From Nitrosopumilus sp. (GTDB taxonomy: Archaea > Thermoproteota > Nitrososphaeria > Nitrososphaerales > Nitrosopumilaceae): a stretch of DNA of 64,000 nucleotides. The position numbers and the translations under genes are program-made. Location: assembly GCA_029250275.1 (NCBI GenBank), contig JAPFBP010000002.1, positions 23,014 to 87,013 of the forward strand. The letters run 5' to 3'. The number at the start of each line of letters is the position of its first letter. The first letter of the stretch is position 1. Below, in pieces: positions 1-64,000 of the stretch. The notes below the pieces were generated by a model, which made no database searches, was not told where the DNA came from, and saw nothing but the letters and a program-made list of their open reading frames with translations.

Positions 1-420
1 TGGATGTTATACCATAATCAACTGTTTTTAGGATTTGTTACCATACTACAAAATATCAAAATTAGTAATGGTGGGTATATCTTTTTGATAAGCTCCAGTG
101 TGATTAAAGAGCCAAATATGAAATTAATTATTTCCTCAGCATACCGTGCAGCATTTTCTGAAGTTTTCAAGGTGTTAAGTAAAGAGTATGCTGAGAAAAA
201 CATTAGTTGTGTAAATATTGCCCCAGGACCAATAAACACAGACAGAACTCGAGAATTAATTGAAAATGTGCAAGAATTTGAGAAAACATTACCAATGAAA
301 AGATTAGGAGAGCCTGAAGAAATTGGAAACTTTGTAAAAGCTATTATCCAAAATAATATAAAATATCTGTCAGGCGTTACAATAAACTTTGATGGTGCAA
401 ATTCAAACTATATTTTTTAG
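1..420 (+). CDS. SDR family oxidoreductase, C-terminal part (5' end outside window)
   Basis: Frame open to the window edge; SDR C-terminal motifs NIAPGPINTDR and RLGEPEEIG...SGVTINFDG. Confidence 0.85.
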   Translation, partial: WMLYHNQLFLGFVTILQNIKISNGGYIFLISSSVIKEPNMKLIISSAYRAAFSEVFKVLSKEYAEKNISCVNIAPGPINTDRTRELIENVQEFEKTLPMKRLGEPEEIGNFVKAIIQNNIKYLSGVTINFDGANSNYIF

Positions 421-422
421 GA

Positions 423-1061
423 TTATTTTTTAAATTCAACATTTGGTGTGTCTGGTTGTCCTGCAATTGCAATCAATCCACCTTCTCTCAATTGTTGTAG
501 TAACTGCATGACTTCTTTTTCAACTTGCTTTCTTTGTAGTCCTGTTTGTTGTGCAAACACTTCAACTAGTTCTGTAACTTTACGTTCTCCATTACAAGAC
601 TTCCAAAAGTCAACAATTGCTTGATTGACCATAAATCCTTGTTCATGCTCATTAGATAATACCATTGAACCATCATCTTGTTGAACTAGTTTTCCAACTC
701 CTTGAGGCAATGCAAGTTCATAGTTAATTGGTGCAGGTGTGTTCATTGCAGCGCCCATGTTTTTTATTTTCATTTTTCCTTCTTCAGTCATTTTATCCAT
801 TGACCATGCAGGTTCCCATACAATGTCAATCTTTACATTGTTCACTCCTGGAACTTTTTTGGCATATCTTGTTGCATCCTCAACTAGAGTTGCATGTAAT
901 GGACAACCTTGTGTGGTCATTGTCATTTTGATGTTTACATCATTATTTTCAGTAACGTCAATTCCATAGATTAATCCCATTTCTACTATATTGAGAGGAA
1001 CTTCGGGATCCATGCATTTCTTTAAAGAATCCTCAATTGCTTGTGCAGAAACAGTACCCAT
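423..1061 (-). CDS. DUF59/SufT-like Fe-S assembly domain fused to PqqD-like (RRE) domain
   Basis: DPEVPLNIVEMGLIY and MTMTTQGCP (DUF59); C-terminal half VNQAIVDFWKSCNGERKVTELVE...QLLQQLREGGLI is PqqD-like. Confidence 0.8.
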   Translation of the reverse strand: MGTVSAQAIEDSLKKCMDPEVPLNIVEMGLIYGIDVTENNDVNIKMTMTTQGCPLHATLVEDATRYAKKVPGVNNVKIDIVWEPAWSMDKMTEEGKMKIKNMGAAMNTPAPINYELALPQGVGKLVQQDDGSMVLSNEHEQGFMVNQAIVDFWKSCNGERKVTELVEVFAQQTGLQRKQVEKEVMQLLQQLREGGLIAIAGQPDTPNVEFKK

Positions 1062-1100
1062 ATTGTATACGGCAGTTTGAAAATCAATAAAAACTTTCTA

Positions 1101-2177
1101 TTAATTAGCTTTGAATAATTTTGGGATTGATTCCTCATAAGGGGCTCTAGCTATACCTTTTTCAGTAATAATTCCTGAAATGAGTTCAGGTGGAGTCATG
1201 TCAAATGCCGGATTTATCACGTTGATATCATCAGGGGCGGTTTTTTTATCACCAATTCCTGTTACTTCAGATCCATCTCTCATCTCAATGATAACATCTT
1301 CTGCTTTAGTTTTCATATCAATTGTAGATAGTGGTGCTGCAACATAAAATGGAATTCCGTGTTGTTTTGCCATTATTGCTACCTGATACGTTCCAATTTT
1401 GTTGAACACATGACCTGTCTTTACAATTCTGTCTGCACCAACTATTACTTTATTCACTAGACCATTTGCCATAGAATATCCTACTGCAGTATCTGGAATT
1501 AGACTAACATCAAATCCATCGTGTTTTAACTCAAATGCAGTTAATCTAGATCCTTGTTGGATTGGTCTAGTCTCAGTAGCTATGACTTTGACATTTTTTC
1601 CACTCTCTCTAGTTGCTCGAATTACACCTAGTGCAGTTCCATATGCTACTGTAGCTAGTGCTCCAGCATTGCAATGTGTCATAATAACATCATTATCATC
1701 AAATAGAACTGAACCGTTCTTTCCCATGGTTTTGTTTATCTCAATATCTTCTTCTGCCATTTTTTTGGCAGTTTCAATTACTAGTTCTCTAATGTTATCA
1801 ACTGTTTCTCCAGTTATAGCAACGTTCATGATTTTTTCCAATCCCCAACCCAAATTTATGGCAGTTGGTCTTGTAGCAAATAGAATTTTTTTTGCATCTT
1901 CTAAATCTGAGAGTAATTCTTCTTTTGTTGTTGCTTTACTTTGTAATGCTGCTAATCCCAATCCAAACGCTCCAGATACTCCAATTGCCGGAGCACCTCT
2001 AACTATCAAAGTTTTGATGGCATTTGCAACTTGGTTAAAATCGTCATATTCTACAAATACTAGTTCATTTGGTAATTTGGTTTGGTCAATCATTATCACT
2101 TTGTTATTTTTCCATTCTACAGTTCGAAGTGAAGAATCTACAACTATATTCTCATCCATAAAATAAAAATTTTTCAT
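1101..2177 (-). CDS. mtnA: S-methyl-5-thioribose-1-phosphate isomerase (start possibly ATG at 2159)
   Basis: VRGAPAIG, RPTA, THCNAGALAT, ETRPIQQGSRLT, GADRI, NKIGTY motifs. Confidence 0.95.
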   Translation of the reverse strand: MKNFYFMDENIVVDSSLRTVEWKNNKVIMIDQTKLPNELVFVEYDDFNQVANAIKTLIVRGAPAIGVSGAFGLGLAALQSKATTKEELLSDLEDAKKILFATRPTAINLGWGLEKIMNVAITGETVDNIRELVIETAKKMAEEDIEINKTMGKNGSVLFDDNDVIMTHCNAGALATVAYGTALGVIRATRESGKNVKVIATETRPIQQGSRLTAFELKHDGFDVSLIPDTAVGYSMANGLVNKVIVGADRIVKTGHVFNKIGTYQVAIMAKQHGIPFYVAAPLSTIDMKTKAEDVIIEMRDGSEVTGIGDKKTAPDDINVINPAFDMTPPELISGIITEKGIARAPYEESIPKLFKAN

Positions 2178-2247
2178 CCATATTTAAAATAATTAGTTTT
2201 CATCCAATTGAACCGTTATATTCCCAAAAATTGTACATTAGTTAAAG

Positions 2248-2562
2248 ATGGATCTATCAACACTAGAAAAATTTGATTCTAAGGGAATGCACAAAGTGTA
2301 CGATATGTGTCCTCAAATTACACGAGAATCTTTTGAATCTGATCAGAATCAAGTTAATTTTGATGTTGTTACAGATACAAATGACATAGAAAAAGCAACT
2401 TCATTTGCAAAAGAATGGTTGAAATCAATTGGAGAAGAGTCATCCACAATAACTGCAAATGAATGTAAATTTTGCCATACACAATCAGTTCCAGAAGATA
2501 TGGAAATTGAAATTATGACTGATGGGTACTCTATTTCAAAGATGGAAGGATGTCCAAATTAA
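2248..2562 (+). pseudogene. Chimeric ORF: ~37 aa resembling the N-terminus of a SIS-domain phosphosugar isomerase fused to a DUF2024-like body
   Basis: MDLSTLEKFDSKGMHKVYDMCPQITRESFES resembles archaeal PGI/PMI-SIS N-termini. FDVVT..AKEWLKSIGEE..ECKFCH..KMEGCP resembles DUF2024. Both assignments are from memory. Confidence 0.6.
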
Positions 2563-3425
2563 AGCATGCATGCGCCAAAAACACCTGCTGAATCACCCAA
2601 TTTATTTTTCAAAATAGGCGTATCAACTAAATCTGAAAACACTTTACTGTAAACAGATTTTTTTCCCTCAGTATACAAAAAATCAATATTTGATAAACCA
2701 CCACCTAAAACAATTGCATCAGGATCCAATATGTCAATTACATTTGCAAGACCATATCCAAAGTTTTCTAAAAATTCATCTTTCCATTTTTTGCCATATT
2801 CATCATCAGTATTAGTAACAATTTCCTTAAGAGATTGCGATTTTCCTGTAAGATTTGTCCAATGATTTTCAAGTGCAGGACCACTAATGTAAGTCTCCAC
2901 ACAACCATGTTTACCACAATAACAAAGATTACCATTACGGTGAAGTGTATGATGTCCCCATTCACCTCCAATGTTTGTTCTTCCAGAATGAAGTTTTTTA
3001 TTAATCACAATCCCTCCACCTACGCCAGTACCAAGAATAACACCAAAAATTAAATTAAAATTAATTCCAGCACCTAAAGTTGCTTCAGCTATTGCAAAAC
3101 AATTTGCATCATTTTCTATAGATATTTTTGTTCCAAGTTTATTTTCTAAATCTTTTTTTAATGATTTGCCAATGAGACATTGTGTATTACTATTTTTAAT
3201 TAATCCAGTTTGTTTTGAAATCGCCCCAGGTGTACAAACTCCTAATGAAAAATCAGACACATTTTTGGAGATGTCTAACACCAAAGAGGATATAGAATCT
3301 AGAATTTTTTGATAATCATTTTGAGGTGTGGGAATTCTTTTTCTTTTAATAACACTAAAATTTTCATCCAGTAAAACAGCTTCAGTTTTAGTGCCACCTA
3401 AATCAACACCAAGTTTGTACATCAA
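2559..3425 (-). CDS. ROK family sugar kinase
   Basis: GVDLGGTK, ENDANCFA, GTGVGGG, GEWGH, CYCGKHGCVETYISG zinc motif. Confidence 0.93.
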   Translation of the reverse strand: MMYKLGVDLGGTKTEAVLLDENFSVIKRKRIPTPQNDYQKILDSISSLVLDISKNVSDFSLGVCTPGAISKQTGLIKNSNTQCLIGKSLKKDLENKLGTKISIENDANCFAIAEATLGAGINFNLIFGVILGTGVGGGIVINKKLHSGRTNIGGEWGHHTLHRNGNLCYCGKHGCVETYISGPALENHWTNLTGKSQSLKEIVTNTDDEYGKKWKDEFLENFGYGLANVIDILDPDAIVLGGGLSNIDFLYTEGKKSVYSKVFSDLVDTPILKNKLGDSAGVFGACML

Positions 3426-3465
3426 TTAATTATAAAATTAGAACACTCAGGTTTTAACTAAAATT

Positions 3466-5073
3466 TTATCCCATGCCGCCGGGGGCGCCAGAAACAGCGA
3501 TAACATCATCAATTCTAAGAATCATGCATGCTGCTTCTGTAGCAGATTTAATTATCTGTTCTTTTACGACAATTGGTTCTACAACATTAATTTCCATCAT
3601 ATCTGCAATCTTCATATTTCTAGCATCAATACCGGTCCATTTATGACCTTGATTTTGTTTTGCTCTAAGATTAGCCATAGTATCAATTGGATCCATTCCT
3701 GCATTTTCAGCAATAGTAAGTGGAATTGTTTCTAATGCTTCAGCGTATTTTTTAATCGCAAGTTGTTCTTTTCCATCAAAATTATTAGCCCATTCTTTGA
3801 GTACTGAGGCTGCGAATGCTTCAGGTGCACCACCACCAGCTACAATTGCTGGTTTTTCCATAACATCTTTTACAACCATTAAAGAATCATGAATTGAACG
3901 ATCAACTTCATCAATTACTCTTTGTGTACCACCACGAATTAGCATTGTAACAGATTGTGGATGTTTACATCCTTCAATGAAAACCCATTTGTCAGATTCA
4001 ACTTTCTTTTGCTGAACCAAATCTGCAATACCAAGATCATTTTCTGAAAGATCATCAAGATTACTAATCACACGTCCGCCTGTGGCTTTAGAAAGTTTAA
4101 TCATGTCACTTTCTTTGACACGACGTACTGCCATAATACCATATTTTGCAAGATAGTGTTGTGAAATATCATCAATTCCTTTTTGACAAATTAGGACATT
4201 AACTCCTACATCGTGTAATTTATCAACCATAGATTTTAACATTCTATTTTCTTCTTCTAAGAACATCTGCATTTGTGTAGGGTCAGTAATTCTAATTTCT
4301 GCACTTAGTTCAGTTTTTTCAATTTCTAATGCTGAATTAACTAATGCTATTTTTGCATTTTCAATTTTTGTAGGCATTCCACTATGAACAATTTCTTTAT
4401 CTAAAACAATTCCTTTAATGATTTGTGTATCATCAATTGAACCGCCAGCTTTCTTTTCTACTTTAATATTGTCAAGGTCAACAGAATAAGCATCACCTTT
4501 CTTTATTGCAATGCTAAGAACAGCATCAACTACAATTTTAGAAAGTAATGCGCTATCTTCAGAAATTAATTTTGATTGCATACTTGTTATAGCAATTTTT
4601 AATAGAGACACTCTATCATCAGGCTGAATTTTCTTTGCCAAGCCTGAATAAATTTCAAGTGTTTTATCAGCTGCAGCCTGGTACCCATCAATAATAGTTG
4701 AAGAATGAACATTTTTGTTAAGAAGATCTTCTGCTCTTGCTAATAATGCACCTCCAAAAATTACAGAAGATGTTGTACCATCTCCTACTTCATTATCAAC
4801 AGTTTTAGCAATTTCAACCATCATTTTGGCTGCTGGATGCTGAACATCAATTTCTTTAAGAATTGTTGCACCATCATTTGTAATAGTTACATCACCTAAG
4901 GAATCAACTAACATTTTATCAAGACCTCTAGGGCCAAGACTGCTTCTAACTAATTGTGCAACTAGTTTTGCTGCAGCAATATTATTTTGTTGAGCATCTT
5001 TACCTTTTTGTTGTAACGCGCTCTCTTTGAGAACTAAAACCGGTCCATTTGGTCCTTGTTGAATTGATGCCAT
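3466..5073 (-). CDS. ths: Thermosome (group II chaperonin) subunit
   Basis: [29 protein letters not shown] motifs. Confidence 0.97.
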
Positions 5074-5118
5074 TTAGATTCAGCTTCAATCCACTAAATC
5101 CCCCTTTTTAACATTTAC

Positions 5119-6882
5119 TTAGTAGATCGGTGAAATGTAAATGTGTTTTTTTACATCAATAATTCCACCAGAAAGAATTCTAACAGATGGTAGAGCCAAA
5201 AAAGGTAAGAATAATGGAATTAAGTGGGGTCTAGAAAATTTAGAACCTGAATCAACAATAGTATTATTGATTTTTTCAAAATTGGATAAAACTTTTTCAA
5301 AAGAATCTGTAGAAATGATACCACCAAACTGTAAAGGTAGTGAAGCAATAATTTTTCCAGATTTCACTACAACAAGACCTCCTTGATTCTTGATGAGATG
5401 ATTAGAGGCAACTGCCATATCAGAATCATTTGAACCAATTACGATCATGTCATTTTCATGGAAACTCCATGTCGAAGCAAAAGCACCGATATTTGCACCA
5501 AAATTTTCAAGAAATCCTATAGAATGCTTTTGATTTCCATAAATTCTATCAAATGCTGCAACTTTCCAAATATCAGAATCTAATGAAGCAGAAACATGAC
5601 CATCTTTAGAATGAAGTTCGGCAGAGCCTATCTTAGTAATAATTTCAGTTTGCATATAGATGGTATTTGCAATAACATCTTTCTTTTTTGATTTTATAAC
5701 AAAGTCATTTTCAGAGAATTTTTTTAATTTTACAGTTTTTTTAATCCAAGGTGAAATTATTTTTTTCTTGATTAATGTAACTAATTGTCCATTAGATACT
5801 ACAAGTTTGCCCCCAACAAAGACTTTGTTTGGTTTGAATGATTTTAAATCATCAAAAATTAAAATATCTGCCAATTTTCCAGGAGCAATACCACCAAGAT
5901 CTTTTCCCATGTTATAATAATCAAAATTATTTTTTGATGCCATAGTAACTGCATCTATTGGCTTTAGACCAAGTTTGATTGATTCTCTTATACAGTGATC
6001 TATATGACCAAATTTAGATATATCAAGTGGATCAAGGCCATCAGAACAAAACATTAACCGATTAAGATATGTTCCATGAGACAAAACATGTGGAATTATT
6101 TCCTTCAAATCACGTCTAATAGAACCCTCTCTGATCATTATCCACATTCCAAGACGTAATCTTTCTAAAACTTGATCAAAATTGATTGGTTCATGACAAG
6201 ATAGGATTCCAGATGAGACATATGCATTAAGTTTTTTCTCACTTGCACCAGCAGTATGTCCATTGATTATGCAATCACATTCCAACATGGATGAAAGTGA
6301 TTTCATTGTTTTTGGGTCACGTGAAGTAACTTTGGTCCAAGAAAAAACTTCACCTAATCCTAGTACATGTGGATGCTTTACTGCAGATTTTTCTTGTGAT
6401 AATGATAATGATTTACTACTACTAAATTTTGCATCTACTGGAAGACCCCCTGGAACTACTTGAAAAATTCTGATTGGAAGATTCTCACCAAGTTTTAAAA
6501 ATTCTTGAAAACCACGATATCCTGCTACACTTACAATATCAATAGGATCAGAAAATAGAGATGTTACACCACAAAGTAGAGCCTTTTTTGCAAATTCAGA
6601 TGGCAAAACAAATTGATCAATATGTAAATGCGGATCTGCAAAACCAGGACTAACATATTTTCCATTTACATCAATTACAATAGTTTTTGAACCAACAGTA
6701 TGTGTAGCGTCTGGACCAACATACGCAATTCTATCATTGACAATAGCAATCTGAATTTTTGGAATTATTTCCCGAGTATAGACAGACAATAATTTACAAT
6801 TTTTTAAAATCAGATCGGCTTTCTTATCACCCATCGCTACAGAGTTAAGAGATAAGATCGAATTTGCTAGGCTCGAAGTCAC
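5119..6882 (-). CDS. ade: Adenine deaminase
   Basis: PGFADPHLHID, GLGEVFSW, INGHTAG, HEP, REGS, FCSDG; C-terminal adenine deaminase domain. Confidence 0.9.
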   Translation of the reverse strand: MTSSLANSILSLNSVAMGDKKADLILKNCKLLSVYTREIIPKIQIAIVNDRIAYVGPDATHTVGSKTIVIDVNGKYVSPGFADPHLHIDQFVLPSEFAKKALLCGVTSLFSDPIDIVSVAGYRGFQEFLKLGENLPIRIFQVVPGGLPVDAKFSSSKSLSLSQEKSAVKHPHVLGLGEVFSWTKVTSRDPKTMKSLSSMLECDCIINGHTAGASEKKLNAYVSSGILSCHEPINFDQVLERLRLGMWIMIREGSIRRDLKEIIPHVLSHGTYLNRLMFCSDGLDPLDISKFGHIDHCIRESIKLGLKPIDAVTMASKNNFDYYNMGKDLGGIAPGKLADILIFDDLKSFKPNKVFVGGKLVVSNGQLVTLIKKKIISPWIKKTVKLKKFSENDFVIKSKKKDVIANTIYMQTEIITKIGSAELHSKDGHVSASLDSDIWKVAAFDRIYGNQKHSIGFLENFGANIGAFASTWSFHENDMIVIGSNDSDMAVASNHLIKNQGGLVVVKSGKIIASLPLQFGGIISTDSFEKVLSNFEKINNTIVDSGSKFSRPHLIPLFLPFLALPSVRILSGGIIDVKKHIYISPIY

Positions 6883-6952
6883 TTCTTTTAATTGAGTTTT
6901 GCGCCTATTATAGATTCAATGCTTAAATTACGGTTGGGGAGGTTTTGTTGAT

Positions 6953-7234
6953 ATGAACATCCCTAAGGTGATCAGAAAGTTTTGTGCAAAATGTAATGCA
7001 CATACCGAACAAAAGATCTCCATTTACAAGGCTGGAAAAAGACGTGGTTCTGCTGCTGGTGAACGTAGACACGCAGAGCGTAAAAGAGGATATGGTGGAC
7101 AAAAATTTCCAAAATTAGCAAAACCAGCCAAAGTTACTAAAAAAGTTACTCCTATTATGACATGTACTGTTTGTAAAAAGAAATACAATAAAAAAGGCGT
7201 TAGAATTAAGAAATTTGAGTTGATAGCAGCATGA
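6953..7234 (+). CDS. rpl44e: 50S ribosomal protein L44e
   Basis: CAKCNAHT, GYGGQKFP, CTVC zinc motifs. Confidence 0.97.
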   Translation: MNIPKVIRKFCAKCNAHTEQKISIYKAGKRRGSAAGERRHAERKRGYGGQKFPKLAKPAKVTKKVTPIMTCTVCKKKYNKKGVRIKKFELIAA

Positions 7235-7428
7235 AGAAAGATCATATTGAAATTCCGAAACCATCTAGTAAGTTTCAAAAAGTCAATTGCAATGAATGTG
7301 GTGAACTACAAATAATTTATTCACATGCATCAACAAAAGTCGCATGTAATTCCTGTGGAAATACTATTTCAGAACCAACTGGATCAAAAGCCATAATTAA
7401 TGGTAAGATCTCAGGCAGTGCTGAGTAA
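7231..7428 (+). CDS. rps27e: 30S ribosomal protein S27e
   Basis: KVNCNEC..YSHAST.VACNSCG...EPTGSKA; ATGA overlap with L44e. Confidence 0.97.
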   Translation: MKKDHIEIPKPSSKFQKVNCNECGELQIIYSHASTKVACNSCGNTISEPTGSKAIINGKISGSAE

Positions 7429-7995
7429 TTCATAATCTTGTTTAGAATTTAGATTAAATGCAATTCTTTTATCATCAATTATGATATAATTTTCAATCAA
7501 ATTTTCCAGAGAAGAAATTTTCTCTGAATTAACCAAAGAAATTCCAGTGTAATGACATGTTTGACCATTAAAATCAACAGAGAAATCAGACTCTAGACCA
7601 AGAGTGCTTAAAAATTTGTTAGTTACAAGAATACTAGTCCAAGTTTTTTTAGCATCAAATTGTTTGATTATTGTTTTAATTATTTCTTCATCAAGCAATG
7701 GTAAATCACCAGAAGTAACTAAAACATGATCATGAATAGTTTTTAATGTTGAATTTAGATCTTCCACATAACCAATCCCTGAAGTATCAAAAGTATCAAC
7801 ATCGTTTTCTTCTAATAATTTTTTTGTTTTAGGAGAATTGCAACTGGTAACAGCTATAATTTTTGAAAAAGATTTTGAGTTTTTTAATGAATCAATTACA
7901 TGAAGAATTACAGGTTTTTTATATTTGAGTAATAATTTTTCATCATCTAAATTCATTCTAGTACCTTTACCACCAGCCATAACAAGTCCAATCAT
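7411..7995 (-). CDS. cobY: Adenosylcobinamide-phosphate guanylyltransferase (NTP transferase)
   Basis: MAGGKGTRM, GDLPLL, NLN motif; last gene of the cob operon after cobS. Confidence 0.85.
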   Translation of the reverse strand: MIGLVMAGGKGTRMNLDDEKLLLKYKKPVILHVIDSLKNSKSFSKIIAVTSCNSPKTKKLLEENDVDTFDTSGIGYVEDLNSTLKTIHDHVLVTSGDLPLLDEEIIKTIIKQFDAKKTWTSILVTNKFLSTLGLESDFSVDFNGQTCHYTGISLVNSEKISSLENLIENYIIIDDKRIAFNLNSKQDYELLSTA

Positions 7996-8717
7996 ATTGA
8001 AACAAACACCATCAAAGAAGCTAATCTAGTGAATTCGTTAGTAGCTCCTAGTACATCACCAGTAATGCCTCCAAAACTACGAGTGGATAAGGCTAAGAGA
8101 AACATAGTCAAAACAATAGTTACACCAAGCATTATCAAACCTGTAGTTTCACCAATTACGATTACAGGAATAAGCATAATGAGAAATGCAGCTAAAATCT
8201 TTTTCTTGTCTTTCATAAATTCAACAAACGGAGAATTTGAACCTAATGAAGCTGATTTACCTAAACTAGCCATCAAAACCATTGAAAATTTTGCTAAAAT
8301 TTCACTAATCAAAATTGCCTTAAACAAATCAAACCCACTTGTAAGAGAAAGGGTAATTATCAAACCAATAATGTATAACACAATTGCAACAATACCTGCT
8401 GAACCAGTAGAAAGATCTTTCATAGCTTTGAGTTTTTTATCTTTTGAACCTTTTACCATCAATCCATCTGCAAAATCAGCCAAACCATCTGCATGATGTA
8501 TTCCAGTAATGATTGCAATGGATGCAACAACTAACAAGCTAACTAACAACGGTTCTAAGAAGAAAGATAATCCAAAACCAAATGAGCCAATCAAAAGTCC
8601 AATAGCAATTCCAACTATAGGAAATAGGAACATGTATTTTGCAATATTATCTAATGAAGCATTTGATGAAGGAAAAATTGTTAAAAATGAAAAAACAGAT
8701 CCAATTTCTTTAAACAT
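7992..8717 (-). CDS. cobS: Adenosylcobinamide-GDP ribazoletransferase
   Basis: TGIHHADGLADFADG, MKD...GSAG, FGGITGDVLGATNE. Confidence 0.96.
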   Translation of the reverse strand: MFKEIGSVFSFLTIFPSSNASLDNIAKYMFLFPIVGIAIGLLIGSFGFGLSFFLEPLLVSLLVVASIAIITGIHHADGLADFADGLMVKGSKDKKLKAMKDLSTGSAGIVAIVLYIIGLIITLSLTSGFDLFKAILISEILAKFSMVLMASLGKSASLGSNSPFVEFMKDKKKILAAFLIMLIPVIVIGETTGLIMLGVTIVLTMFLLALSTRSFGGITGDVLGATNEFTRLASLMVFVSI

Positions 8718-9681
8718 GTATCCACCATCCTACAAAAGATAAAATAGAAATTATTGGGATAGTGATTATTCCAAAGAAAAGTACAGAAGTAAGTTTCATT
8801 ATAGATATTGCAGAATGTACATGTTCTTTTGTTAGAATGATTTCACCATCACCTAGTTTGTAATAATCGATTTTTTCAAATTTTGTTTCCAAAGCTCCCG
8901 CTAAAGCAGCCATAGGATATCCAGCATTATGACTTTCAGTTTTTTTGCCATCTCTGATCATTATTTTGTAGGATTCTTTCCAATTGTTATGTAAGATAGC
9001 AGCAGAAATGATCATTACCAATCCTGTTAATCTAGATGGAATGTAATTTAGGATACTGTCACAGGTTGCTGCAAACCAACCAATATTTTTGAAAATATCA
9101 GTCTTGTATCCAATCATTGAATCTGCGGTATTAATCACACGATACACAAATGCTCCAGGCAATCCAAAAAAAGCATAGTAAAACAAAGGTCCAGTGATTC
9201 CATCAACTGTGTTTTCACTTATGCTTTCAAGTACACCTGAAAGTACATGATTTTTGTCTAAATTCTGTGTATTTCGCTTAACAATCATAGATAGATGATT
9301 TCTTGCCATATCGAGATTTTCCTCATCCAATGATTCCAAAACAGATTTTGCATGTTTTTCCATTCCATGAATAGCAATTGTAGTTTTTAGTAATAATCCA
9401 CCAACAATTACAGAAACAATCAATGAAACATAATCAATAGTTATCAAAGTTATTCCAATATTCAATGCAAAAAGTAGTAAAACTACCAAACCAGAAGTAA
9501 TTGTAACAATACAGATACCACCAAATTTTTCTATTATAGAATATTCATTTTTTGCTATGGGAGTAAATTTAGCAATTAAAGTTCCAATCCACGATGTAGG
9601 ATGATATTTATTTTTAGGATCTCCAAATTTAAAATCAAGTAAAATAGCTAAACCAATTATAAAAAAAGATTCAATGATCAT
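8710..9681 (-). CDS. cbiB: Adenosylcobinamide-phosphate synthase CbiB
   Basis: GDP..HP, ESISENTVDG, YRVINTADSMIGY, NYIPSRL, SHNAGYPMAALAGAL. Confidence 0.95.
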   Translation of the reverse strand: MIIESFFIIGLAILLDFKFGDPKNKYHPTSWIGTLIAKFTPIAKNEYSIIEKFGGICIVTITSGLVVLLLFALNIGITLITIDYVSLIVSVIVGGLLLKTTIAIHGMEKHAKSVLESLDEENLDMARNHLSMIVKRNTQNLDKNHVLSGVLESISENTVDGITGPLFYYAFFGLPGAFVYRVINTADSMIGYKTDIFKNIGWFAATCDSILNYIPSRLTGLVMIISAAILHNNWKESYKIMIRDGKKTESHNAGYPMAALAGALETKFEKIDYYKLGDGEIILTKEHVHSAISIMKLTSVLFFGIITIPIISILSFVGWWIHV

Positions 9682-10517
9682 TGTAACATCTTCTCTATAG
9701 ATTTTATATCAATATTTGATTTGACAGTTTTTGCCAATTTATTTAATTCATCATCAATTTTTGAAATATTTTTCTTAGTCCATTGAATATCTTTAGGGTT
9801 AGCATTAAGAGAATCTTCTTCAGGTAAGTCTAATTGTATTAATGGAATAGTTCCTATAACAGGTATCTTTGTAATATTTTTGAGTTTTTGAAATCCAGGT
9901 CTCAATACATCTAAATCTCCTCTGAATTTATTAAAAATAAAACCTTTTACTAGTTTTTGATATTTTTTTTCAATTAAAGCCATCGTTCCAACAAGACTTG
10001 CAAAAGAACCACCTCTGTCAATATCTGAAACCAATAATACGGCAGCATTGGCTTTGTGAGCAATCCTCATATTTGCAATATCAAATTTTTGTAAATTAAT
10101 TTCAGCTGGAGAACCTGCACCTTCTAAAATAACTAAATCATAGTTTTTCTGTAATGTTTTAAGAGATTTTACTGCAATATCAATTCCTTTATGATTTACA
10201 AATTTTTCATAGTATTCTTTTGCATGCATTTTCTTGTATCGTTTTCCATTTAGATATACAATACTGTTGTAATTTCCTATTGGTTTTAGCAAAATTGGGT
10301 TTAGATCAGGAGTGATTTTACATCGTGAACCAATAGCCTGAATTGCCTGAGCGCGAGATATCTCAAATTCAGGCGTAATATATGTAAAATTTGACATGTT
10401 TTGAGATTTGAAAGGTGCAACCCTGTAACCTTTATCAGAAAAAATTCTGCAAAGTGCTGCTACCAATATTGTTTTTCCAGCTCCAGAAGAAGTACCTTGG
10501 ATCATTAAAGATTTCAT
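9678..10517 (-). CDS. cobQ: Cobyric acid synthase, synthase domain only (279 aa)
   Basis: GTSSGAGKT, PFKSQNMS, MNP-like LNPILLKP, EGAGSPAEINL, DIDRGG, NKFRGD, PEEDSL; ends before the GATase domain. Confidence 0.9.
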   Translation of the reverse strand: MKSLMIQGTSSGAGKTILVAALCRIFSDKGYRVAPFKSQNMSNFTYITPEFEISRAQAIQAIGSRCKITPDLNPILLKPIGNYNSIVYLNGKRYKKMHAKEYYEKFVNHKGIDIAVKSLKTLQKNYDLVILEGAGSPAEINLQKFDIANMRIAHKANAAVLLVSDIDRGGSFASLVGTMALIEKKYQKLVKGFIFNKFRGDLDVLRPGFQKLKNITKIPVIGTIPLIQLDLPEEDSLNANPKDIQWTKKNISKIDDELNKLAKTVKSNIDIKSIEKMLQ

Positions 10518-11596
10518 TTTATTTTCTCCAATGCTTTTACAAGTTTTAGATTATCTTTGTGAGATTTAACAGCAATTCTAATATGATGATTATTTAATCC
10601 TCTAAAATTTTTACAATCTCTAATCAAAATTTTGTATTCAAGTAATTTCTTTTGTAATTGAGTTGAATCTTTTATTATTTTTACCAAAATAAAATTTGTT
10701 GAAGAATTATTACAATCAAATCCATTTAATTTACTAATTTTATTTGTTAAATAATTTAGTTCTTTTTTAATTACAAAATTTGATTTAATAAGATGTGATT
10801 TATTTTTAAGAGCAGCATTTGCTGCATCTTGAGCTAATGAATTTACACTCCATGGAATTTTTATTTTTTGTAAAATTTTAATAATTTCTTTTGAACCTGC
10901 TGCATACCCAATACGAATTCCTGGTAATGCAAATGATTTGGTCAACGAACGTAAAACAAATAGATTTTTGTACTTTTTAACATACGATATTATTGATTCA
11001 TTGGATTCTGGAACCATTTCTATAAAACATTCATCTACAAATACAATTGTAGATAATTTTTTTGCTTTTCTAATTATTTGTAGTAATTGAGTTTTTAATA
11101 ATAGTTGTCCTGTAGGATTATTTGGATTGCAAATAAATACACACCCGTTTGTTGGGATTTTTGAAATAAAAATATCTAGATTTTCAGATAAATTCATAGT
11201 TTTAAAATATGAAATTTGACATTCATTGAGTTTAGCTACTGTTTCATATTCTTGAAAAGTTGGAATTGGAATCAATACTTTAGTTTTTTTAGATAAAAAT
11301 GCAAAGCAGAAATTATAAAGTATCTCAATTGCCCCATTCCCAACTATAAGATTTGATTTTTCTAAGTTTGTGTATTTTTTTAGGCTTGAAATCACTGTTG
11401 ATGAACTAATGTCTGGATAGTGTTTGATATTTTCAATGTTTTTTTTGAGAATTTTTTTTACAGATAATGGAGTTCCTATAGGAGATACATTTGAACTAAA
11501 ATCAATGATTTGTGAATCAATGCTTTGTGAAGGATTTCTTCCACCATGAACTACAGGTACATGTCTAATAATTGATGATTTTATTTGTATTTTCAC
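10514..11596 (-). CDS. cobD: Threonine-phosphate decarboxylase (PLP class I/II aminotransferase fold)
   Basis: HGG, DFSSNVSP, GNGA.E, CNPNNPTG, DECF, LRSLTKSFALPGIRIGY; first gene of the cob operon. Confidence 0.85.
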   Translation of the reverse strand: MKIQIKSSIIRHVPVVHGGRNPSQSIDSQIIDFSSNVSPIGTPLSVKKILKKNIENIKHYPDISSSTVISSLKKYTNLEKSNLIVGNGAIEILYNFCFAFLSKKTKVLIPIPTFQEYETVAKLNECQISYFKTMNLSENLDIFISKIPTNGCVFICNPNNPTGQLLLKTQLLQIIRKAKKLSTIVFVDECFIEMVPESNESIISYVKKYKNLFVLRSLTKSFALPGIRIGYAAGSKEIIKILQKIKIPWSVNSLAQDAANAALKNKSHLIKSNFVIKKELNYLTNKISKLNGFDCNNSSTNFILVKIIKDSTQLQKKLLEYKILIRDCKNFRGLNNHHIRIAVKSHKDNLKLVKALEKIK

Positions 11597-11655
11597 AGTT
11601 CCAAATAGAATTAGTTGATTTAGTATGTTTTGCTAATCCAGAAAACGATTATTAG

Positions 11656-12756
11656 TTGAAAGCGATCAATAATCAAAATATGAGTAAAAAAAGAGTGGCA
11701 ATAATTGGAGTTACAGGTTCTGTGGGTCAAGAATTTGTTCAATCGTTGAATAACCATCCATGGTTTGAAATTACTCAAATTGCCGCATCTTCACGTTCAG
11801 CAGGAAAAAAATATCAGGACGCAATTAAAGATGCAAATGGAATTATGGCATGGAACGTAGAAGGAGAAATTCCAGAATATATCAAAGAAATGACAGTTAA
11901 ATCAGTTGATGAACTAGATGTATCTCAATTGGATCTTGTATTTTCAGCAGTAGAATCAGAAGCCGCCAGAGATATAGAAACTAAGATGGCAGTAGATTTG
12001 CCAGTTATCTCTACAAGTTCTGCTTATAGATATGAAGATGATGTACCAATACTAATTCCAGGAATTAATGATGAACAAGCAGAATTGCTTGAGATTCAAA
12101 AAAAGAATAGAAATTGGAAAGGTTGGGTAGCACCATTACCAAATTGTACTACAACGGGTTTAGCAATTACATTAAAACCATTACTTGAAAAATATGGAGC
12201 AAAAAAAGTCATGATGACTTCAATGCAAGCAATATCTGGTGGTGGAAAATCAGGTGTCTCAGCAATGGCAATTACTGATAACATTATTCCATATATTCCA
12301 AAAGAAGAAGGCAAAGTAAAATTAGAAACAAGGAAAATTTTAGGCAAGCTAAAAGATGGAAAAATTGAAAATGCAGATATTAGAATTAGTTGTACTTGTA
12401 CCAGAGTTCCTGTGATAGACGGGCATACAGAATCAGTTTTTGTTGAGACTTCAGAAAAAATTGATCCCGCAAAAGCAAAAGAGACCTATGAACAGTATAA
12501 CAAAGATATTTCAGTAGCTGGATTACCATCTGCTCCTGAAAAGTACTATGCATTTCATGAAGATCCAACTAGACCTCAACCAAGAATGGAAAGAAGTGTT
12601 GGAGATGGAATGACTACAACAATTGGAAGGGTGGAAACAGAAGAATTGTTTGATAACGGTTTGAAATACATGTTGTTCTCCCACAATAAAAAAATGGGTT
12701 CAGCAAAAGGAGCAGTTTTGTTAGCAGAGATGTTATACAAAAAAGGCAAGATTTAG
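11656..12756 (+). CDS. asd: Aspartate-semialdehyde dehydrogenase, archaeal type (start likely MSKKRV at 11680)
   Basis: GVTGSVGQ, PNCTT, SGGG, RVPVIDGH, HN..GSAKG. Confidence 0.95.
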   Translation: MKAINNQNMSKKRVAIIGVTGSVGQEFVQSLNNHPWFEITQIAASSRSAGKKYQDAIKDANGIMAWNVEGEIPEYIKEMTVKSVDELDVSQLDLVFSAVESEAARDIETKMAVDLPVISTSSAYRYEDDVPILIPGINDEQAELLEIQKKNRNWKGWVAPLPNCTTTGLAITLKPLLEKYGAKKVMMTSMQAISGGGKSGVSAMAITDNIIPYIPKEEGKVKLETRKILGKLKDGKIENADIRISCTCTRVPVIDGHTESVFVETSEKIDPAKAKETYEQYNKDISVAGLPSAPEKYYAFHEDPTRPQPRMERSVGDGMTTTIGRVETEELFDNGLKYMLFSHNKKMGSAKGAVLLAEMLYKKGKI

Positions 12757-12845
12757 ATAATTTTTTGTAATTTTTACAATAATAACTTTATAAGATCCAG
12801 AAATATATATCGACTCAGGTGTTTTAGACGGCAAAAGTAGATGAT

Positions 12846-13295
12846 TTGGATTTACAGATTTTATCAGAATTATCTAATGATGCCTCAATTTCAGTCCCTC
12901 GTTTATCAAAAAAAATCAATGTTAACTCATCTGTAGTGTATTCAAGAATTAAACGATTAGTTAAGAGAAAACTGATTGAACGTTTTACAATTGTTGTTGA
13001 TGATAAAGAACTTGGATATGCTGTTAAAGCAGTAGCTGGAATTAATATTGATACAAAACAACGAGATCATATTATTGAAGAATTATTTAAAATAGATGGA
13101 GTGAGAGAAGTTGCAGAAGTTACAGGTAGATTTGACATTCTAGTTACAATATATTCAAAATCATTAGATCAAATGCATAAAATGGTCTCTGAAAAAATTG
13201 GTAGAATTGAAGGGATTCAATCCTCTGAATCATTTATTGAAATGAAATCACGAATGAAAGCAATGCCATATATGCCATCAAAGGATAGTAACTGA
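12846..13295 (+). CDS. Lrp/AsnC family transcriptional regulator
   Basis: DLQILSELSND HTH, RIKRL, EVTGRFDIL RAM domain; frame extends upstream to ACG at 12828. Confidence 0.92.
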   Translation: MDLQILSELSNDASISVPRLSKKINVNSSVVYSRIKRLVKRKLIERFTIVVDDKELGYAVKAVAGINIDTKQRDHIIEELFKIDGVREVAEVTGRFDILVTIYSKSLDQMHKMVSEKIGRIEGIQSSESFIEMKSRMKAMPYMPSKDSN

Positions 13296-13297
13296 TA

Positions 13298-14227
13298 TTG
13301 CAAAAGCAAAAATCTGAATCCAGAGTAGCAGTATATTATGAATTAACAAAGCCAAAAATTTGGTATTTACTAGTTTTTACAGCATTTGGTGCAGCACTAA
13401 CAGCTTCCAATATTTACAACATAGAAATATCTCCAGCAACATGGCTTTTGATGTTATTTTCAGTTGCATCTGGTTCAGCTGCTGCAAATACTTTAACCAA
13501 TTATCATGATAGAGATATTGATGCAATTATGGAAAGAACAAAAGATCGACCTTTACCATCAAAAAGAATCTTTCCTGCAGTAAAGGCAAGAAACTTTGGA
13601 TTAATATTAGCAGGCATCTCATTAGTTCTAGCATTTGGAATCTCTTTTACTACCACATTAGAACAAGGAGTATGGGCAACTGCTTTCATAGCATTTGCAT
13701 TAGTAAACAATATTATAATTTACTCATATATTTTAAAACGAAATTCAAGAACTAACATAATTTTAGGTGGATTATGTGGAGGTTCACCACCAATGATTGG
13801 TTGGGTAGCAGTAAGCATGTCAGATTTATGGACAATGGGTCTCGCCATGGCAGGTTTAGTATTCATTTGGATTCCAATGCATATTTGGGCACTTACTTTA
13901 CATTTCAAAGACGATTATAACAAAGTCAATGTTCCAATGTTAACTGCAGTACAATCAGAAAAAACATCTGTAAGAGCTATTGCACTTTCAACAGTTGTAA
14001 TGGTATTATTTTCAATTGCACCATTTTTCATTACAACTCAAAGCGGTGACGAAATGGTTGGAGCAGTATATCTATGGACAGCAATTGCTTCAGGTGCTCT
14101 GATGTTAGGATTATCAATATGGGTTATGATCAAACCAATGGAAAAAGCTGCCTGGACATTATTTAAATTCTCTAGCCCATACTTGGCAGTATTATTTATT
14201 GCACTAATGGTAGATTCTGCATTATAA
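13298..14227 (+). CDS. cyoE: Heme o synthase (protoheme IX farnesyltransferase)
   Basis: ELTKPKI, NYHDRDIDAIMERTKDRPLPS, H.WAL...DDY..VNVPML. Confidence 0.95.
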   Translation: MQKQKSESRVAVYYELTKPKIWYLLVFTAFGAALTASNIYNIEISPATWLLMLFSVASGSAAANTLTNYHDRDIDAIMERTKDRPLPSKRIFPAVKARNFGLILAGISLVLAFGISFTTTLEQGVWATAFIAFALVNNIIIYSYILKRNSRTNIILGGLCGGSPPMIGWVAVSMSDLWTMGLAMAGLVFIWIPMHIWALTLHFKDDYNKVNVPMLTAVQSEKTSVRAIALSTVVMVLFSIAPFFITTQSGDEMVGAVYLWTAIASGALMLGLSIWVMIKPMEKAAWTLFKFSSPYLAVLFIALMVDSAL

Positions 14228-14431
14228 AATACTCCCTTTATCATCTAAACTGTTTAGTTCTTTAGTTATTTTAGAATGATTTTCCACTAGGTTTTTGAGA
14301 TCAGTTTTTAATTCTTCAGAGTTCCATTCAGATGAAATTAGAGATGTTAATTTTGCAACAATTCGCCACTGGATATTATTTTGATCATCTATTAATTTTA
14401 AAAATTGTTTTCCTTTTTCTTCATCATCCAT
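14222..14431 (-). CDS. Small hypothetical protein (helical)
   Basis: 69-aa ORF with ATG start and normal composition, convergent with cyoE. Confidence 0.7.
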   Translation of the reverse strand: MDDEEKGKQFLKLIDDQNNIQWRIVAKLTSLISSEWNSEELKTDLKNLVENHSKITKELNSLDDKGSIL

Positions 14432-14521
14432 AATTTTTTGGCATTATGCAATCATAAAAAGTTAGCATGGGTAATTATATAATTTCAAAGTTTTATTAGT
14501 AAATAACATGTATTTTTTCTA

Positions 14522-14677
14522 ATGCAGTGTAGTATTTCAGAATGTAAAGAAAAAGCAATAGAAACTGTACAAATCAGTTTTAAGGAGACAAGGAATCTAT
14601 GCAAAGAACATTTCAGATTATTTAAAAACAAAGATAAAAAACACAATCCAACATTTTCTAAGGCATCAGATTTTTAG
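14522..14677 (+). CDS. 51-aa Cys/His microprotein (C-x4-C ... C-x2-H), not in ORF track
   Basis: Manually translated: MQCSISECKEKAIETVQISFKETRNLCKEHFRLFKNKDKKHNPTFSKASDF. Confidence 0.7.
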   Translation: MQCSISECKEKAIETVQISFKETRNLCKEHFRLFKNKDKKHNPTFSKASDF

Positions 14678-14745
14678 CACCCTCAAATATTTTCACATAA
14701 TAAAATTATTGAAAGATTTAACATCTACTATTTTTAAAATAGATC

Positions 14746-15216
14746 ATGGTAGCCAAGAGGAAAAGTGTACCTAAAAAGACAGTGAAAAAAACTGCTTCTA
14801 AGCCTAAAAAACAAGTTACAAATTCATCAAAAAAATCAGAATTTGAAAAAGCTTGGAATGACTACAATTCTGCTTTGAGTGGTTGGAAAGATTCTCTTAC
14901 ACAATGGCAAAAAGCTACTAATGAAACTTTAATGACATATCATGATGCATGTCAAAAAGCATTAGAATCAGATGCAGAATTATTAAAAAAAGTTAGTTCA
15001 AGTTGGGAAAATACTTGGGAAGAGATTGGTCCTGAATACATTAAACAACAAACAAAGATGGTAGAAAATATCTTTAAAGAAACCAACATAGAATCAATTA
15101 AGAAATTCAATGGACAATGGGAAAAATTTCTAAAGACTTCTGGAGATGATTCAATAACAGCATATCAAGAAGCTATCAAAAATTTCAATCAGGTATGGCA
15201 ATCAGGTCAAATGTGA
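14746..15216 (+). CDS. Hypothetical protein: Lys-rich N-tail plus Trp-rich amphipathic helical body (phasin-like)
   Basis: MVAKRKSVPKKTVKKTASKPKK followed by helices with periodic W/Y/F. Confidence 0.75.
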   Translation: MVAKRKSVPKKTVKKTASKPKKQVTNSSKKSEFEKAWNDYNSALSGWKDSLTQWQKATNETLMTYHDACQKALESDAELLKKVSSSWENTWEEIGPEYIKQQTKMVENIFKETNIESIKKFNGQWEKFLKTSGDDSITAYQEAIKNFNQVWQSGQM

Positions 15217-15243
15217 TTATTAACAATATCACATAACAAAATT

Positions 15244-15530
15244 TTATTTTTTCATTTTAACTATTCTGAAAACTTTGCAATCACATACTGAGTAAATTCC
15301 TTCAATCGTAAATTGACCGTTTTTCATAATAGTTTTTTCTAGATTTTTGATAGGCCTTTTTGTCTTACACCTGACACAATAAGCTTCTTGTAAAGAATGT
15401 TAGGAAGTTTTAATTTTGATATTATCTGAATTGTGAAGTTTATTTTCTATCTTATCAAGTTTTTTGTTTTATTTTTGTAATGTTTGAATTATTTTATGTC
15501 CAACATCTACTGTCTCTAGTTTTTTATTAC
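15244..15530 (-). pseudogene. Disrupted DUF5679-like zinc-ribbon protein gene
   Basis: Minus frame reads ...GHKIIQTLQK*NKKLDKIENKLHNSDNIKIKTS*HSLQEAYCVRCKTKRPIKNLEKTIMKNGQFTIEGIYSVCDCKVFRIVKMKK; two in-frame stops; 5' end approximate. Confidence 0.7.
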
Positions 15531-15684
15531 AAAAAATAATGATTAGTTTCTACTAATTAAGCAATAATTTTTACAGTATCAAATATGAGATAATAAAAAT
15601 TCCATAATACTAGTAAATGCAGAAAAATATTTGAAAATAGGCATAAAAAATAGGGTTATAATCAGCACAATGCAACTGAAATAA

Positions 15685-16068
15685 ATGGAAATTGTGATTG
15701 AACCATGGAAAAAATTGATTATTCATGAAGTAATTGAATACAAGTTTGAGGATTGGGTAAAACAAATAGCTTTTAGCACACGTTCATCAGGAGGTGGAAT
15801 TCCCACTATGCAATGGACAAATGGAATAGTTTTCTCTCCAGCAAATTTCCCTACAACAAATTCTACAGTTGATGAACAATTGAAAGGTACATTGCATTGG
15901 TCATCAGTATCATTTGCAATTAAAGAGAAATTTGAAAAACAGATTGTCAAAGAGAATGCAACAATAAATTTAGTTGATGTTAGTGTTAATAAAATTTTTA
16001 AAGAATTAGCTACTAGTTTAAAATTACAATCTAAATATGCTAATTCAGAATCTAGTACAACCCAATGA
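15685..16068 (+). CDS. Conserved thaumarchaeal hypothetical protein
   Basis: 127-aa ORF, EPWKKLIIHEVIEY, preceded by a TATA-like ttataa. Confidence 0.8.
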   Translation: MEIVIEPWKKLIIHEVIEYKFEDWVKQIAFSTRSSGGGIPTMQWTNGIVFSPANFPTTNSTVDEQLKGTLHWSSVSFAIKEKFEKQIVKENATINLVDVSVNKIFKELATSLKLQSKYANSESSTTQ

Positions 16069-16746
16069 ATATTAGAGAAACAATAAAAAAATATGAAATT
16101 TCTTTAAAACAAATTAAACAATATGATTCTGATCATTTTATGTAAATTATTTTTTTGATCAATACATTAGTTTAAGAAATAATATAATTATATGAATTTT
16201 TGAAGAAGCTGACAGAAATTTTAGATTATTTTTAACTGAACCAATAACTGAAGAAACCTTTCATCAAAAATCAAAATTAAAGAATGATGAAAATGTAATT
16301 AAATTTTCAAAATGGTTTAGAACAAAATACACTAAAGAACAAAATAATCTATATCCAAATTTTATGAATGACATATGTAATTTTAAAAATAAATTTAAAA
16401 AATTACCTGATGTTAAAATTATGATTAGAGCATTCGATAGATACACAGATGACATTAATCAAGAAATTAAAATTTCTTTAAGTAATAAAAAATTACGTTC
16501 TAAGGATGAATTAGAAATTGAAATAAAAAGATAATTACCAATATTTTTAAAAATTATTAATCATAAAAGACGGGAAAAAAATGAGCCTAAAGTTGAAGAA
16601 AATCAGGTTATAGCATCTACATTTTTGGATAGTGAAAATGATGAAAATATTGAAATTGTTTACGCTGCTGAAATTTACTTCCAGTAATGAAACGATTAGT
16701 GAAAGAATCAAGGAAAAAAATTAAAGAATTGACTAGAAATAATTAA
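16065..16746 (+). pseudogene. Disrupted hypothetical protein gene (~225 codons)
   Basis: ATG overlaps the upstream TGA (ATGA). Protein-like text MNIRETIKKYEISLKQIKQYDSDHF / YVNYFFDQ..*IFEEADRNFRLF...EIEIKR*LPIFLKII...AAEIY / LPVMKRLVKESRKK has 2 frameshifts and 2 stops. Confidence 0.75.
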
Positions 16747-16755
16747 GAATTTAAT

Positions 16756-17418
16756 CTATAATTTAAAAATTGAATTTTCTGATTTAATTTTGACTATTGA
16801 TAAATATGAATAGCCATGATCAAAATTATCAGAAAATTCTAGATCTTGGCCTTGATTTCATTGATATTTAACAAAATGCTTAGTAGGCTCTGAATCTAAT
16901 TCAATGTAATTGAAATTATAGTATACTTTATCCATTACTAGAGAAGTAATGTATCCCATTACCCAAGATTTTTTGTGAGGTAATGCATAAAATATAAGAT
17001 TTTGTTTTTCTGGAAATTCTGGATCATTTGTTAATCGAGCTAAACTTCCTAAGTCTTTTACCGGGATGGGATGAAATTAATCAGATATTTTCTTTGATTT
17101 CACACGTAAAGATGAAATTTTAGATTCCATATGAATAATAGGAGCATAAAGAGAATTGATTTTTGTAGATTCGACAACATTACAAATTTCTTTTCCAGAA
17201 TTAATTTGATATGAAACATATCTTCCGGATTTCTGCACTGGTACATAAAAAATCAACAATGTATTTACAAGGATTAAACCACTTGAGATAATTCTAGTAC
17301 CATCTAGTTCTTGAGAATAAACTCGCTTAGGATACGCTTGTAATGAACATGTAAATCTTGCTAAATCATCAAAACTAGATAATTCTACATAGCATTCATT
17401 CTGAGTAATTGACACCAA
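16756..17418 (-). pseudogene. Disrupted hypothetical protein gene (ORF 17077..17418 is its 5' half)
   Basis: Same frame continues past TAA at 17077: FHPIPVKDLGSLARLTNDPEF...KYQ*NQGQDLEFSDNFDHGYSYLSIVKIKSENSIFKL*; two internal stops. Confidence 0.8.
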
Positions 17419-17441
17419 AAAATTGTAAATGAATCATGGTT

Positions 17442-17690
17442 TTATTCTTTCCATATTTGGATAATCTTTTGTTTAGAATTTTTTCTATCAAAATATTCCA
17501 TGATAAAATGAAAAATGATTAGTTTGCTAAAAACAATCATGGAAATAAAAGATAGCACATGTTCTTCTAAATGAAACAAATATCCTGTAACGCTTATTGC
17601 AGTCATAATTTCTATTGCAATCATAATTTCTATTGCAGTCATAATTTCTATTACAATACATGTACAAAAAAAGAGAAATTTTTCTCTCAA
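17442..17690 (-). CDS. Small membrane protein with a tandem AIEIM(T/I) repeat
   Basis: Two hydrophobic segments; start uncertain. Confidence 0.45.
   Translation of the reverse strand: MREKFLFFCTCIVIEIMTAIEIMIAIEIMTAISVTGYLFHLEEHVLSFISMIVFSKLIIFHFIMEYFDRKNSKQKIIQIWKE
17596..17649. repeat. 3 x 18-nt tandem repeat (attgca[g/a]tcataatttct)
   Basis: Read directly from sequence. Confidence 0.9.
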
Positions 17691-17702
17691 TTCAACAATT
17701 TA

Positions 17703-18113
17703 TTAGGATTTTGGCCACATTGAAGTCCAAGTTTCAGCAAATTTTTTCATCATTTCGCCGTAAACATTCATCTGTTCTAAACCAGATGAGCTTAGAGTTT
17801 TTTGCCATTGTTCAGCAAATTGTTTGAAAGTGGATGCATTAGTATCATTAAGAGCCTTTTGCCAATTTTCACTAAATTCTTTGAAAGAATTCATTCCAAC
17901 ATCATTAAGAGATTTTTGCCAATTTTCTCCAAATAATTTCATGGTTTCAGCGCTTGATTCAACATTTGCTTTATCCCAAACACCATTGAATTTTGATTGC
18001 ATGTCTTTACTTGCATTTTGAATTTGCTCAAAAAGAGATTTCCAATTTTCAAGAGATTTTGTATATTCTTGCCATAATGAATCCCATTCATTATTTTTTG
18101 TTTGATCTGACAT
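17703..18113 (-). CDS. Hypothetical Trp-rich amphipathic protein with three 19-aa repeats (phasin/apolipoprotein-like)
   Basis: KLFGENWQKSLNDVGMNSF / KEFSENWQKALNDTNASTF / KQFAEQWQKTLSSSGLEQM. Confidence 0.75.
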   Translation of the reverse strand: MSDQTKNNEWDSLWQEYTKSLENWKSLFEQIQNASKDMQSKFNGVWDKANVESSAETMKLFGENWQKSLNDVGMNSFKEFSENWQKALNDTNASTFKQFAEQWQKTLSSSGLEQMNVYGEMMKKFAETWTSMWPKS

Positions 18114-18165
18114 TAATTAAAGAAAGTTTTCATTATTCTTAAGTGGATCTGTTAAATCAGAGAAG

Positions 18166-18654
18166 TTATTTTTGGCGATTTTTTAATCTTGTATCCATTC
18201 GAATTTTGCCTTCTTCAAATTTTCTTCGGTCATCATCTGTTTTTAAAGCTAATTTGGGAACGGGTGTAGGTTTTCCATTTTTATCAAGAGATACAAATGT
18301 TACAAAAGCAGATCCAGTAACAGTTCTAATTCCAGTTACAATATCTTCAGCTTCGGCTTTAACTTCTATTTCCATTGATGAATTATGAACATAATTTATC
18401 CTAGCATTTAATGAAAGAACATTTCCAACAAAAACAGGTTTCAAAAAATTTACACTATCCATAGAGATAGTAACTGCATTTGATTGACTATGACGTTGAG
18501 CAACAATTCCTGCCACCATATCAATATGTTTTAAAATTTCACCTCCAAAAACATTTCCTGCTGGATTTGCATCAGAAGGGAACATTCGAACAATTACTTC
18601 AGCATGAGACTCTGAAGGGCTTTTTTCTCGCATATTGGAACTTTCTGATGACAT
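18166..18654 (-). CDS. Acyl-CoA thioesterase (hotdog fold, YciA-like)
   Basis: MFPSDANPAGNVFGGEILKHID, FLKPVFVG, GSAFVTFVSLD. Confidence 0.93.
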   Translation of the reverse strand: MSSESSNMREKSPSESHAEVIVRMFPSDANPAGNVFGGEILKHIDMVAGIVAQRHSQSNAVTISMDSVNFLKPVFVGNVLSLNARINYVHNSSMEIEVKAEAEDIVTGIRTVTGSAFVTFVSLDKNGKPTPVPKLALKTDDDRRKFEEGKIRMDTRLKNRQK

Positions 18655-18702
18655 TTTTTATCTAATTATCATTCTCAATTTAATTGAATCAGTTGATTTT
18701 GA

Positions 18703-20040
18703 TTATTTGAAATATTTTTCGAGTTTAATTTTATCAATTTTTGGGATTTTGGCTAACTCAAATCCTTCTGGACGTTTGGAAAAAGACCTAGTTGCATCAA
18801 TGCCCATTTTAGCAGTTTGTAATTTTTGTTGATCACTTGATGGATCCAAGCTAGAGCCACGAACATTTTTAATAATAACTAAATCTTTATCAGCTTGAAA
18901 CCTTGTGGCCATAGCATATTCTACGGATTCAGCATTATTAGGATCAATGTCTTCATCAACTACGGTCACTTGTTTCAATGAACGATGAGACTCGAATGTT
19001 TTTTGAATAATTTTTTTAGGATCTGAATCATTTTTCTTTTTAATTTGTACTACTGCATGTAACCAGTTACATCCACCATTAGTCATTGAGACTTGTTTGG
19101 TTTGAGAAAATGATTTTTTCAATTCTCCATTTAATTTTGATTCAATGGGCATTCCCATCAATAATCTATGTTCTGAATATCCAGCTAAGACATCATGAAA
19201 AATTGGATTGTTTCTAAAATATAGATTTTCAAGCTCAAAAACAGGTTGTGATCTTTTATGATCATATGTCTGAAGCATTTCAACCATCCATTCTGGATGA
19301 GTTTGATCACGAAGGATTTTTCCTTCCATTACAATTTCTGAACCAGATGGTACATTCAATCCCGAAAATGGTAATTTTGCTAAAGTTAATTTTCCACCAA
19401 GAAGAGAATTGGCAATATCAATCTCATCTTTCCCCCAGTCGGCTTGATATGCACCAGCAATTAAAATTGCAGGATGAACACCTACCGTAATAGCAATTTT
19501 GAGATCTTCATCATGTTCTTTTGCATCTATGAAACACCTGTGAAGATGTCGCCCTTCAACCATTCTTATTGAAAAATGAGTTTTATCAATTGGCATTAAT
19601 CTATGAAAAGAAGAATTCTGTTTTCCAGTTTCAGGATTTTTTGCATATGCAATTGATGATGTGATAAAAGGGCCTGATTCTTTTTCAAAATGAGTCACAA
19701 TAGGCATAGAAAGAAGGTTTTTTGACTTGTTTTCCATAAATTTCCCTGAAGAAATTATCTTGGGTTTTTTAGCTTTTTTAATCGCTGAAATTACTTTTTC
19801 ATGTATATTAGATTCGGAGCCACCAACAGCTACACCAAATCGTTTTCGAGTTCCAACTAAATTAGAAATTAATCTAAAATTACTTTCTTTAATTTTTTCA
19901 AATAATATAGCATGAGACCCGTCAACCTTTGCTGTGATTCCTGCAATTTCATATTTTGTTGAAACAGTAGATTTTACCGTTTTGAGTTCGTTAATTTTTT
20001 TAATTTGTGAAATGTAACTTCTTAAATCACTCATTCTCAA
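18703..20040 (-). CDS. UbiD family (prFMN-dependent) decarboxylase
   Basis: NSSFHRL, EIVMEG, EWMVEMLQTYD, VVDEDIDP, EYAMATRFQ, KMGIDAT. Confidence 0.92.
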   Translation of the reverse strand: MRMSDLRSYISQIKKINELKTVKSTVSTKYEIAGITAKVDGSHAILFEKIKESNFRLISNLVGTRKRFGVAVGGSESNIHEKVISAIKKAKKPKIISSGKFMENKSKNLLSMPIVTHFEKESGPFITSSIAYAKNPETGKQNSSFHRLMPIDKTHFSIRMVEGRHLHRCFIDAKEHDEDLKIAITVGVHPAILIAGAYQADWGKDEIDIANSLLGGKLTLAKLPFSGLNVPSGSEIVMEGKILRDQTHPEWMVEMLQTYDHKRSQPVFELENLYFRNNPIFHDVLAGYSEHRLLMGMPIESKLNGELKKSFSQTKQVSMTNGGCNWLHAVVQIKKKNDSDPKKIIQKTFESHRSLKQVTVVDEDIDPNNAESVEYAMATRFQADKDLVIIKNVRGSSLDPSSDQQKLQTAKMGIDATRSFSKRPEGFELAKIPKIDKIKLEKYFK

Positions 20041-20368
20041 TCATCTCCATAATTTCAGACATTAAGGCTTTTGCAGAATTTGATTCTAAGGGTTTTTGAA
20101 TAAAAGTAGAAACCAAAGCAATTCCCCTCATACGAGTACTAATTCGTTCAGCAATAAGTTTTAGAAAAAGAGATTCTGATCTAGATGGAATAATAGTAGT
20201 TGTAATCGGGGTAGGTCCAGTAGCTAATGAAACTACCATCGAACCTAATTTGTTAGAACCTTCAGTAACAGAAATAAAATAACCATTTTCAAATTTTTGA
20301 ATTTGTAAAGAAAAATTACGACTCCCCAAATTTACCATTTTATGGAAAAATCCATTTAGAGAGGTCAA
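20027..20368 (-). CDS. Conserved hypothetical protein (possible proteasome-assembly-chaperone-like fold)
   Basis: Co-oriented and overlapping ubiD start; fold guess from composition only. Confidence 0.65.
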   Translation of the reverse strand: MTSLNGFFHKMVNLGSRNFSLQIQKFENGYFISVTEGSNKLGSMVVSLATGPTPITTTIIPSRSESLFLKLIAERISTRMRGIALVSTFIQKPLESNSAKALMSEIMEMIENE

Positions 20369-20385
20369 TGAGCTACGGGCAAATC

Positions 20386-20871
20386 TTATGCTTTTATTGC
20401 TATTGATTCACTTTTCTGAGAAGTTACAACTTCAGGATTCTTCTTGCAATTTTTCTCATGTTTATCTACAAAAACAAAGAGTTTTTCACAATGTGTGCAT
20501 GGAGTTTTTACTTTAGTTGTTATTTTAGATTTAGCAATTTTAGCTTTAGCAATTTTAGCTTTAGCAATTTTAGCTTTAGCAATTTTAGCTTTAGCAATTT
20601 TAGCTTTAGCAGTTACTTCTTGAACTTCTAATTCAATTTCAGTAGCTGCTGCAGCTTCCATAGAATCAGCTTCAACTCTAGCACGTAGTTTTGCTTTGTA
20701 TTTCAAATTACGTGGTTTTGTTCTTAATCTATATCCACAACATGGACACCAAAGTCCTTCCCATTTGATGAATATTTCACAAATTTGGCATCGACGTTGT
20801 CCAGAAGCATATCTTCCAGTGCCAACAGGCTTTTGCGCCTTATATCTAATACAAATTCCTTTACAAGTCAT
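20386..20871 (-). CDS. Cys-rich zinc-finger protein with AKAKI repeats and a second C-terminal CxxC site
   Basis: CKGIC, CQIC, CPCCG; (AKAKI)5; CTHC...H...C. Confidence 0.8.
   Translation of the reverse strand: MTCKGICIRYKAQKPVGTGRYASGQRRCQICEIFIKWEGLWCPCCGYRLRTKPRNLKYKAKLRARVEADSMEAAAATEIELEVQEVTAKAKIAKAKIAKAKIAKAKIAKAKIAKSKITTKVKTPCTHCEKLFVFVDKHEKNCKKNPEVVTSQKSESIAIKA
20531..20610. repeat. 5.3 x perfect 15-nt tandem repeat (ttagcaattttagct)
   Basis: Read directly; encodes AKAKI on the minus strand. Confidence 0.95.
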
Positions 20872-21221
20872 CTTGGTATATAATATAGAATTTATAACTA
20901 TATAAGTATAGATCGATAAAATTCACATAAAATATCAAAATTAATTGTAAATATTTCATTTTTTATCCCGATCAAAATTATTATTTTCAAATAAAAACAT
21001 AAAATCAACAATAAATATGTATAGCTTATTTTAAAACAATATTTTTTGAATTTTTAACATGTAGTAATATAGATGTTTAACAAAAAAATTCATTTTTTTT
21101 TAAAGAAAATGATGAAAATTATAATCTTATCATACTTTCATTGGCATATAAAAAAACTAAGAAAATTTGATTAAATTAGAATTTTTGTAAAAAATAATAA
21201 AAATTACTAATTTGAAACTAT

Positions 21222-21400
21222 CTAAAACTTTGTCATCAGTCTAGACTTTGATGTAATTACAATTACACTGACTATTGTAACTAGTATTATCATTGCAATT
21301 GTACCAAACTCTGGAACAACTTGAACAGTTGTGATTAAACCGGTTGTGGTCCAGATATCTTCTTGTCCTGGAAGTCTAATTCCAATACGTAAATTCTGTA
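21222..21400 (-). pseudogene. Orphan C-terminal fragment of a PEFG-CTERM surface protein
   Basis: Reads LQNLRIGIRLPGQEDIWTTTGLITTVQVVPEFGTIAMIILVTIVSVIVITSKSRLMTKF*; in-frame TGA just upstream and no signal peptide. Confidence 0.8.
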
Positions 21401-21437
21401 AGGGATGATAATTCAGGAAAGGAAATGAAATTCAGGT

Positions 21438-21773
21438 TTATGCTTTCAAAACAGTCGATACTACATGTTTGACTGCTTCATTAAAATTTGTATCAATGTT
21501 TGACTTGATTTTAGATAATTTTACATCACCCTCTTGAGTGATTTTTACTGATTCAGCAGTTGCCTTATCTTTTGAAGCATTGATAATAACTTCAGCTTCT
21601 TTAGTAGCCATTTCACGAGTTTTTTCTAGTAATTTATCAATTTCAGTGATAGCCTTTACAGATAATTGTTTTTTCATATCCCCTGCTTTGCTATTTAGAG
21701 AATCTAAATCATCTTCTAAGATATTTAGAGATGTGATAATTCCTGTGACTTTAGATTCAGCCATACTACTCAT
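21438..21773 (-). CDS. Coiled-coil protein resembling A/V-type ATP synthase peripheral-stalk subunit H/G
   Basis: Charged heptad helix KAITEIDKLLEKTREMATKEAEVIINASKDKA; product is tentative. Confidence 0.55.
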   Translation of the reverse strand: MSSMAESKVTGIITSLNILEDDLDSLNSKAGDMKKQLSVKAITEIDKLLEKTREMATKEAEVIINASKDKATAESVKITQEGDVKLSKIKSNIDTNFNEAVKHVVSTVLKA

Positions 21774-21844
21774 TATGTTTTAAATCTGATAATCCATTAC
21801 TTAAATCATTCATTTGTTAGGCATACTAATGAAATATTCTGAGA

Positions 21845-22186
21845 TTATCCTGTTGTTAAAAGTAAGATAGCTCTGGCAAGATCGCCTTCTGCTTCTTCTA
21901 AAGCACTTTTGGCCTTTTCTTCATCAACACCTGCTTGTTGGCTAACAAGCAAAATATCTTCTTCTGAGAAAATTGGAACCTCCAATTCTCTTTCTTCATA
22001 ACTATCAGCAGTTACTGTGAAAATAGAACTGTCTTTTGCTTTCATTTCAGTAACAGAAGGTTTTGAAATAATAATTTCTTTTTTATCAGTTTTAATTATT
22101 ACTTCTTGAACATTAGATAATTCGTTCATATCCAGACCCATCTTATCCATCATTCTTCGCATTTCGCGGTTTCCTCCTCGCATCAT
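21845..22186 (-). CDS. nac: Nascent polypeptide-associated complex protein (aNAC)
   Basis: MRRMMDKMGL, EVII, C-terminal UBA (EEDILLVSQQAGV...GDLARAIL). Confidence 0.95.
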   Translation of the reverse strand: MMRGGNREMRRMMDKMGLDMNELSNVQEVIIKTDKKEIIISKPSVTEMKAKDSSIFTVTADSYEERELEVPIFSEEDILLVSQQAGVDEEKAKSALEEAEGDLARAILLLTTG

Positions 22187-22656
22187 AATCTTATTTCCTC
22201 ATTACGACTTTTTAAACTATCTCTAACCTTTATGGCCACACCCCTATCAAAATCACAAATCATTTCAGATGATAAAATTGCCCTGCCAATTGCAATTACC
22301 TTATTTTTGAATAATATAGGAGTGTCTGCAGATATTTGGACGTTTTTTCCACATGAGATAACATGTTTGCAAAAGACTGATCTACCTTGCTCCACATAGG
22401 GGGCAGCATCAGAATTTATTTCTACACAATTTTCTTTAAATTTTTTATTTTTCAATAATATTTGAGCAAAATATATACTAATAGATAGACTTCCGTCAAT
22501 TCTCAAAGTAAATAGAAATTTTCCTTTATGAGAAACTGTTCGTATTCTACCAGTTTTCCGAGAAAAAGTCATTTCAATATCTTTTGGTAATAATTTAGAT
22601 GTACCATTTCCAAATAATGCATCAAGAGAATGTTGAAGTTTAATGATATGATTCAA
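22183..22656 (-). CDS. PUA domain-containing protein
   Basis: SRKTGRIRTV, GRSVFCKHV, AIGRAILS..RGVAIKVR. Confidence 0.88.
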   Translation of the reverse strand: MNHIIKLQHSLDALFGNGTSKLLPKDIEMTFSRKTGRIRTVSHKGKFLFTLRIDGSLSISIYFAQILLKNKKFKENCVEINSDAAPYVEQGRSVFCKHVISCGKNVQISADTPILFKNKVIAIGRAILSSEMICDFDRGVAIKVRDSLKSRNEEIRL

Positions 22657-22748
22657 TACTCGTTATAGAATTTTTTCTAAATATTAGTTCAGTGCTAGTC
22701 TATATTATAAGGATCAAACTATATAGAATAGAATTTTTCCTTTAGATT

Positions 22749-23795
22749 ATGGAAGATAGGGGGGAGACTAGAAAAATCCAATTTACTGGAAAATCATCAT
22801 ACATAGTTTCATTACCAAAACAATGGATTACAGAATTAGGTCTCAAACAAGGAGACCAAATTAGAATGGTTCGAAAAGGTTCATCAACATTAGAGCTTTA
22901 TCCACCAAAATTTGAATCTCGAATTCAGAAAAAAGAAGATGCAACCATAGAAATTGAAGGAGATGAAGAAGCATCATCGATTGTTAGAAAATTAATTTCG
23001 TTGTATTTTTTAGGATACAAGATAATTAATGTAAAACCAAAAAATGGTAGATTAAGCGTTTCTCAAAGAAACTCAGTGAAAGAAGCAGTAAAACGAATGC
23101 TAATGGGTTCTGAAATAATTGCCGATTCTATTGGTGGTATAACAGTACAAGTTCTTGTCAATCTATTAGAATTATCAGTAGATGGTGCTTTCAAGCGAAT
23201 GCTTCACTTGGCAAAATCAATGTCGAGTGATGCAATTTTAGCTGTAAAAGAAAATAATTTAGAATTGGCCCAAGAGGTTATCAATACAGATGATGAAGTA
23301 GATAGATTTGGATTTTATATAATTCGACAATTAAAGATTGCAATTCAGAATGAACATATGCTAAAAGAGATGGGTTTCAGAAATGCTAGAAATTGTCTAG
23401 GATATAGACTAATTGTGAAAAATATAGAGAGGACAGGAGATCATGCTGCATTCATTGCTAAAGATCTAATTGAATTTAAAAAACCTATAAAAAAAGATAT
23501 TTTACAAAAATTTGAGGAAATGAATGAGTTTTGCCTGTCTGTTTTAGATGACGCATGTCTTGCATTATTCAAAGAAGATTATTATCAGGCTGAAAAGACC
23601 ATTGTTAAAATTAATCAAATTACTAAATTTGAGAAAAAAGTAAGAGACGCTTCAAAATCGTTAAAAGACGATGAGGAAATTTACAGGGTACGAAGAATGA
23701 CTGAAAACATTAGAAGAGTTTCTGAATATGCTAGTGATATAGCTGAAATAGTTTTGAATATGAATATAGAAAAAACACTGAAAAAATATGATTAA
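22749..23795 (+). CDS. phoU: AbrB-PhoU phosphate uptake regulator
   Basis: RKIQFTGKSSYIVSLPKQW (AbrB) plus two PhoU repeats (DDEVDR, ERTGDHA). Confidence 0.92.
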   Translation: MEDRGETRKIQFTGKSSYIVSLPKQWITELGLKQGDQIRMVRKGSSTLELYPPKFESRIQKKEDATIEIEGDEEASSIVRKLISLYFLGYKIINVKPKNGRLSVSQRNSVKEAVKRMLMGSEIIADSIGGITVQVLVNLLELSVDGAFKRMLHLAKSMSSDAILAVKENNLELAQEVINTDDEVDRFGFYIIRQLKIAIQNEHMLKEMGFRNARNCLGYRLIVKNIERTGDHAAFIAKDLIEFKKPIKKDILQKFEEMNEFCLSVLDDACLALFKEDYYQAEKTIVKINQITKFEKKVRDASKSLKDDEEIYRVRRMTENIRRVSEYASDIAEIVLNMNIEKTLKKYD

Positions 23796-23849
23796 TTCAA
23801 AATATATCCAATACAATTATCTTAGATTGAATTAAAAAAAGGAATTAGA

Positions 23850-24971
23850 ATGAATTCTGCAATTTTAATTACATATGATCAAGAAGATGCAATAAATGAG
23901 GCAAAAGGGTTGTGTGATGCAGCAGGATACGAGGTAGTCCATGTAATAACACAGAATTATCTTCAGAAACCAAAGTATGGCATTAGTGGTGGAGTACTAG
24001 AACAATTACAAGAAATAGCAGATAGGGTAAGACCAGATGTCATAGTATTTGATGAGATTCTAAAACCAAGTCAAAACTATAATCTTGCTACAGAATTACA
24101 TAGAGAGGTATTAGATAGAGAAGCATTGATTCTTGAGATTTTTGAAAGTAGAGCTTCAAGTGCAGAATCAAAATTACAAGTAAAATTAGCACAGTTGAGA
24201 TATGAAATGTCAAGAGCTAAAGAGAAAGTTAGACTTGCAAACATGGGTGAACAGCCCGGATTTATGGGAATAGGAAAATTCGAAGTTGATGTGTATTACA
24301 ATGACATCAAACATAGAATGCAAACAATAAGATCAAAACTCGAAAAAGCTGGAAAACAAAGAGAGCTTCATAGAAAGGGAAGAAAGAGAATTGGATTTAA
24401 GACAATATCACTTGCAGGTTACACTTCTTCAGGAAAAACCACATTGTTTAACAAAACTACAGGTGAAACAAAAGAGCAAAGTAAAAAACTTTTCACAACT
24501 CTTACTACAACTACACGAAGAGTGATGATAGATCAAGAACCATTTTTAATTGCAGATACAGTTGGTTTTATCAGTAAACTTCCAGCTTACATGATTGATG
24601 CATTCAAATCAACACTAGAAGAATTGGTACATACTGATGTAATTATTCTGGTAATCGATATTAATGATTCAATTTCTGAATTGAAAAAGAAATTTTCTAG
24701 TTGTATGAGAACTTTAAATGAATTAGGAGTAGAACAAGACAAGATAATTTATGCTCTAAACAAATCAGATTTATTAAAAAATGAAGAAATTAAACGAAAA
24801 GTTGAATATCTTAATTTAACTGAAAATAAAAAATTAATTTCAGTTTCTGCAAAAACTGGAGAAAATATTGCACAATTAAAAGAATTAATCAAAGAAATTA
24901 TAGAAAGTAAAAATTTTCATAAATCAAAAAACAATTCGTGGAAAGGAGTCGATAAAATATTTGGTAATTGA
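23850..24971 (+). CDS. hflX: GTPase HflX
   Basis: [45 protein letters not shown]. Confidence 0.95.
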
Positions 24972-25494
24972 AGTAATTAGAATTGGACAACGTCTAGTTA
25001 GAGATGACCGGGTAACAACACATGTTGCACTTGTTTCAAGAGGATTTGGTGCAGAGCGAATTTACATGACTGAGGTAAATCCAGAAATCAAAGATACTGT
25101 TGAAAAGATCAATAATACTTGGGGTGGTAATTTTGAGGTTGTATTTATTGAAAAATGGAAAACAATTGTGAAAAAGAAAAAAGATGAAGGATTCAAAATT
25201 GTTCATCTTTCAATGTATGGTGAAAGTATCAATGACGTTCAAGAAAAAATTAGAGGAGAAGAAAATCTGTTGGTTGTTGTAGGAGCTGAAAAAGTTCCAA
25301 GAGAAATTTATGAATTAGCAGATTATAATGTTGGAGTTGGTAGTCAACCTCATTCAGAAATTAGTGCTTTAGCAATTCTTTTAGATCGTATCCAAAAAGG
25401 CAAACAATTTGAAAAAGAGTTTTCCAATGCAAAAAGAAAAATCATTCCTACCAAAAATGGTAAAAATGTGCAAGTAAAAGAAAGAAGGGATTAA
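24961..25494 (+). CDS. trm56: tRNA (cytidine(56)-2'-O)-methyltransferase
   Basis: [41 protein letters not shown]. Confidence 0.95.
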
Positions 25495-25520
25495 TAGTAG
25501 AAAATCAGGAGTCATTAGAG

Positions 25521-26036
25521 TTGGTAGACAAATACGAAGATCCTTTTGTTAGAATTGCTTCAATGATTGGAGGAGATGAATACCTCAAAGTAGCAAGATC
25601 TCTTCTAAAAGCCGAAGATGCTACTGATGAAGAAATTGCTAGTTCCACAGGTCTCAGAATTAATATGGTAAGAAAAGTATTGTATGATCTATTTGGAAAA
25701 TCTCTCATTACAGGAATTAGAGTTAAAGACGAAAGAAAAGGATGGTTTGTCTATAGATGGAGAACTAGAAGAGAAGAAGTAGAACATTTTATTGAAAGTC
25801 AAAAGAAGAAAATTGATGAAAGATTACAACAGAGATTAGATTATGAAAATGCTGGAGATTTCTATCACTGTGGAAACGAAGATTGTCCTAGAGTAACATT
25901 TGAAGCATCTCTTGATGGAATGTTCAAATGCCCATCATGTCAAAATGTTTTGAATCTAAAAAAGAATGATAAATCTAAAAAAGCATATCAAAAGAAAATT
26001 GATGAGATCAAACAAGATATGCAACAGACATTTTGA
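25521..26036 (+). CDS. tfe: Transcription factor E (TFE)
   Basis: ATDEEIA...VRKVLYDL wHTH, GWFVYRW, C-terminal zinc ribbon CGNEDC..CPSC. Confidence 0.95.
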   Translation: MVDKYEDPFVRIASMIGGDEYLKVARSLLKAEDATDEEIASSTGLRINMVRKVLYDLFGKSLITGIRVKDERKGWFVYRWRTRREEVEHFIESQKKKIDERLQQRLDYENAGDFYHCGNEDCPRVTFEASLDGMFKCPSCQNVLNLKKNDKSKKAYQKKIDEIKQDMQQTF

Positions 26037-26098
26037 TTAGACCAAAATTTTAAAAACTAGGTTACTAGAATAAATAGGAGAAAATCGTCAGAAGATCC

Positions 26099-27490
26099 TT
26101 GAGTCAAATCACTACGGTAAATCCAGCTACAGGTGAAGATATTGCAAATTATTCTCCAATGGATAAAAATCAAGTGTTTGATTTAGTAGGAAAAGCAAAG
26201 AGAGCATATCCTGAATGGAAAAAAGATTATGAAAAACGCAGAAGTTACATTTACAATTTAGTTGAATATCTAAAGAAGAATAAAACAGAACTTGCAAAAG
26301 TAGCTACAACTGAAATGGGTAAACCACTCAAAGAATCAATTGGGGAGGTTGAAAAATGTGCATGGGCTTTAGAATTTTATGCAGATCATGGTGATAGTTT
26401 TCTTGCTGATGAAGTATTAAACACAGATGCAAGAAAGAGTTTTCTAACTTTTGAACCACTTGGTGTTATAGGCTCAATTATGCCATGGAATTTTCCATAT
26501 TGGCAAGCATTAAGATTTGCAGCTCCTTGTCTAATGGCAGGAAATGTGATTGTTATGAAACCATCTAGAATAACAATGCAATCAGGTATTGAAATTGAAA
26601 AAGCTTTTAGCGAATCTGGAATTCCTGATGGAATTTTTCAAACTGTAGTTGGAAGTGTAGAATCTGCAAATCACCTTATAGATTCAGATGTTAATGCTGT
26701 TACTTTTACTGGTAGCACTAATGCAGGTGCAAAAGTAGGTGAAAGAGCTGCAAGACATTTAAAAAAATGTGTTTTAGAATTAGGTGGAAGTGATCCTTTC
26801 ATAGTATTAGATGATGCAATTATTGAAAAAGCAGCAGAAGGTGCTGTCAAAGGCAGGTTCATCAATTGTGGACAAAGTTGTGTTGCATCAAAAAGGTTTT
26901 TTGTTGGAAAAAATATTGCAAATGAATTTATTGAGTTATTTATTAAAAAAGCATCTCAGCTCAAAATAGGTGACCCAATGTCAATTGAAACGGATATTGG
27001 ACCATTATCAAGTAAAGATGGTTTAGAAACAATTTCTGGAATAGTTGAAGATGCAAAAGAAAAAGGTGCTGAAATTCTTCTTGGGGGTTCTAAAATAGAG
27101 GGAAAAGGATTTTTCTATAAACCAACAATTCTGAAAAATATTAAACCAAATATGAGAATAGCACAAGAAGAAACTTTTGGACCAGTAGCTCCAATTACAA
27201 TTGTTGAAAATGAAAGTGAGGCAGTAAAATTAGCTAATGATAGTGAATTTGGTCTAGGTGCAAGCATTTGGACAAAAGATCTTGCTAAAGCAGATAAAAT
27301 GTCTAGACAAATTGAATCAGGAATAGTAAGTGTCAATAATGTAGTAATTTCAGACCCACGAATTCCATTTGGAGGAATAAAACATAGCGGATTTGGAAGA
27401 GAATTATCAAGATATGGTATGTTAGAATTTGTAAATTTGAAATCAGTTAGATTTTATGATAATTTAACACATCATCATTACGTAGAATAG
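26099..27490 (+). CDS. NAD(P)-dependent succinate-semialdehyde-dehydrogenase-type aldehyde dehydrogenase
   Basis: MPWNFP, FTGS, LELGGSDP, NCGQSC, EETFGP, PFGGIKHSGFGRE. Confidence 0.93.
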   Translation: MSQITTVNPATGEDIANYSPMDKNQVFDLVGKAKRAYPEWKKDYEKRRSYIYNLVEYLKKNKTELAKVATTEMGKPLKESIGEVEKCAWALEFYADHGDSFLADEVLNTDARKSFLTFEPLGVIGSIMPWNFPYWQALRFAAPCLMAGNVIVMKPSRITMQSGIEIEKAFSESGIPDGIFQTVVGSVESANHLIDSDVNAVTFTGSTNAGAKVGERAARHLKKCVLELGGSDPFIVLDDAIIEKAAEGAVKGRFINCGQSCVASKRFFVGKNIANEFIELFIKKASQLKIGDPMSIETDIGPLSSKDGLETISGIVEDAKEKGAEILLGGSKIEGKGFFYKPTILKNIKPNMRIAQEETFGPVAPITIVENESEAVKLANDSEFGLGASIWTKDLAKADKMSRQIESGIVSVNNVVISDPRIPFGGIKHSGFGRELSRYGMLEFVNLKSVRFYDNLTHHHYVE

Positions 27491-27512
27491 ATTGTTTTTG
27501 AATTTTGAAATA

Positions 27513-27887
27513 TTAGTCCTTTAAATCAGAATCTTCCTCTAAATTATCATCTTCTTCCTCTAAATTATCATCTTCTTCCTCTAAATTATCATCTTCTTCC
27601 TCTAAAGCAGAATCTTCTTCATCTAAATCATCATCATCTTCATTACATTCCTCTAATTGAACATGTGTTGGATGTCCATCATCTCCAAAGAAAATCTCAA
27701 TGCAAATATCGGTAGCTAAAGTAGGTACTAAAATTTCAACAAGTTCTTTAGGAAAATTTCCTAATCTACTAGGATCTGATGAATATCTGTAAGTAGTGAT
27801 TTCATCTTCATGATAAAAATCAAATTCAATATCCCCGTGTGTAAATTTTCTCACTGCAGTTACTTGGCCAAATATACTGTGTAGCAA
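27513..27887 (-). CDS. Hypothetical protein with acidic repeat tail
   Basis: Globular N-terminus plus (EEEDDNL)n tail. Confidence 0.75.
   Translation of the reverse strand: MLHSIFGQVTAVRKFTHGDIEFDFYHEDEITTYRYSSDPSRLGNFPKELVEILVPTLATDICIEIFFGDDGHPTHVQLEECNEDDDDLDEEDSALEEEDDNLEEEDDNLEEEDDNLEEDSDLKD
27532..27636. repeat. 21-nt tandem repeat (tcttcctctaaattatcatct): 3 perfect and 2 degenerate copies
   Basis: Read directly. Confidence 0.9.
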
Positions 27888-27889
27888 AT

Positions 27890-28447
27890 CTAACTACCTT
27901 GCTGAGAAACATCTTTTGTAAGATTTTCTGCTAGTTGTTCATAGTGTTCTCTAGTTTTTCCTATCTCATCAAGTTTTGATTTTTCAATTTCATTGAGTTC
28001 TTTGTCAATCTTTTCTGAAACATATTGTAATCTTGCTTCTGCCATCATGAATAATTTATTATTCTCTTTCCACAAATGCTCAGTGATATGTTCAACATAT
28101 TGTTGCATGTCACTCACTAATTTTATAGAATCACCTGATGAGAGATATTCTTTTGTTGACACTTCCATTTCTGCACCGATTTCTCGTGAACGTTGATGAT
28201 CAATTAACATCATAGCAATGGGCCCCATATTGGTAGGTAAACCAGCTTGCTCTAAAGCTGGAAACAGTGACTTTTCTTCTTTACTGTGATGACAAACATC
28301 TGTAAAGTTTTTTGAAAAATCAATTACTGGTAATAATATTGATTCAGGAATCTGTTTACCATCATTTAGTAATTGAATAGTAGATTCCATTGCTTTGATA
28401 ACTTTTTCTATTAACTCGTGATCGCGTCTTAATGATGTAGTAGACAT
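27890..28447 (-). CDS. Hemerythrin domain-containing protein
   Basis: DHELI, HHSKEE..LFP, DHQRSR, HLWKENNKLF. Confidence 0.9.
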   Translation of the reverse strand: MSTTSLRRDHELIEKVIKAMESTIQLLNDGKQIPESILLPVIDFSKNFTDVCHHSKEEKSLFPALEQAGLPTNMGPIAMMLIDHQRSREIGAEMEVSTKEYLSSGDSIKLVSDMQQYVEHITEHLWKENNKLFMMAEARLQYVSEKIDKELNEIEKSKLDEIGKTREHYEQLAENLTKDVSQQGS

Positions 28448-28544
28448 AATTAATTAAAATAAAATCCAATATCTATATCTTGGTGATTTTAAAAAATAAT
28501 TAAAAGATAGAAATTAGTTAACGATGATTTGTTAACATGTGGGT

Positions 28545-28820
28545 TTAACGATTAGAAAGACTATTTGATTTTACAAATATCCAAATCTTTTTGGTCATTT
28601 CACTTGGTGCAATTGGTTTCTTACCAAAGACTTGTTCTACAGTTTCAGAACGTCCTGCAAAACTGATTGCATATCCACCAAATGCTGGTTTTTTACCTTT
28701 TGATTTAGTTACTTTCTTTTTTGGAGCTACTTTTCTTTTTGGAGCTACTTTTCTTTTTGGAGCTACTTTTCTTTTTGGAGCTACTTTTCTTTTTGTGGTA
28801 ATTTTCTTTTTTATTGCCAT
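28545..28820 (-). CDS. Small basic protein: histone-H1-like (KRKVAP)n tail plus short SWIB/MDM2-like domain
   Basis: VFGKKPIAPSEMTKKIWIFVKSNSL resembles the SWIB consensus; very Lys-rich. Confidence 0.75.
   Translation of the reverse strand: MAIKKKITTKRKVAPKRKVAPKRKVAPKRKVAPKKKVTKSKGKKPAFGGYAISFAGRSETVEQVFGKKPIAPSEMTKKIWIFVKSNSLSNR
28718..28789. repeat. 4 x perfect 18-nt tandem repeat (tttttggagctacttttc)
   Basis: Read directly; encodes KRKVAP on the minus strand. Confidence 0.95.
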
Positions 28821-28856
28821 TTTCTTGTAATTTTATTTTAAAGATCGTATAATAAC

Positions 28857-29513
28857 TTACACTTTTTGATAATTCAAAACAAGATGATTTTTGAGCCTCT
28901 TGACAGATTTAAGTTGAAGATTGGAAGATTTAGAAATATTATCAAATCCACTACCTTGAACAAATGATATTGAATTATTTCCTCCAATTATGAATGGAGA
29001 GAGAGTAATAATCAATTCATCAAAAAGATTTTGTTTAATAAATTCCCAATTTACTGTTCCACCACCTTCAACTAATATTGTTCTGATTTTTTTCTCTGAA
29101 AGTTTTTTTAATAAAGATTTGATGTTTACAAACTTTTCTCCAGTAATAATAACTTCAACTGGAAATTTATTTAATTTTTGAAGATTAGATTTTGTAATTT
29201 TTTTTGATACAGCTATTATGGTTGGAACTTTATTAGATGTTTGTAAAATTTTTGATTTTGTAGAGATATCACCTTTAGAATCTAATATTATTCTAATAGG
29301 ATTTTTTCCTTTAGTATAACGTACAGTTAACAAAGGATCATCACGCATTAGAGTGTTTTTTCCAATAATTATTGCATCTACTTTCGTTCTTAGTTTATGT
29401 AATCTACGCAAATCTTCATGGGAAGAGAGTTTTGAATTTCCTGTTCTAGTAGAAATTTTACCATCAATAGATATCGCTGCACTTAGAATAACATGTGGCT
29501 TATATTTTTCCAT
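28857..29513 (-). CDS. arfC: 2,5-diamino-6-(ribosylamino)-4(3H)-pyrimidinone 5'-phosphate reductase (ArfC/Rib7 type)
   Basis: AAISIDGKI, LR..VDAIIIG.NT...DDP.L, LVEGGG; stand-alone reductase domain. Confidence 0.92.
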   Translation of the reverse strand: MEKYKPHVILSAAISIDGKISTRTGNSKLSSHEDLRRLHKLRTKVDAIIIGKNTLMRDDPLLTVRYTKGKNPIRIILDSKGDISTKSKILQTSNKVPTIIAVSKKITKSNLQKLNKFPVEVIITGEKFVNIKSLLKKLSEKKIRTILVEGGGTVNWEFIKQNLFDELIITLSPFIIGGNNSISFVQGSGFDNISKSSNLQLKSVKRLKNHLVLNYQKV

Positions 29514-30690
29514 GTACTATTTTTCCTCCAATCATTACAGCCTTTATTGCAGATTCAGATGCTCTATGAACAATTGATGCGTGTGGGTTATGCATTGGTT
29601 CTAAATCTAATGCATGTTTATCTAAAAATATACAATCAGCAATTTTTCCAGATTCAATACTTCCAATGTTTCTATTCAAAATTTTTCCGCCGTTTACTGT
29701 TGCCATTTTAAGAATTTCTTTTGCATCAATTCTTTTTTTGTGTAACCCCATAGTTACTTTCCAAATAAAATCCATTTCCCTAAACATATCGGGAGAGTTT
29801 ATCATCACATTATCTGTTCCTAAAGCTAGAGTACAGCCAGATTTTTGCATCAAATCAATGTCAGGAATCCCTTCAGCAAGAGATGAATTAGCTCTGGGAC
29901 AAATTACAATACCTCTTATTTTTTTAGATGCCATTTGAAGATCAGATTTTGAAGCATATGTCATATGAACTAAAAAATCAGGTTTTAAAATTAAAGCCCT
30001 AATTGTTTCAGATTGTCCAGTGATTTTTTTTGATTGGGTGATGCTTTGTTTGGTTTCAGCAGAATGAATTGCTCTAAGCTTTGGTATTTTTGAATAATAA
30101 TTCAAGACAGAATTACTATTTTCATTTGCACCACTAACACCTATACCATCACATTTTTTAAATAATTCAAATAATTCAGAAGATTTCGTACTTGGAAACG
30201 ATGAATTTTTTTTAATTTCTTTGGCATTCTGATAAAATTCCATTCGACCTAAAATAATTGAACGTAAAGGAACATCATTTAGTATTTTTTTTAATAAAAT
30301 GACTCCATCTAATCCCCCTTCTCTGAAATCTACAAAAGTAGTGATTCCTTTTCTAAGCATTGAGTAACAAGTATTTTTCATAAAATTTCCTAAAATCTCA
30401 TTTGATGTATTTTTTAAAATTTTTGATTTTACTCCAAAGACAGGATGAATTTTTTCATCAACTGTATTGTTTAAAGAAATATCTTTCCCAATAGAATCTC
30501 CAATATGTGTATGAGCATTGATGAATCCAGGGATCATCAAGAGCCCTTCACAATCGAGAGATTCTTCTTTTAGAATTGGTTTAATTTTTGATTGAATTTT
30601 TTTAAATTGGTTATTTTGAATTTGGATATCTGTACTTAAAACAAAATCTAAATCTTGGCCAGTTAAAACGCTAATATTTTTAATTAACAT
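29500..30690 (-). CDS. Metal-dependent amidohydrolase (TIM barrel) in the riboflavin operon
   Basis: PGFINAHTH, IHSAE, LVH, ALGTDN, GSIESGKIAD. Confidence 0.88.
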   Translation of the reverse strand: MLIKNISVLTGQDLDFVLSTDIQIQNNQFKKIQSKIKPILKEESLDCEGLLMIPGFINAHTHIGDSIGKDISLNNTVDEKIHPVFGVKSKILKNTSNEILGNFMKNTCYSMLRKGITTFVDFREGGLDGVILLKKILNDVPLRSIILGRMEFYQNAKEIKKNSSFPSTKSSELFELFKKCDGIGVSGANENSNSVLNYYSKIPKLRAIHSAETKQSITQSKKITGQSETIRALILKPDFLVHMTYASKSDLQMASKKIRGIVICPRANSSLAEGIPDIDLMQKSGCTLALGTDNVMINSPDMFREMDFIWKVTMGLHKKRIDAKEILKMATVNGGKILNRNIGSIESGKIADCIFLDKHALDLEPMHNPHASIVHRASESAIKAVMIGGKIVHGKI

Positions 30691-31436
30691 GGTAATTCAT
30701 AAACTTCAAGTTTTTCTTTTCCTGAATCTCGAATTTCGCGTATAATATCAAGGGATTTCGTAGCTAATTTTACTGCCTCTCTACCAGTATTTGCATTACC
30801 AATTCCACAATTCAATAAAATTTCATCATCATTTTTTACAATATTGATAAAATCTTGAACAGATTGTTTTGCTTCATCATTTGATACTATCATAAAATTA
30901 TCACCACCCATAAAAAATGTAAGAGAATTTTTTTCTAGAAAGTATTTAGACATTTTTGAATACAATCCAAATATTATTGATGTAATTTCATAAGGAGAAT
31001 TAGTTTTTCTTTTCGATGTAAGATTATCTACATCTAAATGCATTATTGAAACTTTTGAATCAAAACCATCATAAACAAAACCAAAAATATTATGTTCTGT
31101 GTTTAGGATAATTTTATTTTTCTTTCCTTCATATGCTTTTAAATTTGCTTTAAAAGGTGAATTTCCATAACCAATAGATATTGTTAATCTAACTTCAAAT
31201 GATTTTTTAAGAATTTTTTGGATTTGAATATGATCATCTAAATCTAAACCATTTGAAACTACAAAAAATTCATCTGCTCTATTAAGAAAAACTATACAGT
31301 TTTTTTCAGAAAATAACTTTTGTACTTCTTTGTAAATAGATGCTTGAAGCATTTGGAGTTCATGTTCTCTATCACTGCCAAGAGTTAGTGTCCAAGGACC
31401 ATATTCTGTAATTTTTAAAATGCTCAGTTGAATCAT
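30684..31436 (-). CDS. arfA: GTP cyclohydrolase III (IIa)
   Basis: YGPWTLTLGSDREHELQ.LQA, HLDVD, FFMGGDNF. Confidence 0.92.
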   Translation of the reverse strand: MIQLSILKITEYGPWTLTLGSDREHELQMLQASIYKEVQKLFSEKNCIVFLNRADEFFVVSNGLDLDDHIQIQKILKKSFEVRLTISIGYGNSPFKANLKAYEGKKNKIILNTEHNIFGFVYDGFDSKVSIMHLDVDNLTSKRKTNSPYEITSIIFGLYSKMSKYFLEKNSLTFFMGGDNFMIVSNDEAKQSVQDFINIVKNDDEILLNCGIGNANTGREAVKLATKSLDIIREIRDSGKEKLEVYELPC

Positions 31437-31849
31437 TTTTTAATCCTTTTTAATTCATCAGAAATTTTTACAACAGCTTCTACAGCACGTTCTGCAACGG
31501 GTCGAATTCTAGCATAAGCATGTCTTTCCTGCATTCCAGGACCTGAAATTCCTAAAGAAACAGGCTTTTGATATTTTAATGACAAATTTGTAAGGGCTTG
31601 GACTGCTGCATGAGATATAACTTCATCATGTTTTGTTTGTCCTTTGATGATGGCACCTAAAGTAACTACAGCATCAACATCTTTTTTCTGTAATAATGAA
31701 TCTACTATGATAGGCATATCATAGGCTCCTGGAACCATGCAAGTGTAAGATATTTTTAATTTCATTAGATCTGCTTTTTCTTTGGCAATAGCAAGCATCC
31801 TAGATGTCACTTCCTCATTGAATTCAGAAACAACTATTGCAATATTCAA
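31433..31849 (-). CDS. ribH: 6,7-dimethyl-8-ribityllumazine synthase
   Basis: IVVSEFN, VPGAYDMP, LGAIIKGQTKHDE. Confidence 0.96.
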   Translation of the reverse strand: MNIAIVVSEFNEEVTSRMLAIAKEKADLMKLKISYTCMVPGAYDMPIIVDSLLQKKDVDAVVTLGAIIKGQTKHDEVISHAAVQALTNLSLKYQKPVSLGISGPGMQERHAYARIRPVAERAVEAVVKISDELKRIKK

Positions 31850-31851
31850 AA

Positions 31852-32517
31852 TTAGTTCACCTTAGCGTATTCTAAAAGCTCTTTTCCATCAATTAGTGGA
31901 ATTCCATTTTGCTTTGCAAATTTTTCAGCCTTATCCACCGATAACGCAGTATATGTTTCAGCATCCATCATTTCACATATTGCTGTCACAGGAGTTAAAC
32001 CTGCAATTTGTGCTAAATAAACAGACATTTCTGTATGTCCCTGTCGTGCAGCTAACAAACCTTTGGATGCAATCAATAAAGGAACATGTCCTGGAGTTTT
32101 AAATGATGATGCAAATTTTTTCTGTTTATTTTCAACATGATAGATTTTAGCCATTTCATTAATTGTTAGTGCTCTATCTTTATCAGTAATTCCAGTATAT
32201 GTTTGATAATGATTTACAGATAAAGAGAATGTAGGGTGATCACCGTAAGGTGCTAATCCCATAATCATTTCTTTATTTGAAATTGAAGATTCAGCAAGAA
32301 TTTCATGCATATATTGTAAATCAAGAGATGTCGCAAAATTATTTTCTAATGCAATGCACAACAATCCACCTGCATTCTGTCGCATTCTTGCAACATGTTC
32401 AGGTGTTACAAATTCTGCAGCTACAACCATATCAATTTCATTTTCTCTTCCAGCAGAATCAAATAATAGAATAAATTCTCCACGTTTCAAAAATTGTAAT
32501 GCAGAATCAAGAGACAT
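31852..32517 (-). CDS. ribB: 3,4-dihydroxy-2-butanone-4-phosphate synthase
   Basis: RENEIDM, TGITDKDRA, PGHV, RQGHTE, ICEM. Confidence 0.95.
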   Translation of the reverse strand: MSLDSALQFLKRGEFILLFDSAGRENEIDMVVAAEFVTPEHVARMRQNAGGLLCIALENNFATSLDLQYMHEILAESSISNKEMIMGLAPYGDHPTFSLSVNHYQTYTGITDKDRALTINEMAKIYHVENKQKKFASSFKTPGHVPLLIASKGLLAARQGHTEMSVYLAQIAGLTPVTAICEMMDAETYTALSVDKAEKFAKQNGIPLIDGKELLEYAKVN

Positions 32518-32594
32518 AAGAAAAAACTTCTTAATCTAATTATAAAGTTTACTAAAAAATTGGTAATTACCATTAAAATTGTAGATAATTGGCT

Positions 32595-33179
32595 TTACTT
32601 TAAAATGTATTTTCCAAGAATATCAGTTTCAATATTAACTTTATCGCCTATTTTTTTGGTATGAAAATTTGTTACATCAATAGTATGAGGAATCAGAGAC
32701 ACTGATGCAAGAGTATTTTTGATGTCAACAACAGTTAAACTAATTCCATCTATTGTAATAGAACCTTTTTTCACTACAAATTTAGATAGTTTTTTTGGAA
32801 TTTCAAACCATACTTGTACTTCTTTAGGTTTTTTTAGAATTTTTTTAATTATAGCAACTCCATCGACATGACCTAAAACAAAATGCCCTTCAAGTCGATC
32901 ACCTGCTTTTAAACTACGTTCAATATTTACAATTCCTCCAACTTTTAAATTTCCAAGATCAGTTTTTTTTGTAGTTTCTTCAATCATTTCAAAAATACAA
33001 GAGGATTTAGAAAGTTTAGTTGCCGTAAGGCAAACACCATTTAGAGCAACACTTTGTCCAATTTTTAATCCCTTTACATGTTTTCCTAAATTTACAGTCA
33101 TTTGAATATCACTTCTGTTTTTTGTATTTTTAGAAATTTTTTCTACTTTTCCAATTCCTTCAACAATTCCTGTAAACAT
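32595..33179 (-). CDS. ribE: Riboflavin synthase, bacterial alpha-chain type
   Basis: N-terminal MFTGIVE, NGVCLT, NIER..GHFVLGHVD, DGISLTV, VNIETD. Confidence 0.96.
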   Translation of the reverse strand: MFTGIVEGIGKVEKISKNTKNRSDIQMTVNLGKHVKGLKIGQSVALNGVCLTATKLSKSSCIFEMIEETTKKTDLGNLKVGGIVNIERSLKAGDRLEGHFVLGHVDGVAIIKKILKKPKEVQVWFEIPKKLSKFVVKKGSITIDGISLTVVDIKNTLASVSLIPHTIDVTNFHTKKIGDKVNIETDILGKYILK

Positions 33180-33212
33180 TATGGAGTCTATTGTATTTGT
33201 GTATAAAATGAT

Positions 33213-33926
33213 TTAGATGTCAGATGGGTTATTAGATTTTTTAAATTCATCATCACAAAATTGATGGAAAATAGAACACCTGTTTTTTTTAGCATCATTT
33301 TTAATTTTTTCCATATCTTTATTGAGAATTCCTTGAGCAGCTAAAAATGATTCATCAGCCATACCTAATTTTTCAAATAATCGTGATTTTGCAATTGGTA
33401 ATTCTTTTAATTTTGAATCAATTAGTTGTGCTCTATCATAGTAATCAATAGCATCTTGATAATTACCTAGATGACTTAAGGAGATAGCCTTATTCATTAA
33501 AGCCGTAATATCTTTTGGATCTATTAGAAGTGATGTTTCATAACATTCAAGAGCTTCTTTATGGCGATTTAATTCATTTAGAGACAACCCCATACTGTTT
33601 AGAGCCCAAATATCTTTTGAGTTAGTTGAAAGAATTTGTTTGCACAATTCTAAAACTTGTTCATATTGTTTCAAATTTTCAAGAGCAAAAATCTTATTTT
33701 TTAGTGCATACGTATCAGAATTTTTTATTTCTAAAACTTTATTACAATAATCAATTGCCTCGTCGTATTTTTTTAGATAAATTAAAGATAATGAAATATT
33801 TTGTAATGCAACCATGTCATTTGGGATTTTTTCTAGTAATTTTTTGCAATAAGCATACATCTCATCATACTTTTCACCATTAAACATCCTAGTTATCACA
33901 TTTGAAGGATCAAAAAGATCAACCAT
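33213..33926 (-). CDS. Tetratricopeptide repeat protein
   Basis: Repeated A..N.G..L..L..Y.EA...Y..AL.I.P units. Confidence 0.9.
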   Translation of the reverse strand: MVDLFDPSNVITRMFNGEKYDEMYAYCKKLLEKIPNDMVALQNISLSLIYLKKYDEAIDYCNKVLEIKNSDTYALKNKIFALENLKQYEQVLELCKQILSTNSKDIWALNSMGLSLNELNRHKEALECYETSLLIDPKDITALMNKAISLSHLGNYQDAIDYYDRAQLIDSKLKELPIAKSRLFEKLGMADESFLAAQGILNKDMEKIKNDAKKNRCSIFHQFCDDEFKKSNNPSDI

Positions 33927-33997
33927 TTTACTATATTTATTAAATATTCATTATCTTTAATCTATTCTAATTAAAACAGAAATTTTAAGAAATAAGT

Positions 33998-34141
33998 CTA
34001 TTTTAAAATTTTACGTAGTGATTCGTTTATCACTTTAGAATAACTATATGACGACTGTTCGTGTTGAATCATTTTTGCTTGACGTAATCTCAGTTTTTTG
34101 TCAAGATCATCATCAATCATGATTGTTACACGTTTACTCAT
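33998..34141 (-). CDS. 47-aa ribbon-helix-helix-like microprotein, not in ORF track
   Basis: Manually translated: MSKRVTIMIDDDLDKKLRLRQAKMIQHEQSSYSYSKVINESLRKILK. Confidence 0.75.
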   Translation of the reverse strand: MSKRVTIMIDDDLDKKLRLRQAKMIQHEQSSYSYSKVINESLRKILK

Positions 34142-34258
34142 TTGTATCTACTAAATTGTATGAATTTTTCAATATAAGAGTATATGAAAAATTCCAAAAT
34201 TGGGAAATTTTATTTATTAATGATAGAGTTATGGGAACAAGTTTACTAGAAAAAATAC

Positions 34259-35113
34259 TCATTTTGTAAGATCGAGAAGAGCTTTTGCTTGTTTGAAATG
34301 TACCTCATCAATCATTTTTCCTTCTACAGTGGTTGCACCTTTACCTTTCTTTATTGATTCAAGATAAATTTTGCATACTTTTTCAGCCCAAGATATTTCA
34401 TTTTTGTTAGGATGGAATAATTTGTGGACAATAGATATTTGATCCGGGTGTATGATACTTTTTCCAGTATATCCCAGACTTTTCCCTAATTTACAATCTT
34501 TTTCTAATCCTTTAGAATCTTTAAGATCTTGCCAGATAGAATCAATTACTGCAACTCCTGCTGCATGTGCATCCACAGGTATTTTTCTTCTAGAATATTT
34601 TTCTCCTTCAGAATCTTTTGTATATTCTACTCCTAAGTCATTCAACAAATCAAATACACCAAAAACAACTGCACAAACTCGCTTTCCAAAAGATGCAATA
34701 TCAAATGTATTCACCACACCTTCTGCAGATTCAATTGAAGGAATAATTTGAATTGGTTTTAGTTTCCGAGTTTTTTCTAAATCAGATAATATTTTTTCAA
34801 TTTTTTTCATTTCTTTTACATTGTTAACTTTGGGGATTACAATTCCATCAATGCCTTTTTGTACAATTTCTTTAAGATCAGATGTAATTTTTCCAGAACT
34901 TGGAGAATTTGTTCTGACAAAAATTGATGATTCGTACAATTTTCTGGATTTTAATGCAGATTTGATAAGTTTTCGTGCATTTATTTTTTCATTATCCGGA
35001 ACAGAGTCTTCTAAATCAAAACAAACAATGTCAGCTTGGAGTGTTTTTGCTTTTTCTAAGAATCTGGAATTATTTCCAGGGACAAAAATTAGACTTCGAA
35101 AAAGCTGAGTCAT
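34259..35113 (-). CDS. CitE-like CoA-ester lyase (HpcH/HpaI family)
   Basis: RSLIFVPG, FDLEDSV, VRTN, IPKV, IESAEG, GKSIIHPDQ, GKMIDEVH. Confidence 0.92.
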   Translation of the reverse strand: MTQLFRSLIFVPGNNSRFLEKAKTLQADIVCFDLEDSVPDNEKINARKLIKSALKSRKLYESSIFVRTNSPSSGKITSDLKEIVQKGIDGIVIPKVNNVKEMKKIEKILSDLEKTRKLKPIQIIPSIESAEGVVNTFDIASFGKRVCAVVFGVFDLLNDLGVEYTKDSEGEKYSRRKIPVDAHAAGVAVIDSIWQDLKDSKGLEKDCKLGKSLGYTGKSIIHPDQISIVHKLFHPNKNEISWAEKVCKIYLESIKKGKGATTVEGKMIDEVHFKQAKALLDLTK

Positions 35114-35120
35114 TAAATGA

Positions 35121-36197
35121 CTATACGCCTTCTGGCTTTAGTAAGATTTTGCCAAAGAATTTACCTTCAAGCATTTTTGTATGTGCTTCTGCTGCTTGTT
35201 CAAACGTATATGTTGAATCGATTTCAGCTTTTATCTTGCCTTTTCCCATCCAATACAATCCTTCATCCATTTCTGCTTTTGTTCCTTGAGTAGAACCAAG
35301 AACATTGATGCCTTTGAAGAAAATATGTCTTAGATCAATATTTGCATCATAGCCGGTTGTAGCCCCACATGATACAAGAGTTCCACCATAGTTTAGCAGT
35401 GTTAATTGTTTGTTGAAGTGTGTTTGACCAATATGATCAAATGTAAGATCTATTCCAGGTCTAACTCCTGTCTTTGCAGATATATCTTTTGTAATTTTAT
35501 AGACTTCTTTGTGCCAATCATCTTTTCTATGATCAACGGCATAATCTGCTCCTAGAGATAGACATTTGTCTAGTTTGTCTGGACTTGCAGTTGCTATAAC
35601 AGTACAATTGTATAGTTTTGCAATTTGAATACCAAAACTACCAACACCTGAACCACCACCCATAATTAAAACAGTTTGTCCCGGTGTGATTTTGGCTCTT
35701 CCTACTAACATATGCCAAGAGGTAAGAATTGTCATTGATGCAGCTGCTGCTTGATCATATGATACACTTTCTGGAATTTTTGATACATTAACTTCAGGTA
35801 AATGCACTAGTTCGCTGTAGGCTCCCCAATTTGGACCTGTTTGGAATCCCCAAACTTGTCTGTTAGTACAATCAAATTCTCTACCAGAGGTACATTGTTG
35901 ACATACTCTACATGAAAGATTAGAGTGAGATACTACTCTATCGCCAACTTTGATAGTTGTAACATCATCACCAACTGCTACTACATCTCCTGCAGCATCA
36001 GAACCTGATACATGTGGTAATGGTATAGCAATAGGAACTCCTCTCATTCCCCAAATATCATTATAATTCAGAGCAGCAGCTTTCACTTTTATTATAACTT
36101 CATTTGCTTTTGGTTTTGGATCATCTATATCCTTGACTTTGAGGATTTTAGCATAATTATCATCTGGTGCATATTCATTGTATACAACGGCTTTCAT
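35121..36197 (-). CDS. Zinc-containing medium-chain dehydrogenase/reductase
   Basis: AAALNYND, PHVSGSDAAG, C-x2-C-x2-C-x7-C structural zinc, GGGSGVG, GKFFGKI. Confidence 0.92.
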   Translation of the reverse strand: MKAVVYNEYAPDDNYAKILKVKDIDDPKPKANEVIIKVKAAALNYNDIWGMRGVPIAIPLPHVSGSDAAGDVVAVGDDVTTIKVGDRVVSHSNLSCRVCQQCTSGREFDCTNRQVWGFQTGPNWGAYSELVHLPEVNVSKIPESVSYDQAAAASMTILTSWHMLVGRAKITPGQTVLIMGGGSGVGSFGIQIAKLYNCTVIATASPDKLDKCLSLGADYAVDHRKDDWHKEVYKITKDISAKTGVRPGIDLTFDHIGQTHFNKQLTLLNYGGTLVSCGATTGYDANIDLRHIFFKGINVLGSTQGTKAEMDEGLYWMGKGKIKAEIDSTYTFEQAAEAHTKMLEGKFFGKILLKPEGV

Positions 36198-36238
36198 ACG
36201 TTTAGTGATTTTTTTGCTACCTTTATATTTTTTCTGTA

Positions 36239-36520
36239 TTAAATACGATTTATCTTAAAATCACGTTTTGGTTGCTGCGTAGATAGTAAAATTTGCTTTA
36301 ATTGCTCATCTGTAATTTGGCCAGGAATTCTTGATTGTGTAGCCATGCCAATTAGATATTGTTCAACCATTTCAGAAAGTTCAGGTTTCACCATTTTGAT
36401 ATTGTTTAGTCGCATTCTAGCTTCAGGAGTTAAAACTTGTTTTAGAATTTGCTCTTTTTGTGCAGCGAATTCATGATTAGTTTTATCGATAGGAGGTTCG
36501 TTAGATTCTGGAAAACTCAT
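36239..36520 (-). CDS. PDCD5/TFAR19-like DNA-binding protein
   Basis: LTPEARMRLNNIKMVKPE, ITDEQLKQIL. Confidence 0.93.
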   Translation of the reverse strand: MSFPESNEPPIDKTNHEFAAQKEQILKQVLTPEARMRLNNIKMVKPELSEMVEQYLIGMATQSRIPGQITDEQLKQILLSTQQPKRDFKINRI

Positions 36521-36527
36521 TTTAAAT

Positions 36528-36980
36528 CTAAGAATATATTTTTAATTTAGGATTTTCAACAATTAGTTCTTTAAGAATTTCTGTTGATAATCTATCTAGT
36601 TTTTGCATTCCTTGTTTAGAAACGATACGCCCTTTCTTCTCAACTTTTTCTAGATAACCAAGTTTTTCTAATCCTTGAATTGCATTACGAATAATTGCAC
36701 CACTAGCATCTTTATGATGTGCGGCTCCATATCCAGACGGCTTACCACCACCATAATCATTTCTTAAAGCATTAATTCCGATTGGACCATTAAGGTAAAT
36801 TTTTCTCATAATTGAAGCACATCTTGTTTGCCACCATTCTCTATCTTGAGGAGGTTTTTCTGCATGAGCTCCAGTTTTGACAAATGGTATCCAAGAAGGT
36901 GCAGGAATGTCTTCACTCTTTAGTGCTGCAGATAGTCTTTCTATCAATATATCTGCGGGTACATCGTATACCTTTGCCAT
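36528..36980 (-). CDS. rps19e: 30S ribosomal protein S19e
   Basis: YDVPA, VKTG..AE.PP..WWQTRCASIMRK, IIRNAIQGLEKLG. Confidence 0.97.
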   Translation of the reverse strand: MAKVYDVPADILIERLSAALKSEDIPAPSWIPFVKTGAHAEKPPQDREWWQTRCASIMRKIYLNGPIGINALRNDYGGGKPSGYGAAHHKDASGAIIRNAIQGLEKLGYLEKVEKKGRIVSKQGMQKLDRLSTEILKELIVENPKLKIYS

Positions 36981-37146
36981 AAAGTCAAAAACTCGATAAT
37001 CGTCTTATAAATCATTGAGATATGGTGTCAAGTTTGGTAAACATATTCCTTCCAGAAATTATAGATCTATTAATTGAGTTGAAAGGATTTCTATTATAAT
37101 TTCAGTGTGGCTTAATTTATGAAAACCTTGAACGTAAATTTTTGAT

Positions 37147-38178
37147 TTATATAATTTCAGATGCTGCCTTTTGTAATCTATTCATTATAGCAAATCCAAG
37201 ATTAGAGTTGTTAATTTCTCTTACAATAATGATATCTGCATTTTCTTTATCAAATTCTCTAAATATTTTGTAGATATTTTTTGCGATTAGATCTTTCTCA
37301 TATCCAATGAATTTTGATATTATCAAAGGATTTTTCTGAATAGATTTGTAATTGATAAGTCTTATAGATTTATTTTCTAAAAGTAGTTTTTGAATCAAAG
37401 ATTCAATCTTTTGTTGTGAATTTTTTGTACTGCCTTTAACAAGTATGACTTTAGCGTTTGGAGAATAATGTTTGTATTTCATCCCTGGTGATTTTGGTGC
37501 AATTCTTGATTTTTTTCCTAATAAGATTGGATGATATTCAACATTTTTCAATATTTTTTTTAATTCTGAAAGAGAAATTCCGCCAGGTCGTAATATTGTA
37601 GGAATTTTGGATGTCAGATCTAATACTGTAGATTCAATACCAATTCTAGTTTGTCCGCCATCAATTATGATATCAATTTTACCATTTAAATCATCAAAGA
37701 CATGTTTTGCCATAGTTGGACTTGGCTTTCCAAAAAGATTTGCAGATGGAGCTACTATAGGATGTCCTAAAGATTTAATCAAAGATAATGCAATTTTATT
37801 TGATGGCATTCTTAATGCTACAGTGTCTTGTTTCCCAGTTGCAATTTGTGGTATAGTTTTAGATTTTTTTAATATTAATGTAAGAGGTCCTGGCCAGAAT
37901 TTTTTTATTAGTTTTTGAGTTATTTCAGGAATATGTTTTGCTAGTATCTCTATATCTTGCTTGTTTGCAATATGAAAAATTAGTGGGTTGTCAGATGGTC
38001 TATTTTTTACTTTAAAAATTTTTTTAATTGCTTTAGGATTAAGACCGTCTGCCCCTAAACCATAAACAGTTTCAGTTGGAAATGCAACTATTCCACCATT
38101 TTTTAAAACTGTAGTACATTTTGCAATAGTAGATTGTTGAGGATTATTCGAGTTTATCTTTATAATTTTAGTTTTCAA
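37147..38178 (-). CDS. sua5: L-threonylcarbamoyladenylate synthase Sua5
   Basis: FPTETVYGLG, RPSDNPLI, WPGPLT, APSAN, GIESTV, SPGMKYKHYSP, NRLQKAA. Confidence 0.96.
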   Translation of the reverse strand: MKTKIIKINSNNPQQSTIAKCTTVLKNGGIVAFPTETVYGLGADGLNPKAIKKIFKVKNRPSDNPLIFHIANKQDIEILAKHIPEITQKLIKKFWPGPLTLILKKSKTIPQIATGKQDTVALRMPSNKIALSLIKSLGHPIVAPSANLFGKPSPTMAKHVFDDLNGKIDIIIDGGQTRIGIESTVLDLTSKIPTILRPGGISLSELKKILKNVEYHPILLGKKSRIAPKSPGMKYKHYSPNAKVILVKGSTKNSQQKIESLIQKLLLENKSIRLINYKSIQKNPLIISKFIGYEKDLIAKNIYKIFREFDKENADIIIVREINNSNLGFAIMNRLQKAASEII

Positions 38179-38469
38179 TATTAAAATTATATATTTTGGA
38201 TATTAAATTCATGTCGTAAACTTTTCTAGTGTATCTTCAAGGCAGAAGATTCTTGGAGATTCAGCATAAAATTATGAGAACGGAGTTTTAATTTCTAATT
38301 TTTATTTTTGAACTATAATTTAACATATGAAATATGGACCATTTCTTTTAATGAGTGGTTTTAAAATTTAGGCATAATTTATGGTTCAAAAGAGGTCTTT
38401 AATTAGACTCTGTTGATTTTGCCACTAATTGTATATTGAGTTTAAAAAATTAGTATTTAATTCATAATG

Positions 38470-38838
38470 CTAACCCAGTGAAGATATTTTTTCCTTAATA
38501 CCTATCTTGTATGCTTCCTCGATAGTAGATACAAAAATCATACCATCCCCGTCATTACCTCTGTAAGCTGAATCCATAATTGCAGACACTATAGAATCTA
38601 CTTTTGAATCATCAACTACTGTAGTTATGGTATCAATTCGATTATAATCTGCAATGTATTTTACAGTACCTCTACTTCCTCCTACCATTGGTCTATCTCC
38701 ATTACCTTTGCCTCTACTTTCTACTAGAGTAACGCCTTTTGCACCTGCATTAAGAATACTATCAATTACTTCCCTACGTCTCATACTAGGTACCATTGCG
38801 TCAATTCTTTTCATTATAATTTTCGCATATATCACCAT
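38470..38838 (-). CDS. glnB: P-II family nitrogen regulatory protein (start likely MKRID at 38814)
   Basis: GAKGVT..SRGKG, T-loop ending RG..Y, GDGMIFVS; divergent copy. Confidence 0.85.
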   Translation of the reverse strand: MVIYAKIIMKRIDAMVPSMRRREVIDSILNAGAKGVTLVESRGKGNGDRPMVGGSRGTVKYIADYNRIDTITTVVDDSKVDSIVSAIMDSAYRGNDGDGMIFVSTIEEAYKIGIKEKISSLG

Positions 38839-39038
38839 TTAAAAAATTTATCATTATTATTAAAATTTGAATAAATTCATGTTATTTTGCATATTTGATA
38901 CGCATTATTTTATAAACAATGTATTATGTGTTAAACTGGAAAACCAATAATGAGTTCTAAAAATGATATTTTGATTGTAGAGACAGCCTAGCCATTGGAA
39001 TGCTTCTAAAAAACTATTCTAAAACTACTGAACTTCAA

Positions 39039-39059
39039 TATCTGAATCTAATTCAGATA
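39039..39059. repeat. 9-3-9 inverted repeat tatctgaat-cta-attcagata
   Basis: Read directly; lies between the rnp4 3' end and the glnB start. Confidence 0.7.
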
Positions 39060-39152
39060 AGAGTCCATTCCACCATTTTGGGATAAATTCAGACATAATA
39101 GAAACGATTCTGCTTTCTTTATAGATCTTACGTATAGGAATGAAAATTACAT

Positions 39153-39461
39153 TTAATCTGCGTTAGATATAATTTTACGATAAGTATGCCCACACAAGTT
39201 ACAAGAAATTCTGATTGACTTGATAGATGCTCTTCCTACTCGAAATCTAGAATTTATTCCAGGCGCAATGAATGATTTACATTTTTTACAAAATACCATA
39301 CTAAGATAATATGGCATTCGAATTTTATGTCTAGTACTAATTCTTCGTGCAAGAAAAGCTTGTCTCTGAGAAAGTTCAGGATTTTCTCTTGCATTAGTAA
39401 TTGCATTTTCAATGAGAATTTGCATTCTCTCCATTGCAATTTTTCTTACAGCCTGTTTCAT
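39153..39461 (-). CDS. rnp4: Ribonuclease P protein component 4 (Rpp21)
   Basis: IAMERMQIL, FCKKCKSFIAPG, CNLCG. Confidence 0.92.
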   Translation of the reverse strand: MKQAVRKIAMERMQILIENAITNARENPELSQRQAFLARRISTRHKIRMPYYLSMVFCKKCKSFIAPGINSRFRVGRASIKSIRISCNLCGHTYRKIISNAD

Positions 39462-39512
39462 AGTATAATCTAAAACTACACCTAAAAATTAGTTCTCATA
39501 AGGATTGAAAAA

Positions 39513-39586
39513 TGCAGTCAGCGGGATTCGAACCCGCGTCACAGGGTTGGAAACCCCGAATACTAACCAGGCTATACTATGACTGC
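39513..39586 (-). tRNA. tRNA-Gly(TCC), intronless, CCA not encoded
   Basis: Minus strand GCAGTCA...TGACTGC acceptor stem, anticodon arm CGGGG-TTTCCAA-CCCTG, T-loop GGTTCGAATCC. Confidence 0.97.
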
Positions 39587-39608
39587 AATAAAATAAAAAT
39601 TTTATTTC

Positions 39609-40277
39609 CTACATAAAAATGGTTTTTTCGTACTCATAGAGCATTCTGGCAACTACAACATGCCCTTCAAATGATTCATCACCAACAGAATAAAGATCTG
39701 TTATTTTGCTTTCAATTAAATCAGAAAAATGTCCCTTTTGAAATCCTCCAACAACAATACATGTATCATCAGTAATTTCTTTTGCAATTTTTTCATATGT
39801 ACTCTTAGCACCTTTTGTAGAAAAACCAAATACTTTTGTTGGATTTATCTCATCAAGTAGTTCAGAAAATGTTTTTTCTTTAATTTCCAATAAAACATCA
39901 TCATTTGTTGTAATTTCTTTTTCTTGATATAATTTTTCTATAACTCCTTCAAATCTATGATATGATTTAGGAATGTGGACATTCTTTCCAAAAGATATTA
40001 CTTTATCATCAAGAGTGTGAACATAAAGTTTCATTTTATTTTGAAGATATAGTGGAATGGTTGTAGCTTCAAGTATTGAAAAATGTACCAGATCGGGTCT
40101 TCCTCTTTTCATTTCATTTTCAATTCCTTTCATAGCTGCAAAATGCCATGAATTATCTAATAGAATTTCTGATGGATATTTTCCAAGTTTTCTTGCATGT
40201 GAAATTACTGACGGGTGATGTTTTAGTTCAGATGGAACTAACTCTAATGAGGATTCAGATAAAATTAAAGAAATCAT
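39609..40277 (-). CDS. nep1: rRNA small-subunit pseudouridine methyltransferase Nep1/Emg1
   Basis: RGRPDLVH, IPKSYHRF.G, VVGGFQKGHF. Confidence 0.93.
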   Translation of the reverse strand: MISLILSESSLELVPSELKHHPSVISHARKLGKYPSEILLDNSWHFAAMKGIENEMKRGRPDLVHFSILEATTIPLYLQNKMKLYVHTLDDKVISFGKNVHIPKSYHRFEGVIEKLYQEKEITTNDDVLLEIKEKTFSELLDEINPTKVFGFSTKGAKSTYEKIAKEITDDTCIVVGGFQKGHFSDLIESKITDLYSVGDESFEGHVVVARMLYEYEKTIFM

Positions 40278-40278
40278 T

Positions 40279-41394
40279 TTAGTTTATTATTTTAATTTGT
40301 TTCTTAAATTCATTCCAACTTGATTTAGGATTGCCATCGTTGTTAATCATACCTGCACTACAAATGTAATGACTTAATCTTTCTACTATATGTTCACTAG
40401 TTCCGAAACCAGAACCTCCAATAGTAAGAGTATCATCTCCAATTATCGGAGCTTCAACTATACAGGTTCCTTCAGGTCGGTCATATTGTCTATACCAAGT
40501 AAAAAATTCTATTTGGGATTCATTTTCAGTGTAAAATTCAAAGGATTTTTTTAGAAATTCTGTTTGTACAGTTTCACTTCCTCCAATAAAATCAGAGGTA
40601 CTCCAACTAATCTCAAAAATTCCCACTTTTTTGTCGCCTGCCAAATCAAATATCTGTTGTAATTCTTCTTTTGCTTGTTGTGGAGTTTTTACAATATCAT
40701 TTAACGTATCAACTGGAGAATATGAAAAAGCAACAAAATCACCAATAGATAATTCTGTTACAATATATCGTAGATTTTTATTTAAAACCTGATCTAATGC
40801 AAATGCATTTCCTATTTTTACATCAGGGTGTTTTGATTTGATTTTATCATATACTCCATTGAATAATTCTTTATAGACAGGGATATTTTGCTCATAAAAT
40901 CTGAATTGTGATTCTGTTTGTCCTGCAAGAATTACAGTATCTATAATATCATACCTTGACAATATTTCATCTAACACACTAACAACTCTATCTTCACCTA
41001 TAGAATTAAGAGGTGGCTTTCCAATCCAATTGGGGAAAGGCCCAAGTGTTTCACCATTAATTATAGAAAAATATAGAGTAACTTTGAGATCATTTTTTTC
41101 ATTCAGACCCATCAAAATATCTGATTGTTGCCAATCAAATTCCCCACGTACTGGTTCAACTAGATTCCAAAAAAGATAGACATTACTTCTTCCAATTCCA
41201 GAATTAGATGCTTGGGAATAAACAGTATCTAATTCTCGTAAGGTAGTTGATTGGTTAGGTGAATTAATTACAAGACCAATTTTTTCATTTGTCTGCTGAG
41301 ATAAAATAGTATTAGTAGAAATACTCAAACCCAATACAATTGTAGCAATGACAACGCCTATGCCTACAACTATGCCTAGTAATTTTTTATCCAT
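40279..41394 (-). CDS. Membrane-anchored hypothetical protein, clan-A glycoside-hydrolase-like TIM barrel
   Basis: N-terminal TM helix; WNLVEPVRGEFDW and IFEISWS resemble GH-A barrels; tentative. Confidence 0.6.
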   Translation of the reverse strand: MDKKLLGIVVGIGVVIATIVLGLSISTNTILSQQTNEKIGLVINSPNQSTTLRELDTVYSQASNSGIGRSNVYLFWNLVEPVRGEFDWQQSDILMGLNEKNDLKVTLYFSIINGETLGPFPNWIGKPPLNSIGEDRVVSVLDEILSRYDIIDTVILAGQTESQFRFYEQNIPVYKELFNGVYDKIKSKHPDVKIGNAFALDQVLNKNLRYIVTELSIGDFVAFSYSPVDTLNDIVKTPQQAKEELQQIFDLAGDKKVGIFEISWSTSDFIGGSETVQTEFLKKSFEFYTENESQIEFFTWYRQYDRPEGTCIVEAPIIGDDTLTIGGSGFGTSEHIVERLSHYICSAGMINNDGNPKSSWNEFKKQIKIIN

Positions 41395-41440
41395 GTAGGT
41401 TCAAAAAGAAATGAAAGTAAAAGAGTTGTGATTCTGTTGA

Positions 41441-44092
41441 TTATCCAGAAGTACAACCACTGTAGCCACATTCAATACACATACTACAACCCTCTACAAA
41501 GACTAGAGTGTTTTTACATGTTGGACATAAACGAGCTTCAGAAACATTTTCTCGTATTTTAGGTTTAATTTGGATTTCATCGTCATGAATTTTTAATGCT
41601 AATGAAGCACCAACTTGGGATTTGATGTATGGATTTGTGATATTTTCATTAACATATGCTGTCATGTACGCACTTGGTGTTACCTCAAATGTCTTTGTTG
41701 CATTCTCACTTGTCATGTGAAGAACTTGTTTGTGTCTTGAACCATCACGATATACAGTCATTCCTTTTAGTCCTATTTCGTGGGCAAGTAGATATGCAGA
41801 TTTAACATCATCGACTGTTACATCATATGGCATGTTGATTGTTTTTGCAATTGCATTTCCAATCCAATCTTGCCATACACCTTGAGCCATTAGATGATCA
41901 GCCCAATGAATATCCATTGCTGTAACAAAGACATCTTGCATCCATTGTGGAATTTCGGCCAATCCTTTCACTGAACCATAGTTGTCTGCAATCTTTTCAA
42001 GAATCTCATCTGAGTAGAGACCTTCTTCTTTGAGGGCATCTTCAAGAATCTTGTTTGTATAGAAGAATCTTCCAACAGTAACTCTCTTTTCAAACACTAA
42101 AGCAAATGCAGGTTCCATCCCGTTTGAACAGTCTGCAATCATAGATAGTGTTCCAGTTGGTGCTACTGTGGTAGTTAAGACATTTCTAATACCATGTTTT
42201 TTGATTTCTTCAATGAGTGACTCCCATTCATATGAATGAGATTCTTTTGATTTCTCATAGTAGCCAGATATTGGAATCTTTCCTTCAGGATATTCTGTCT
42301 TTGCACAAAGTGTGAATTCACCACGAGATCTTGCAAGTGCAACACTTTCTTCCATAGAATAGTATGTTAGGGCTTCAGAGAGTTTTGATTGGAGTTCATA
42401 TCCTTCTTGAGAATTATATGGGATTTTCAATCTGTACAATAAATCAGCTACCCCCATTACTCCAAGTCCAATTCTTCTAGACTCTTTTGAGGCTACACTA
42501 ATTTCTGGTACTGGATAATTATTGACATCAATAATATTATCCAAAAATCTTGTTGTCTTTCTGATAATCTCTTCATATCCTTGCCAGTCAAATTCATAGG
42601 ATCCATCTGCTTGTCTTTTTGCAAGATTTACCAGATTGATAGAACCCAAGTTGCATGATTCGTACGGATAGAGGCTTTGTTCACCACATGGATTTGTAGC
42701 TCTAAGTGGTGCTTTTCTTGCTTTAGCAAATACATTATATTTGTTAATTTGATCAAAGAAGATCAAACCAGGTTCTGCACTCTTCCATGCAGATAATGCA
42801 ATTAGATCAATTAGTTGATGTGCATTGATTTCTTTAACAGGTTTTCTGTCACGTGGACTACGTAAAATATAGTTACCATCAGTAGTGTTAACAAGTGCAT
42901 TCCAAAAGTCTTCCCAGATTCCAACACTTACATTGAAATTTTCTAGAACGCCTGGTTCTGTTTTGTTTGTGATAAATTTTTCAATATCAGGATGCCATGC
43001 TTCAATGATTCCCATGTTTGCACCACGTCTTTTACCACCTTGTTTTACAACTTCAGTTACAGTATTGATGATATTCATGAAAGATACAGGACCAGATGCA
43101 ACACCAGAAGTTGATGCTACAATGTCACCTTCTTCACGAAGATTAGAGTAGTTGATTCCAACTCCACCACCTGATTTGAAGATTAATGCTGCATCAGAAG
43201 TAGTTTTCATAATTTCTTCCATGCCATCATCCATACCAAGTACAAAACATGCTGAAAGTTGTCCTAGTCTTCCACCAGCGTTCATCATAGTTGGTGAATT
43301 TGGTAAGAAATCTTGTCCAGTCATCATTGTAAAGTATTCAGTAATTTTATCTGAATAACTTTCAAGTTTTTTTCCTGCTAGTAATGTCAATAAAACTTTG
43401 AAACTTACTTTCATCTGACCTTTGTTTGCAAGGGTCACATAGTGAGTAATTAAAGATCTAAAATGCCATTTATTAAAGAAATAATCTCCAACTTTGAATT
43501 TATAATCAAAGGCATCTAGTTTTTCAAGATAAGATTTTGCTTCATCTATATCCTGCTTATTATTTCCAGATTTGTCAAAAATTTGTGAATCATATAGCAT
43601 ATCACCAATTCCGACTAGAATTGCAACTCTTTCAAACATTTGAGTTGGTGATTCAATAATCTCACTTTTTCCATTTCTGAAAAGATATCTTGAGGCTAAT
43701 ACTCTCAGGCAGTTCAAATCAAATTTTTTGGAGACTGGATCAAGGGCTTTAAGATTTAAGACCTTCATTTTTTCATCTCTTAATTTTCTTCTTTCATGTC
43801 TGTAAACGATGTATGCTTTTGCAATATCGCTATTGCCGCTATCGATTAAAGTTGATTCTACAATATCTTGAATATCTTCAACTGTAGGTACTCTAGAGCT
43901 TGTAAATCCTTGCTCTACTAACTTGTTAACTACATCTGCTGCAAGTTTGTCGGCTACGCCACGGTCGGCTTTAGAGGTGGCTGCCAATGCCTGAAATATG
44001 GCATTTGAAATTTTATCTTTATTGAAAGCCGTGACTGCGCCACTGCGCTTACGGATCTCATTGATCGTACTTTCTATTTGTGAATTGTCCAT
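41441..44092 (-). CDS. nrdJ: Adenosylcobalamin-dependent (class II) ribonucleotide reductase with N-terminal ATP cone
   Basis: IRKRSG..FNKDKI (ATP cone), FLPNSPT, QLSACFV, ATNPCGEQ, ESCNLGSIN, TVAPTGT, C-terminal C..C...C..CGYSGC. Confidence 0.97.
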   Translation of the reverse strand: MDNSQIESTINEIRKRSGAVTAFNKDKISNAIFQALAATSKADRGVADKLAADVVNKLVEQGFTSSRVPTVEDIQDIVESTLIDSGNSDIAKAYIVYRHERRKLRDEKMKVLNLKALDPVSKKFDLNCLRVLASRYLFRNGKSEIIESPTQMFERVAILVGIGDMLYDSQIFDKSGNNKQDIDEAKSYLEKLDAFDYKFKVGDYFFNKWHFRSLITHYVTLANKGQMKVSFKVLLTLLAGKKLESYSDKITEYFTMMTGQDFLPNSPTMMNAGGRLGQLSACFVLGMDDGMEEIMKTTSDAALIFKSGGGVGINYSNLREEGDIVASTSGVASGPVSFMNIINTVTEVVKQGGKRRGANMGIIEAWHPDIEKFITNKTEPGVLENFNVSVGIWEDFWNALVNTTDGNYILRSPRDRKPVKEINAHQLIDLIALSAWKSAEPGLIFFDQINKYNVFAKARKAPLRATNPCGEQSLYPYESCNLGSINLVNLAKRQADGSYEFDWQGYEEIIRKTTRFLDNIIDVNNYPVPEISVASKESRRIGLGVMGVADLLYRLKIPYNSQEGYELQSKLSEALTYYSMEESVALARSRGEFTLCAKTEYPEGKIPISGYYEKSKESHSYEWESLIEEIKKHGIRNVLTTTVAPTGTLSMIADCSNGMEPAFALVFEKRVTVGRFFYTNKILEDALKEEGLYSDEILEKIADNYGSVKGLAEIPQWMQDVFVTAMDIHWADHLMAQGVWQDWIGNAIAKTINMPYDVTVDDVKSAYLLAHEIGLKGMTVYRDGSRHKQVLHMTSENATKTFEVTPSAYMTAYVNENITNPYIKSQVGASLALKIHDDEIQIKPKIRENVSEARLCPTCKNTLVFVEGCSMCIECGYSGCTSG

Positions 44093-44095
44093 TAT

Positions 44096-44113
44096 AATCT
44101 CCCCGCAGAGATT
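44096..44113 (-). promoter_or_regulatory. Possible hairpin covering the nrdJ Shine-Dalgarno sequence
   Basis: mRNA AAUCUCU-GCGG-GGAGAUU-AUA-AUG; 7-bp stem (1 GU pair) contains GGAG. Confidence 0.35.
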
Positions 44114-44354
44114 AAAATTTTAGATGGTATAAACTATTTGTCGGATTTTCTCAAAACTTTGATTCAATAAAATTGACAATGCTACAATCAACGTTGGAGT
44201 GGTCTCACAAGAGAAATTTTTTATAAATTCATAACGATGATCGTACAAGACTTTTTTCATAACTGATCTGTTAATAGGCAACAATAATCGTTATATCTAA
44301 AATTGATCAAAAAGTTTTAAATAATGATCGGAACTAGGTTTTCATTTACGATTT

Positions 44355-46520
44355 TCAAACAACATAAGGTGACTTGCATTTTGGACACTTGTCATCAAAT
44401 GGTTCATCTTTGAAACCACATTCACCACAAATTGAAGTAGGTCTAACAGGTTTAAACGAAGGTATTAGTTCAGATGTTTTCTCTATTGATTTTTTAATAT
44501 CCTCAACTGTTGCATTTTTATCAATTTGTAATGTAACTAGCAAGCCACCATTAAGTAATTTTGAGAGTTTATTACACTCAGAGATAGGCTCACTTTTTGC
44601 AGTATAATTAGAAACTTCTGAAGCATTAACTACAATGCCTTGAGAATAGAAATCAGTATCCATGGAATTTAGACTGGAATTTTTGCCGTATTTCTCACCA
44701 TCAAGGGTTGCAAAACGGGCAGATCCTTCAGTTTCAGTCATAGAAATAGCCACTGTGTCGCCTAGTTCTTTGCCTTTTTTGGCACTAACGTCTACTGCAG
44801 TTTCAATGACTTTGTAAAGAATATCACGTCCTTCTTTATTATTTTGGAATCCAAGTATGTTAAAAACAGCCTCTTTGAGTCCTACCAAATTTACAACAAG
44901 GGATACAGAACTTCTCTGCATGTATTGTGTATTCTTTGCAAGGATTGGGTTAAGTCCTCTTCGTGTTAGATCTGAGATCGCTTTCTTTCTTAATGCCATA
45001 GAAACCAAAGCTGGTTTCATCAATAAAGCAAGTCTTGCCCTAAAGTAAGTTTCGTCTTTGTTTGATTCAAATGCTAATCTTGGAAGATTGATTGAGACAG
45101 ATTGCAAGATAATTGAAAGAGGGCCAGATACCTTTGTAGAACCATTTGTAATGCCATGACTAGATGTTTGACCTTTAGCAAACATTACTTTTCCACCTAG
45201 GGATAGAATTTCGGCTGCTGCTTGTGATACATCAGTAATCTTTCCTTTATCGATATCAATTATTAAACCAATTTTTGGAATTGGTGTAATCTTTGTATAA
45301 TTTTTGTATGCATTAATAATTGCATTAATTATTTTTGTATCAATTCCTAATTGTAAACGAATTGAAACATTAGTACTATTTTTATTATATTTTGAAGTTG
45401 TTGATGAAATTGCAAACGTATCAGTTAATTTTTGTTCTAGTTCTGGAATAGATTTTGAATGTTTTGCAAATAATGGAACTAACCCATCAAGAACAATTTC
45501 TTGTGAAGCTTCTTTTGAAAGAAGAGCGATAACTACAGATAGTGAACTTGTAATTTCATCTAATTGTTTTGATGTAGACATTCTTGATACATCAAGATAT
45601 TTTCCTCCAAGATCAACACCATCTTCAATTAATTCTTTAATGTTAACAAATATTGTATCAGGAATCATGGACCAAATTCCAGGATTAGAAATGTGTAAGT
45701 CGCCAGAAAGATGCGAGTCTGCTACATCTTTAGGTAAAACGTTTGTAAGAAGGTGTTCAGCAAATACTCTCTGCCCAGCATTAAATAATAATCCCTCAGC
45801 ACCATTATTCACATCGTCTAGATTGGAGATCATCTCTTGAACATCATAAACAGGCATACCTAGGCGTGCAAGTTTGTTCCTATATTCTTCATGTCCATGC
45901 TCAAGCAGGACAGAATTTACCATTTCTCTAATTAATGCACCAGTTAGATAGGTTGTCTGATATTTGTAAATTCTATTTTCAACTTCTTCAGTAATTTTTT
46001 GTGCTAGTTCTAGTGGAAGGCTTCCTTCTCGGACTAGAGATTGAATGATTTTGTGTGAATTAAATTCTTCAATTGATTCAGATGATGTTCTAACATACAT
46101 CTTTCCACTTTCAATAATTGATCTTTCTTCAATTTGTCTTGCTAAACTCAAAACAAGTTTTCCAAGATTAGTAATAGTGTAACGTCTTTCAGATTTATTT
46201 AGTGCAACAAGTGATTGTCTAAGTAATTTTCTCAAGTGATATGCAAATTTTCCACTTTCTTTTTTTGATTTGAAACCAGCCAATGATTTTAATTCAGAAT
46301 AAGTTAATGGGCCTTTAGAATTTAGAATTCTGAGAATATCAATTCTATTAGGACTTGCCATGACAGAAAAGATCATTCTGACACGTTTTGAGGTAGATTG
46401 TAAGATTCCACCTCTCTTTGGATCAGAGTCGTCTAGATCATCATCCGAGTCTAGATCTAATTCAGTATCATCCAAATCAGCATTAATGTCTAGGTCTAAT
46501 TCCTCTTCGGTTTGTTTCAC
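44355..46520 (-). CDS. wHTH + ATP-cone + class III RNR (NrdD)-fold protein lacking catalytic Cys and the glycyl-radical loop
   Basis: ArsR-like wHTH (NRIDILRIL..LTYSEL..FAYHLRKL), ATP cone, NrdD-like HLSGDLHI, SINLPRLA, VGLKEAV, RFATLD, NGG; ends at the zinc ribbon. Confidence 0.85.
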   Translation of the reverse strand: MKQTEEELDLDINADLDDTELDLDSDDDLDDSDPKRGGILQSTSKRVRMIFSVMASPNRIDILRILNSKGPLTYSELKSLAGFKSKKESGKFAYHLRKLLRQSLVALNKSERRYTITNLGKLVLSLARQIEERSIIESGKMYVRTSSESIEEFNSHKIIQSLVREGSLPLELAQKITEEVENRIYKYQTTYLTGALIREMVNSVLLEHGHEEYRNKLARLGMPVYDVQEMISNLDDVNNGAEGLLFNAGQRVFAEHLLTNVLPKDVADSHLSGDLHISNPGIWSMIPDTIFVNIKELIEDGVDLGGKYLDVSRMSTSKQLDEITSSLSVVIALLSKEASQEIVLDGLVPLFAKHSKSIPELEQKLTDTFAISSTTSKYNKNSTNVSIRLQLGIDTKIINAIINAYKNYTKITPIPKIGLIIDIDKGKITDVSQAAAEILSLGGKVMFAKGQTSSHGITNGSTKVSGPLSIILQSVSINLPRLAFESNKDETYFRARLALLMKPALVSMALRKKAISDLTRRGLNPILAKNTQYMQRSSVSLVVNLVGLKEAVFNILGFQNNKEGRDILYKVIETAVDVSAKKGKELGDTVAISMTETEGSARFATLDGEKYGKNSSLNSMDTDFYSQGIVVNASEVSNYTAKSEPISECNKLSKLLNGGLLVTLQIDKNATVEDIKKSIEKTSELIPSFKPVRPTSICGECGFKDEPFDDKCPKCKSPYVV

Positions 46521-46633
46521 TGGTGTTTCTAAATTTAATACAGTAAATAAGACTTGCGACTAGATAATTTATTCATACTTTTGATTTAATGTCTTAAAAA
46601 TAAAAAATAAGATCTAATAAAGATCATTTTTAT

Positions 46634-46795
46634 TTAATTTTCTTGAACATCAAGTGAAAATTCTGATGTAGAAAGTTTCTGTCCACATGATGGACACTTT
46701 CCATTTGTTGGATTTAGTACATCTTTAAGAGATTTTAACATTTTCATGGTTGTGATCTTTTCTCCACATTTACCACATGTAATTTCTACTGACAT
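46634..46795 (-). CDS. 53-aa zinc-ribbon microprotein, not in ORF track
   Basis: Manually translated: MSVEITCGKCGEKITTMKMLKSLKDVLNPTNGKCPSCGQKLSTSEFSLDVQEN. Confidence 0.8.
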   Translation of the reverse strand: MSVEITCGKCGEKITTMKMLKSLKDVLNPTNGKCPSCGQKLSTSEFSLDVQEN

Positions 46796-46865
46796 GAATG
46801 TGATTAGATATACAAAATAATTAAGAAACGATTTTGATTTTTTTTAATGATTCAAGCAAATTATT

Positions 46866-47231
46866 TTACTGTTTTTCAATGATGATTCCGCGTTCATCAA
46901 AACCAGTAATATGGGCTCTTGTTCCAACAGGTAGTTCTGCAGGGGTAGCAATTCTTGCCATGAATCCAGATATTCTTAAATCTGTATTATCTAGTTGAAG
47001 TATAACAAAAGCATATGGAGTGTATTTTTCAAAGCCAGCAGGTGCCACAGTAATTATTGTATAAGTGGCAATTGAGCCTACACCATCTAAAACAACATCC
47101 TCAAATCCCTTGCTACCACATTTTAGACAATAATATGCTGTAGACAAATGAAGATAACCACACTCAGTACATTTGTGAGTTAGAAGCTTACCTTGTTTAG
47201 CATATTCAATAAGTTGTTCTTCGACAGTCAT
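46866..47231 (-). CDS. DUF35 Zn-ribbon/OB-fold protein (thiolase partner); start set at ATG 47231
   Basis: CTECG...YCLKCGS, G.IATYTII..P.GF...PY; starts 1 nt after the thiolase stop. Confidence 0.92.
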   Translation of the reverse strand: MTVEEQLIEYAKQGKLLTHKCTECGYLHLSTAYYCLKCGSKGFEDVVLDGVGSIATYTIITVAPAGFEKYTPYAFVILQLDNTDLRISGFMARIATPAELPVGTRAHITGFDERGIIIEKQ

Positions 47232-47232
47232 T

Positions 47233-48396
47233 TTACACACTTTGGAATATATGAACAGCACAACTTGCACCAGTTGCACCAAAGTTGTGGGTTAAACCAA
47301 TTTTTGCATTTTTAACAGTTCTTGCACCAGCTTTTCCAGTTAATTGATCAAATACTTCTACTACTTGTCCAACTCCTGTTGCACCAATTGGATGTCCTTT
47401 TGATTTAAGACCACCTGATGGATTAATAGAAATGTCAGAATTTAATGCCGTTCTACCTTCACGAACAGCTTGAACACCTTGACCTTTATCAAAGAATCCC
47501 AAATCTTCTGTGTCAATTATTTCTGCAATTGTAAAACAATCATGTACTTCAGCAAAGTCAATATCTTTTGCAGTAATACCTGCCATTTTGTATGCATCTG
47601 CTGCTGCAATCTTTGTACTAGGGATTGTTGTCATGTGTTCACGTCCTTGTAATGCGGCAGGTGAACCACCTCTACCAGAACCAATTACTTCAATATAGTC
47701 ACTACCATTTTCTTTTGCAAATTTTTCAGAACAAAGAATAACAGAACTTGCACCATCAGAGAATGGACAACAATCATAAAGTTTTAGTGGACTTGCAACT
47801 ACTGCAGAATTCATTACATCATCAATAGTAATTTTCTTTTGCATGTGTGCTTTTGGATTTAAAAAACCATTGTTGTGATTTTTTACTGCAACTGCTGCAA
47901 AGTCTTCTTCAGTTGCATCAAACTCTGTCAAGTAAGCTCTTGCCATTGATGCAAACAAACCTGGAAATGATGCACCTGCTTGACCTTCATAGAAAAAATC
48001 AGAACAATATGCAAAGTAAGTTGTAGTCCATTCAGTTCCTGTGTGAGTTACTTTTTCAACACCAGTAACAACTAGACAATCATAAAATCCTGCTGCAACA
48101 TTGGCATATGCTTCTCTAAAAGCTACAGAACCACTTCCACACGCAGACTCTATTGATAATGATGGTTTATCTGGAATTCCTAATCTGCTCATTAAAACAG
48201 GACCAAGATGTACCTGTTTATCAGCAACACCAAAGACGTTTGAAATGTAAGATGCTTTGATATCTTTTGGAGAAATTCCTGCACTTTCTATGGCTGCAAC
48301 TGAAGCCTGAGTAGTAATATCAGCAATACTTTCACTTAATTTTCCATATTTCGTACTACCAGCGCCAAGAACACAAACCTTTTCCACAAATGTCAC
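47233..48396 (-). CDS. Archaeal-type acetyl-CoA acetyltransferase (thiolase)
   Basis: ESACGSGS, GVEK, KNH, DGAS, EVHDCF, NPSGGL.SKGHPIGATG. Confidence 0.95.
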   Translation of the reverse strand: MTFVEKVCVLGAGSTKYGKLSESIADITTQASVAAIESAGISPKDIKASYISNVFGVADKQVHLGPVLMSRLGIPDKPSLSIESACGSGSVAFREAYANVAAGFYDCLVVTGVEKVTHTGTEWTTTYFAYCSDFFYEGQAGASFPGLFASMARAYLTEFDATEEDFAAVAVKNHNNGFLNPKAHMQKKITIDDVMNSAVVASPLKLYDCCPFSDGASSVILCSEKFAKENGSDYIEVIGSGRGGSPAALQGREHMTTIPSTKIAAADAYKMAGITAKDIDFAEVHDCFTIAEIIDTEDLGFFDKGQGVQAVREGRTALNSDISINPSGGLKSKGHPIGATGVGQVVEVFDQLTGKAGARTVKNAKIGLTHNFGATGASCAVHIFQSV

Positions 48397-48443
48397 TGAC
48401 CAATTTCCCTATAAAAATTGTTTTAGTAAATTCATCATAGAAA

Positions 48444-48911
48444 ATGCCAAGAAAAAAATCAAGTCTCAAAACGATTCAGATCAAAAAACCCACAATGAGA
48501 CACATAGTCAAAACTACAAAGTCAGTAACTAGTATATTCAAAAAAGAAATTATTCAATACTTTGATAGCAATGGATTTCTTTCTTGGTCATCAAAAGAGA
48601 GAAAATATATTATTCTTGGAACTAATTCTCCTAAAAATGGACTGGTATCTTGTCCTGAATGTAAATTGGGAGAATTAATGGTCATTAGATCTAAAGCAAC
48701 AAGAAAACGATTCATGGGTTGTTCAAACTATTATGGTGGATGTAAAGCATCATCACCGTTATTACAAAAAGCAAGACTAAGAGCTACTAAGATGCCATGT
48801 GATGTATGTAAATGGCCGATGATAATTTTTCGTTATTCACGAAATCAAAAATGGACTAAACAATGTGGAAATTTTAATTGTGAAAGCAGAAAGATTAAGC
48901 CTTCAAAGTAG
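48444..48911 (+). CDS. Stand-alone topoisomerase-I-type C4 zinc-finger protein
   Basis: CPECKLGEL..RFMGCSNYYGGC and CDVC..QCGNFNC. Confidence 0.85.
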   Translation: MPRKKSSLKTIQIKKPTMRHIVKTTKSVTSIFKKEIIQYFDSNGFLSWSSKERKYIILGTNSPKNGLVSCPECKLGELMVIRSKATRKRFMGCSNYYGGCKASSPLLQKARLRATKMPCDVCKWPMIIFRYSRNQKWTKQCGNFNCESRKIKPSK

Positions 48912-49701
48912 AATAAATATCAGTTCTTCTATTTTTAAGTAATGGTAAAATTTTTCGTATTTGTTTAACTTTATTCAAATCAATATTTACCAGACCAATT
49001 CCTTGTTTCTTTTTCATGTCAAGTAATACTTTACCATATGGATCAACTACTAAACTTCGTCCACAGTAAATATTTCCAACTTGATCTGGTGCAATTACAT
49101 AGCATCCATTTTCAATTGCTCGTGTTTTGTTAATTGTAATCCAGTGTTCTTCTTTCATATTTCCTTTAACCCAAGCTGATGGTGCTACTAACACTTCTGA
49201 GCCTGCTACCGCAAGTGATCTTGACATCTCTGGAAATCTCAAGTCATAACAAATCATCATTCCAATTTTTCCAATAGATGTTTGAACTGGCTTTGAAATT
49301 TTTGAGCCTGAGATCATTTTATCAGACTCTCTAAACCCAAGTGCATCATAAAGATGAATTTTTCTATATATTGATATTACTTTGCCAGATTTATCAATTA
49401 CAAATGCGGTATCATAAACACGATCTTTTGTTCTACTCTTCTCATAAAATGAACCAATAACTTGAATTTTATTTTCTTTTGCCGCTTTTGCTATAGTTGT
49501 AACAAAATTTCCTTTAATCATTTCAGCTAAATCAGATAATTGTTTTGATGTTTGAGATGAGTTTGTATAAAACATCATAAATTCTGGAAATGTACAAAGT
49601 GTTGCATTTTTAGATGCAGCTTTTGATATGTATGAAAGAATTTTTTTTAAATTAACTTCTTTGTTAATTGATGCTTTGAATTGAACTACTGCAACTTTCA
49701 C
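48895..49701 (-). CDS. Carbon-nitrogen hydrolase (Nit/deaminated glutathione amidase-like)
   Basis: Catalytic triad FPE / YRKIHL / ICYDLRFPE; RAIENG. Confidence 0.93.
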   Translation of the reverse strand: MKVAVVQFKASINKEVNLKKILSYISKAASKNATLCTFPEFMMFYTNSSQTSKQLSDLAEMIKGNFVTTIAKAAKENKIQVIGSFYEKSRTKDRVYDTAFVIDKSGKVISIYRKIHLYDALGFRESDKMISGSKISKPVQTSIGKIGMMICYDLRFPEMSRSLAVAGSEVLVAPSAWVKGNMKEEHWITINKTRAIENGCYVIAPDQVGNIYCGRSLVVDPYGKVLLDMKKKQGIGLVNIDLNKVKQIRKILPLLKNRRTDIYSTLKA

Positions 49702-49872
49702 GAAATTGATTTAACATATGACAATAAAAAGATAAACTTGTGGTGCAAATGAGAAATGTACCATTTTCTTATTATATAAATTGGTTCTAATAATGATTAA
49801 TCGACCATAAGGTGCTTATTCATCCTGATATTGGACAGGGTTTATTCCAGTCAATTTTTTAATTAAAAATAA

Positions 49873-50049
49873 TTAAAGTTGGTTTCCTGCTAAAAACCAA
49901 TTTTCTTTAGGATTGTCCTCAAAAACAACGATAACATGACTTTCTTTTGTTTTGAGAATTTCAACTGCTGATTTTGTGATTGCTTTTGCGTATTCGTCTT
50001 TTTGTTCCTGAGTTCTACCAGGATACATTGATACTGTAATCAAAGGCAT
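49873..50049 (-). CDS. 4-oxalocrotonate tautomerase family protein, not in ORF track
   Basis: Manually translated: MPLITVSMYPGRTQEQKDEYAKAITKSAVEILKTKESHVIVVFEDNPKENWFLAGNQL; catalytic Pro1 and GRT.EQK. Confidence 0.92.
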   Translation of the reverse strand: MPLITVSMYPGRTQEQKDEYAKAITKSAVEILKTKESHVIVVFEDNPKENWFLAGNQL

Positions 50050-50082
50050 ACATTGTTCAGAATATTTCAGCGATTTATTCTT

Positions 50083-50841
50083 TCAATAGTCTGGTCTGTA
50101 ACCATATCTTGTTCCATAAGTATAATCAGAACTATGTGTTTTCTTGTACAGATATCCAGTTGCAAATCCTATTGCAAATCCTCCAATGTGAGCCATATAT
50201 GCAACACCACCACCTGCTACACCAAAACCACCTATGAAAAAGGGTAACAGATTTTGAAAAATTAGCCAAAATGGCAAGAACCATCTTGCTTGAATATGCA
50301 TCATTCTCCAGAAAAATCCCAACATAAGAAAAGTAGTAATTCGAACTCTAGGAAAGATTGCTAAATATGCACCAAGTACACCAGATATTGCTCCTGATGC
50401 ACCTACTGCAGGAATAGAACTTGTTGGATCTATTACAATGTGAGCTAAACCTGCACCAATTCCCCATCCAAAATAAATTAAAAGAAATTTTGCTTTACCA
50501 AACTTTAGTTCAATGTTGTCACCAAAGATCCACAAAAATAACATGTTACCACCCAAATGCATCAAACCACCATGCATGAAAATGGAACTAAATAATGAAA
50601 CGTATGGCATGTCAGTACATGAAATTCCAGGTTGTATCACAGATGAAAAGCCAGTAACACAACTCGGTACTGCACCCCATTCAAAAAACATCAATGCAGC
50701 TTGTTGATTAGAAAATTCCCAAAATTGACCAGTAACAGCTATTTCATATAAAAATATTATAACATTTATGATGATTAAACCAATAGTTACTTTTGGTTTG
50801 AATCCTGGAGGATGTAGATTTTCATCTCGTAATGGAAGCAT
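50083..50841 (-). CDS. Rhomboid family intramembrane serine protease
   Basis: FMHGGLMHLGGNM, GASGAISG, AYMAHIGG. Confidence 0.95.
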   Translation of the reverse strand: MLPLRDENLHPPGFKPKVTIGLIIINVIIFLYEIAVTGQFWEFSNQQAALMFFEWGAVPSCVTGFSSVIQPGISCTDMPYVSLFSSIFMHGGLMHLGGNMLFLWIFGDNIELKFGKAKFLLIYFGWGIGAGLAHIVIDPTSSIPAVGASGAISGVLGAYLAIFPRVRITTFLMLGFFWRMMHIQARWFLPFWLIFQNLLPFFIGGFGVAGGGVAYMAHIGGFAIGFATGYLYKKTHSSDYTYGTRYGYRPDY

Positions 50842-50880
50842 TATGATTTAGTTTGATAGAAATTTGTATAATAAGATTAT

Positions 50881-51450
50881 TCAATTTTGAATTTATAAAA
50901 TTCCTTCTTTGATCAAAAACTAAATTCATTGAATGAATCATCATCGATTGCATCATCTGTCCACCAGCCTGCATTGTTTTTTATCCAATATGGAATCTCT
51001 GAGAAATCTAAAGTTTTTTGCTGAGTTTGAGGAATTACAATAATATTATTTTGTATTAAATATTCAAGTCCAATAAAGAACCAAAAAAATTCTTATCAAT
51101 TTTTTTCTTCAACAATAATAGAATCAGAATCTTCTGACACAAAATTAAAAACTATGAATCCATTATCTGCTTTAAATTCCTGTTCAAACAAAAATGTTTC
51201 ACCACGTTGTGATTTTATCAGAAAAATAACATCATGTAATGTAATTTTAGAATCAAAATCAATCATAGATATGGAAATCTGTTGATCATCACTTGTTTCA
51301 GGATCATTTTTTAAAGATAAAATTTCTAATGTGTCTTACTTTCCATTAAATTCTATAAATGAAAAGTTTCACTATCTATACCATTACCATATGTATAATC
51401 AATTACAAACAAAAAAGAAAATATCAGAATAGCAAGTAATTATAAATTTT
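50881..51450 (-). pseudogene. Decayed, internally deleted paralog of the HGxG / WIKNNA surface-protein family
   Basis: Fragments TYGNGIDSETF, DTLEILSLKNDPETSDDQQISISMIDFD...SIIVEEK, then IGLEYLIQ..EIPYWIKNNAGWWTDDAIDDDSF, with stops and frameshifts; boundaries approximate. Confidence 0.7.
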
Positions 51451-51455
51451 TTATT

Positions 51456-51662
51456 CTATGTCCACTTGTCTGGATTTTTCTTTCGAATTTCTTTGCCATC
51501 AACTGTAATCTGATCTTGTTCTTCAAAAACTGTATGCCATTTACCATTGTCAGGAAAAATTTTATTCATTTCTTCAACTTTGTCATTTGTAGGTGCTCTA
51601 TTCATTAAAGCGCCCCATTTCATGTTTGGAATTTTTGGCATGATATCATTGATGTCTTTCAT
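51456..51662 (-). CDS. Small conserved hypothetical protein
   Basis: 68-aa ORF with ATG and upstream TATA-like ttata. Confidence 0.75.
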   Translation of the reverse strand: MKDINDIMPKIPNMKWGALMNRAPTNDKVEEMNKIFPDNGKWHTVFEEQDQITVDGKEIRKKNPDKWT

Positions 51663-51695
51663 TATACTGCCACTTTATAGAATTTGGTTAAAAAC

Positions 51696-53423
51696 CTATG
51701 ATTGAATTCTCATAATTCCTTCTTTAATCAAGAATTGAATTCCTTGAATGAATGAATCATCGTCAATTTGTCCTGCTGCCCACCATTCTGCATTGTTTTT
51801 AATCCAACTTGGAATATCATTGGAACCTGAACTAGAGTTTTGTGTAGTTGGAGGAATCTTTAGAATATCTTCTTTAATCAAAAATTGAATTCCTTGAATG
51901 AATGAATCATCGTCAATTTGTCCTGCTGCCCACCATTCTGCATTGTTTTTAATCCAACTTGGAATTGATGTTTTCTCAAGTGCTGTTAGAATTGAGGTTG
52001 AAGAACCAGGACCAATTTCAATAATGGATGAACCAATTCCAGCATATGTTGGATTAAAATCTAATCCTGTTCCATAAACTAGAATATCAACTCGAATCTG
52101 GCCAGCAGAAGGAACATAGATTTTCTGTATATCTAATCCTTCAATTCCTACAATTCCAGGATTAATAGAATCAGTACCGTCATTTCGTGCTATTTCTTTA
52201 TCAAATTCATCAAAAACAACATAAGCATATCGTACATCTTTGATTAATTCTCTATTTTCATTAAAGAATGTAAACTCAAATGGAATGTCTTGATTTGCAC
52301 CATATTTTCCATCCCATGAAATGTTTATTGTTGTTGGAACTTTTTCATAGTTTGTAGTATCTACAAGATAGAATTCTGTGGAACTTTTTGATACTTTTGC
52401 TAATGGAACTAATTTCAAGTCCATCTTTGGATTGTCATAGTTACTTGAACCTAATTTTTCATTAATTTTTTGTAATTCATTTTTAGTAATTAGAAAATGA
52501 ACAATGTTTGTATCATCATAGGAGTATGGATCATTAAGTAATGCTCTCTGATCAATTTCTACTCCGTTAACATATCCTTTGAATTGTTTTCCTTCTGCAT
52601 AAGGTACAAATGTTTTTGGAACTCTAACTTCTTCGTGTACTACTTGGACTTGATCAATATAAGATGGATTCCAATTAAATGGCATATCAAATGAGATGGA
52701 ATTATCAAACGTATTAAAATCAAAATTTTCAACTTCATCATAGTATGTTTTTACAATGACTGGAATTTCTTCAGTATTTGCAGATTGGAAAGAAAAATTT
52801 TGTTCTTGTGCAATGCTAACAAAAGTTTCATAAGATAACGGATTAGCTAAGACTACTGTTGGACTAGTAGCTGCTTCAATATCAACTCTAATCTTGTATA
52901 ATCCACCTTTCACAAATATAGGACCTGTCATTGATGGTCTTCCACATATGTCTAAATTATCATCAGTACATTCTGCCCCTTGAACATATAATGCACCTGG
53001 TGCACTAACATGTTCAGAACCACCATAAATTGTACATGTTTCAATGGGATTTTTATTACATCCAGTTTTTGGTTTGATTTTCACATCCAATCTTCCATCT
53101 GTATCATAGAATAGATTTCTAGCTAACAGTTCACCACTTTGCCAAACTTCCACTCGGTATGTGACTTTGTCTAGATTAGTATCAGTTAATGTATCAAAGA
53201 AACGTACTTGCATATTTGCAGAATCAATTTCTCCAACTGTAATGTCAGATGGACTCAATTGTGTACGAACAGTTACTTCCATATCACCAAAACTGATTGG
53301 TGGTGCTTGATCCCCTCCTAAACCATGTGCAAATGCATTAGGAAGAAGAAAAGGAATTGTGAAAATACCAATTATCGTAACGAGTAATGCAATTTTGTTA
53401 TACAATACAGAAAATTCCTTCAT
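51696..53423 (-). CDS. Exported protein with mature N-terminal HGLGG and two C-terminal WIKNNAEWW domains
   Basis: Signal peptide ending AFA then [10 protein letters not shown]; duplicated [32 protein letters not shown]. Confidence 0.85.
51721..51965. repeat. 95-nt direct repeat (51721-51815 and 51871-51965), 1 mismatch
   Basis: Read directly; encodes the two WIKNNAEWW modules. Confidence 0.9.
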
Positions 53424-53466
53424 TCCATATTTAAAGATGGTATAGGATTTCTATGCATGATAATTT

Positions 53467-53482
53467 TTTTCTAATTAGAAAA
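53467..53482. promoter_or_regulatory. Perfect 16-bp palindrome ttttctaattagaaaa in a divergent intergenic region
   Basis: Read directly; function inferred. Confidence 0.4.
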
Positions 53483-53521
53483 TAGAGTACGACTTTTATT
53501 TCCGATATTCAAAGTAGTAAT

Positions 53522-54343
53522 ATGAAATTTTTATTTGCATTATTACTAATTCCATTGCTAATTATTCCAGTATTTGCTGAATCACAGACTATGTCAACAG
53601 AAAAAGGAACATTGGATGTGAAATTAACTTATGATGTAATTAAACAAAATGTTCAAAATAAAATTAACATTGATTTCATCAATCCTCAAACACAAAAAAT
53701 TCAAGAACATGTTGATTGGTCAGTGCTAGTTTTAAAAGATGGTAAAACTGTTTTTGGACCAATCCCATTAACTCATACATCAGTTGGCTCTGTAAAAATT
53801 CCAATTGAATTCAATCTTGGAGAGGGAGTCTATACAATGGACTTTAAAATAGAAGGAATTTTGTTCCAACCAATTCCAGCTGAAGCAGTATCTTTTGATA
53901 TTGTTGTTGGTGATACTTATGCACAACCAACAACGCCAAATAATAAAACTCCAGTTAAAGACGATAACGGAGGATGTCTAATTGCAACTGCAACGTATGG
54001 TTCAGAGATGGCACCACAAGTTCAACTACTTAGAGAAATTAGAGATAACACATTATTCAGTACAACTTCTGGTACCACTTTCATGAACGGGTTTAACACA
54101 TTATACTATTCATTTGCACCAACAGTTTCAGATTGGGAAAGAGACAATCCAATGTTCAAAGAAGCAGTAAAAACTGTAATCACTCCAATGCTTTCAACAT
54201 TATCTATAATGTCACTAGCTGATGAAGGTTCAGAGGCAGAAGTATTAGGACTAGGAATATCTGTAATTGCACTTAACTTAGCAATGTATATTGGAATTCC
54301 TGTATTTGGAATTATAAAGTTGTACCAATTTAGAAAAAACTAG
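53522..54343 (+). CDS. Exported CFI-box-CTERM domain protein
   Basis: Signal peptide; GGCLIATATYGSE..VQLLREIRDN; C-terminal TM helix plus basic tail. Confidence 0.85.
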   Translation: MKFLFALLLIPLLIIPVFAESQTMSTEKGTLDVKLTYDVIKQNVQNKINIDFINPQTQKIQEHVDWSVLVLKDGKTVFGPIPLTHTSVGSVKIPIEFNLGEGVYTMDFKIEGILFQPIPAEAVSFDIVVGDTYAQPTTPNNKTPVKDDNGGCLIATATYGSEMAPQVQLLREIRDNTLFSTTSGTTFMNGFNTLYYSFAPTVSDWERDNPMFKEAVKTVITPMLSTLSIMSLADEGSEAEVLGLGISVIALNLAMYIGIPVFGIIKLYQFRKN

Positions 54344-54400
54344 TTCTAATTCTGAAAAGTCCAGTGAAGTATTTATGGAACCCTTCAAGTAATTTATCTA

Positions 54401-55249
54401 ATGAAGACAAAAGCACTTAGCTCTTTCTTTGTATTATTTGCTATCGCAGCAGGTATGGTCGCAATGACACCAGCTGCTTTTGCAGATCACGCAGAAGTCA
54501 CAATTGGAATAGTAGAAAAATCTGGCTTTGGTCAAGACTGTGTAGCAGATGGATGTTATACTCCAACTACTGCAACAGTAGATGTTGGCGGAAAAGTAAT
54601 TTTCTCAAACACTGATACTACTGGAATACATACATTCACAGCAGGAACCGTAGATGGTTTTACTCCTTCACCAACAGGTGAATTTGACACGAGTATTGTA
54701 AAATCAGGAGAAACTGCAGAATGGGTTCCAGATACAGTAGGTGAAGTTCCTTACTATTGTTCACTTCATACGTGGATGATCGGTACAATTGTAGTACAAG
54801 AAGCAGAAGCTGAAGAAGCAAACGCAGCAGCACAAGCTGAAGCAGACGCAGTGATAGACGATGTAGAGTTAATGGTAACAATTACTGATTCAGAAGTATT
54901 AGGTGGAACTCAAGTAGAACTTGAATTCAGCGAAATACATGTCAATTATGAAATCACAGCAATGCAAAATGGTGAAACCATTTACACAGAAACTGCACAT
55001 GCAATGGAAAACACAGCAACTCATCAAATTGATGCAGTTGGTTCTGATGAAAGTCCTATTGACATTGACATAGTTTCTTTTGGAATTGGTGTACCAGGTA
55101 ACGAAGCAGATTGGACTGGACCAACAGGTATAGTAGCTACATCACAAGTTGTACCAGAATTTGGTACAATTGCAATGATGATACTAGCTGTTGCAATCAT
55201 AAGCATCGTAGCAGTAACTGCAAAATCTAGAGTCGTTCCAAGATTTTAG
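54401..55249 (+). CDS. Blue (type 1) copper/plastocyanin-like protein with PEFG-CTERM anchor
   Basis: HTFTAG and YYCSLHTWMIG (H, C, H, M ligands); VVPEFG + TM + basic tail. Confidence 0.9.
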   Translation: MKTKALSSFFVLFAIAAGMVAMTPAAFADHAEVTIGIVEKSGFGQDCVADGCYTPTTATVDVGGKVIFSNTDTTGIHTFTAGTVDGFTPSPTGEFDTSIVKSGETAEWVPDTVGEVPYYCSLHTWMIGTIVVQEAEAEEANAAAQAEADAVIDDVELMVTITDSEVLGGTQVELEFSEIHVNYEITAMQNGETIYTETAHAMENTATHQIDAVGSDESPIDIDIVSFGIGVPGNEADWTGPTGIVATSQVVPEFGTIAMMILAVAIISIVAVTAKSRVVPRF

Positions 55250-55263
55250 GAATACCTCTTTTT

Positions 55264-55953
55264 TTATTTTCTTTTTATTAAAGATATAATTGCCAAGATA
55301 ATAGCTGCTGTTGCAATTGACAATCCAAATATTGCAAAGTCATAAGATGTATCATCAGAAGAACCTTTGATCTCACCTGAGTTTAGTTTAGAAACATCTT
55401 GTTGTAAAGATAAAATTGCATTCTTTAGTGCAGCAATGTCGGTATCTCCAGCACTAAATGATGGTGGAAAATCCAAGACTGCTGTAGGTTCTACATCTTC
55501 TATAGGTATTTTAACATCAACAGGAATTCCATTAATTTCTCCTATGAATTCTACAGTGTAACTTCCAGTTTTAGTTGGAATTATTGATGAAAAATAATAT
55601 CCAGGTCTAGGATCAGAATTAATATCAATTTTTTTGGAGGCACCTCCAAACATTACTGTAGCATCCATATTTTTGAAAACACTAGTCACTCCTTTACGAG
55701 TACCTTCTGTTTCTCCAGCCTCAGTAAATTTAAAGACAAGATCATTTCGAATTCCCACTACAGGTGGTTCAATTCCCCATCCTACTTCAATTTCATATGG
55801 TTCAACATGAACGGTGGTATGTGCAAAAGATGGTGTAATTATTCCAATTGAAAATAATAAACCAATAATGCCAAAAATTGCTATCTTCACTGCCATCATT
55901 TCACCATAACAGGTTATTATCTTTACGTGGATTGGTACAAAGTTAGAATTCAT
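55264..55953 (-). CDS. Exported, C-terminally anchored protein with mature N-terminal His
   Basis: Signal ending SFA then HTTVHVEPYEIEVGW; C-terminal TM plus KRK. Confidence 0.8.
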   Translation of the reverse strand: MNSNFVPIHVKIITCYGEMMAVKIAIFGIIGLLFSIGIITPSFAHTTVHVEPYEIEVGWGIEPPVVGIRNDLVFKFTEAGETEGTRKGVTSVFKNMDATVMFGGASKKIDINSDPRPGYYFSSIIPTKTGSYTVEFIGEINGIPVDVKIPIEDVEPTAVLDFPPSFSAGDTDIAALKNAILSLQQDVSKLNSGEIKGSSDDTSYDFAIFGLSIATAAIILAIISLIKRK

Positions 55954-55992
55954 GAAAACTGTTTAAATTGTCAATAATGACCTGAAGGTTAA

Positions 55993-58776
55993 ATGCAAAA
56001 ATTTCTGATTGCTTTGTTGGTAATATTATTTATTTCAATTCCATTTGCAGCAGCTCATCCATTTACAGAAAAGACCATTCCAAGCTTGGCATCTAATGCA
56101 CCAGCTGGCACTACAGAAGTAATTGTATTTTTTTCAGAACCAGTTGACATTAACTTTAGTGAAATCAAAATATTAGATAGTAATGGTGATCAAATCGATA
56201 ACAAAGATACTAGTTACTATGAAGGAGAACTATCTCTCATTGTTACAACTCCTCCACTAAATAACGGAGTATACACTGCATCAACCAAAGTCCTCTCTAA
56301 AGTTGATGGACATTTAATTCCAAGTGCATTCTTGTTTGCAGTAGGAAATGTTGTAATTGATCCTGCATTATTAGGACATGAAGTACCATCAGAATTGGTA
56401 TTTTTGCCTGAAGCAGGAGCTAGACTTCCTGGATTAGTAGGTCAAACAATTGTTTTGGGTTCTGTAATTGCATCTCTTGTTATTTGGGGAACACAAAGCA
56501 AGCAGCTAATTAGAGAAGAATTAAACAAAATAGAAAAATTTCATCACGGAAAATTCATGTCAGTCACTGGAATTGGACTGATGTTAATTTTTGTCTCAAA
56601 TATTTTGATGATTGTAGTACAAACTATAAGATTAGAAGCTTCACCTATAGATGCAATTCAAACAGATTTTGGTTCTACGTGGATAGTTAGAATGATTATT
56701 ACAATAATTTCACTAGGTATTTGGTTTGGTATGGACAGAAAAAAAACCCTATCAAAGAAAAATCAGACACCATTGTTTGTAGCTATGCTTGCATTAATTA
56801 GCACATCAAGCTTAATTGGACATGGTGCAGCAAGTGGACAAGTCCCTGCTTTATTTTTAGATTATATTCACAATCTTGTCTCAGCTGTTTGGATAGGTGG
56901 AATATTTTATTTTGTTTTCATATTACTGCCAACATTTTCACAATTAAAAGAATCAAAACGAGAAAAGATGAGTTTATTATTAATTCCAAAATTCTCAATT
57001 GCATTCATTATTTCTATAGGAATTGTAATCATTACAGGCCCAACACTGATGTGGTTTTTGGAAAGTGACGTAGGACTAATCACTGAATCAGTGTATGGTC
57101 AATTAATTATTTTAAAAATTACAATTGCAGCAGTGATGGTCGGATTGGGAGGATTTGTACAATTTAAAATTCAAAAAAACGCTGAAAAGAATTTTCCATC
57201 TGGAAAAATTTTAGTTTATAAAAAACTAAAAAAATCTCTTAAAATTGAAGCTGTATTAGGGATAATTCTTCTGGGAGTAGTCGCACTACTAACAAATGGA
57301 ACATTACCTGCAGGTGAAATTCAGAAAGTTGATGCACAAGAAATTGTTTATGGTTTTAAGACCTTAGAGTTTACAGAAAATGCAAAATTCGACATTGATA
57401 TTTCACCATTTTCTAGTGGAATAAATACAATTTTTGTAAAGGTAAGTGATTTTGAAGGAAATCCACTTTACGATTCAGATCAAATTAAAGTAAAGATATC
57501 AAATCCATCAAAAAATATTTCTCCAATTGAAGTTCCTATGGAACTCATCAAGCAGGAAGAAAGCAGATCTAATAAATTCCAAGGAGAATTAACATTTGGA
57601 TTTTCAGAAGAGTGGTTAATAGAGATTGAAGCTCAAAGGACTGAGAATGCAAATGAATCAATTATGTTAAATTTACTTGTAAAACCTAGATTAACAAATA
57701 TTCAAACACAAGTTATTGAGTATGAATTACCTGAAAATGCAAAACCATTATTCCCATTGTATGATGGAAAAGATTCTTTGTGGATTAGTGATGCATCTGC
57801 TCCCAGATTATGGCAATTTTCACTTGAAACAAATGAATTTACATCTTATCCATTTGATGGTTTAGTTTCAACTTTTCTAACACAAGATAACAAAGGAAGA
57901 ATTTGGTTTACAGATACACCTAGAAATCAAATTGGATTTATCGACATTGAAAGTAAAGAAATTACAACTAAAACTCTTCCAAAACTAGACCCAGTGATTT
58001 CAAAAAATACACCACTATTCATCAAAGCAGATTTTGATGATAACATTTGGATTACAGTTGTTAACAAAGATATAATTCTAAAATATCTACCAGAAGAAGA
58101 TATTTTTGAAGAAATAGTTCTGCCAGGCAAACAATCACTTCCGTTTGCATTAACTATTGATGAAGATGGAAAAATTTGGTATTCTACAACTGGAACTGGT
58201 AAAATAGGGTACATAGATCCTCAAACTAATGAACTAACTCAGATTTCAACTGAAACAATATTGCAGGCACCAGAAGCTTTAATTTTTGATGATGATGGAA
58301 ATTTATGGATTGCAGAGCATACAGGCATGGCTATTACCAAATTTAATCCAATTTTAGAAACATTTGAAAAAATCTCTGTTCCAGATGATAAATCATTACC
58401 ATTTGGAATGACATTTGACAGATATGGAAACATTTGGTTTGCACAACACACTGCAGATAATCTTGGAGTTTATGACCCAGATAACAATGACTTGATTGAG
58501 ATCCCAGTTCCAACTGAAACATCATTTGTTCAATTCATGACATCAGATGGAAATGATAATATTTGGTTTGTTGAACAACAATCAAACAAAATTGGAACAG
58601 TGAAAATTATAGAAATTCCAGTAAGTATTTCACAAGTTCAAGAATTAGATGATATTAAAATAAAGTATACAGAGATTGCATCACCATTAATTGCTTTAGG
58701 AATTATTGCAACATCATTATTTTATGTAAAAAGTATTCAAGATAAAAGAAGATTAAATTTTTTGATTAATTCTTAG
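55993..58776 (+). CDS. CopC-CopD fusion with a C-terminal Ig-like domain and Vgb-like beta-propeller
   Basis: AAA then HPFTEKTIP, FSEPVD, SKVDGH (CopC); GHGA, HNLVSAVWIGG (CopD); repeated G.IWF/D..GNIW blades. Confidence 0.88.
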   Translation: MQKFLIALLVILFISIPFAAAHPFTEKTIPSLASNAPAGTTEVIVFFSEPVDINFSEIKILDSNGDQIDNKDTSYYEGELSLIVTTPPLNNGVYTASTKVLSKVDGHLIPSAFLFAVGNVVIDPALLGHEVPSELVFLPEAGARLPGLVGQTIVLGSVIASLVIWGTQSKQLIREELNKIEKFHHGKFMSVTGIGLMLIFVSNILMIVVQTIRLEASPIDAIQTDFGSTWIVRMIITIISLGIWFGMDRKKTLSKKNQTPLFVAMLALISTSSLIGHGAASGQVPALFLDYIHNLVSAVWIGGIFYFVFILLPTFSQLKESKREKMSLLLIPKFSIAFIISIGIVIITGPTLMWFLESDVGLITESVYGQLIILKITIAAVMVGLGGFVQFKIQKNAEKNFPSGKILVYKKLKKSLKIEAVLGIILLGVVALLTNGTLPAGEIQKVDAQEIVYGFKTLEFTENAKFDIDISPFSSGINTIFVKVSDFEGNPLYDSDQIKVKISNPSKNISPIEVPMELIKQEESRSNKFQGELTFGFSEEWLIEIEAQRTENANESIMLNLLVKPRLTNIQTQVIEYELPENAKPLFPLYDGKDSLWISDASAPRLWQFSLETNEFTSYPFDGLVSTFLTQDNKGRIWFTDTPRNQIGFIDIESKEITTKTLPKLDPVISKNTPLFIKADFDDNIWITVVNKDIILKYLPEEDIFEEIVLPGKQSLPFALTIDEDGKIWYSTTGTGKIGYIDPQTNELTQISTETILQAPEALIFDDDGNLWIAEHTGMAITKFNPILETFEKISVPDDKSLPFGMTFDRYGNIWFAQHTADNLGVYDPDNNDLIEIPVPTETSFVQFMTSDGNDNIWFVEQQSNKIGTVKIIEIPVSISQVQELDDIKIKYTEIASPLIALGIIATSLFYVKSIQDKRRLNFLINS

Positions 58777-59584
58777 ATAACAATCCAGCTGACTTTATTC
58801 CCATAGTTCCTGCAAGCAATCCAATTGCGATTAAGACAATAGTTCCTGCAGGAGTAATATCAAAGATGTAAGAGACTAGAATTCCTACTATGACTGAAAA
58901 AACAGAAAAACTCATTGAAATGATTGCTGTTTGTTTGAATCCTTTACCATACATTATTGCTGTAACATTAGGAATTACAAATAGAGCTGAAATTAACAAC
59001 ACCCCTACTAGTTGAATTGATGTAACTACAGTAATTCCTGCCATAAACACAATCAAGTAATTTATTTTTTCTACAGGAATTCCACTAACTTTAGCTTGTT
59101 CTTCATTGAATGTTGAATAAAGAAGTTGTCGATAAAGTAATAAAATTACAATTAGAATTGCTCCAGTTAATGCTAAAACTAGAATTGTGTCATCTACACT
59201 TACAAGTAGAATACTACCAAATAGAAAACTAAAGATATCAATTGTAAATCCACCAGATAATCCAATAATTACGAGCCCAACTGCTATGCCTGAAGACAAT
59301 AAAACGGCAATAGATGCATCACCAGATATGTTGTATTTGTCTTTGATTTTTGTAATTATCAGTGCGCTAGCTATAGAAACAGCATATGCAGTCCATAAGG
59401 GATAAACACCAGCCAGTAACCCTAAAGCAATTCCACCAAATGATGAATGTGCTATTGCATCACCAAATAATGAATAACGTCTTAAAACTAGAAACAATCC
59501 CACCACTGAACAAAGAATTGCAATTGCAACACCAGAAATTAATGCTCTATGCATAAAACTGAAAGTTAGAATTTCAAGAGACAT
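58766..59584 (-). CDS. znuB: Zn/Mn-type ABC transporter permease
   Basis: LRRYSLFGDAIAHSS, FLFGSIL, FNEEQAKVSG, VGVLLISALFVIP. Confidence 0.93.
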   Translation of the reverse strand: MSLEILTFSFMHRALISGVAIAILCSVVGLFLVLRRYSLFGDAIAHSSFGGIALGLLAGVYPLWTAYAVSIASALIITKIKDKYNISGDASIAVLLSSGIAVGLVIIGLSGGFTIDIFSFLFGSILLVSVDDTILVLALTGAILIVILLLYRQLLYSTFNEEQAKVSGIPVEKINYLIVFMAGITVVTSIQLVGVLLISALFVIPNVTAIMYGKGFKQTAIISMSFSVFSVIVGILVSYIFDITPAGTIVLIAIGLLAGTMGIKSAGLLSKN

Positions 59585-59586
59585 GA

Positions 59587-60309
59587 CTAATGATGATGCA
59601 TATGTTCCTGCATTGAGGCCTCAGAATATTGTTTAACTAGTGCATCATCAGAAAAGAATTTTTCAGATTCACCATGAAAGAATAAAGTTCTATTTAGACA
59701 TGCTACATGATTTGCTAGTTGATTAACGGCATCCAAATCATGAGATGACCAAATAATGGTAATTTTTTGTTTAGAATTTAATTCACGTAGAATGCTGTAA
59801 AATAAATCAATACTTTGTTGATCAATTCCAGTTACGGGTTCATCTAAAATCAAAATTTTTGTGTTATTTACCAAAGCCTTTGCAATAAACACACGTTGTT
59901 GTTGTCCACCAGATAATTCTCCTATTCTTCTTTCACGAAGTTCATGTATCCACAATTGTTGTAAAATTTCATCAATTTTATTTTCATCAGATTCTTTTCT
60001 TAATCCCATTCGAACAACATCAGTAACAGTTACTGGAAAATTTTTCTCAAAGATTGGCTTTTGTGGAACGTAACCGAGTTGTTTCAAATAATTTTTTGAT
60101 TTTTTAATATCTTCATCAAAAAATTTGATTGTACCTGTATATTTTGTATAAAGCCCAAGCATAGAAGCAAAAAGTGTTGATTTTCCAGCACCATTTGGTC
60201 CAATTATGCCTAAAAAATCACCTTGATTAACTACTAAACTAATGTCATCAAGAGCCTTGACATCAGGATATTGAACAGTTAGATTATTTATTTCAACTAT
60301 TTTCAACAT
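59587..60309 (-). CDS. znuC: Zn/Mn-type ABC transporter ATP-binding protein
   Basis: GPNGAGKST, YVPQ, LSGGQQQR, LDEP, SHDL; C-terminal EHMHHH. Confidence 0.94.
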   Translation of the reverse strand: MLKIVEINNLTVQYPDVKALDDISLVVNQGDFLGIIGPNGAGKSTLFASMLGLYTKYTGTIKFFDEDIKKSKNYLKQLGYVPQKPIFEKNFPVTVTDVVRMGLRKESDENKIDEILQQLWIHELRERRIGELSGGQQQRVFIAKALVNNTKILILDEPVTGIDQQSIDLFYSILRELNSKQKITIIWSSHDLDAVNQLANHVACLNRTLFFHGESEKFFSDDALVKQYSEASMQEHMHHH

Positions 60310-61199
60310 AATGCCTCCTTTAGATTTTCAAGATTTTGATTCATTTTTGAAATATAATTTCCATCAGAAACAATTTCAAGTGGAGATAAAACTAAAACTT
60401 TTCCTCCTATTTCATTGGCAATTATTTGAGAAGTTTTTGTATTAACAGATTCTTCACTAAAGATTACTTTGATATTTAATTCTCTAGCTTTTGAAATAAC
60501 ATTTTCCAATGTTTTTGCAGTAACTTCTCCATGGGAATTACTTGATGGAATTATGGTATGTTGATTCAAATCATATTCTTCAGCAAAATATGAAAATGCA
60601 TCATGAAATGCAATAAAATCATTATTACAATTAGATAATTCAGTTCTAATTTTTGAATCAAGTAAATCTAATTTTTCGCTATATTGTGCAGCATTTGCGT
60701 GATAAAACTCTCCATTTTTAGGATCATAATTTGAAAAAGCTAGTGCAATATTTTGTACTTGTTTTTTTGCATAAACAGGATTTAGCCAAATATGTGGATC
60801 AGCAGTATTTTCTTGATCTAAATTATTAATTAAAATTCCATCGCTTGTATCAATTATAATTCCTTGATAATTATTTTCAGCTAAATTATCTACCCAATTT
60901 TCAAAACCTATTCCATTAATTATAATTAAATCAGATTTTTGAATCTCTTGAACATCTTTTATGGTTGGTTCCCAATCATGTGGTTCAACTCCAACTGGAA
61001 CTAGTAATCTAACATCAACTTTATCCTGTCCAACTCTTTGTGAAAATTCATGAAGTGGATTAAATGATGAGATTACCTGCAGTTTAGAATTATCAATTGG
61101 AGTATACTGTTGATTGGAATTAGTACTGTAAACAACAATTGATGTTAATGGGATTACTATTACGATTGCAATAATTGCTAGTTTTGTTTGTGTATTCAC
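60303..61199 (-). CDS. znuA: Cluster A-I metal ABC substrate-binding protein
   Basis: EPHDWEP, DPHIWLNP, FHDAF.YF, LSPLE. Confidence 0.93.
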   Translation of the reverse strand: MNTQTKLAIIAIVIVIPLTSIVVYSTNSNQQYTPIDNSKLQVISSFNPLHEFSQRVGQDKVDVRLLVPVGVEPHDWEPTIKDVQEIQKSDLIIINGIGFENWVDNLAENNYQGIIIDTSDGILINNLDQENTADPHIWLNPVYAKKQVQNIALAFSNYDPKNGEFYHANAAQYSEKLDLLDSKIRTELSNCNNDFIAFHDAFSYFAEEYDLNQHTIIPSSNSHGEVTAKTLENVISKARELNIKVIFSEESVNTKTSQIIANEIGGKVLVLSPLEIVSDGNYISKMNQNLENLKEALC

Positions 61200-61210
61200 A
61201 AAGCAACTCG

Positions 61211-61244
61211 ATTAAGATTATTAATAAATTTATAAAATCTTAAT
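61211..61244. promoter_or_regulatory. Putative NikR-type operator: attaagatt-N16-aatcttaat
   Basis: Perfect 9-16-9 dyad between the divergent znuA and nikR; overlapping 7-15-7 dyad at 61218-61246. Confidence 0.55.
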
Positions 61245-61289
61245 AAGATTAATTGCTAAACTTATAAGATAATTAATAACATTAGACAT

Positions 61290-61673
61290 ATGCCAATAGT
61301 TTCAATCTCTCTAAATGATGAGATTCTAGCAGAATTAGACAAGATTCAATCTTCAATGGGATTTTCTGGAAGGTCAGAAGCCATCAGAGCAGGAATTAGG
61401 ACATTTGTTTCTGAAGAAAAACAAAAAGCCAATTTGTCAGGAAATATTCATGCTATTCTCTTAGTTGTTCATAATGATGAATTTGATCATATAGTTTCAG
61501 GAATTACACATAATTTTGAGGATTTAATCACAACACATCTTCATAGTAAAATCGACAAAAAAAAATGCATGGAGCTTTTTGTAATTAATGGAGATGCAGA
61601 AAAAGTATCTACAATTACAAAAGATTTTCAGAGAAATAAAAATATGGATACTGTAAAGTTAGTGGCACTTTAA
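61290..61673 (+). CDS. nikR: NikR-family (RHH + ACT-like) metal-responsive regulator
   Basis: IVSISL...SRSEAIR; metal site ITH..HLH..C matches E. coli NikR His76/His87/His89/Cys95 spacing approximately. Confidence 0.88.
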   Translation: MPIVSISLNDEILAELDKIQSSMGFSGRSEAIRAGIRTFVSEEKQKANLSGNIHAILLVVHNDEFDHIVSGITHNFEDLITTHLHSKIDKKKCMELFVINGDAEKVSTITKDFQRNKNMDTVKLVAL

Positions 61674-63025
61674 ATGAATAATTGATTTTTTCTAGATACA
61701 AAAATAATACTCATTGTAGAAATTACCAATATCAATAATGCAATAGTTCCAAATTCAGGTACAACAACTAGTACAAATTCAGTTTCTTGTCCTGTATTTC
61801 GAATATTTTCAAATTTGATAATTGTAGGACCAGTCTGATCTTCAGTAAATGTGAATTTTTCAAATTCCCCACCAATTTGAGCCAGTCCGGAAATACGATA
61901 AATTTCTTTGCCATTTTGAATTATCACAAATGTATAGTCAGAACTTCTTAGAGGTTCATTAGTTCTTCCATCTCTAATTGTAAAAATAAAATTAGTGGCA
62001 ACACCAGGTTCTACAACCATTGGATCCCATGAGAGGTTTATTTTGAAGTCTTCACTTTTTGTATATGCTTCTAATGGAAATGCTTTATCTGTGCTCATAG
62101 AAATTGTAAATATCATATTTTTAGGAAATTCACTAAGATCTTTTTTCATTTCATTTTTCAAATATCGCAAATGATCTTGTAACAAAACAAAATGAACTAT
62201 TCTTTCATCATCTTCTGTATAGTCATCAACAGAAACTGAAGATTTGAATAATTCAATTCCATTTACATATCCAGAATAACTAGGTGCTAAAAATTCGACA
62301 AACTCTTTTGGAAAATGAGTTTCTACGTGAACCACAGAAACATGTGACATTTGTTTTTCACTCCAGTCAAATGGCATTTCAAATGTTACTTGATTAGCCT
62401 CATAATCATAATTGAAATTAGAAATTGTATCAAAATACGACTTTGAACGAAAATCTACATCATTATTTTTAGAGTCTTTTTGAGTGAATGAAACAGTCTC
62501 AATTACGCTCAAATCAGCATTATACATTCCAGATTCTATGATATTTGTAGGTTCATCAATCGTTCGTATCTCAATTTCAAAATTATACAAACCACTTGAA
62601 TCAAACAATGGTCCTGTAATTTCTAGAGGATTAGATTCAGTTCCATGCCATGCTCCAAGCAATGAGTCTTGTTCACCATAAATTGTAATTTCATCTTCTT
62701 GTGTAGGATTGATTTTGATTTGTAAAATACCATCTTCTGTAAAGAAATAGTTTCTAAAGATCATTTCATTTTCATGAAACAGACCAATTAGGAAGGTAAC
62801 GTTTTTTGCATTTTCTTTTGTTGCATCTTCAGTTGCAGTAATTGTAATTTGTTCTTGATCATTTTCAAAAGTCATTGGCATCTCTACAGAGATTGAAAGT
62901 TTTTTTCCTTGAATGTCTATTGAAGAAATTGTATCAAGACCAAATCCATGTCCATAAACACTACTTAAAGGAAACAACAAACATGAAATCAATCCAAATA
63001 TTACAAATTTTTTTAAAGATATCAT
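61670..63025 (-). CDS. Exported PEFG-CTERM protein with mature N-terminal HGFGL (paralog of 51696..53423)
   Basis: Signal ending VYG then HGFGLD; shares FDMPF.W, VHVE..PK and VHF with the 575-aa paralog; VVPEFG anchor. Confidence 0.85.
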   Translation of the reverse strand: MISLKKFVIFGLISCLLFPLSSVYGHGFGLDTISSIDIQGKKLSISVEMPMTFENDQEQITITATEDATKENAKNVTFLIGLFHENEMIFRNYFFTEDGILQIKINPTQEDEITIYGEQDSLLGAWHGTESNPLEITGPLFDSSGLYNFEIEIRTIDEPTNIIESGMYNADLSVIETVSFTQKDSKNNDVDFRSKSYFDTISNFNYDYEANQVTFEMPFDWSEKQMSHVSVVHVETHFPKEFVEFLAPSYSGYVNGIELFKSSVSVDDYTEDDERIVHFVLLQDHLRYLKNEMKKDLSEFPKNMIFTISMSTDKAFPLEAYTKSEDFKINLSWDPMVVEPGVATNFIFTIRDGRTNEPLRSSDYTFVIIQNGKEIYRISGLAQIGGEFEKFTFTEDQTGPTIIKFENIRNTGQETEFVLVVVPEFGTIALLILVISTMSIIFVSRKNQLFI

Positions 63026-63027
63026 AA

Positions 63028-63735
63028 TTATACTATCAATAATTCTTCAACTCGCTTAATTAGTTCATCCATAGTTGTAGCCTCTAAAATTGGCTGTAAC
63101 TCATTTGGATCCTTAGCACCAATTGCTGATAATGAGTAAATATAATCAACTGTTGGGGTATCAGTATTAAGATAATATTGTTCCAAAACATGATCCAATG
63201 AATGTGAATCTACAATTTGAGGCAAAGCTTGTTTAATGATTTTCTTTTTCCATAATTCAACTAATTTTACCCATTTCTCAAGTAAGATATTTTCATCAAT
63301 TTCAGGAATCATTTCAACTTCTGCTTGTATGTACATTTTTTCTTTTGTTCCAATTTTTTCATGTATTTCAGAAATTTCTTGATGTCCCTCAACTGAAAGA
63401 GGATCATAATTTACTGGTTGTGTAATAGATGGTGGAATTATTCGTTTAATTTTAAATGAATTTCTTCCAATTGTTTCAATGTGTAATTGTAATCCATCCA
63501 TTTCTACATCTTCACACTTAGAAATTTTAGCAATAGTACCTACTAATTTAGGGGAATTCCAGCCATTGACAGAATTATTTTCATCAATCAAACATACTCC
63601 AAACTGACCATCCCCAATCATGCAATCATCAACTAATTGCTTGTAGCGAGGCTCAAAAATTCGAAGTGGAAGTGCTTGTCTTGGAAATAAAACCAAGTCT
63701 AAGGGAAAAATTGGAATAATTTTTGTTCCGGTCAA
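63028..63735 (-). CDS. LON substrate-binding (N-terminal) domain protein, no ATPase or protease domain
   Basis: PIFPLDLVLFP..LPLRIFEPRY, FGVCLI, VGTIAKI, GRNSFKI. Confidence 0.88.
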   Translation of the reverse strand: MTGTKIIPIFPLDLVLFPRQALPLRIFEPRYKQLVDDCMIGDGQFGVCLIDENNSVNGWNSPKLVGTIAKISKCEDVEMDGLQLHIETIGRNSFKIKRIIPPSITQPVNYDPLSVEGHQEISEIHEKIGTKEKMYIQAEVEMIPEIDENILLEKWVKLVELWKKKIIKQALPQIVDSHSLDHVLEQYYLNTDTPTVDYIYSLSAIGAKDPNELQPILEATTMDELIKRVEELLIV

Positions 63736-63785
63736 CTAATCATATTGAAACGTCTCTAGATATATGGAATACGAATTTTCTAAAT

Positions 63786-64000
63786 TTAAAATCCATTCTC
63801 ATTTAGAATCATACCTAAAAGAGCAGCACGAGTGTGTTTTCCATACTCAGCTTGCTCAAAGTACTTGGCATTTTTTGTTTTATCAACATCAGCTGAGATT
63901 TCATCGATTCTTGGTAATGGATGTAAAATTATTGAATCATCCTTCATTCGTTTTAGCATATCCAATCCTACAACATAACTTCCTTTGACTTTGAGATATT
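63786..64000 (-). CDS. pyrB: Aspartate carbamoyltransferase catalytic subunit, 3' end only
   Basis: Manually translated: ...YLKVKGSYVVGLDML..IILHPLPRIDEISADVD..YFEQAEYG..RAALL..ENGF*. Confidence 0.95.
   Translation of the reverse strand, partial: YLKVKGSYVVGLDMLKRMKDDSIILHPLPRIDEISADVDKTKNAKYFEQAEYGKHTRAALLGMILNENGF

Follow-up and report, generated by a model that had tools for sequence, protein, structure and literature searches.

A class III ribonucleotide reductase scaffold without radical chemistry, joined to a winged helix and an ATP cone, as a candidate regulator of nrdJ in ammonia-oxidising archaea

To our knowledge, how archaea control the expression of their ribonucleotide reductases (RNRs) is essentially unknown, and the locus described here raises the question of why a gene resembling a class III RNR should lie just upstream of an intact class II (B12-dependent) one. 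The gene occupies positions 44355 to 46520, on the minus strand, of a 64-kb stretch of Nitrosopumilus DNA ("the window" hereafter means this whole stretch), and it encodes 721 aa plus a stop codon from a GTG start, which is supported because orthologs alternate between ATG and GTG at the same aligned position. Nearby in the window lie genes for a 53-aa zinc ribbon and for an OB-fold/thiolase pair, together with nrdJ (41441 to 44092, minus strand), which follows 262 nt downstream on the same strand, encodes an 883-aa enzyme with its own ATP cone, and is the presumed regulatory target. The initial annotation had described this nrdJ as intact, and a TIGR02504 score of 710 bits against a cutoff of 400 bears this out; it had also suspected that the upstream gene would be mis-annotated as an anaerobic RNR, and databases indeed carry that label. 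From comparisons of sequence and predicted fold, we consider with moderate confidence that its product is a pseudo-enzyme that probably acts as a nucleotide-sensing transcription regulator of nrdJ.

The N-terminal part of the protein has the elements that such a role would call for. An acidic, D/E- and L-rich tail (aa 1–38; 46407 to 46520, minus strand), predicted to be disordered (pLDDT below 50), differs in length between species and is not present outside Nitrosopumilaceae. It is followed by an ArsR/SmtB-like winged helix-turn-helix (wHTH; aa 45–138; 46107 to 46388, minus strand), for which Pfam reports HTH_20/DUF7347 at aa 50–124 (HTH_20 at 32.9 bits, cutoff 27), while fold comparison finds YgaV, CadC, SmtB, CzrA, and HlyU at TM scores of 0.6 to 0.72 and a canonical ArsR/SmtB wing and recognition helix; the NCBIfam ArsR model NF033788 scores 24.7 bits on the protein, under its cutoff of 55. 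Next comes an ATP cone (aa 140–225; 45846 to 46103, minus strand), recognised by Pfam (PF03477 at aa 141–213, 35 bits against a cutoff of 25.8), by fold matches to NrdR and to the cones of NrdB, NrdA, and NrdD, and by alignment, which shows YVRTS in place of the canonical KR(D/S)G motif, a subtype that it shares with a genuine archaeal NrdD (P0262). The Arg-Thr that it carries, compared with Lys-Arg in canonical cones, counts against the reading as an nrdJ regulator. Fold matches to a model of the N-terminal module include repressors of the ArsR type as well as NrdR, whose structures rank top. The tail, the wHTH, and the cone had all been proposed earlier from the letters alone, and the Pfam hits, fold matches, and low pLDDT of the tail agree with that proposal.

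The remainder of the protein derives from NrdD. An alpha/beta barrel of NrdD type (aa 240–690; 44451 to 45803, minus strand), supported by fold, alignment, and dN/dS, leads into a C-terminal Cys4 zinc ribbon (44358 to 44450, minus strand) whose C698, C701, C712, and C715 align to C644, C647, C662, and C665 of E. coli NrdD. The best stretch for the NRDD Pfam model is aa 472–717 (E 3e-27), and the NrdD-like motifs HLSGDLHI (270–277), SINLPRLA (476–483), RFATLD (602–607), NGG (657–659), and PISECNK are all found, as is a total of only five cysteines (649 and the four of the ribbon), just as first noted. A PDB search by sequence gives only marginal NrdD matches. The AlphaFold model (pLDDT 87.6) nevertheless returns NrdD for all of its best 36 PDB matches in Foldseek, with E values down to 1e-21 and TM scores up to 0.66, so that the barrel can be regarded as a true NrdD fold, of the ten-stranded alpha/beta type.

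What is missing from this fold is the radical chemistry. Gln451 stands at the position of the thiyl cysteine (E. coli C384, T4 C290) and Thr289 at that of the second active-site cysteine (E. coli C175, T4 C79); there is no RxxG[YFW] motif in the protein, and the open reading frame stops six residues after the zinc ribbon. The earlier claim that both catalytic cysteines and the glycyl-radical domain had been lost is confirmed by alignment and extends to the whole family, in which the C384 position holds Cys in one of 73 members, the C175 column holds it in none of 98, and the glycyl-radical domain is missing or decayed, with vestigial tails only in a Bathyarchaeia group. As these residues are missing across 98 diverse relatives, a local lesion can be set aside. 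The NrdD equivalog TIGR02487 scores 92.6 bits on the protein and 29 to 258 bits on its relatives, all under the cutoff of 326, and some lineages are without whole sub-elements, the zinc ribbon or the tail. In the alignment, several pocket residues are kept, namely Asn478 (of NLPR), R602, D607, Y625, and G658-G659; the initial annotation's view that the protein keeps the nucleotide-binding sites of an RNR thus holds for the active-site Asn and several pocket motifs, and in this respect is shown only in part. Taken together, these comparisons show that an ancestral archaeal NrdD bearing an ATP cone lost its thiyl cysteine, its second cysteine, and its glycyl-radical domain, and gained a wHTH.

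Could the protein still work as a class III RNR, fed by a separately encoded glycyl-radical protein and an activase elsewhere in the genome? The NrdD fold and the zinc ribbon are kept, and some ammonia oxidisers are described in the literature as persisting at very low oxygen. However, both active-site cysteines are missing in all relatives, and without them a radical supplied from elsewhere could not be passed on to a thiyl; the protein also scores far below every NrdD equivalog cutoff. The expected partners are also lacking: no ORF of at least 80 aa in the window contains a CX3CX2C radical-SAM motif, and tblastn of the 64-kb window and of 80 related loci, taken with 10-kb flanks on each side, found neither NrdG (about 150 aa in E. 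coli) nor a glycyl-radical domain, which extends to those loci the earlier statement that the window encodes no NrdG activase. This reading is effectively refuted by the missing cysteines, and we give it almost no weight.

The selection acting on the family, which is widely distributed, also points away from an enzyme. At least 576 species genomes of Nitrososphaerota, Bathyarchaeia, and Asgard archaea encode a relative, metagenomic relatives number in the thousands, and the family is also found in Conexivisphaera, with WP_174447857.1 as its member in the cultured Conexivisphaera calida. The aerobic lifestyle of ammonia oxidisers had been offered as the context for the lost chemistry, but since the family reaches Bathyarchaeia, Conexivisphaera, and Asgard archaea, beyond the aerobic ammonia oxidisers, aerobiosis does not explain the loss. 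Among 79 orthologs, the wHTH is 99.9% identical; dN/dS is 0.009 for the HTH, 0.026 for the ATP cone, and 0.10 for the barrel, where conservation is lowest, and the columns that are invariant among 46 diverse members concentrate in the HTH, the linker, and the cone. Such a gradient would be inverted for an enzyme, and as a pattern of sequence conservation it is typical of a regulator.

The gene neighbourhood was surveyed over 10 kb to either side in 80 species loci, all of them Nitrosopumilaceae. In 78 of these, nrdJ is the next gene downstream, as it is in Nitrososphaeraceae and in a lineage of 72% identity, two further lineages of ammonia oxidisers, so that the synteny foreseen in the initial annotation is conserved within this group. 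In ammonia-oxidising archaea, nrdJ is also the only visible gene for a DNA-precursor enzyme. Outside them, in single look-ups of Bathyarchaeia, Conexivisphaera, and Asgard genomes, the gene never adjoins an RNR gene, which counts against a role dedicated to nrdJ; its neighbours in other lineages include genes of nucleotide metabolism, which speak for a nucleotide-sensing regulator, namely pyrBI on three occasions, a nucleoside phosphorylase together with a nucleoside transporter of the Bmp type, and a dNMP phosphatase of the YfbR-like HD type, as well as RFC and RadA. Because the family extends beyond ammonia oxidisers without being found beside RNR genes, its regulon may cover broader nucleotide metabolism. 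Near one distant homolog there is also a 352-aa radical-SAM gene whose only recorded domain is PF04055. In the window, nrdJ has its own TATA box and Shine-Dalgarno-like sequence, and regulator and nrdJ are therefore probably separate transcription units. Marine metatranscriptomes contain transcripts of both genes, the regulator at a much lower contig depth, although such depth measures expression only crudely, and the spacer between them is covered by one metatranscriptome contig.

That spacer (262 nt; 44093 to 44354, minus strand) holds several conserved cis-elements, all given here on the minus strand. The core promoter and leader of nrdJ lie at 44098 to 44133, with a TATA box (TTTATA) at 44128 to 44133 and the Shine-Dalgarno-like GGGGAGA at 44098 to 44104. 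Upstream of them are three GATCA boxes: box 1 (CGATCAT, 44324 to 44330) 25 nt past the stop codon of the regulator, box 2 (TGATCA, 44304 to 44309) 21 nt from box 1, and box 3 (ACGATCATCGT, 44234 to 44244), a palindrome of 4-1-4 form that lies at about -150 relative to the ATG of nrdJ and is near-invariant in Nitrosopumilaceae; an additional AGATCAG is found at 44263 to 44269. Upstream of the TATA box of nrdJ, at a distance of about 35 nt, lies TTGTCAATTTTATTGAAT (44162 to 44179), a G-TGT(C/A)nA-N6-TGA element (TGTCAA-N5-TTGA) that is kept down to a lineage of 56% identity and is thus more deeply conserved than the GATCA boxes. The regulator's own BRE/TATA block, TCTAGTCGCAAGTCTTATTTACT (46542 to 46564), is near-invariant in the 80 loci; two GATC elements lie upstream of this promoter at 46611 to 46625, and relatives have arrays of up to 12 (A/T)TGATC(A/T) boxes in the corresponding place. 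The concentration of GATC at the two promoters is marked: its density is 16.2 per kb in the spacer ahead of nrdJ and 27.1 per kb at the promoter of the regulator, whereas 287 other intergenic segments have 3.2 per kb. Each of the 77 phased GATC triples found in 1.36 Mb of flanks lies either at the regulator's promoter or upstream of nrdJ. Where nrdJ has been relocated, it has retained box 3, and the boxes left behind have decayed.

These boxes cannot simply be equated with operators. The GATCA array upstream of nrdJ is missing in lineages L092 (72% identity) and L084 (56% identity) despite a virtually identical HTH, and as judged from sequence, the array either is not the cognate operator or mediates an nrdJ regulation that is specific to a clade; another factor could also bind the boxes. 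The densest GATC cluster of the window is the DNA that encodes the acidic tail, in which GATC scales trivially with tail length because of the Asp-Leu codons, and a trade-off between tail length and the size of the promoter array is unsupported (rho -0.04). Among other sequences considered, the GATC-rich segment at 7235 to 7410 was rejected as unphased and as holding short genes, and the palindrome TATGAAnTTCATA was rejected as an operator because its sequence differs between lineages although the HTH is invariant. No canonical NrdR box is found in the spacer, and matches in the window are at chance level for the consensus used. An Rfam scan of 41000 to 47500 gave no match and therefore no riboswitch in the leader of nrdJ, RNAalifold predicted no structure for the region from -140 to -58, and a putative 6-bp stem named by hand has weak and ambiguous covariation and a competing register.

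Given these features, we infer that the protein binds DNA as well as ATP, dATP, or other dNTPs, and that it controls nrdJ. It would probably dimerise through the NrdD barrel, with the ATP cone reading the adenine-nucleotide state (ATP versus dATP) and the retained substrate or effector pocket possibly sensing (d)NTPs. A change in conformation or oligomeric state driven by nucleotides could then alter how the two HTH domains engage DNA, where the HTH pair may bind helically phased, repeated sites both at the regulator's own promoter and ahead of nrdJ, the candidate operators being the three GATCA boxes and the TGTCAA-N5-TTGA element described above. These sites are located upstream of the TATA box, a position that more often implies activation or looping in archaea, and the protein may act as either an activator or a repressor. 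The transcription of the B12-dependent RNR would thereby be tuned to the supply of dNTPs, following the logic of bacterial NrdR with different parts.

Other functions can be envisaged for a protein of this architecture. It could be a DNA-binding nucleotide sensor of wider scope, either a global regulator of nucleotide and DNA metabolism or a chromatin-associated factor, for which nrdJ is one target or a historical linkage; the neighbours found outside ammonia oxidisers, which never include an RNR gene, the near-absolute invariance of the HTH, which fits a factor with many targets, and the missing GATCA array at nrdJ in L092 and L084 would all be in line with this. Set against it are the 78 of 80 loci and two deeper lineages with nrdJ immediately downstream, and the restriction of phased boxes to the regulator and nrdJ within the 1.36 Mb of flanks covered (10 kb to each side); a wider regulon is conceivable beyond these flanks, and we regard this reading as unlikely, while giving it more credence than the other alternatives. 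If, on the other hand, the protein exerted its effect after translation, for instance by binding NrdJ or sequestering nucleotides, the HTH would serve for contacts with proteins and not with DNA. Pseudo-enzymes often regulate their active relatives, and the gene adjoins nrdJ; nevertheless, NrdD and NrdJ are RNRs of different class that dimerise through different interfaces, the wing and recognition helix of the HTH are canonical for ArsR/SmtB proteins, and repeated DNA boxes are conserved at both promoters, all of which makes this reading very improbable.

A further question is whether the barrel is dead at all. GlyXL is an NrdD-like protein that tolerates oxygen, lacks the catalytic residues, and takes part in the synthesis of glycine (bioRxiv 10.1101/2024.10.14.618325). 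By this precedent the barrel could have acquired a non-radical activity, which together with the HTH would make the protein a bifunctional "trigger enzyme". Its purifying selection (dN/dS 0.10) and its kept pocket residues are compatible with such a function. Several observations weigh more heavily on the other side: the barrel is the least conserved module, its NrdD score falls from 258 to 29 bits with loss of the zinc ribbon and tail in some lineages, and the 46 diverse members have no new invariant polar constellation. Nor is there similarity to GlyXL (PDB 2HA9), either by phmmer at E up to 1 or among the 50 fold matches listed, and no ACT-domain partner of the GlyXS type is found among the gene's neighbours in the window. 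We therefore judge a new enzymatic activity improbable, and return to regulation of nrdJ by a nucleotide-sensing pseudo-enzyme as the preferred reading.

This reading has consequences for annotation as well as for regulation. The label "anaerobic ribonucleoside-triphosphate reductase" is wrong on such genes and can lead metabolic reconstructions astray, for instance when genomes of ammonia-oxidising archaea, Bathyarchaeia, or Asgard archaea seem to encode anaerobic DNA synthesis. The family also makes a series of decay visible across lineages, from NrdD scores of 258 bits down to 29 and through the vestigial glycyl-radical tails of Bathyarchaeia. Globally abundant ammonia oxidisers would thus have a widespread and strongly conserved candidate regulator of RNR, and its candidate operators, together with the ligand hypothesis, make archaeal RNR control directly testable. 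If the reading is true, an allosteric enzyme has been turned wholesale into a transcription factor with its allosteric sensor kept.

The design of an enzyme scaffold that serves as a sensor is presumably comparable to that of the MocR/GabR regulators, in which an HTH is joined to an aminotransferase of a different fold. The archaeal RbkR kinase/regulator likewise reuses an enzyme scaffold, again of a different fold, as the ligand sensor of a one-component regulator (PMC5397151). Our literature search found no earlier description of an HTH, ATP cone, and dead NrdD in one protein, or of an RNR-derived sensor fusion. GlyXL resembles the protein in deriving from NrdD and in having lost the glycyl radical and both cysteines, and it works aerobically; it differs in being an enzyme component with the ACT-domain partner GlyXS and in having neither HTH nor ATP cone. 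The ArsR/SmtB proteins share the fold of aa 45–138, with HTH_20 above its cutoff, but they are metal-sensing dimers of about 100 aa, whereas here a 580-aa sensor module derived from RNR is attached.

Close relatives are the NrdDs with an ATP cone, such as those of P. copri and S. thermophilus and the archaeal P0262, which have the same barrel fold, linker, zinc ribbon, and cone subtype; the protein described here differs from them by the missing thiyl cysteine, second cysteine, glycyl-radical domain, and NrdG, and by the added wHTH. In the P. copri enzyme, ATP or dATP at the cone shifts an equilibrium between dimer and tetramer and gates substrate binding (PMC11226230), a behaviour that, by analogy, would provide a ready-made nucleotide switch. 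A close functional parallel is NrdR, the RNR-specific repressor of bacteria, whose DNA binding depends on ATP/dATP and in which an ATP cone (PF03477) is likewise coupled to a DNA-binding domain (predicted in our case), the gene lies with or near RNR genes, and repeated boxes in helical phase lie upstream of the RNR genes and of its own gene, being bound in NrdR and associated here. In contrast to the protein described here, with its 721 aa, ArsR-type wHTH, whole dead NrdD barrel, and C-terminal NrdD zinc ribbon, NrdR has about 150 aa in two domains, binds DNA through a zinc ribbon at its N-terminus, and has no barrel; there is no homology outside the cone, and other repeated boxes take the place of the canonical NrdR boxes. 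NrdR is rare in archaea (PMC9110341), and the role of such a regulator there is thus left open. We tentatively suggest, as a broader possibility, that archaea could have in this family their missing counterpart to NrdR: a master regulator of dNTP supply that arose independently when a class III RNR was inactivated and a wHTH attached. DNA binding, in place of catalysis, would then be gated by the old allosteric machinery, namely the ATP cone and perhaps also the pocket for effector or substrate. Such a regulator would operate in Nitrososphaerota, Bathyarchaeia, and Asgard archaea alike, and nrdJ would be its direct target in those archaea that are most abundant in the ocean.

The gene at 44355..46520 on the minus strand lies in an AT-rich window (G+C around 31%) whose nearest relatives are Nitrosopumilus MAGs (96-97% protein identity), and it encodes 721 aa from a start codon that is supported by the interchange of ATG and GTG at one aligned position among orthologs. 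Its product is a dead NrdD bearing a winged helix-turn-helix (wHTH) and an ATP cone. The initial annotation had read this architecture from the sequence, and it is recovered both by Pfam (HTH_20/DUF7347 at aa 50-124, the ATP cone at aa 141-213, and NRDD, whose best stretch is aa 472-717, E 3e-27) and by fold matches in the PDB. The protein falls far below the cutoff of every curated NrdD equivalog model (for TIGR02487, 92.6 bits vs 326). AlphaFold2 prediction from 46 diverse homologs gave a confident model (mean pLDDT 87.6, pTM 0.80) in which only the acidic tail, aa 1-38, is disordered. Class III RNRs, those of S. thermophilus, T. maritima, P. copri and phage T4, take all of its first 36 PDB matches (E reaching 1e-21, TM at most 0.66, 11-19% identity), with class I enzymes ranking far below. 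Modelled separately (pLDDT 86), aa 40-236 match the ArsR/SmtB winged-HTH repressors YgaV, CadC, SmtB, CzrA and HlyU (TM 0.6-0.72) as well as ATP cones, with NrdR at the top, followed by the cones of NrdB, NrdA and NrdD. The cone retains the canonical F, K-I, IxxxVxxxL and YR positions and carries YVRTS in place of KR(D/S)G, a variant that it has in common with P0262, a genuine archaeal NrdD with an intact glycyl motif (SRITGYY). This metagenomic protein of 1206 aa is the genuine archaeal NrdD nearest to the family; we read the ~430-aa insert at its finger-loop Cys-Cys as an intein and took it out before alignment.

To follow the loss of radical chemistry, we aligned full-length relatives from a 50%-clustered search (98 diverse sequences, 27-72% identity) with E. 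coli NrdD and P0262. The window protein has five cysteines, namely Cys649 and the CxxC...CxxC ribbon at 698-715, none of them at an active-site position: E. coli C175 corresponds to Thr289 and the thiyl C384 to Gln451, no RxxG[YFW] motif was found in the sequence, and the domain of G681 is missing from this protein and its subgroup. More than a local lesion is involved, since the residue at C175 is a Cys in no family member and that at C384 in only 1 of the 73 scorable ones, being otherwise unconserved. In a Bathyarchaeia subgroup of 740-780 aa, a degenerate yet recognisable tail persists (e.g., GRSSAIYIPLTLWPEGKK vs SRITGYYQNIKGWDKGK) with the Gly mostly substituted, and in a third subgroup the zinc ribbon is gone as well; NrdD-model scores run from 258 bits in Bathyarchaeia through 181 in Odinarchaeia, 93 in the window and 46 in Nitrososphaeraceae to 29 in Conexivisphaera. 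The active-site Asn of NLPR (N478) is near-invariant in the family, and HxxGxIH, R602...D607, Y625, GG 658-659 and the four zinc-ribbon Cys are kept in the window protein; thus, the scaffold of the pocket has outlasted the radical residues. P0265, an HTH-less, NrdD-like metagenomic protein of 730 aa with tandem ATP cones, has Thr in place of C175, lacks the finger-loop Cys and bears a degenerate RDTGHM tail, so dead NrdD barrels also occur without the HTH.

Neither the window nor 80 related loci contain a CX3CX2C ORF, an NrdG-like sequence or a free-standing glycyl-radical domain, which extends the earlier report that NrdG is missing from the window. Probes for the glycyl-radical domain gave weak matches solely to the C-terminus of NrdJ (41441-41530, minus strand), which has its own Cys-rich, zinc-ribbon-like segment (CPTCKN...CSMCIECGYSGC). 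At L087/L088, a radical-SAM gene with PF04055 as its sole record lies two genes upstream of P0129, a family member devoid of the zinc ribbon; its 352-aa product is far longer than E. coli NrdG (154 aa).

At 90% clustering the query has over 4,000 protein matches, and at 50% identity the family comprises 1,293 clusters. Relatives are present in the genomes of at least 576 GTDB species, with named members in Nitrosopumilaceae, Nitrososphaeraceae, Conexivisphaera calida, Bathyarchaeia, Odinarchaeia and Baldrarchaeia. The initial proposal of a dead class III RNR turned NrdR-like regulator held in every computationally testable part but was too narrow in taxonomic scope, as Bathyarchaeia, Odinarchaeia, Baldrarchaeia and Conexivisphaera also have the family. 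The suspected mis-annotation is real: databases use 'anaerobic ribonucleoside-triphosphate reductase' and 'ribonucleoside-triphosphate reductase (formate)', enzyme names that are wrong, in addition to 'ArsR family transcriptional regulator', 'helix-turn-helix domain-containing protein' and 'DUF7347 domain-containing protein'. A literature search found no published description of a wHTH, ATP cone and dead NrdD architecture. Some archaeal members sit on contigs labelled Phycisphaerales, Dormibacteraeota, [Eubacterium] cellulosolvens or Acidoferrales (locus L019; proteins P0302, P0324 and P0413), and these bacterial labels probably reflect misbinning or contamination of public MAGs.

In 78 of 80 Nitrosopumilaceae species loci, nrdJ lies directly 3′ of this gene on the same strand (the exceptions are one rearrangement and one contig end), and the adjacency recurs in a Nitrososphaeraceae MAG (56% identity) and a 72%-identity lineage. 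The window copy, 262 nt downstream, encodes, as first proposed, an intact B12-dependent class II RNR (883 aa, TIGR02504 710 bits) that likewise has an ATP cone. In four marine metatranscriptomes, contigs at 90-99% identity extend over both genes; as a rough guide only, depth is 2-60 for the upstream gene and 20 to ~1,000 for nrdJ. In three of these four runs it drops within the spacer, which one contig spans. A thiolase and ChsH2-type OB-fold/zinc-ribbon gene pair (46866-48396, minus strand) is syntenic with the dead-NrdD gene across Nitrosopumilaceae and also occurs near distant members (L084, L087, L092). Between this pair and the dead-NrdD gene is a 53-aa double-CxxC zinc-ribbon ORF (MSVEITCGKCGEK...CPSCGQ..., 46634-46795, minus strand), which tblastn places just 5′ of the dead-NrdD gene in almost every one of the 80 loci and which is called also in L093 and L094; it is shorter than usual ORF length filters and hits no Pfam family above cutoff.

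Footprinting of the spacer in 78 loci revealed a TATA box at about -40, an SD-like GGGGAGA and a conserved proximal block, together with a composite element of ~60 bp that begins 25 nt past the upstream stop codon (AAAACTAGTTnCGATCATTTTTnAAAACTTTTTGATCAGTTTCAGAnnnnGCGATCATCGT) and holds three GATCA boxes at 21 and 18-20 nt spacing. GATC density reaches 16.2 per kb in the spacer and 27.1 per kb in the non-coding DNA upstream of the dead-NrdD gene's own TATA, against 3.2 per kb in 287 intergenic segments from elsewhere in these loci, just 1.1% of which attain 16 per kb. Across 1.36 Mb there are 77 phased GATC triples, of which 58 (from 54 loci) fall in the spacer and the other 19 at the 5′ end or promoter of the dead-NrdD gene; both places also show 8- to 20-fold enrichment of GATCTAG, CTAGT and GATCA. 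The protein is associated with these specific DNA repeats both at its own promoter and at that of nrdJ. The phased GATCA pair is unique within the window, and in some relatives the upstream gene's promoter has up to 12 boxes, the last one touching the BRE. At locus L016, a relocated nrdJ has taken along the proximal block and box 3 (at -152), and boxes 1 and 2, left behind the upstream gene, have decayed, so that the boxes act like elements of the nrdJ 5′ region.

In the 72%- and 56%-identity lineages (L092, L084), the HTH is virtually the same as in the window and nrdJ is adjacent, and the spacers have no GATC; L092 and L093 keep the boxes at the dead-NrdD gene's own promoter. Besides TATA and SD, the sole nrdJ-upstream element in all lineages is G-TGT(C/A)nA-N6-TGA (44162-44179 in the window, ~35 nt upstream of the TATA box). 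Given these spacers and this element, we propose two candidate operators from sequence: GATCA arrays, which are common to the autoregulatory region and clade-specific, and the deeply conserved TGTCAA-N5-TTGA. An imperfect palindrome upstream of nrdJ (about 44186-44205, minus strand; columns 39-60 of alignment A4) varies in sequence by lineage with palindromy kept (TATGAAnTTCATA, TACAAT-N4-ATTGTA, CCAAT-N4-ATTGG; CAACGTTG in the window); its covariation, which bears on a hairpin versus another factor's binding site, is weak, with two competing registers. The 64-kb window contains no denser GATC cluster (5-6 per 262 nt) than the DNA coding for the acidic D-L-D tail (46361-46454, minus strand), which has GATCTAGAC twice, the same GATCTAG heptamer touching the BRE in relatives; the cluster may be a mere by-product of Asp-Leu codons. 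Several GATC-dense stretches also lie within and upstream of the adenine deaminase gene (purine salvage; 5119-6882, minus strand), where they are unphased, and we found no tie to the dead-NrdD protein.

Among 79 Nitrosopumilaceae orthologs (dS ~1), amino-acid identity and dN/dS are 99.9% and 0.009 for the HTH, 96.5% and 0.026 for the cone, ~83% and ~0.10 for the barrel, and 81% and 0.09 for the zinc ribbon; across 46 members of all subgroups, the invariant columns fall in the HTH, cone and linker. Every part is functional, with constraint focused on the DNA-binding and nucleotide-sensing modules, the reverse of the pattern expected of an enzyme. Catalysis has the surviving pocket scaffold on its side; set beside this pattern, a new enzyme activity as in GlyXL seems quite improbable, and an active RNR, with its radical residues gone, hardly conceivable.

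A post-translational partnership with NrdJ would share the synteny as evidence; weighed with the boxes at both promoters, it strikes us as very improbable. A broader role in regulating nucleotide metabolism draws on other lineages that we looked at, in which the family gene adjoins no RNR gene: pyrB/pyrI lie less than ~2 kb away in three, one Bathyarchaeia copy has a nucleoside phosphorylase and a Bmp-type nucleoside transporter as its neighbours, a second has a YfbR-like HD phosphatase close by, and an Odinarchaeia copy has RFC and RadA in its vicinity. This theme is missing at C. calida and one further group. We consider such a broader role rather unlikely.

The family is widespread, under purifying selection and transcribed, and is syntenic with nrdJ in ammonia oxidisers. 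We favour an enzyme-derived one-component regulator that would bind DNA, sense ATP/dATP and perhaps (d)NTPs, and control nrdJ. By analogy, this model leans on P. copri NrdD, in which ATP vs dATP in the cone alters the balance between dimer and tetramer and gates the pocket for the substrate (PMC11226230), and on NrdR, whose binding to phased boxes is governed by nucleotide-dependent oligomerisation (PMC9110341, PMC12051234). Its logic would be like that of NrdR, although the protein lies outside the NrdR family, and it derives from NrdD but is no RNR.

Follow-up and report, generated by a model that had tools for sequence, protein, structure and literature searches.

A conserved gene island around a CopC-CopD fusion

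In a 64,000-nt stretch of a Nitrosopumilus sp. contig (hereafter the window), we identified a gene island that, taken as a whole, is best explained, with a probability of roughly one half, as a conserved copper-handling unit of Nitrosopumilaceae, arranged around a CopC-CopD fusion (E) and including protein D, the cupredoxin C and surface proteins of the HGxG family (Table 1). The sequence features, conservation, synteny and folds reported below were observed directly. The preliminary description had proposed a cell-surface system that captures copper and relays it to CopD or to an ABC importer. What stands of this proposal is the conserved unit centred on a Cu(II)-type CopC-CopD, with D matching the architecture and gene context of YcnI, whereas the copper role of the HGxG proteins is weakened.

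Table 1 Features of the island, with positions in the window.
Feature	Position	Strand	Description	Basis
Pseudogene	50931..51439	-	Third HGxG paralog ('HGVGSETFPP' subfamily)	Three-frame translations, tblastn
A	51696..53423	-	HGxG-family surface protein, 575 aa; signal peptide, mature HGLGGD, four beta-sandwich domains	
B	53522..54343	+	Exported Ig-like domain protein with CFI-box-CTERM domain	NCBIfam NF041770, E = 7e-20
C	54401..55249	+	Amicyanin-like cupredoxin, mature N-terminus DH, PEFG-CTERM anchor	Anchor, E = 1e-13
D	55264..55899 (listed ORF to 55953)	-	Membrane-tethered Ig-like protein, likely YcnI analog; signal peptide, His1 (HTTVHVEPYEIEVGW), helical linker, C-terminal transmembrane helix	
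D promoter element	55931..55948	-	Conserved element TTCTAACTTTGTACCAAT, upstream of TATA-like AAAGATAATAAC	
E	55993..58776	+	CopC-CopD-beta-propeller fusion, 927 aa	Pfam CopC 6e-8, CopD 3e-13, Vgb_lyase 1e-45
F, G, H	58766..61199	-	ABC-3 permease, ATPase, ZnuA-type binding protein (zinc-type His ligands)	
Palindrome	61212..61243		Perfect palindrome TTAAGATT-N16-AATCTTAA inside NikR/ABC divergent promoter	
I	61290..61673	+	NikR-family regulator (ribbon-helix-helix + NikR_C)	
J	61670..63025	-	HGxG-family surface protein, 451 aa; mature HGFGLD, four beta-sandwich domains, PEFG-CTERM anchor	
K	63028..63735	-	Cytoplasmic Lon N-terminal (substrate-binding) domain protein	Pfam PF02190, E = 4e-21

A core triad, in which E is followed by the divergent D and then by C adjoining D, recurs at about 160 Nitrosopumilaceae loci overall. 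The order is identical at about 80 loci of Nitrosopumilus species, and among 80 distant loci E and D are divergent in 68 and D and C convergent in 67 (most exceptions lie on short contigs), this synteny coming largely from one archaeal family in which gene order generally stays conserved.

Exported proteins with an N-terminal histidine

A sequence check recovered every feature previously noted for A, C, D, E and J at its position. All four predicted cleavage sites are present and would expose His1 (slashes mark the sites): LPNAFA/HGLGGDQ in A (His codon at 53327), TPSFA/HTTVHVEPY in D (55821), IPFAAA/HPFTEK in the CopC domain of E (56056) and LSSVYG/HGFGLD in J (62950). Likewise, PAAFA/DHAEV places His second in mature C, as had been claimed, and ortholog N-termini of C captured by a pattern search keep the DH. 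All five predicted sites obey the -3/-1 rule (AxA, SxA, AxA and VxG in A, D, E and J, and AxA in C), and they are further backed by the conservation among homologs, which begins exactly at these positions. Of the six exported proteins in the cluster that have a cleavable signal, four, from three independent families, start with histidine in their predicted mature form. At the +1 position of signal peptides histidine is rare (~1-2%), and since it is conserved in orthologs, its recurrence here is not due to chance.

The CopC domain of E carries the residues of a canonical Cu(II) histidine brace (His1, Asp-x-His), and orthologs retain A/HP[FY]T. It resembles the Cu(II)-only CopC proteins (C0-1, e.g., Methylosinus trichosporium CopC) in its His1 behind a signal peptide, its Asp-Gly-His, its lack of the Met-rich Cu(I) site and its fusion to CopD. 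In contrast to bacterial CopCD, E ends in a Vgb-lyase/SMP-30-like propeller, and its setting, the archaeal pseudo-periplasm, differs from that of bacterial CopC. In C, the type-1 copper ligands are visible in the sequence (GIHTF ... YYCSLHTWM), and the Pfam matches to Cupredoxin_1 and Copper-bind fall below threshold.

Protein D as a likely counterpart of YcnI

The start of D is most likely Met19/20 of the listed reading frame (55899/55896), because the upstream ATG is missing from the 79-locus consensus and gene calls give many orthologs a length of 209-217 aa. When conservation of its His1 was checked, as the preliminary description had suggested, the residue proved invariant across 120 close orthologs; Nitrosotenuis (HKTVTV), one high-GC genome (HTTVSV) and about 60 distant homologs from metagenomes keep it too. 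The structural model (core pLDDT ~85-93) contains a C-terminal helix and a beta-hairpin from residues 2-6 and 9-15, which would bring His1, Glu10 and Glu12 onto a single face. In fold comparison, the best specific matches of D are copper-binding sandwiches (CrdA, TM 0.53; FetP/P19/FtrA, 0.45-0.48).

[quoted passage not shown] Like YcnI of the YcnI/YcnJ pair (ycnKJI operon, Bacillus subtilis), D has a signal peptide whose removal would leave His1 first, an ectodomain built as a beta-sandwich, Glu and Trp conserved near the N-terminus and a C-terminal membrane helix, and its gene adjoins that of a CopC-CopD fusion with a histidine brace in its CopC. Unlike the single ycnKJI operon, D and E are divergent; the island lacks a YcnK-type repressor and adds a cupredoxin and a CFI-box protein, and E, unlike YcnJ, has the extra beta-propeller. 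D and DUF1775/YcnI have no detectable sequence relation (no Pfam match at E = 10; hhalign probability 1.4%), and YcnI is absent from the top 50 fold matches of D. By likeness to YcnI/YcnJ, we infer metal binding and a direction of transfer: D would bind Cu(II) through its amino terminus and His1, together with the invariant nearby Glu10/Glu12 and Trp15, and then swap it with the CopC domain of E, whose CopD would shift copper across the membrane.

Promoter element and expression context

The promoter element of D matches the copper-limitation motif of Nitrososphaera viennensis (from PMC7785015) at 15-16 of 18 positions, a comparison that spans two orders and leaves 2-3 mismatches. It occurs with at most three mismatches in 63 of 79 loci, compared with 0.9% of random windows, and 45 of 61 distant loci carry it at one fixed position (background 2.7%). 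These patterns would be consistent with regulation by copper. In the sole published Nitrosopumilus data on copper limitation, as relayed in the part of PMC7785015 that cites Qin 2018, the N. maritimus CopC/D fusion was reported down-regulated, not up-regulated, and covaried with complex IV. Under H2O2, a CopC-family membrane protein went up in three Nitrosopumilus strains (PMC6593220). Given this fall at copper limitation and rise under H2O2, the island may serve something besides uptake.

Rather than importing copper, the island could buffer it or help cuproenzymes mature during oxidative or copper stress, with cupredoxins, complex IV or ammonia monooxygenase loaded outside the membrane; D and the HGxG proteins would hold copper for, or donate it to, extracellular cuproproteins such as C. 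Beyond both expression responses, the constant presence of a cupredoxin in the core triad fits this alternative, as does the YcnI model, which proposes sequestration or regulation over simple uptake (PMC12154828). We nevertheless regard it as unlikely: the motif that the D promoter element resembles is one of copper limitation, not excess, and CopD-type proteins are generally tied to import.

The HGxG family

As had been claimed, A and J are paralogous: they share 26% identity (E = 9e-38), and their His residues align. The wider family, whose members have four beta-sandwich domains, comprises 571 clusters, and every member named so far traces to Nitrosopumilaceae. A matches nothing in Pfam or NCBIfam, ends in two C-terminal repeats of ~33 aa and has orthologs that retain HG[LFI]GGD. 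The decayed copy, described as reading YG/NG, does so (DYTYG/NGIDSETF, Asn codon 51385-51383); it has stops, a frameshift and a deletion of domains 2-3, and it retains the C-terminal WW-type repeat. Its identity to the intact 'HGVGSETFPP' subfamily is 60-68%, with in-frame stops (tblastn of P0337/P0382), and other genomes carry an intact paralog at this position.

Conservation of His1, which the preliminary description had proposed to check, holds in part for this family. The mature N-terminus follows [H/D]-G-x-x-x-[E/D], with His in ~77% of representative clusters but Asp in ~22%; one apparent ortholog of A, from Nitrosotenuis, is of the Asp type. The N-terminal column shows 94 His, 29 Asp and ~10 other residues, and position 6 is Glu or Asp in 82%. 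The residues H208, E210, D242 and H253 do not vary, whether members start with His or with Asp. HGxG proteins may thus bind a metal at their first residue, as their sequences suggest: the [His/Asp]-Gly-x-x-x-[Glu/Asp] N-terminus and the invariant His/Glu/His/Asp set of domain 3 would most likely form the site, which could serve in capture, storage or catalysis.

A part for these proteins in a copper system, as initially proposed, is favoured by their recurrence beside CopCD despite rearrangement, both in divergent genomes (L082, L085, L168, L169) and in rearranged loci. It is weakened by the Asp-type members, by paralogs in unrelated neighbourhoods (L084, L086, L167) and by the structure of J, whose AlphaFold model (pLDDT 95.1) matched only generic macroglobulin/Ig stacks in Foldseek, with no known copper-binding fold among them. 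The same observations, with the scattered paralogs and the PEFG-CTERM or cell-surface-type repeat anchors, would suit structural cell-envelope proteins (pseudo-periplasm or S-layer associated) that have no copper role and stand near CopCD through conserved gene order, the [H/D]-G N-terminus being a latch that docks on domain 3 via hydrogen bonds or salt bridges. All Asp-type members have Lys at 258 and 88% have Arg at 200, which resembles a salt bridge replacing the role of His1, and PEFG-CTERM and S-layer proteins increase jointly under H2O2. We consider this somewhat unlikely, given that residue 1 tolerates only His or Asp (Asn, Gln and others rarely), that the acidic position 6 and the invariant set form a pattern typical of metal sites, that J-type and A-type genes adjoin CopCD through rearrangements and in genomes just 44-50% identical, and that one HGxG member is fused to a cupredoxin.

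Alternatively, HGxG proteins could be histidine-brace copper enzymes, using His1, the two invariant His of domain 3 and an aromatic residue such as Tyr122, with the cupredoxin as electron partner. Mature 'HG' N-termini are common among lytic polysaccharide monooxygenases, which counts in favour of this idea, and A and J share with histidine-brace proteins (LPMOs and the X325/Bim1-like proteins of copper acquisition) an exported His-Gly start on a beta-sandwich, surface anchoring and conserved His elsewhere in the protein. H208, H253, E210 and Y122 are invariant, the island holds a cupredoxin gene, and in the fused member a plastocyanin domain resembling C replaces domain 4, a single example on one 2-kb contig. 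We find this highly improbable: the top 50 fold matches of J hold no histidine-brace enzyme, Asp-type members could not form the brace, the second and third His of the candidate brace are two domains removed from His1 in the sequence, and there is no substrate to propose.

The NikR-linked importer and flanking genes

The NikR-ZnuABC block is probably a separate zinc-type importer that happens to sit within the island, an assignment that is tentative in that its NCBIfam scores all fall below equivalog cut-offs. F, G and H match ABC-3, ABC_tran and ZnuA, as in ZnuABC/AztABC systems; H keeps the zinc-type His ligands (VEPHDWEP, DPH.W and H.AF conserved), and its best solved relative is B. subtilis YcdH (ZnuA; E = 3e-50). 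In contrast to those systems, H lacks a His-rich loop, and the regulator, divergent from the importer with a palindromic site, is of the NikR family, whereas zinc importers are normally under Zur. Across 44 loci the 90-bp divergent promoter hardly varies; other loci do not keep the exact palindrome. The earlier suggestion that the copper relay feeds this importer is unlikely in view of the zinc-type binding protein, of the module's own ultra-conserved NikR-type operator region and of the module's absence from some otherwise intact islands.

Of the flanking proteins, B lacks an N-terminal His (predicted cleavage FA/ESQ), and hhalign pairs its Ig domain with domain 4 of HGxG proteins at E = 1e-4 and a probability of 56%. 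K sits 2 bp upstream of J, is also found in the divergent locus L169, and its pairing with J survives locus rearrangement.

Island of exported proteins with predicted N-terminal histidine

The energy metabolism of ammonia-oxidising archaea runs on copper enzymes, and free copper is often vanishingly scarce; to our knowledge, the route by which these organisms acquire and distribute copper has not been established. The cluster of proteins with an N-terminal histidine that had been noticed in the window is real. All four predicted cleavage sites that expose histidine as the first mature residue (His1) are present in the sequence (arrow, predicted cleavage), namely AFA↓HGLGG in A and VYG↓HGFGL in J, two surface paralogs of the HGxG family, SFA↓HTTVH in the HTTVH protein D, and AAA↓HPFTE in the CopC-CopD-propeller fusion E, and the cupredoxin C carries histidine as its second residue (AFA↓DHAEV) as described. 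The predicted sites fit the -3/-1 rule, and conservation among homologs starts exactly at them. In the low-GC (~31%) window, nearly all signal-peptide-like N-termini fall in the A-K cluster according to a crude script scan, whose placement of cleavage sites is unreliable and which was used only for the distribution of exported proteins. Searches of A, J and D against Pfam and NCBIfam, even at E = 10, returned PEFG-CTERM only, and PDB sequence searches with single sequences and profiles gave no significant match.

Features of the island and its regulatory regions (window coordinates)
Feature	Coordinates	Strand	Remark
Pseudogene	50931-51439	-	HGxG paralog
C-terminal repeats of pseudogene	50931-51080	-	~33-aa repeats
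C-terminal repeats of A	51696-51990	-	~33-aa repeats
A	51696-53423	-	575 aa; no family match
B	53522-54343	+	CFI-box-CTERM protein
Look-alike site upstream of C	54312-54329		
C	54401-55249	+	cupredoxin with PEFG-CTERM anchor
D, longest ORF	55264-55953	-	no family match
5' extension of D	55900-55953	-	18 codons
TATA-like AAAGATAATAAC	~55914-55925	-	3' of D promoter element
D promoter element TTCTAACTTTGTACCAAT	55931-55948	-	D strand
E	55993-58776	+	CopC, CopD and Vgb-lyase-like propeller
F, G, H	58766-61199	-	ABC-3 permease, ATPase, ZnuA-type binding protein
I/H promoter region	61200-61289		90 bp
Palindrome in I/H promoter	61212-61243		TTAAGATT-N16-AATCTTAA
I	61290-61673	+	NikR family
J	61670-63025	-	451 aa; PEFG-CTERM the sole recognised feature
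K	63028-63735	-	Lon N-terminal domain

For E, a role in copper handling is well grounded. Its first domain scores 34 bits against CopC (PF04234, cut-off 23.3) and its membrane part 50.4 bits against CopD (PF05425, cut-off 32.1), both above threshold. The CopC domain combines the predicted His1 (AAA↓HPFTEK) with an Asp-x-His motif (KVDGHL), and A↓HP[FY]T is kept in ~60 E orthologs. The neighbouring C stays below threshold against the Pfam cupredoxin profiles (18.2 against a cut-off of 27 and 16.1 against 21.2); its sequence shows ligands of the His/Cys/His/Met type (GIH...YYCSLHTWM), and its PEFG-CTERM anchor (TIGR04296) scores 50.7 bits (cut-off 25).

Across ~80 Nitrosopumilus species genomes, the order K-J-I-H-G-F-E-D-C-B-A is nearly constant, which is weak evidence by itself since gene order is conserved within a genus. 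Comparison of loci identifies E-D-C as the invariant core, with B and the A- and J-type proteins as frequent accessories. Where the ABC/NikR block is absent, J or A lies directly beside E, and at 44-50% identity (loci L085, L168 and L169) a J-type gene is found beside NikR-ABC-CopCD-D or directly beside CopCD. Some other HGxG paralogs sit among unrelated genes. Rearrangement has brought the K-J pair beside B at L038, L055, L056 and L065; the cytoplasmic K ends 2 bp before the exported J, and the two move together in rearranged loci.

The NikR-linked ABC importer

The preliminary description had the copper relay feed CopD or the ABC importer; we drop the importer from the relay because its binding protein H is of zinc type and some islands that are otherwise intact lack the module. 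H scores 260 bits against PF01297, its closest relatives are the zinc-binding YcdH/ZnuA/AdcA, and its alignment with YcdH keeps EPHDWEP, DPH.W and H.AF, the zinc-type His ligands. The best NCBIfam scores of F, G and H are against Azt/Znu/Mnt models, below equivalog cut-offs. The regulator I exceeds the thresholds for RHH (PF01402) and NikR_C (PF08753) and stays below the cut-offs of the NCBIfam NikR equivalogs; we therefore assign it to the NikR family, and the assignment implies no nickel specificity. From these sequence comparisons, we read the NikR/ABC module as an independent divalent-metal importer, probably for zinc, rather than as the sink of a copper relay.

Over its 90 bp, the divergent I/H promoter is near-invariant in 44 loci, exceeding the genes on either side in conservation, and contains repeated TTATTAA(T/G) boxes. 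The window copy also holds a perfect palindrome, whose two 8-bp arms are 16 bp apart; no other locus has this exact palindrome, and searches for a NikR-type palindrome elsewhere in the window returned chance-level matches only.

Protein D as a likely counterpart of YcnI

[quoted passage not shown] D resembles YcnI in that a predicted signal peptide leads to His1 and an extracellular sandwich is tethered by a C-terminal transmembrane helix. Its gene, like that of YcnI, adjoins CopC/CopD: essentially every Nitrosopumilus locus and 68 of the 80 distant loci have D next to E in divergent orientation. Conservation of His1, proposed earlier as a check, held in the close and distant homologs examined: the residue is invariant in 120 close orthologs, is kept in Nitrosotenuis (AFA↓HKTVTV) and in a high-GC genome (SA↓HTTVSV), and is present in all ~60 distant metagenome homologs with a readable N-terminus. 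At 38-43% identity, the invariant positions close to the N-terminus are His1, Thr3, Val4, Val6, Tyr9, Glu10, Glu12, Gly14, Trp15, Glu18 and Pro19-Pro20, and His5 varies among homologs.

The AlphaFold model of D has a confident sandwich core. Residues 2-6 and 9-15 form a hairpin, after which come a long helix and, at residues 157-184, the C-terminal membrane helix; the hydrophobic C-terminal tail reads FGLSIATAAIILAIISLIKRK. We infer from the registry of the hairpin that His1, residues 3 and 5, Glu10 and Glu12 would share one solvent-exposed face. Foldseek matches are weak overall (E-values 0.007-0.04), copper-binding sandwiches rank high, and those with probability near 1 include H. pylori CrdA and the FetP/P19/FtrA group.

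The invariant Glu10, Glu12, Glu18 and Trp15 of D, candidates for completing a mono-histidine brace, are not alignable to Glu50 and Trp137 of YcnI. In contrast to these likenesses, D has no detectable sequence relation to DUF1775, with no Pfam match even at E = 10 and a probability of 1.4% when its profile was compared with the verified YcnI sequence (7me6) by hhalign. The PDB sequence search with D gave no match, and against the HGxG family profile only the signal-peptide/His junction aligns. We regard D as an analog of YcnI, with a very distant kinship possible, and leave it outside DUF1775. Strong indirect evidence, by analogy with YcnI, points to a copper function for D as a new, sequence-unrelated YcnI counterpart. 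Being small, soluble if truncated and backed by a bacterial precedent, D is a concrete, testable candidate with a clear prediction, namely Cu(II) at His1 and exchange with CopC.

D is probably annotated with the wrong start. The longest ORF carries a 5' extension common to many database entries, which is a probable annotation artefact given that its upstream ATG is missing from the consensus of 79 loci and that it overlaps a conserved promoter element. The absent ATG, together with the many orthologs called at 209-217 aa, makes 55899/55896 the most likely start, from which D has a textbook signal peptide.

Promoter element upstream of D

The E/D intergenic region holds a block conserved in 79 loci. 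In the window it reads as the D promoter element, whose start lies 49 nt from the ATG, and a TATA-like sequence comes after it. Reyes et al. described the motif TTCSGSMTTTGWACYANT 35-70 nt upstream of genes induced by copper limitation in Nitrososphaera viennensis, including copC/D (PMC7785015). The consensus of the other loci, TTCGAAATTTGTACCAAT, agrees with this motif at 16 of 18 positions (15-16 of 18 including the window). Sites with at most three mismatches to it occur in 63 of 79 loci, always on the D strand; random windows of 100 nt contain one in 0.9% of cases. The element keeps its place across Nitrosopumilaceae, with TTGTAC[CT]A lying a fixed 110-119 nt from the His codon, on its 5' side, in 45 of 61 distant loci (background 2.7%). 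Since the loci are related, all these hits are in effect one conserved element. The element resembles an independently derived motif, which suggests, short of proof, that copper controls D and perhaps E, and it would offer a handle on copper-responsive regulation common to marine and soil lineages. Upstream of A/B, K/J and H/I, the copper-limitation motif occurs at background level only. A look-alike site upstream of C falls within the final coding part of B and recurs in only 7 of 44 distant loci, so we did not count it as shared.

In N. viennensis, the copC/D neighbourhood, exported proteins without known function included, is induced by copper limitation (PMC7785015). Two exported proteins induced by copper limitation are NVIE_014340 and NVIE_001850. 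For N. maritimus under copper limitation, the work of Qin 2018, as cited in PMC7785015, is described as finding the CopC/D fusion down and a lone copD up, its authors inferring an unknown chaperone that passes copper to CopD. Exposure to H2O2 raised a CopC-family protein and three PEFG-CTERM proteins in three Nitrosopumilus strains (PMC6593220). Two public environmental sequencing runs with similar sequence gave patchy contig coverage and were uninformative on expression.

The HGxG family

A and J are paralogs (26% identity, E = 9 × 10−38) with their histidines aligned. The decayed further copy proved genuine: it reads YG↓NGIDSETF and goes on in another frame at 60-68% identity to the intact 'HGVGSETFPPVDLNGRQVTLEVSSS' subfamily. 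The copy has acquired stops and lost the middle domains, retaining the C-terminal repeat, and other genomes carry an intact paralog at its position downstream of A. An exhaustive profile search gathered 571 clusters at 50% identity, whose named members all belong to Nitrosopumilaceae (Nitrosopumilus, Nitrosarchaeum and Nitrosotenuis), and a search of a 5.8-billion-protein database for distant relatives with a diverse profile returned J-type orthologs only. The family is large and genomically linked to the copper island, and its members either lack annotation or are wrongly labelled 'peptidase'. As for that label, carried by some relatives of A and J, we found no Pfam or NCBIfam peptidase match, and it is only a source name.

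Unlike in D, His1 is not conserved throughout the HGxG family: among ~133 representative N-termini, the column holds His in 94, Asp in 29 and other residues in ~10, a further 17 being fragments. Under a stricter N-terminal motif (86 His against 23 Asp), the mature N-terminus reads [H 79% / D 21%]-G-[LFIV]-[GST]-x-[E/D 82%]-x-L-P-P, and the predicted cleavage follows AxG, VxG or AxA. An apparent A ortholog in Nitrosotenuis shares position and C-terminal repeats and begins with Asp instead. Judged from these alignments and loci, the evidence shows an A/J N-terminus that is conserved and appears functionally constrained to nearly only His or Asp, with persistent linkage to the copper island.

The J model (pLDDT 95, pTM 0.87) consists of four beta-sandwich domains. 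Complement C3, alpha-2-macroglobulin and further Ig stacks, at TM ~0.2, make up its top 50 Foldseek matches in the PDB, with no relation to known histidine-brace families among them. Residues near-invariant in both His- and Asp-type members are G2, F69, G74, G120-L121-Y122, D174, P193-F194, W196, H208, E210, N230, D242 and H253. The two types are best separated by positions 258 (Lys in 100% of Asp-type members) and 200 (Arg in 88%), at which His-type members mostly have Asn or Gln; both belong to domain 3 and neighbour the invariant histidines. This switch hints at a charge compensation that may link residue 1 to domain 3, a pattern confounded by phylogeny.

A structural role for A and J is a serious rival to a copper role for them. 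The constrained N-termini and the linkage to the copper island have stood; a universal HGxG His1 and a match to a histidine-brace fold have not. We give roughly one chance in five to the copper reading of the HGxG proteins at its fullest, in which they would form a new copper-protein family, so far confined to Nitrosopumilaceae, whose N-terminal amine and His1 dock on two invariant histidines of domain 3 to make a histidine brace. The proteins would then either trap copper at the surface with high affinity or work as redox enzymes that the neighbouring cupredoxin serves, and Asp-type members would be copper-free derivatives shut by a salt bridge. If HGxG proteins do bind copper, they would extend histidine-brace or N-terminal metal chemistry to a new fold.

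Members of the family are anchored by PEFG-CTERM (in J, TIGR04296 at 43.6 bits, cut-off 25) or end in C-terminal 'WW' repeats (44 of 150 representatives). These repeats, ~33 aa long and present in A and the pseudogene, are an alternative to PEFG-CTERM for which there is no Pfam model, and are presumably a cell-surface attachment module. In the Asp-type member P0355, encoded on one 2.1-kb metagenome contig, a plastocyanin domain replaces domain 4; it follows a Ser/Met-rich linker, is of the same short-loop type as C, passes the Copper-bind threshold and is the closest match to C (E = 1.6 × 10−13). The N-terminal Ig domain of B aligns to HGxG domain 4 (hhalign E = 1 × 10−4), so that B may be a single-domain offshoot of the family with a different, CFI-box C-terminal module. 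In Nitrosotenuis (locus L082, 1-9500), the island is longer, with an additional two-domain multicopper-oxidase-like gene, a YHS-domain protein, two DsbD-type membrane proteins and an HtrA-type protease.
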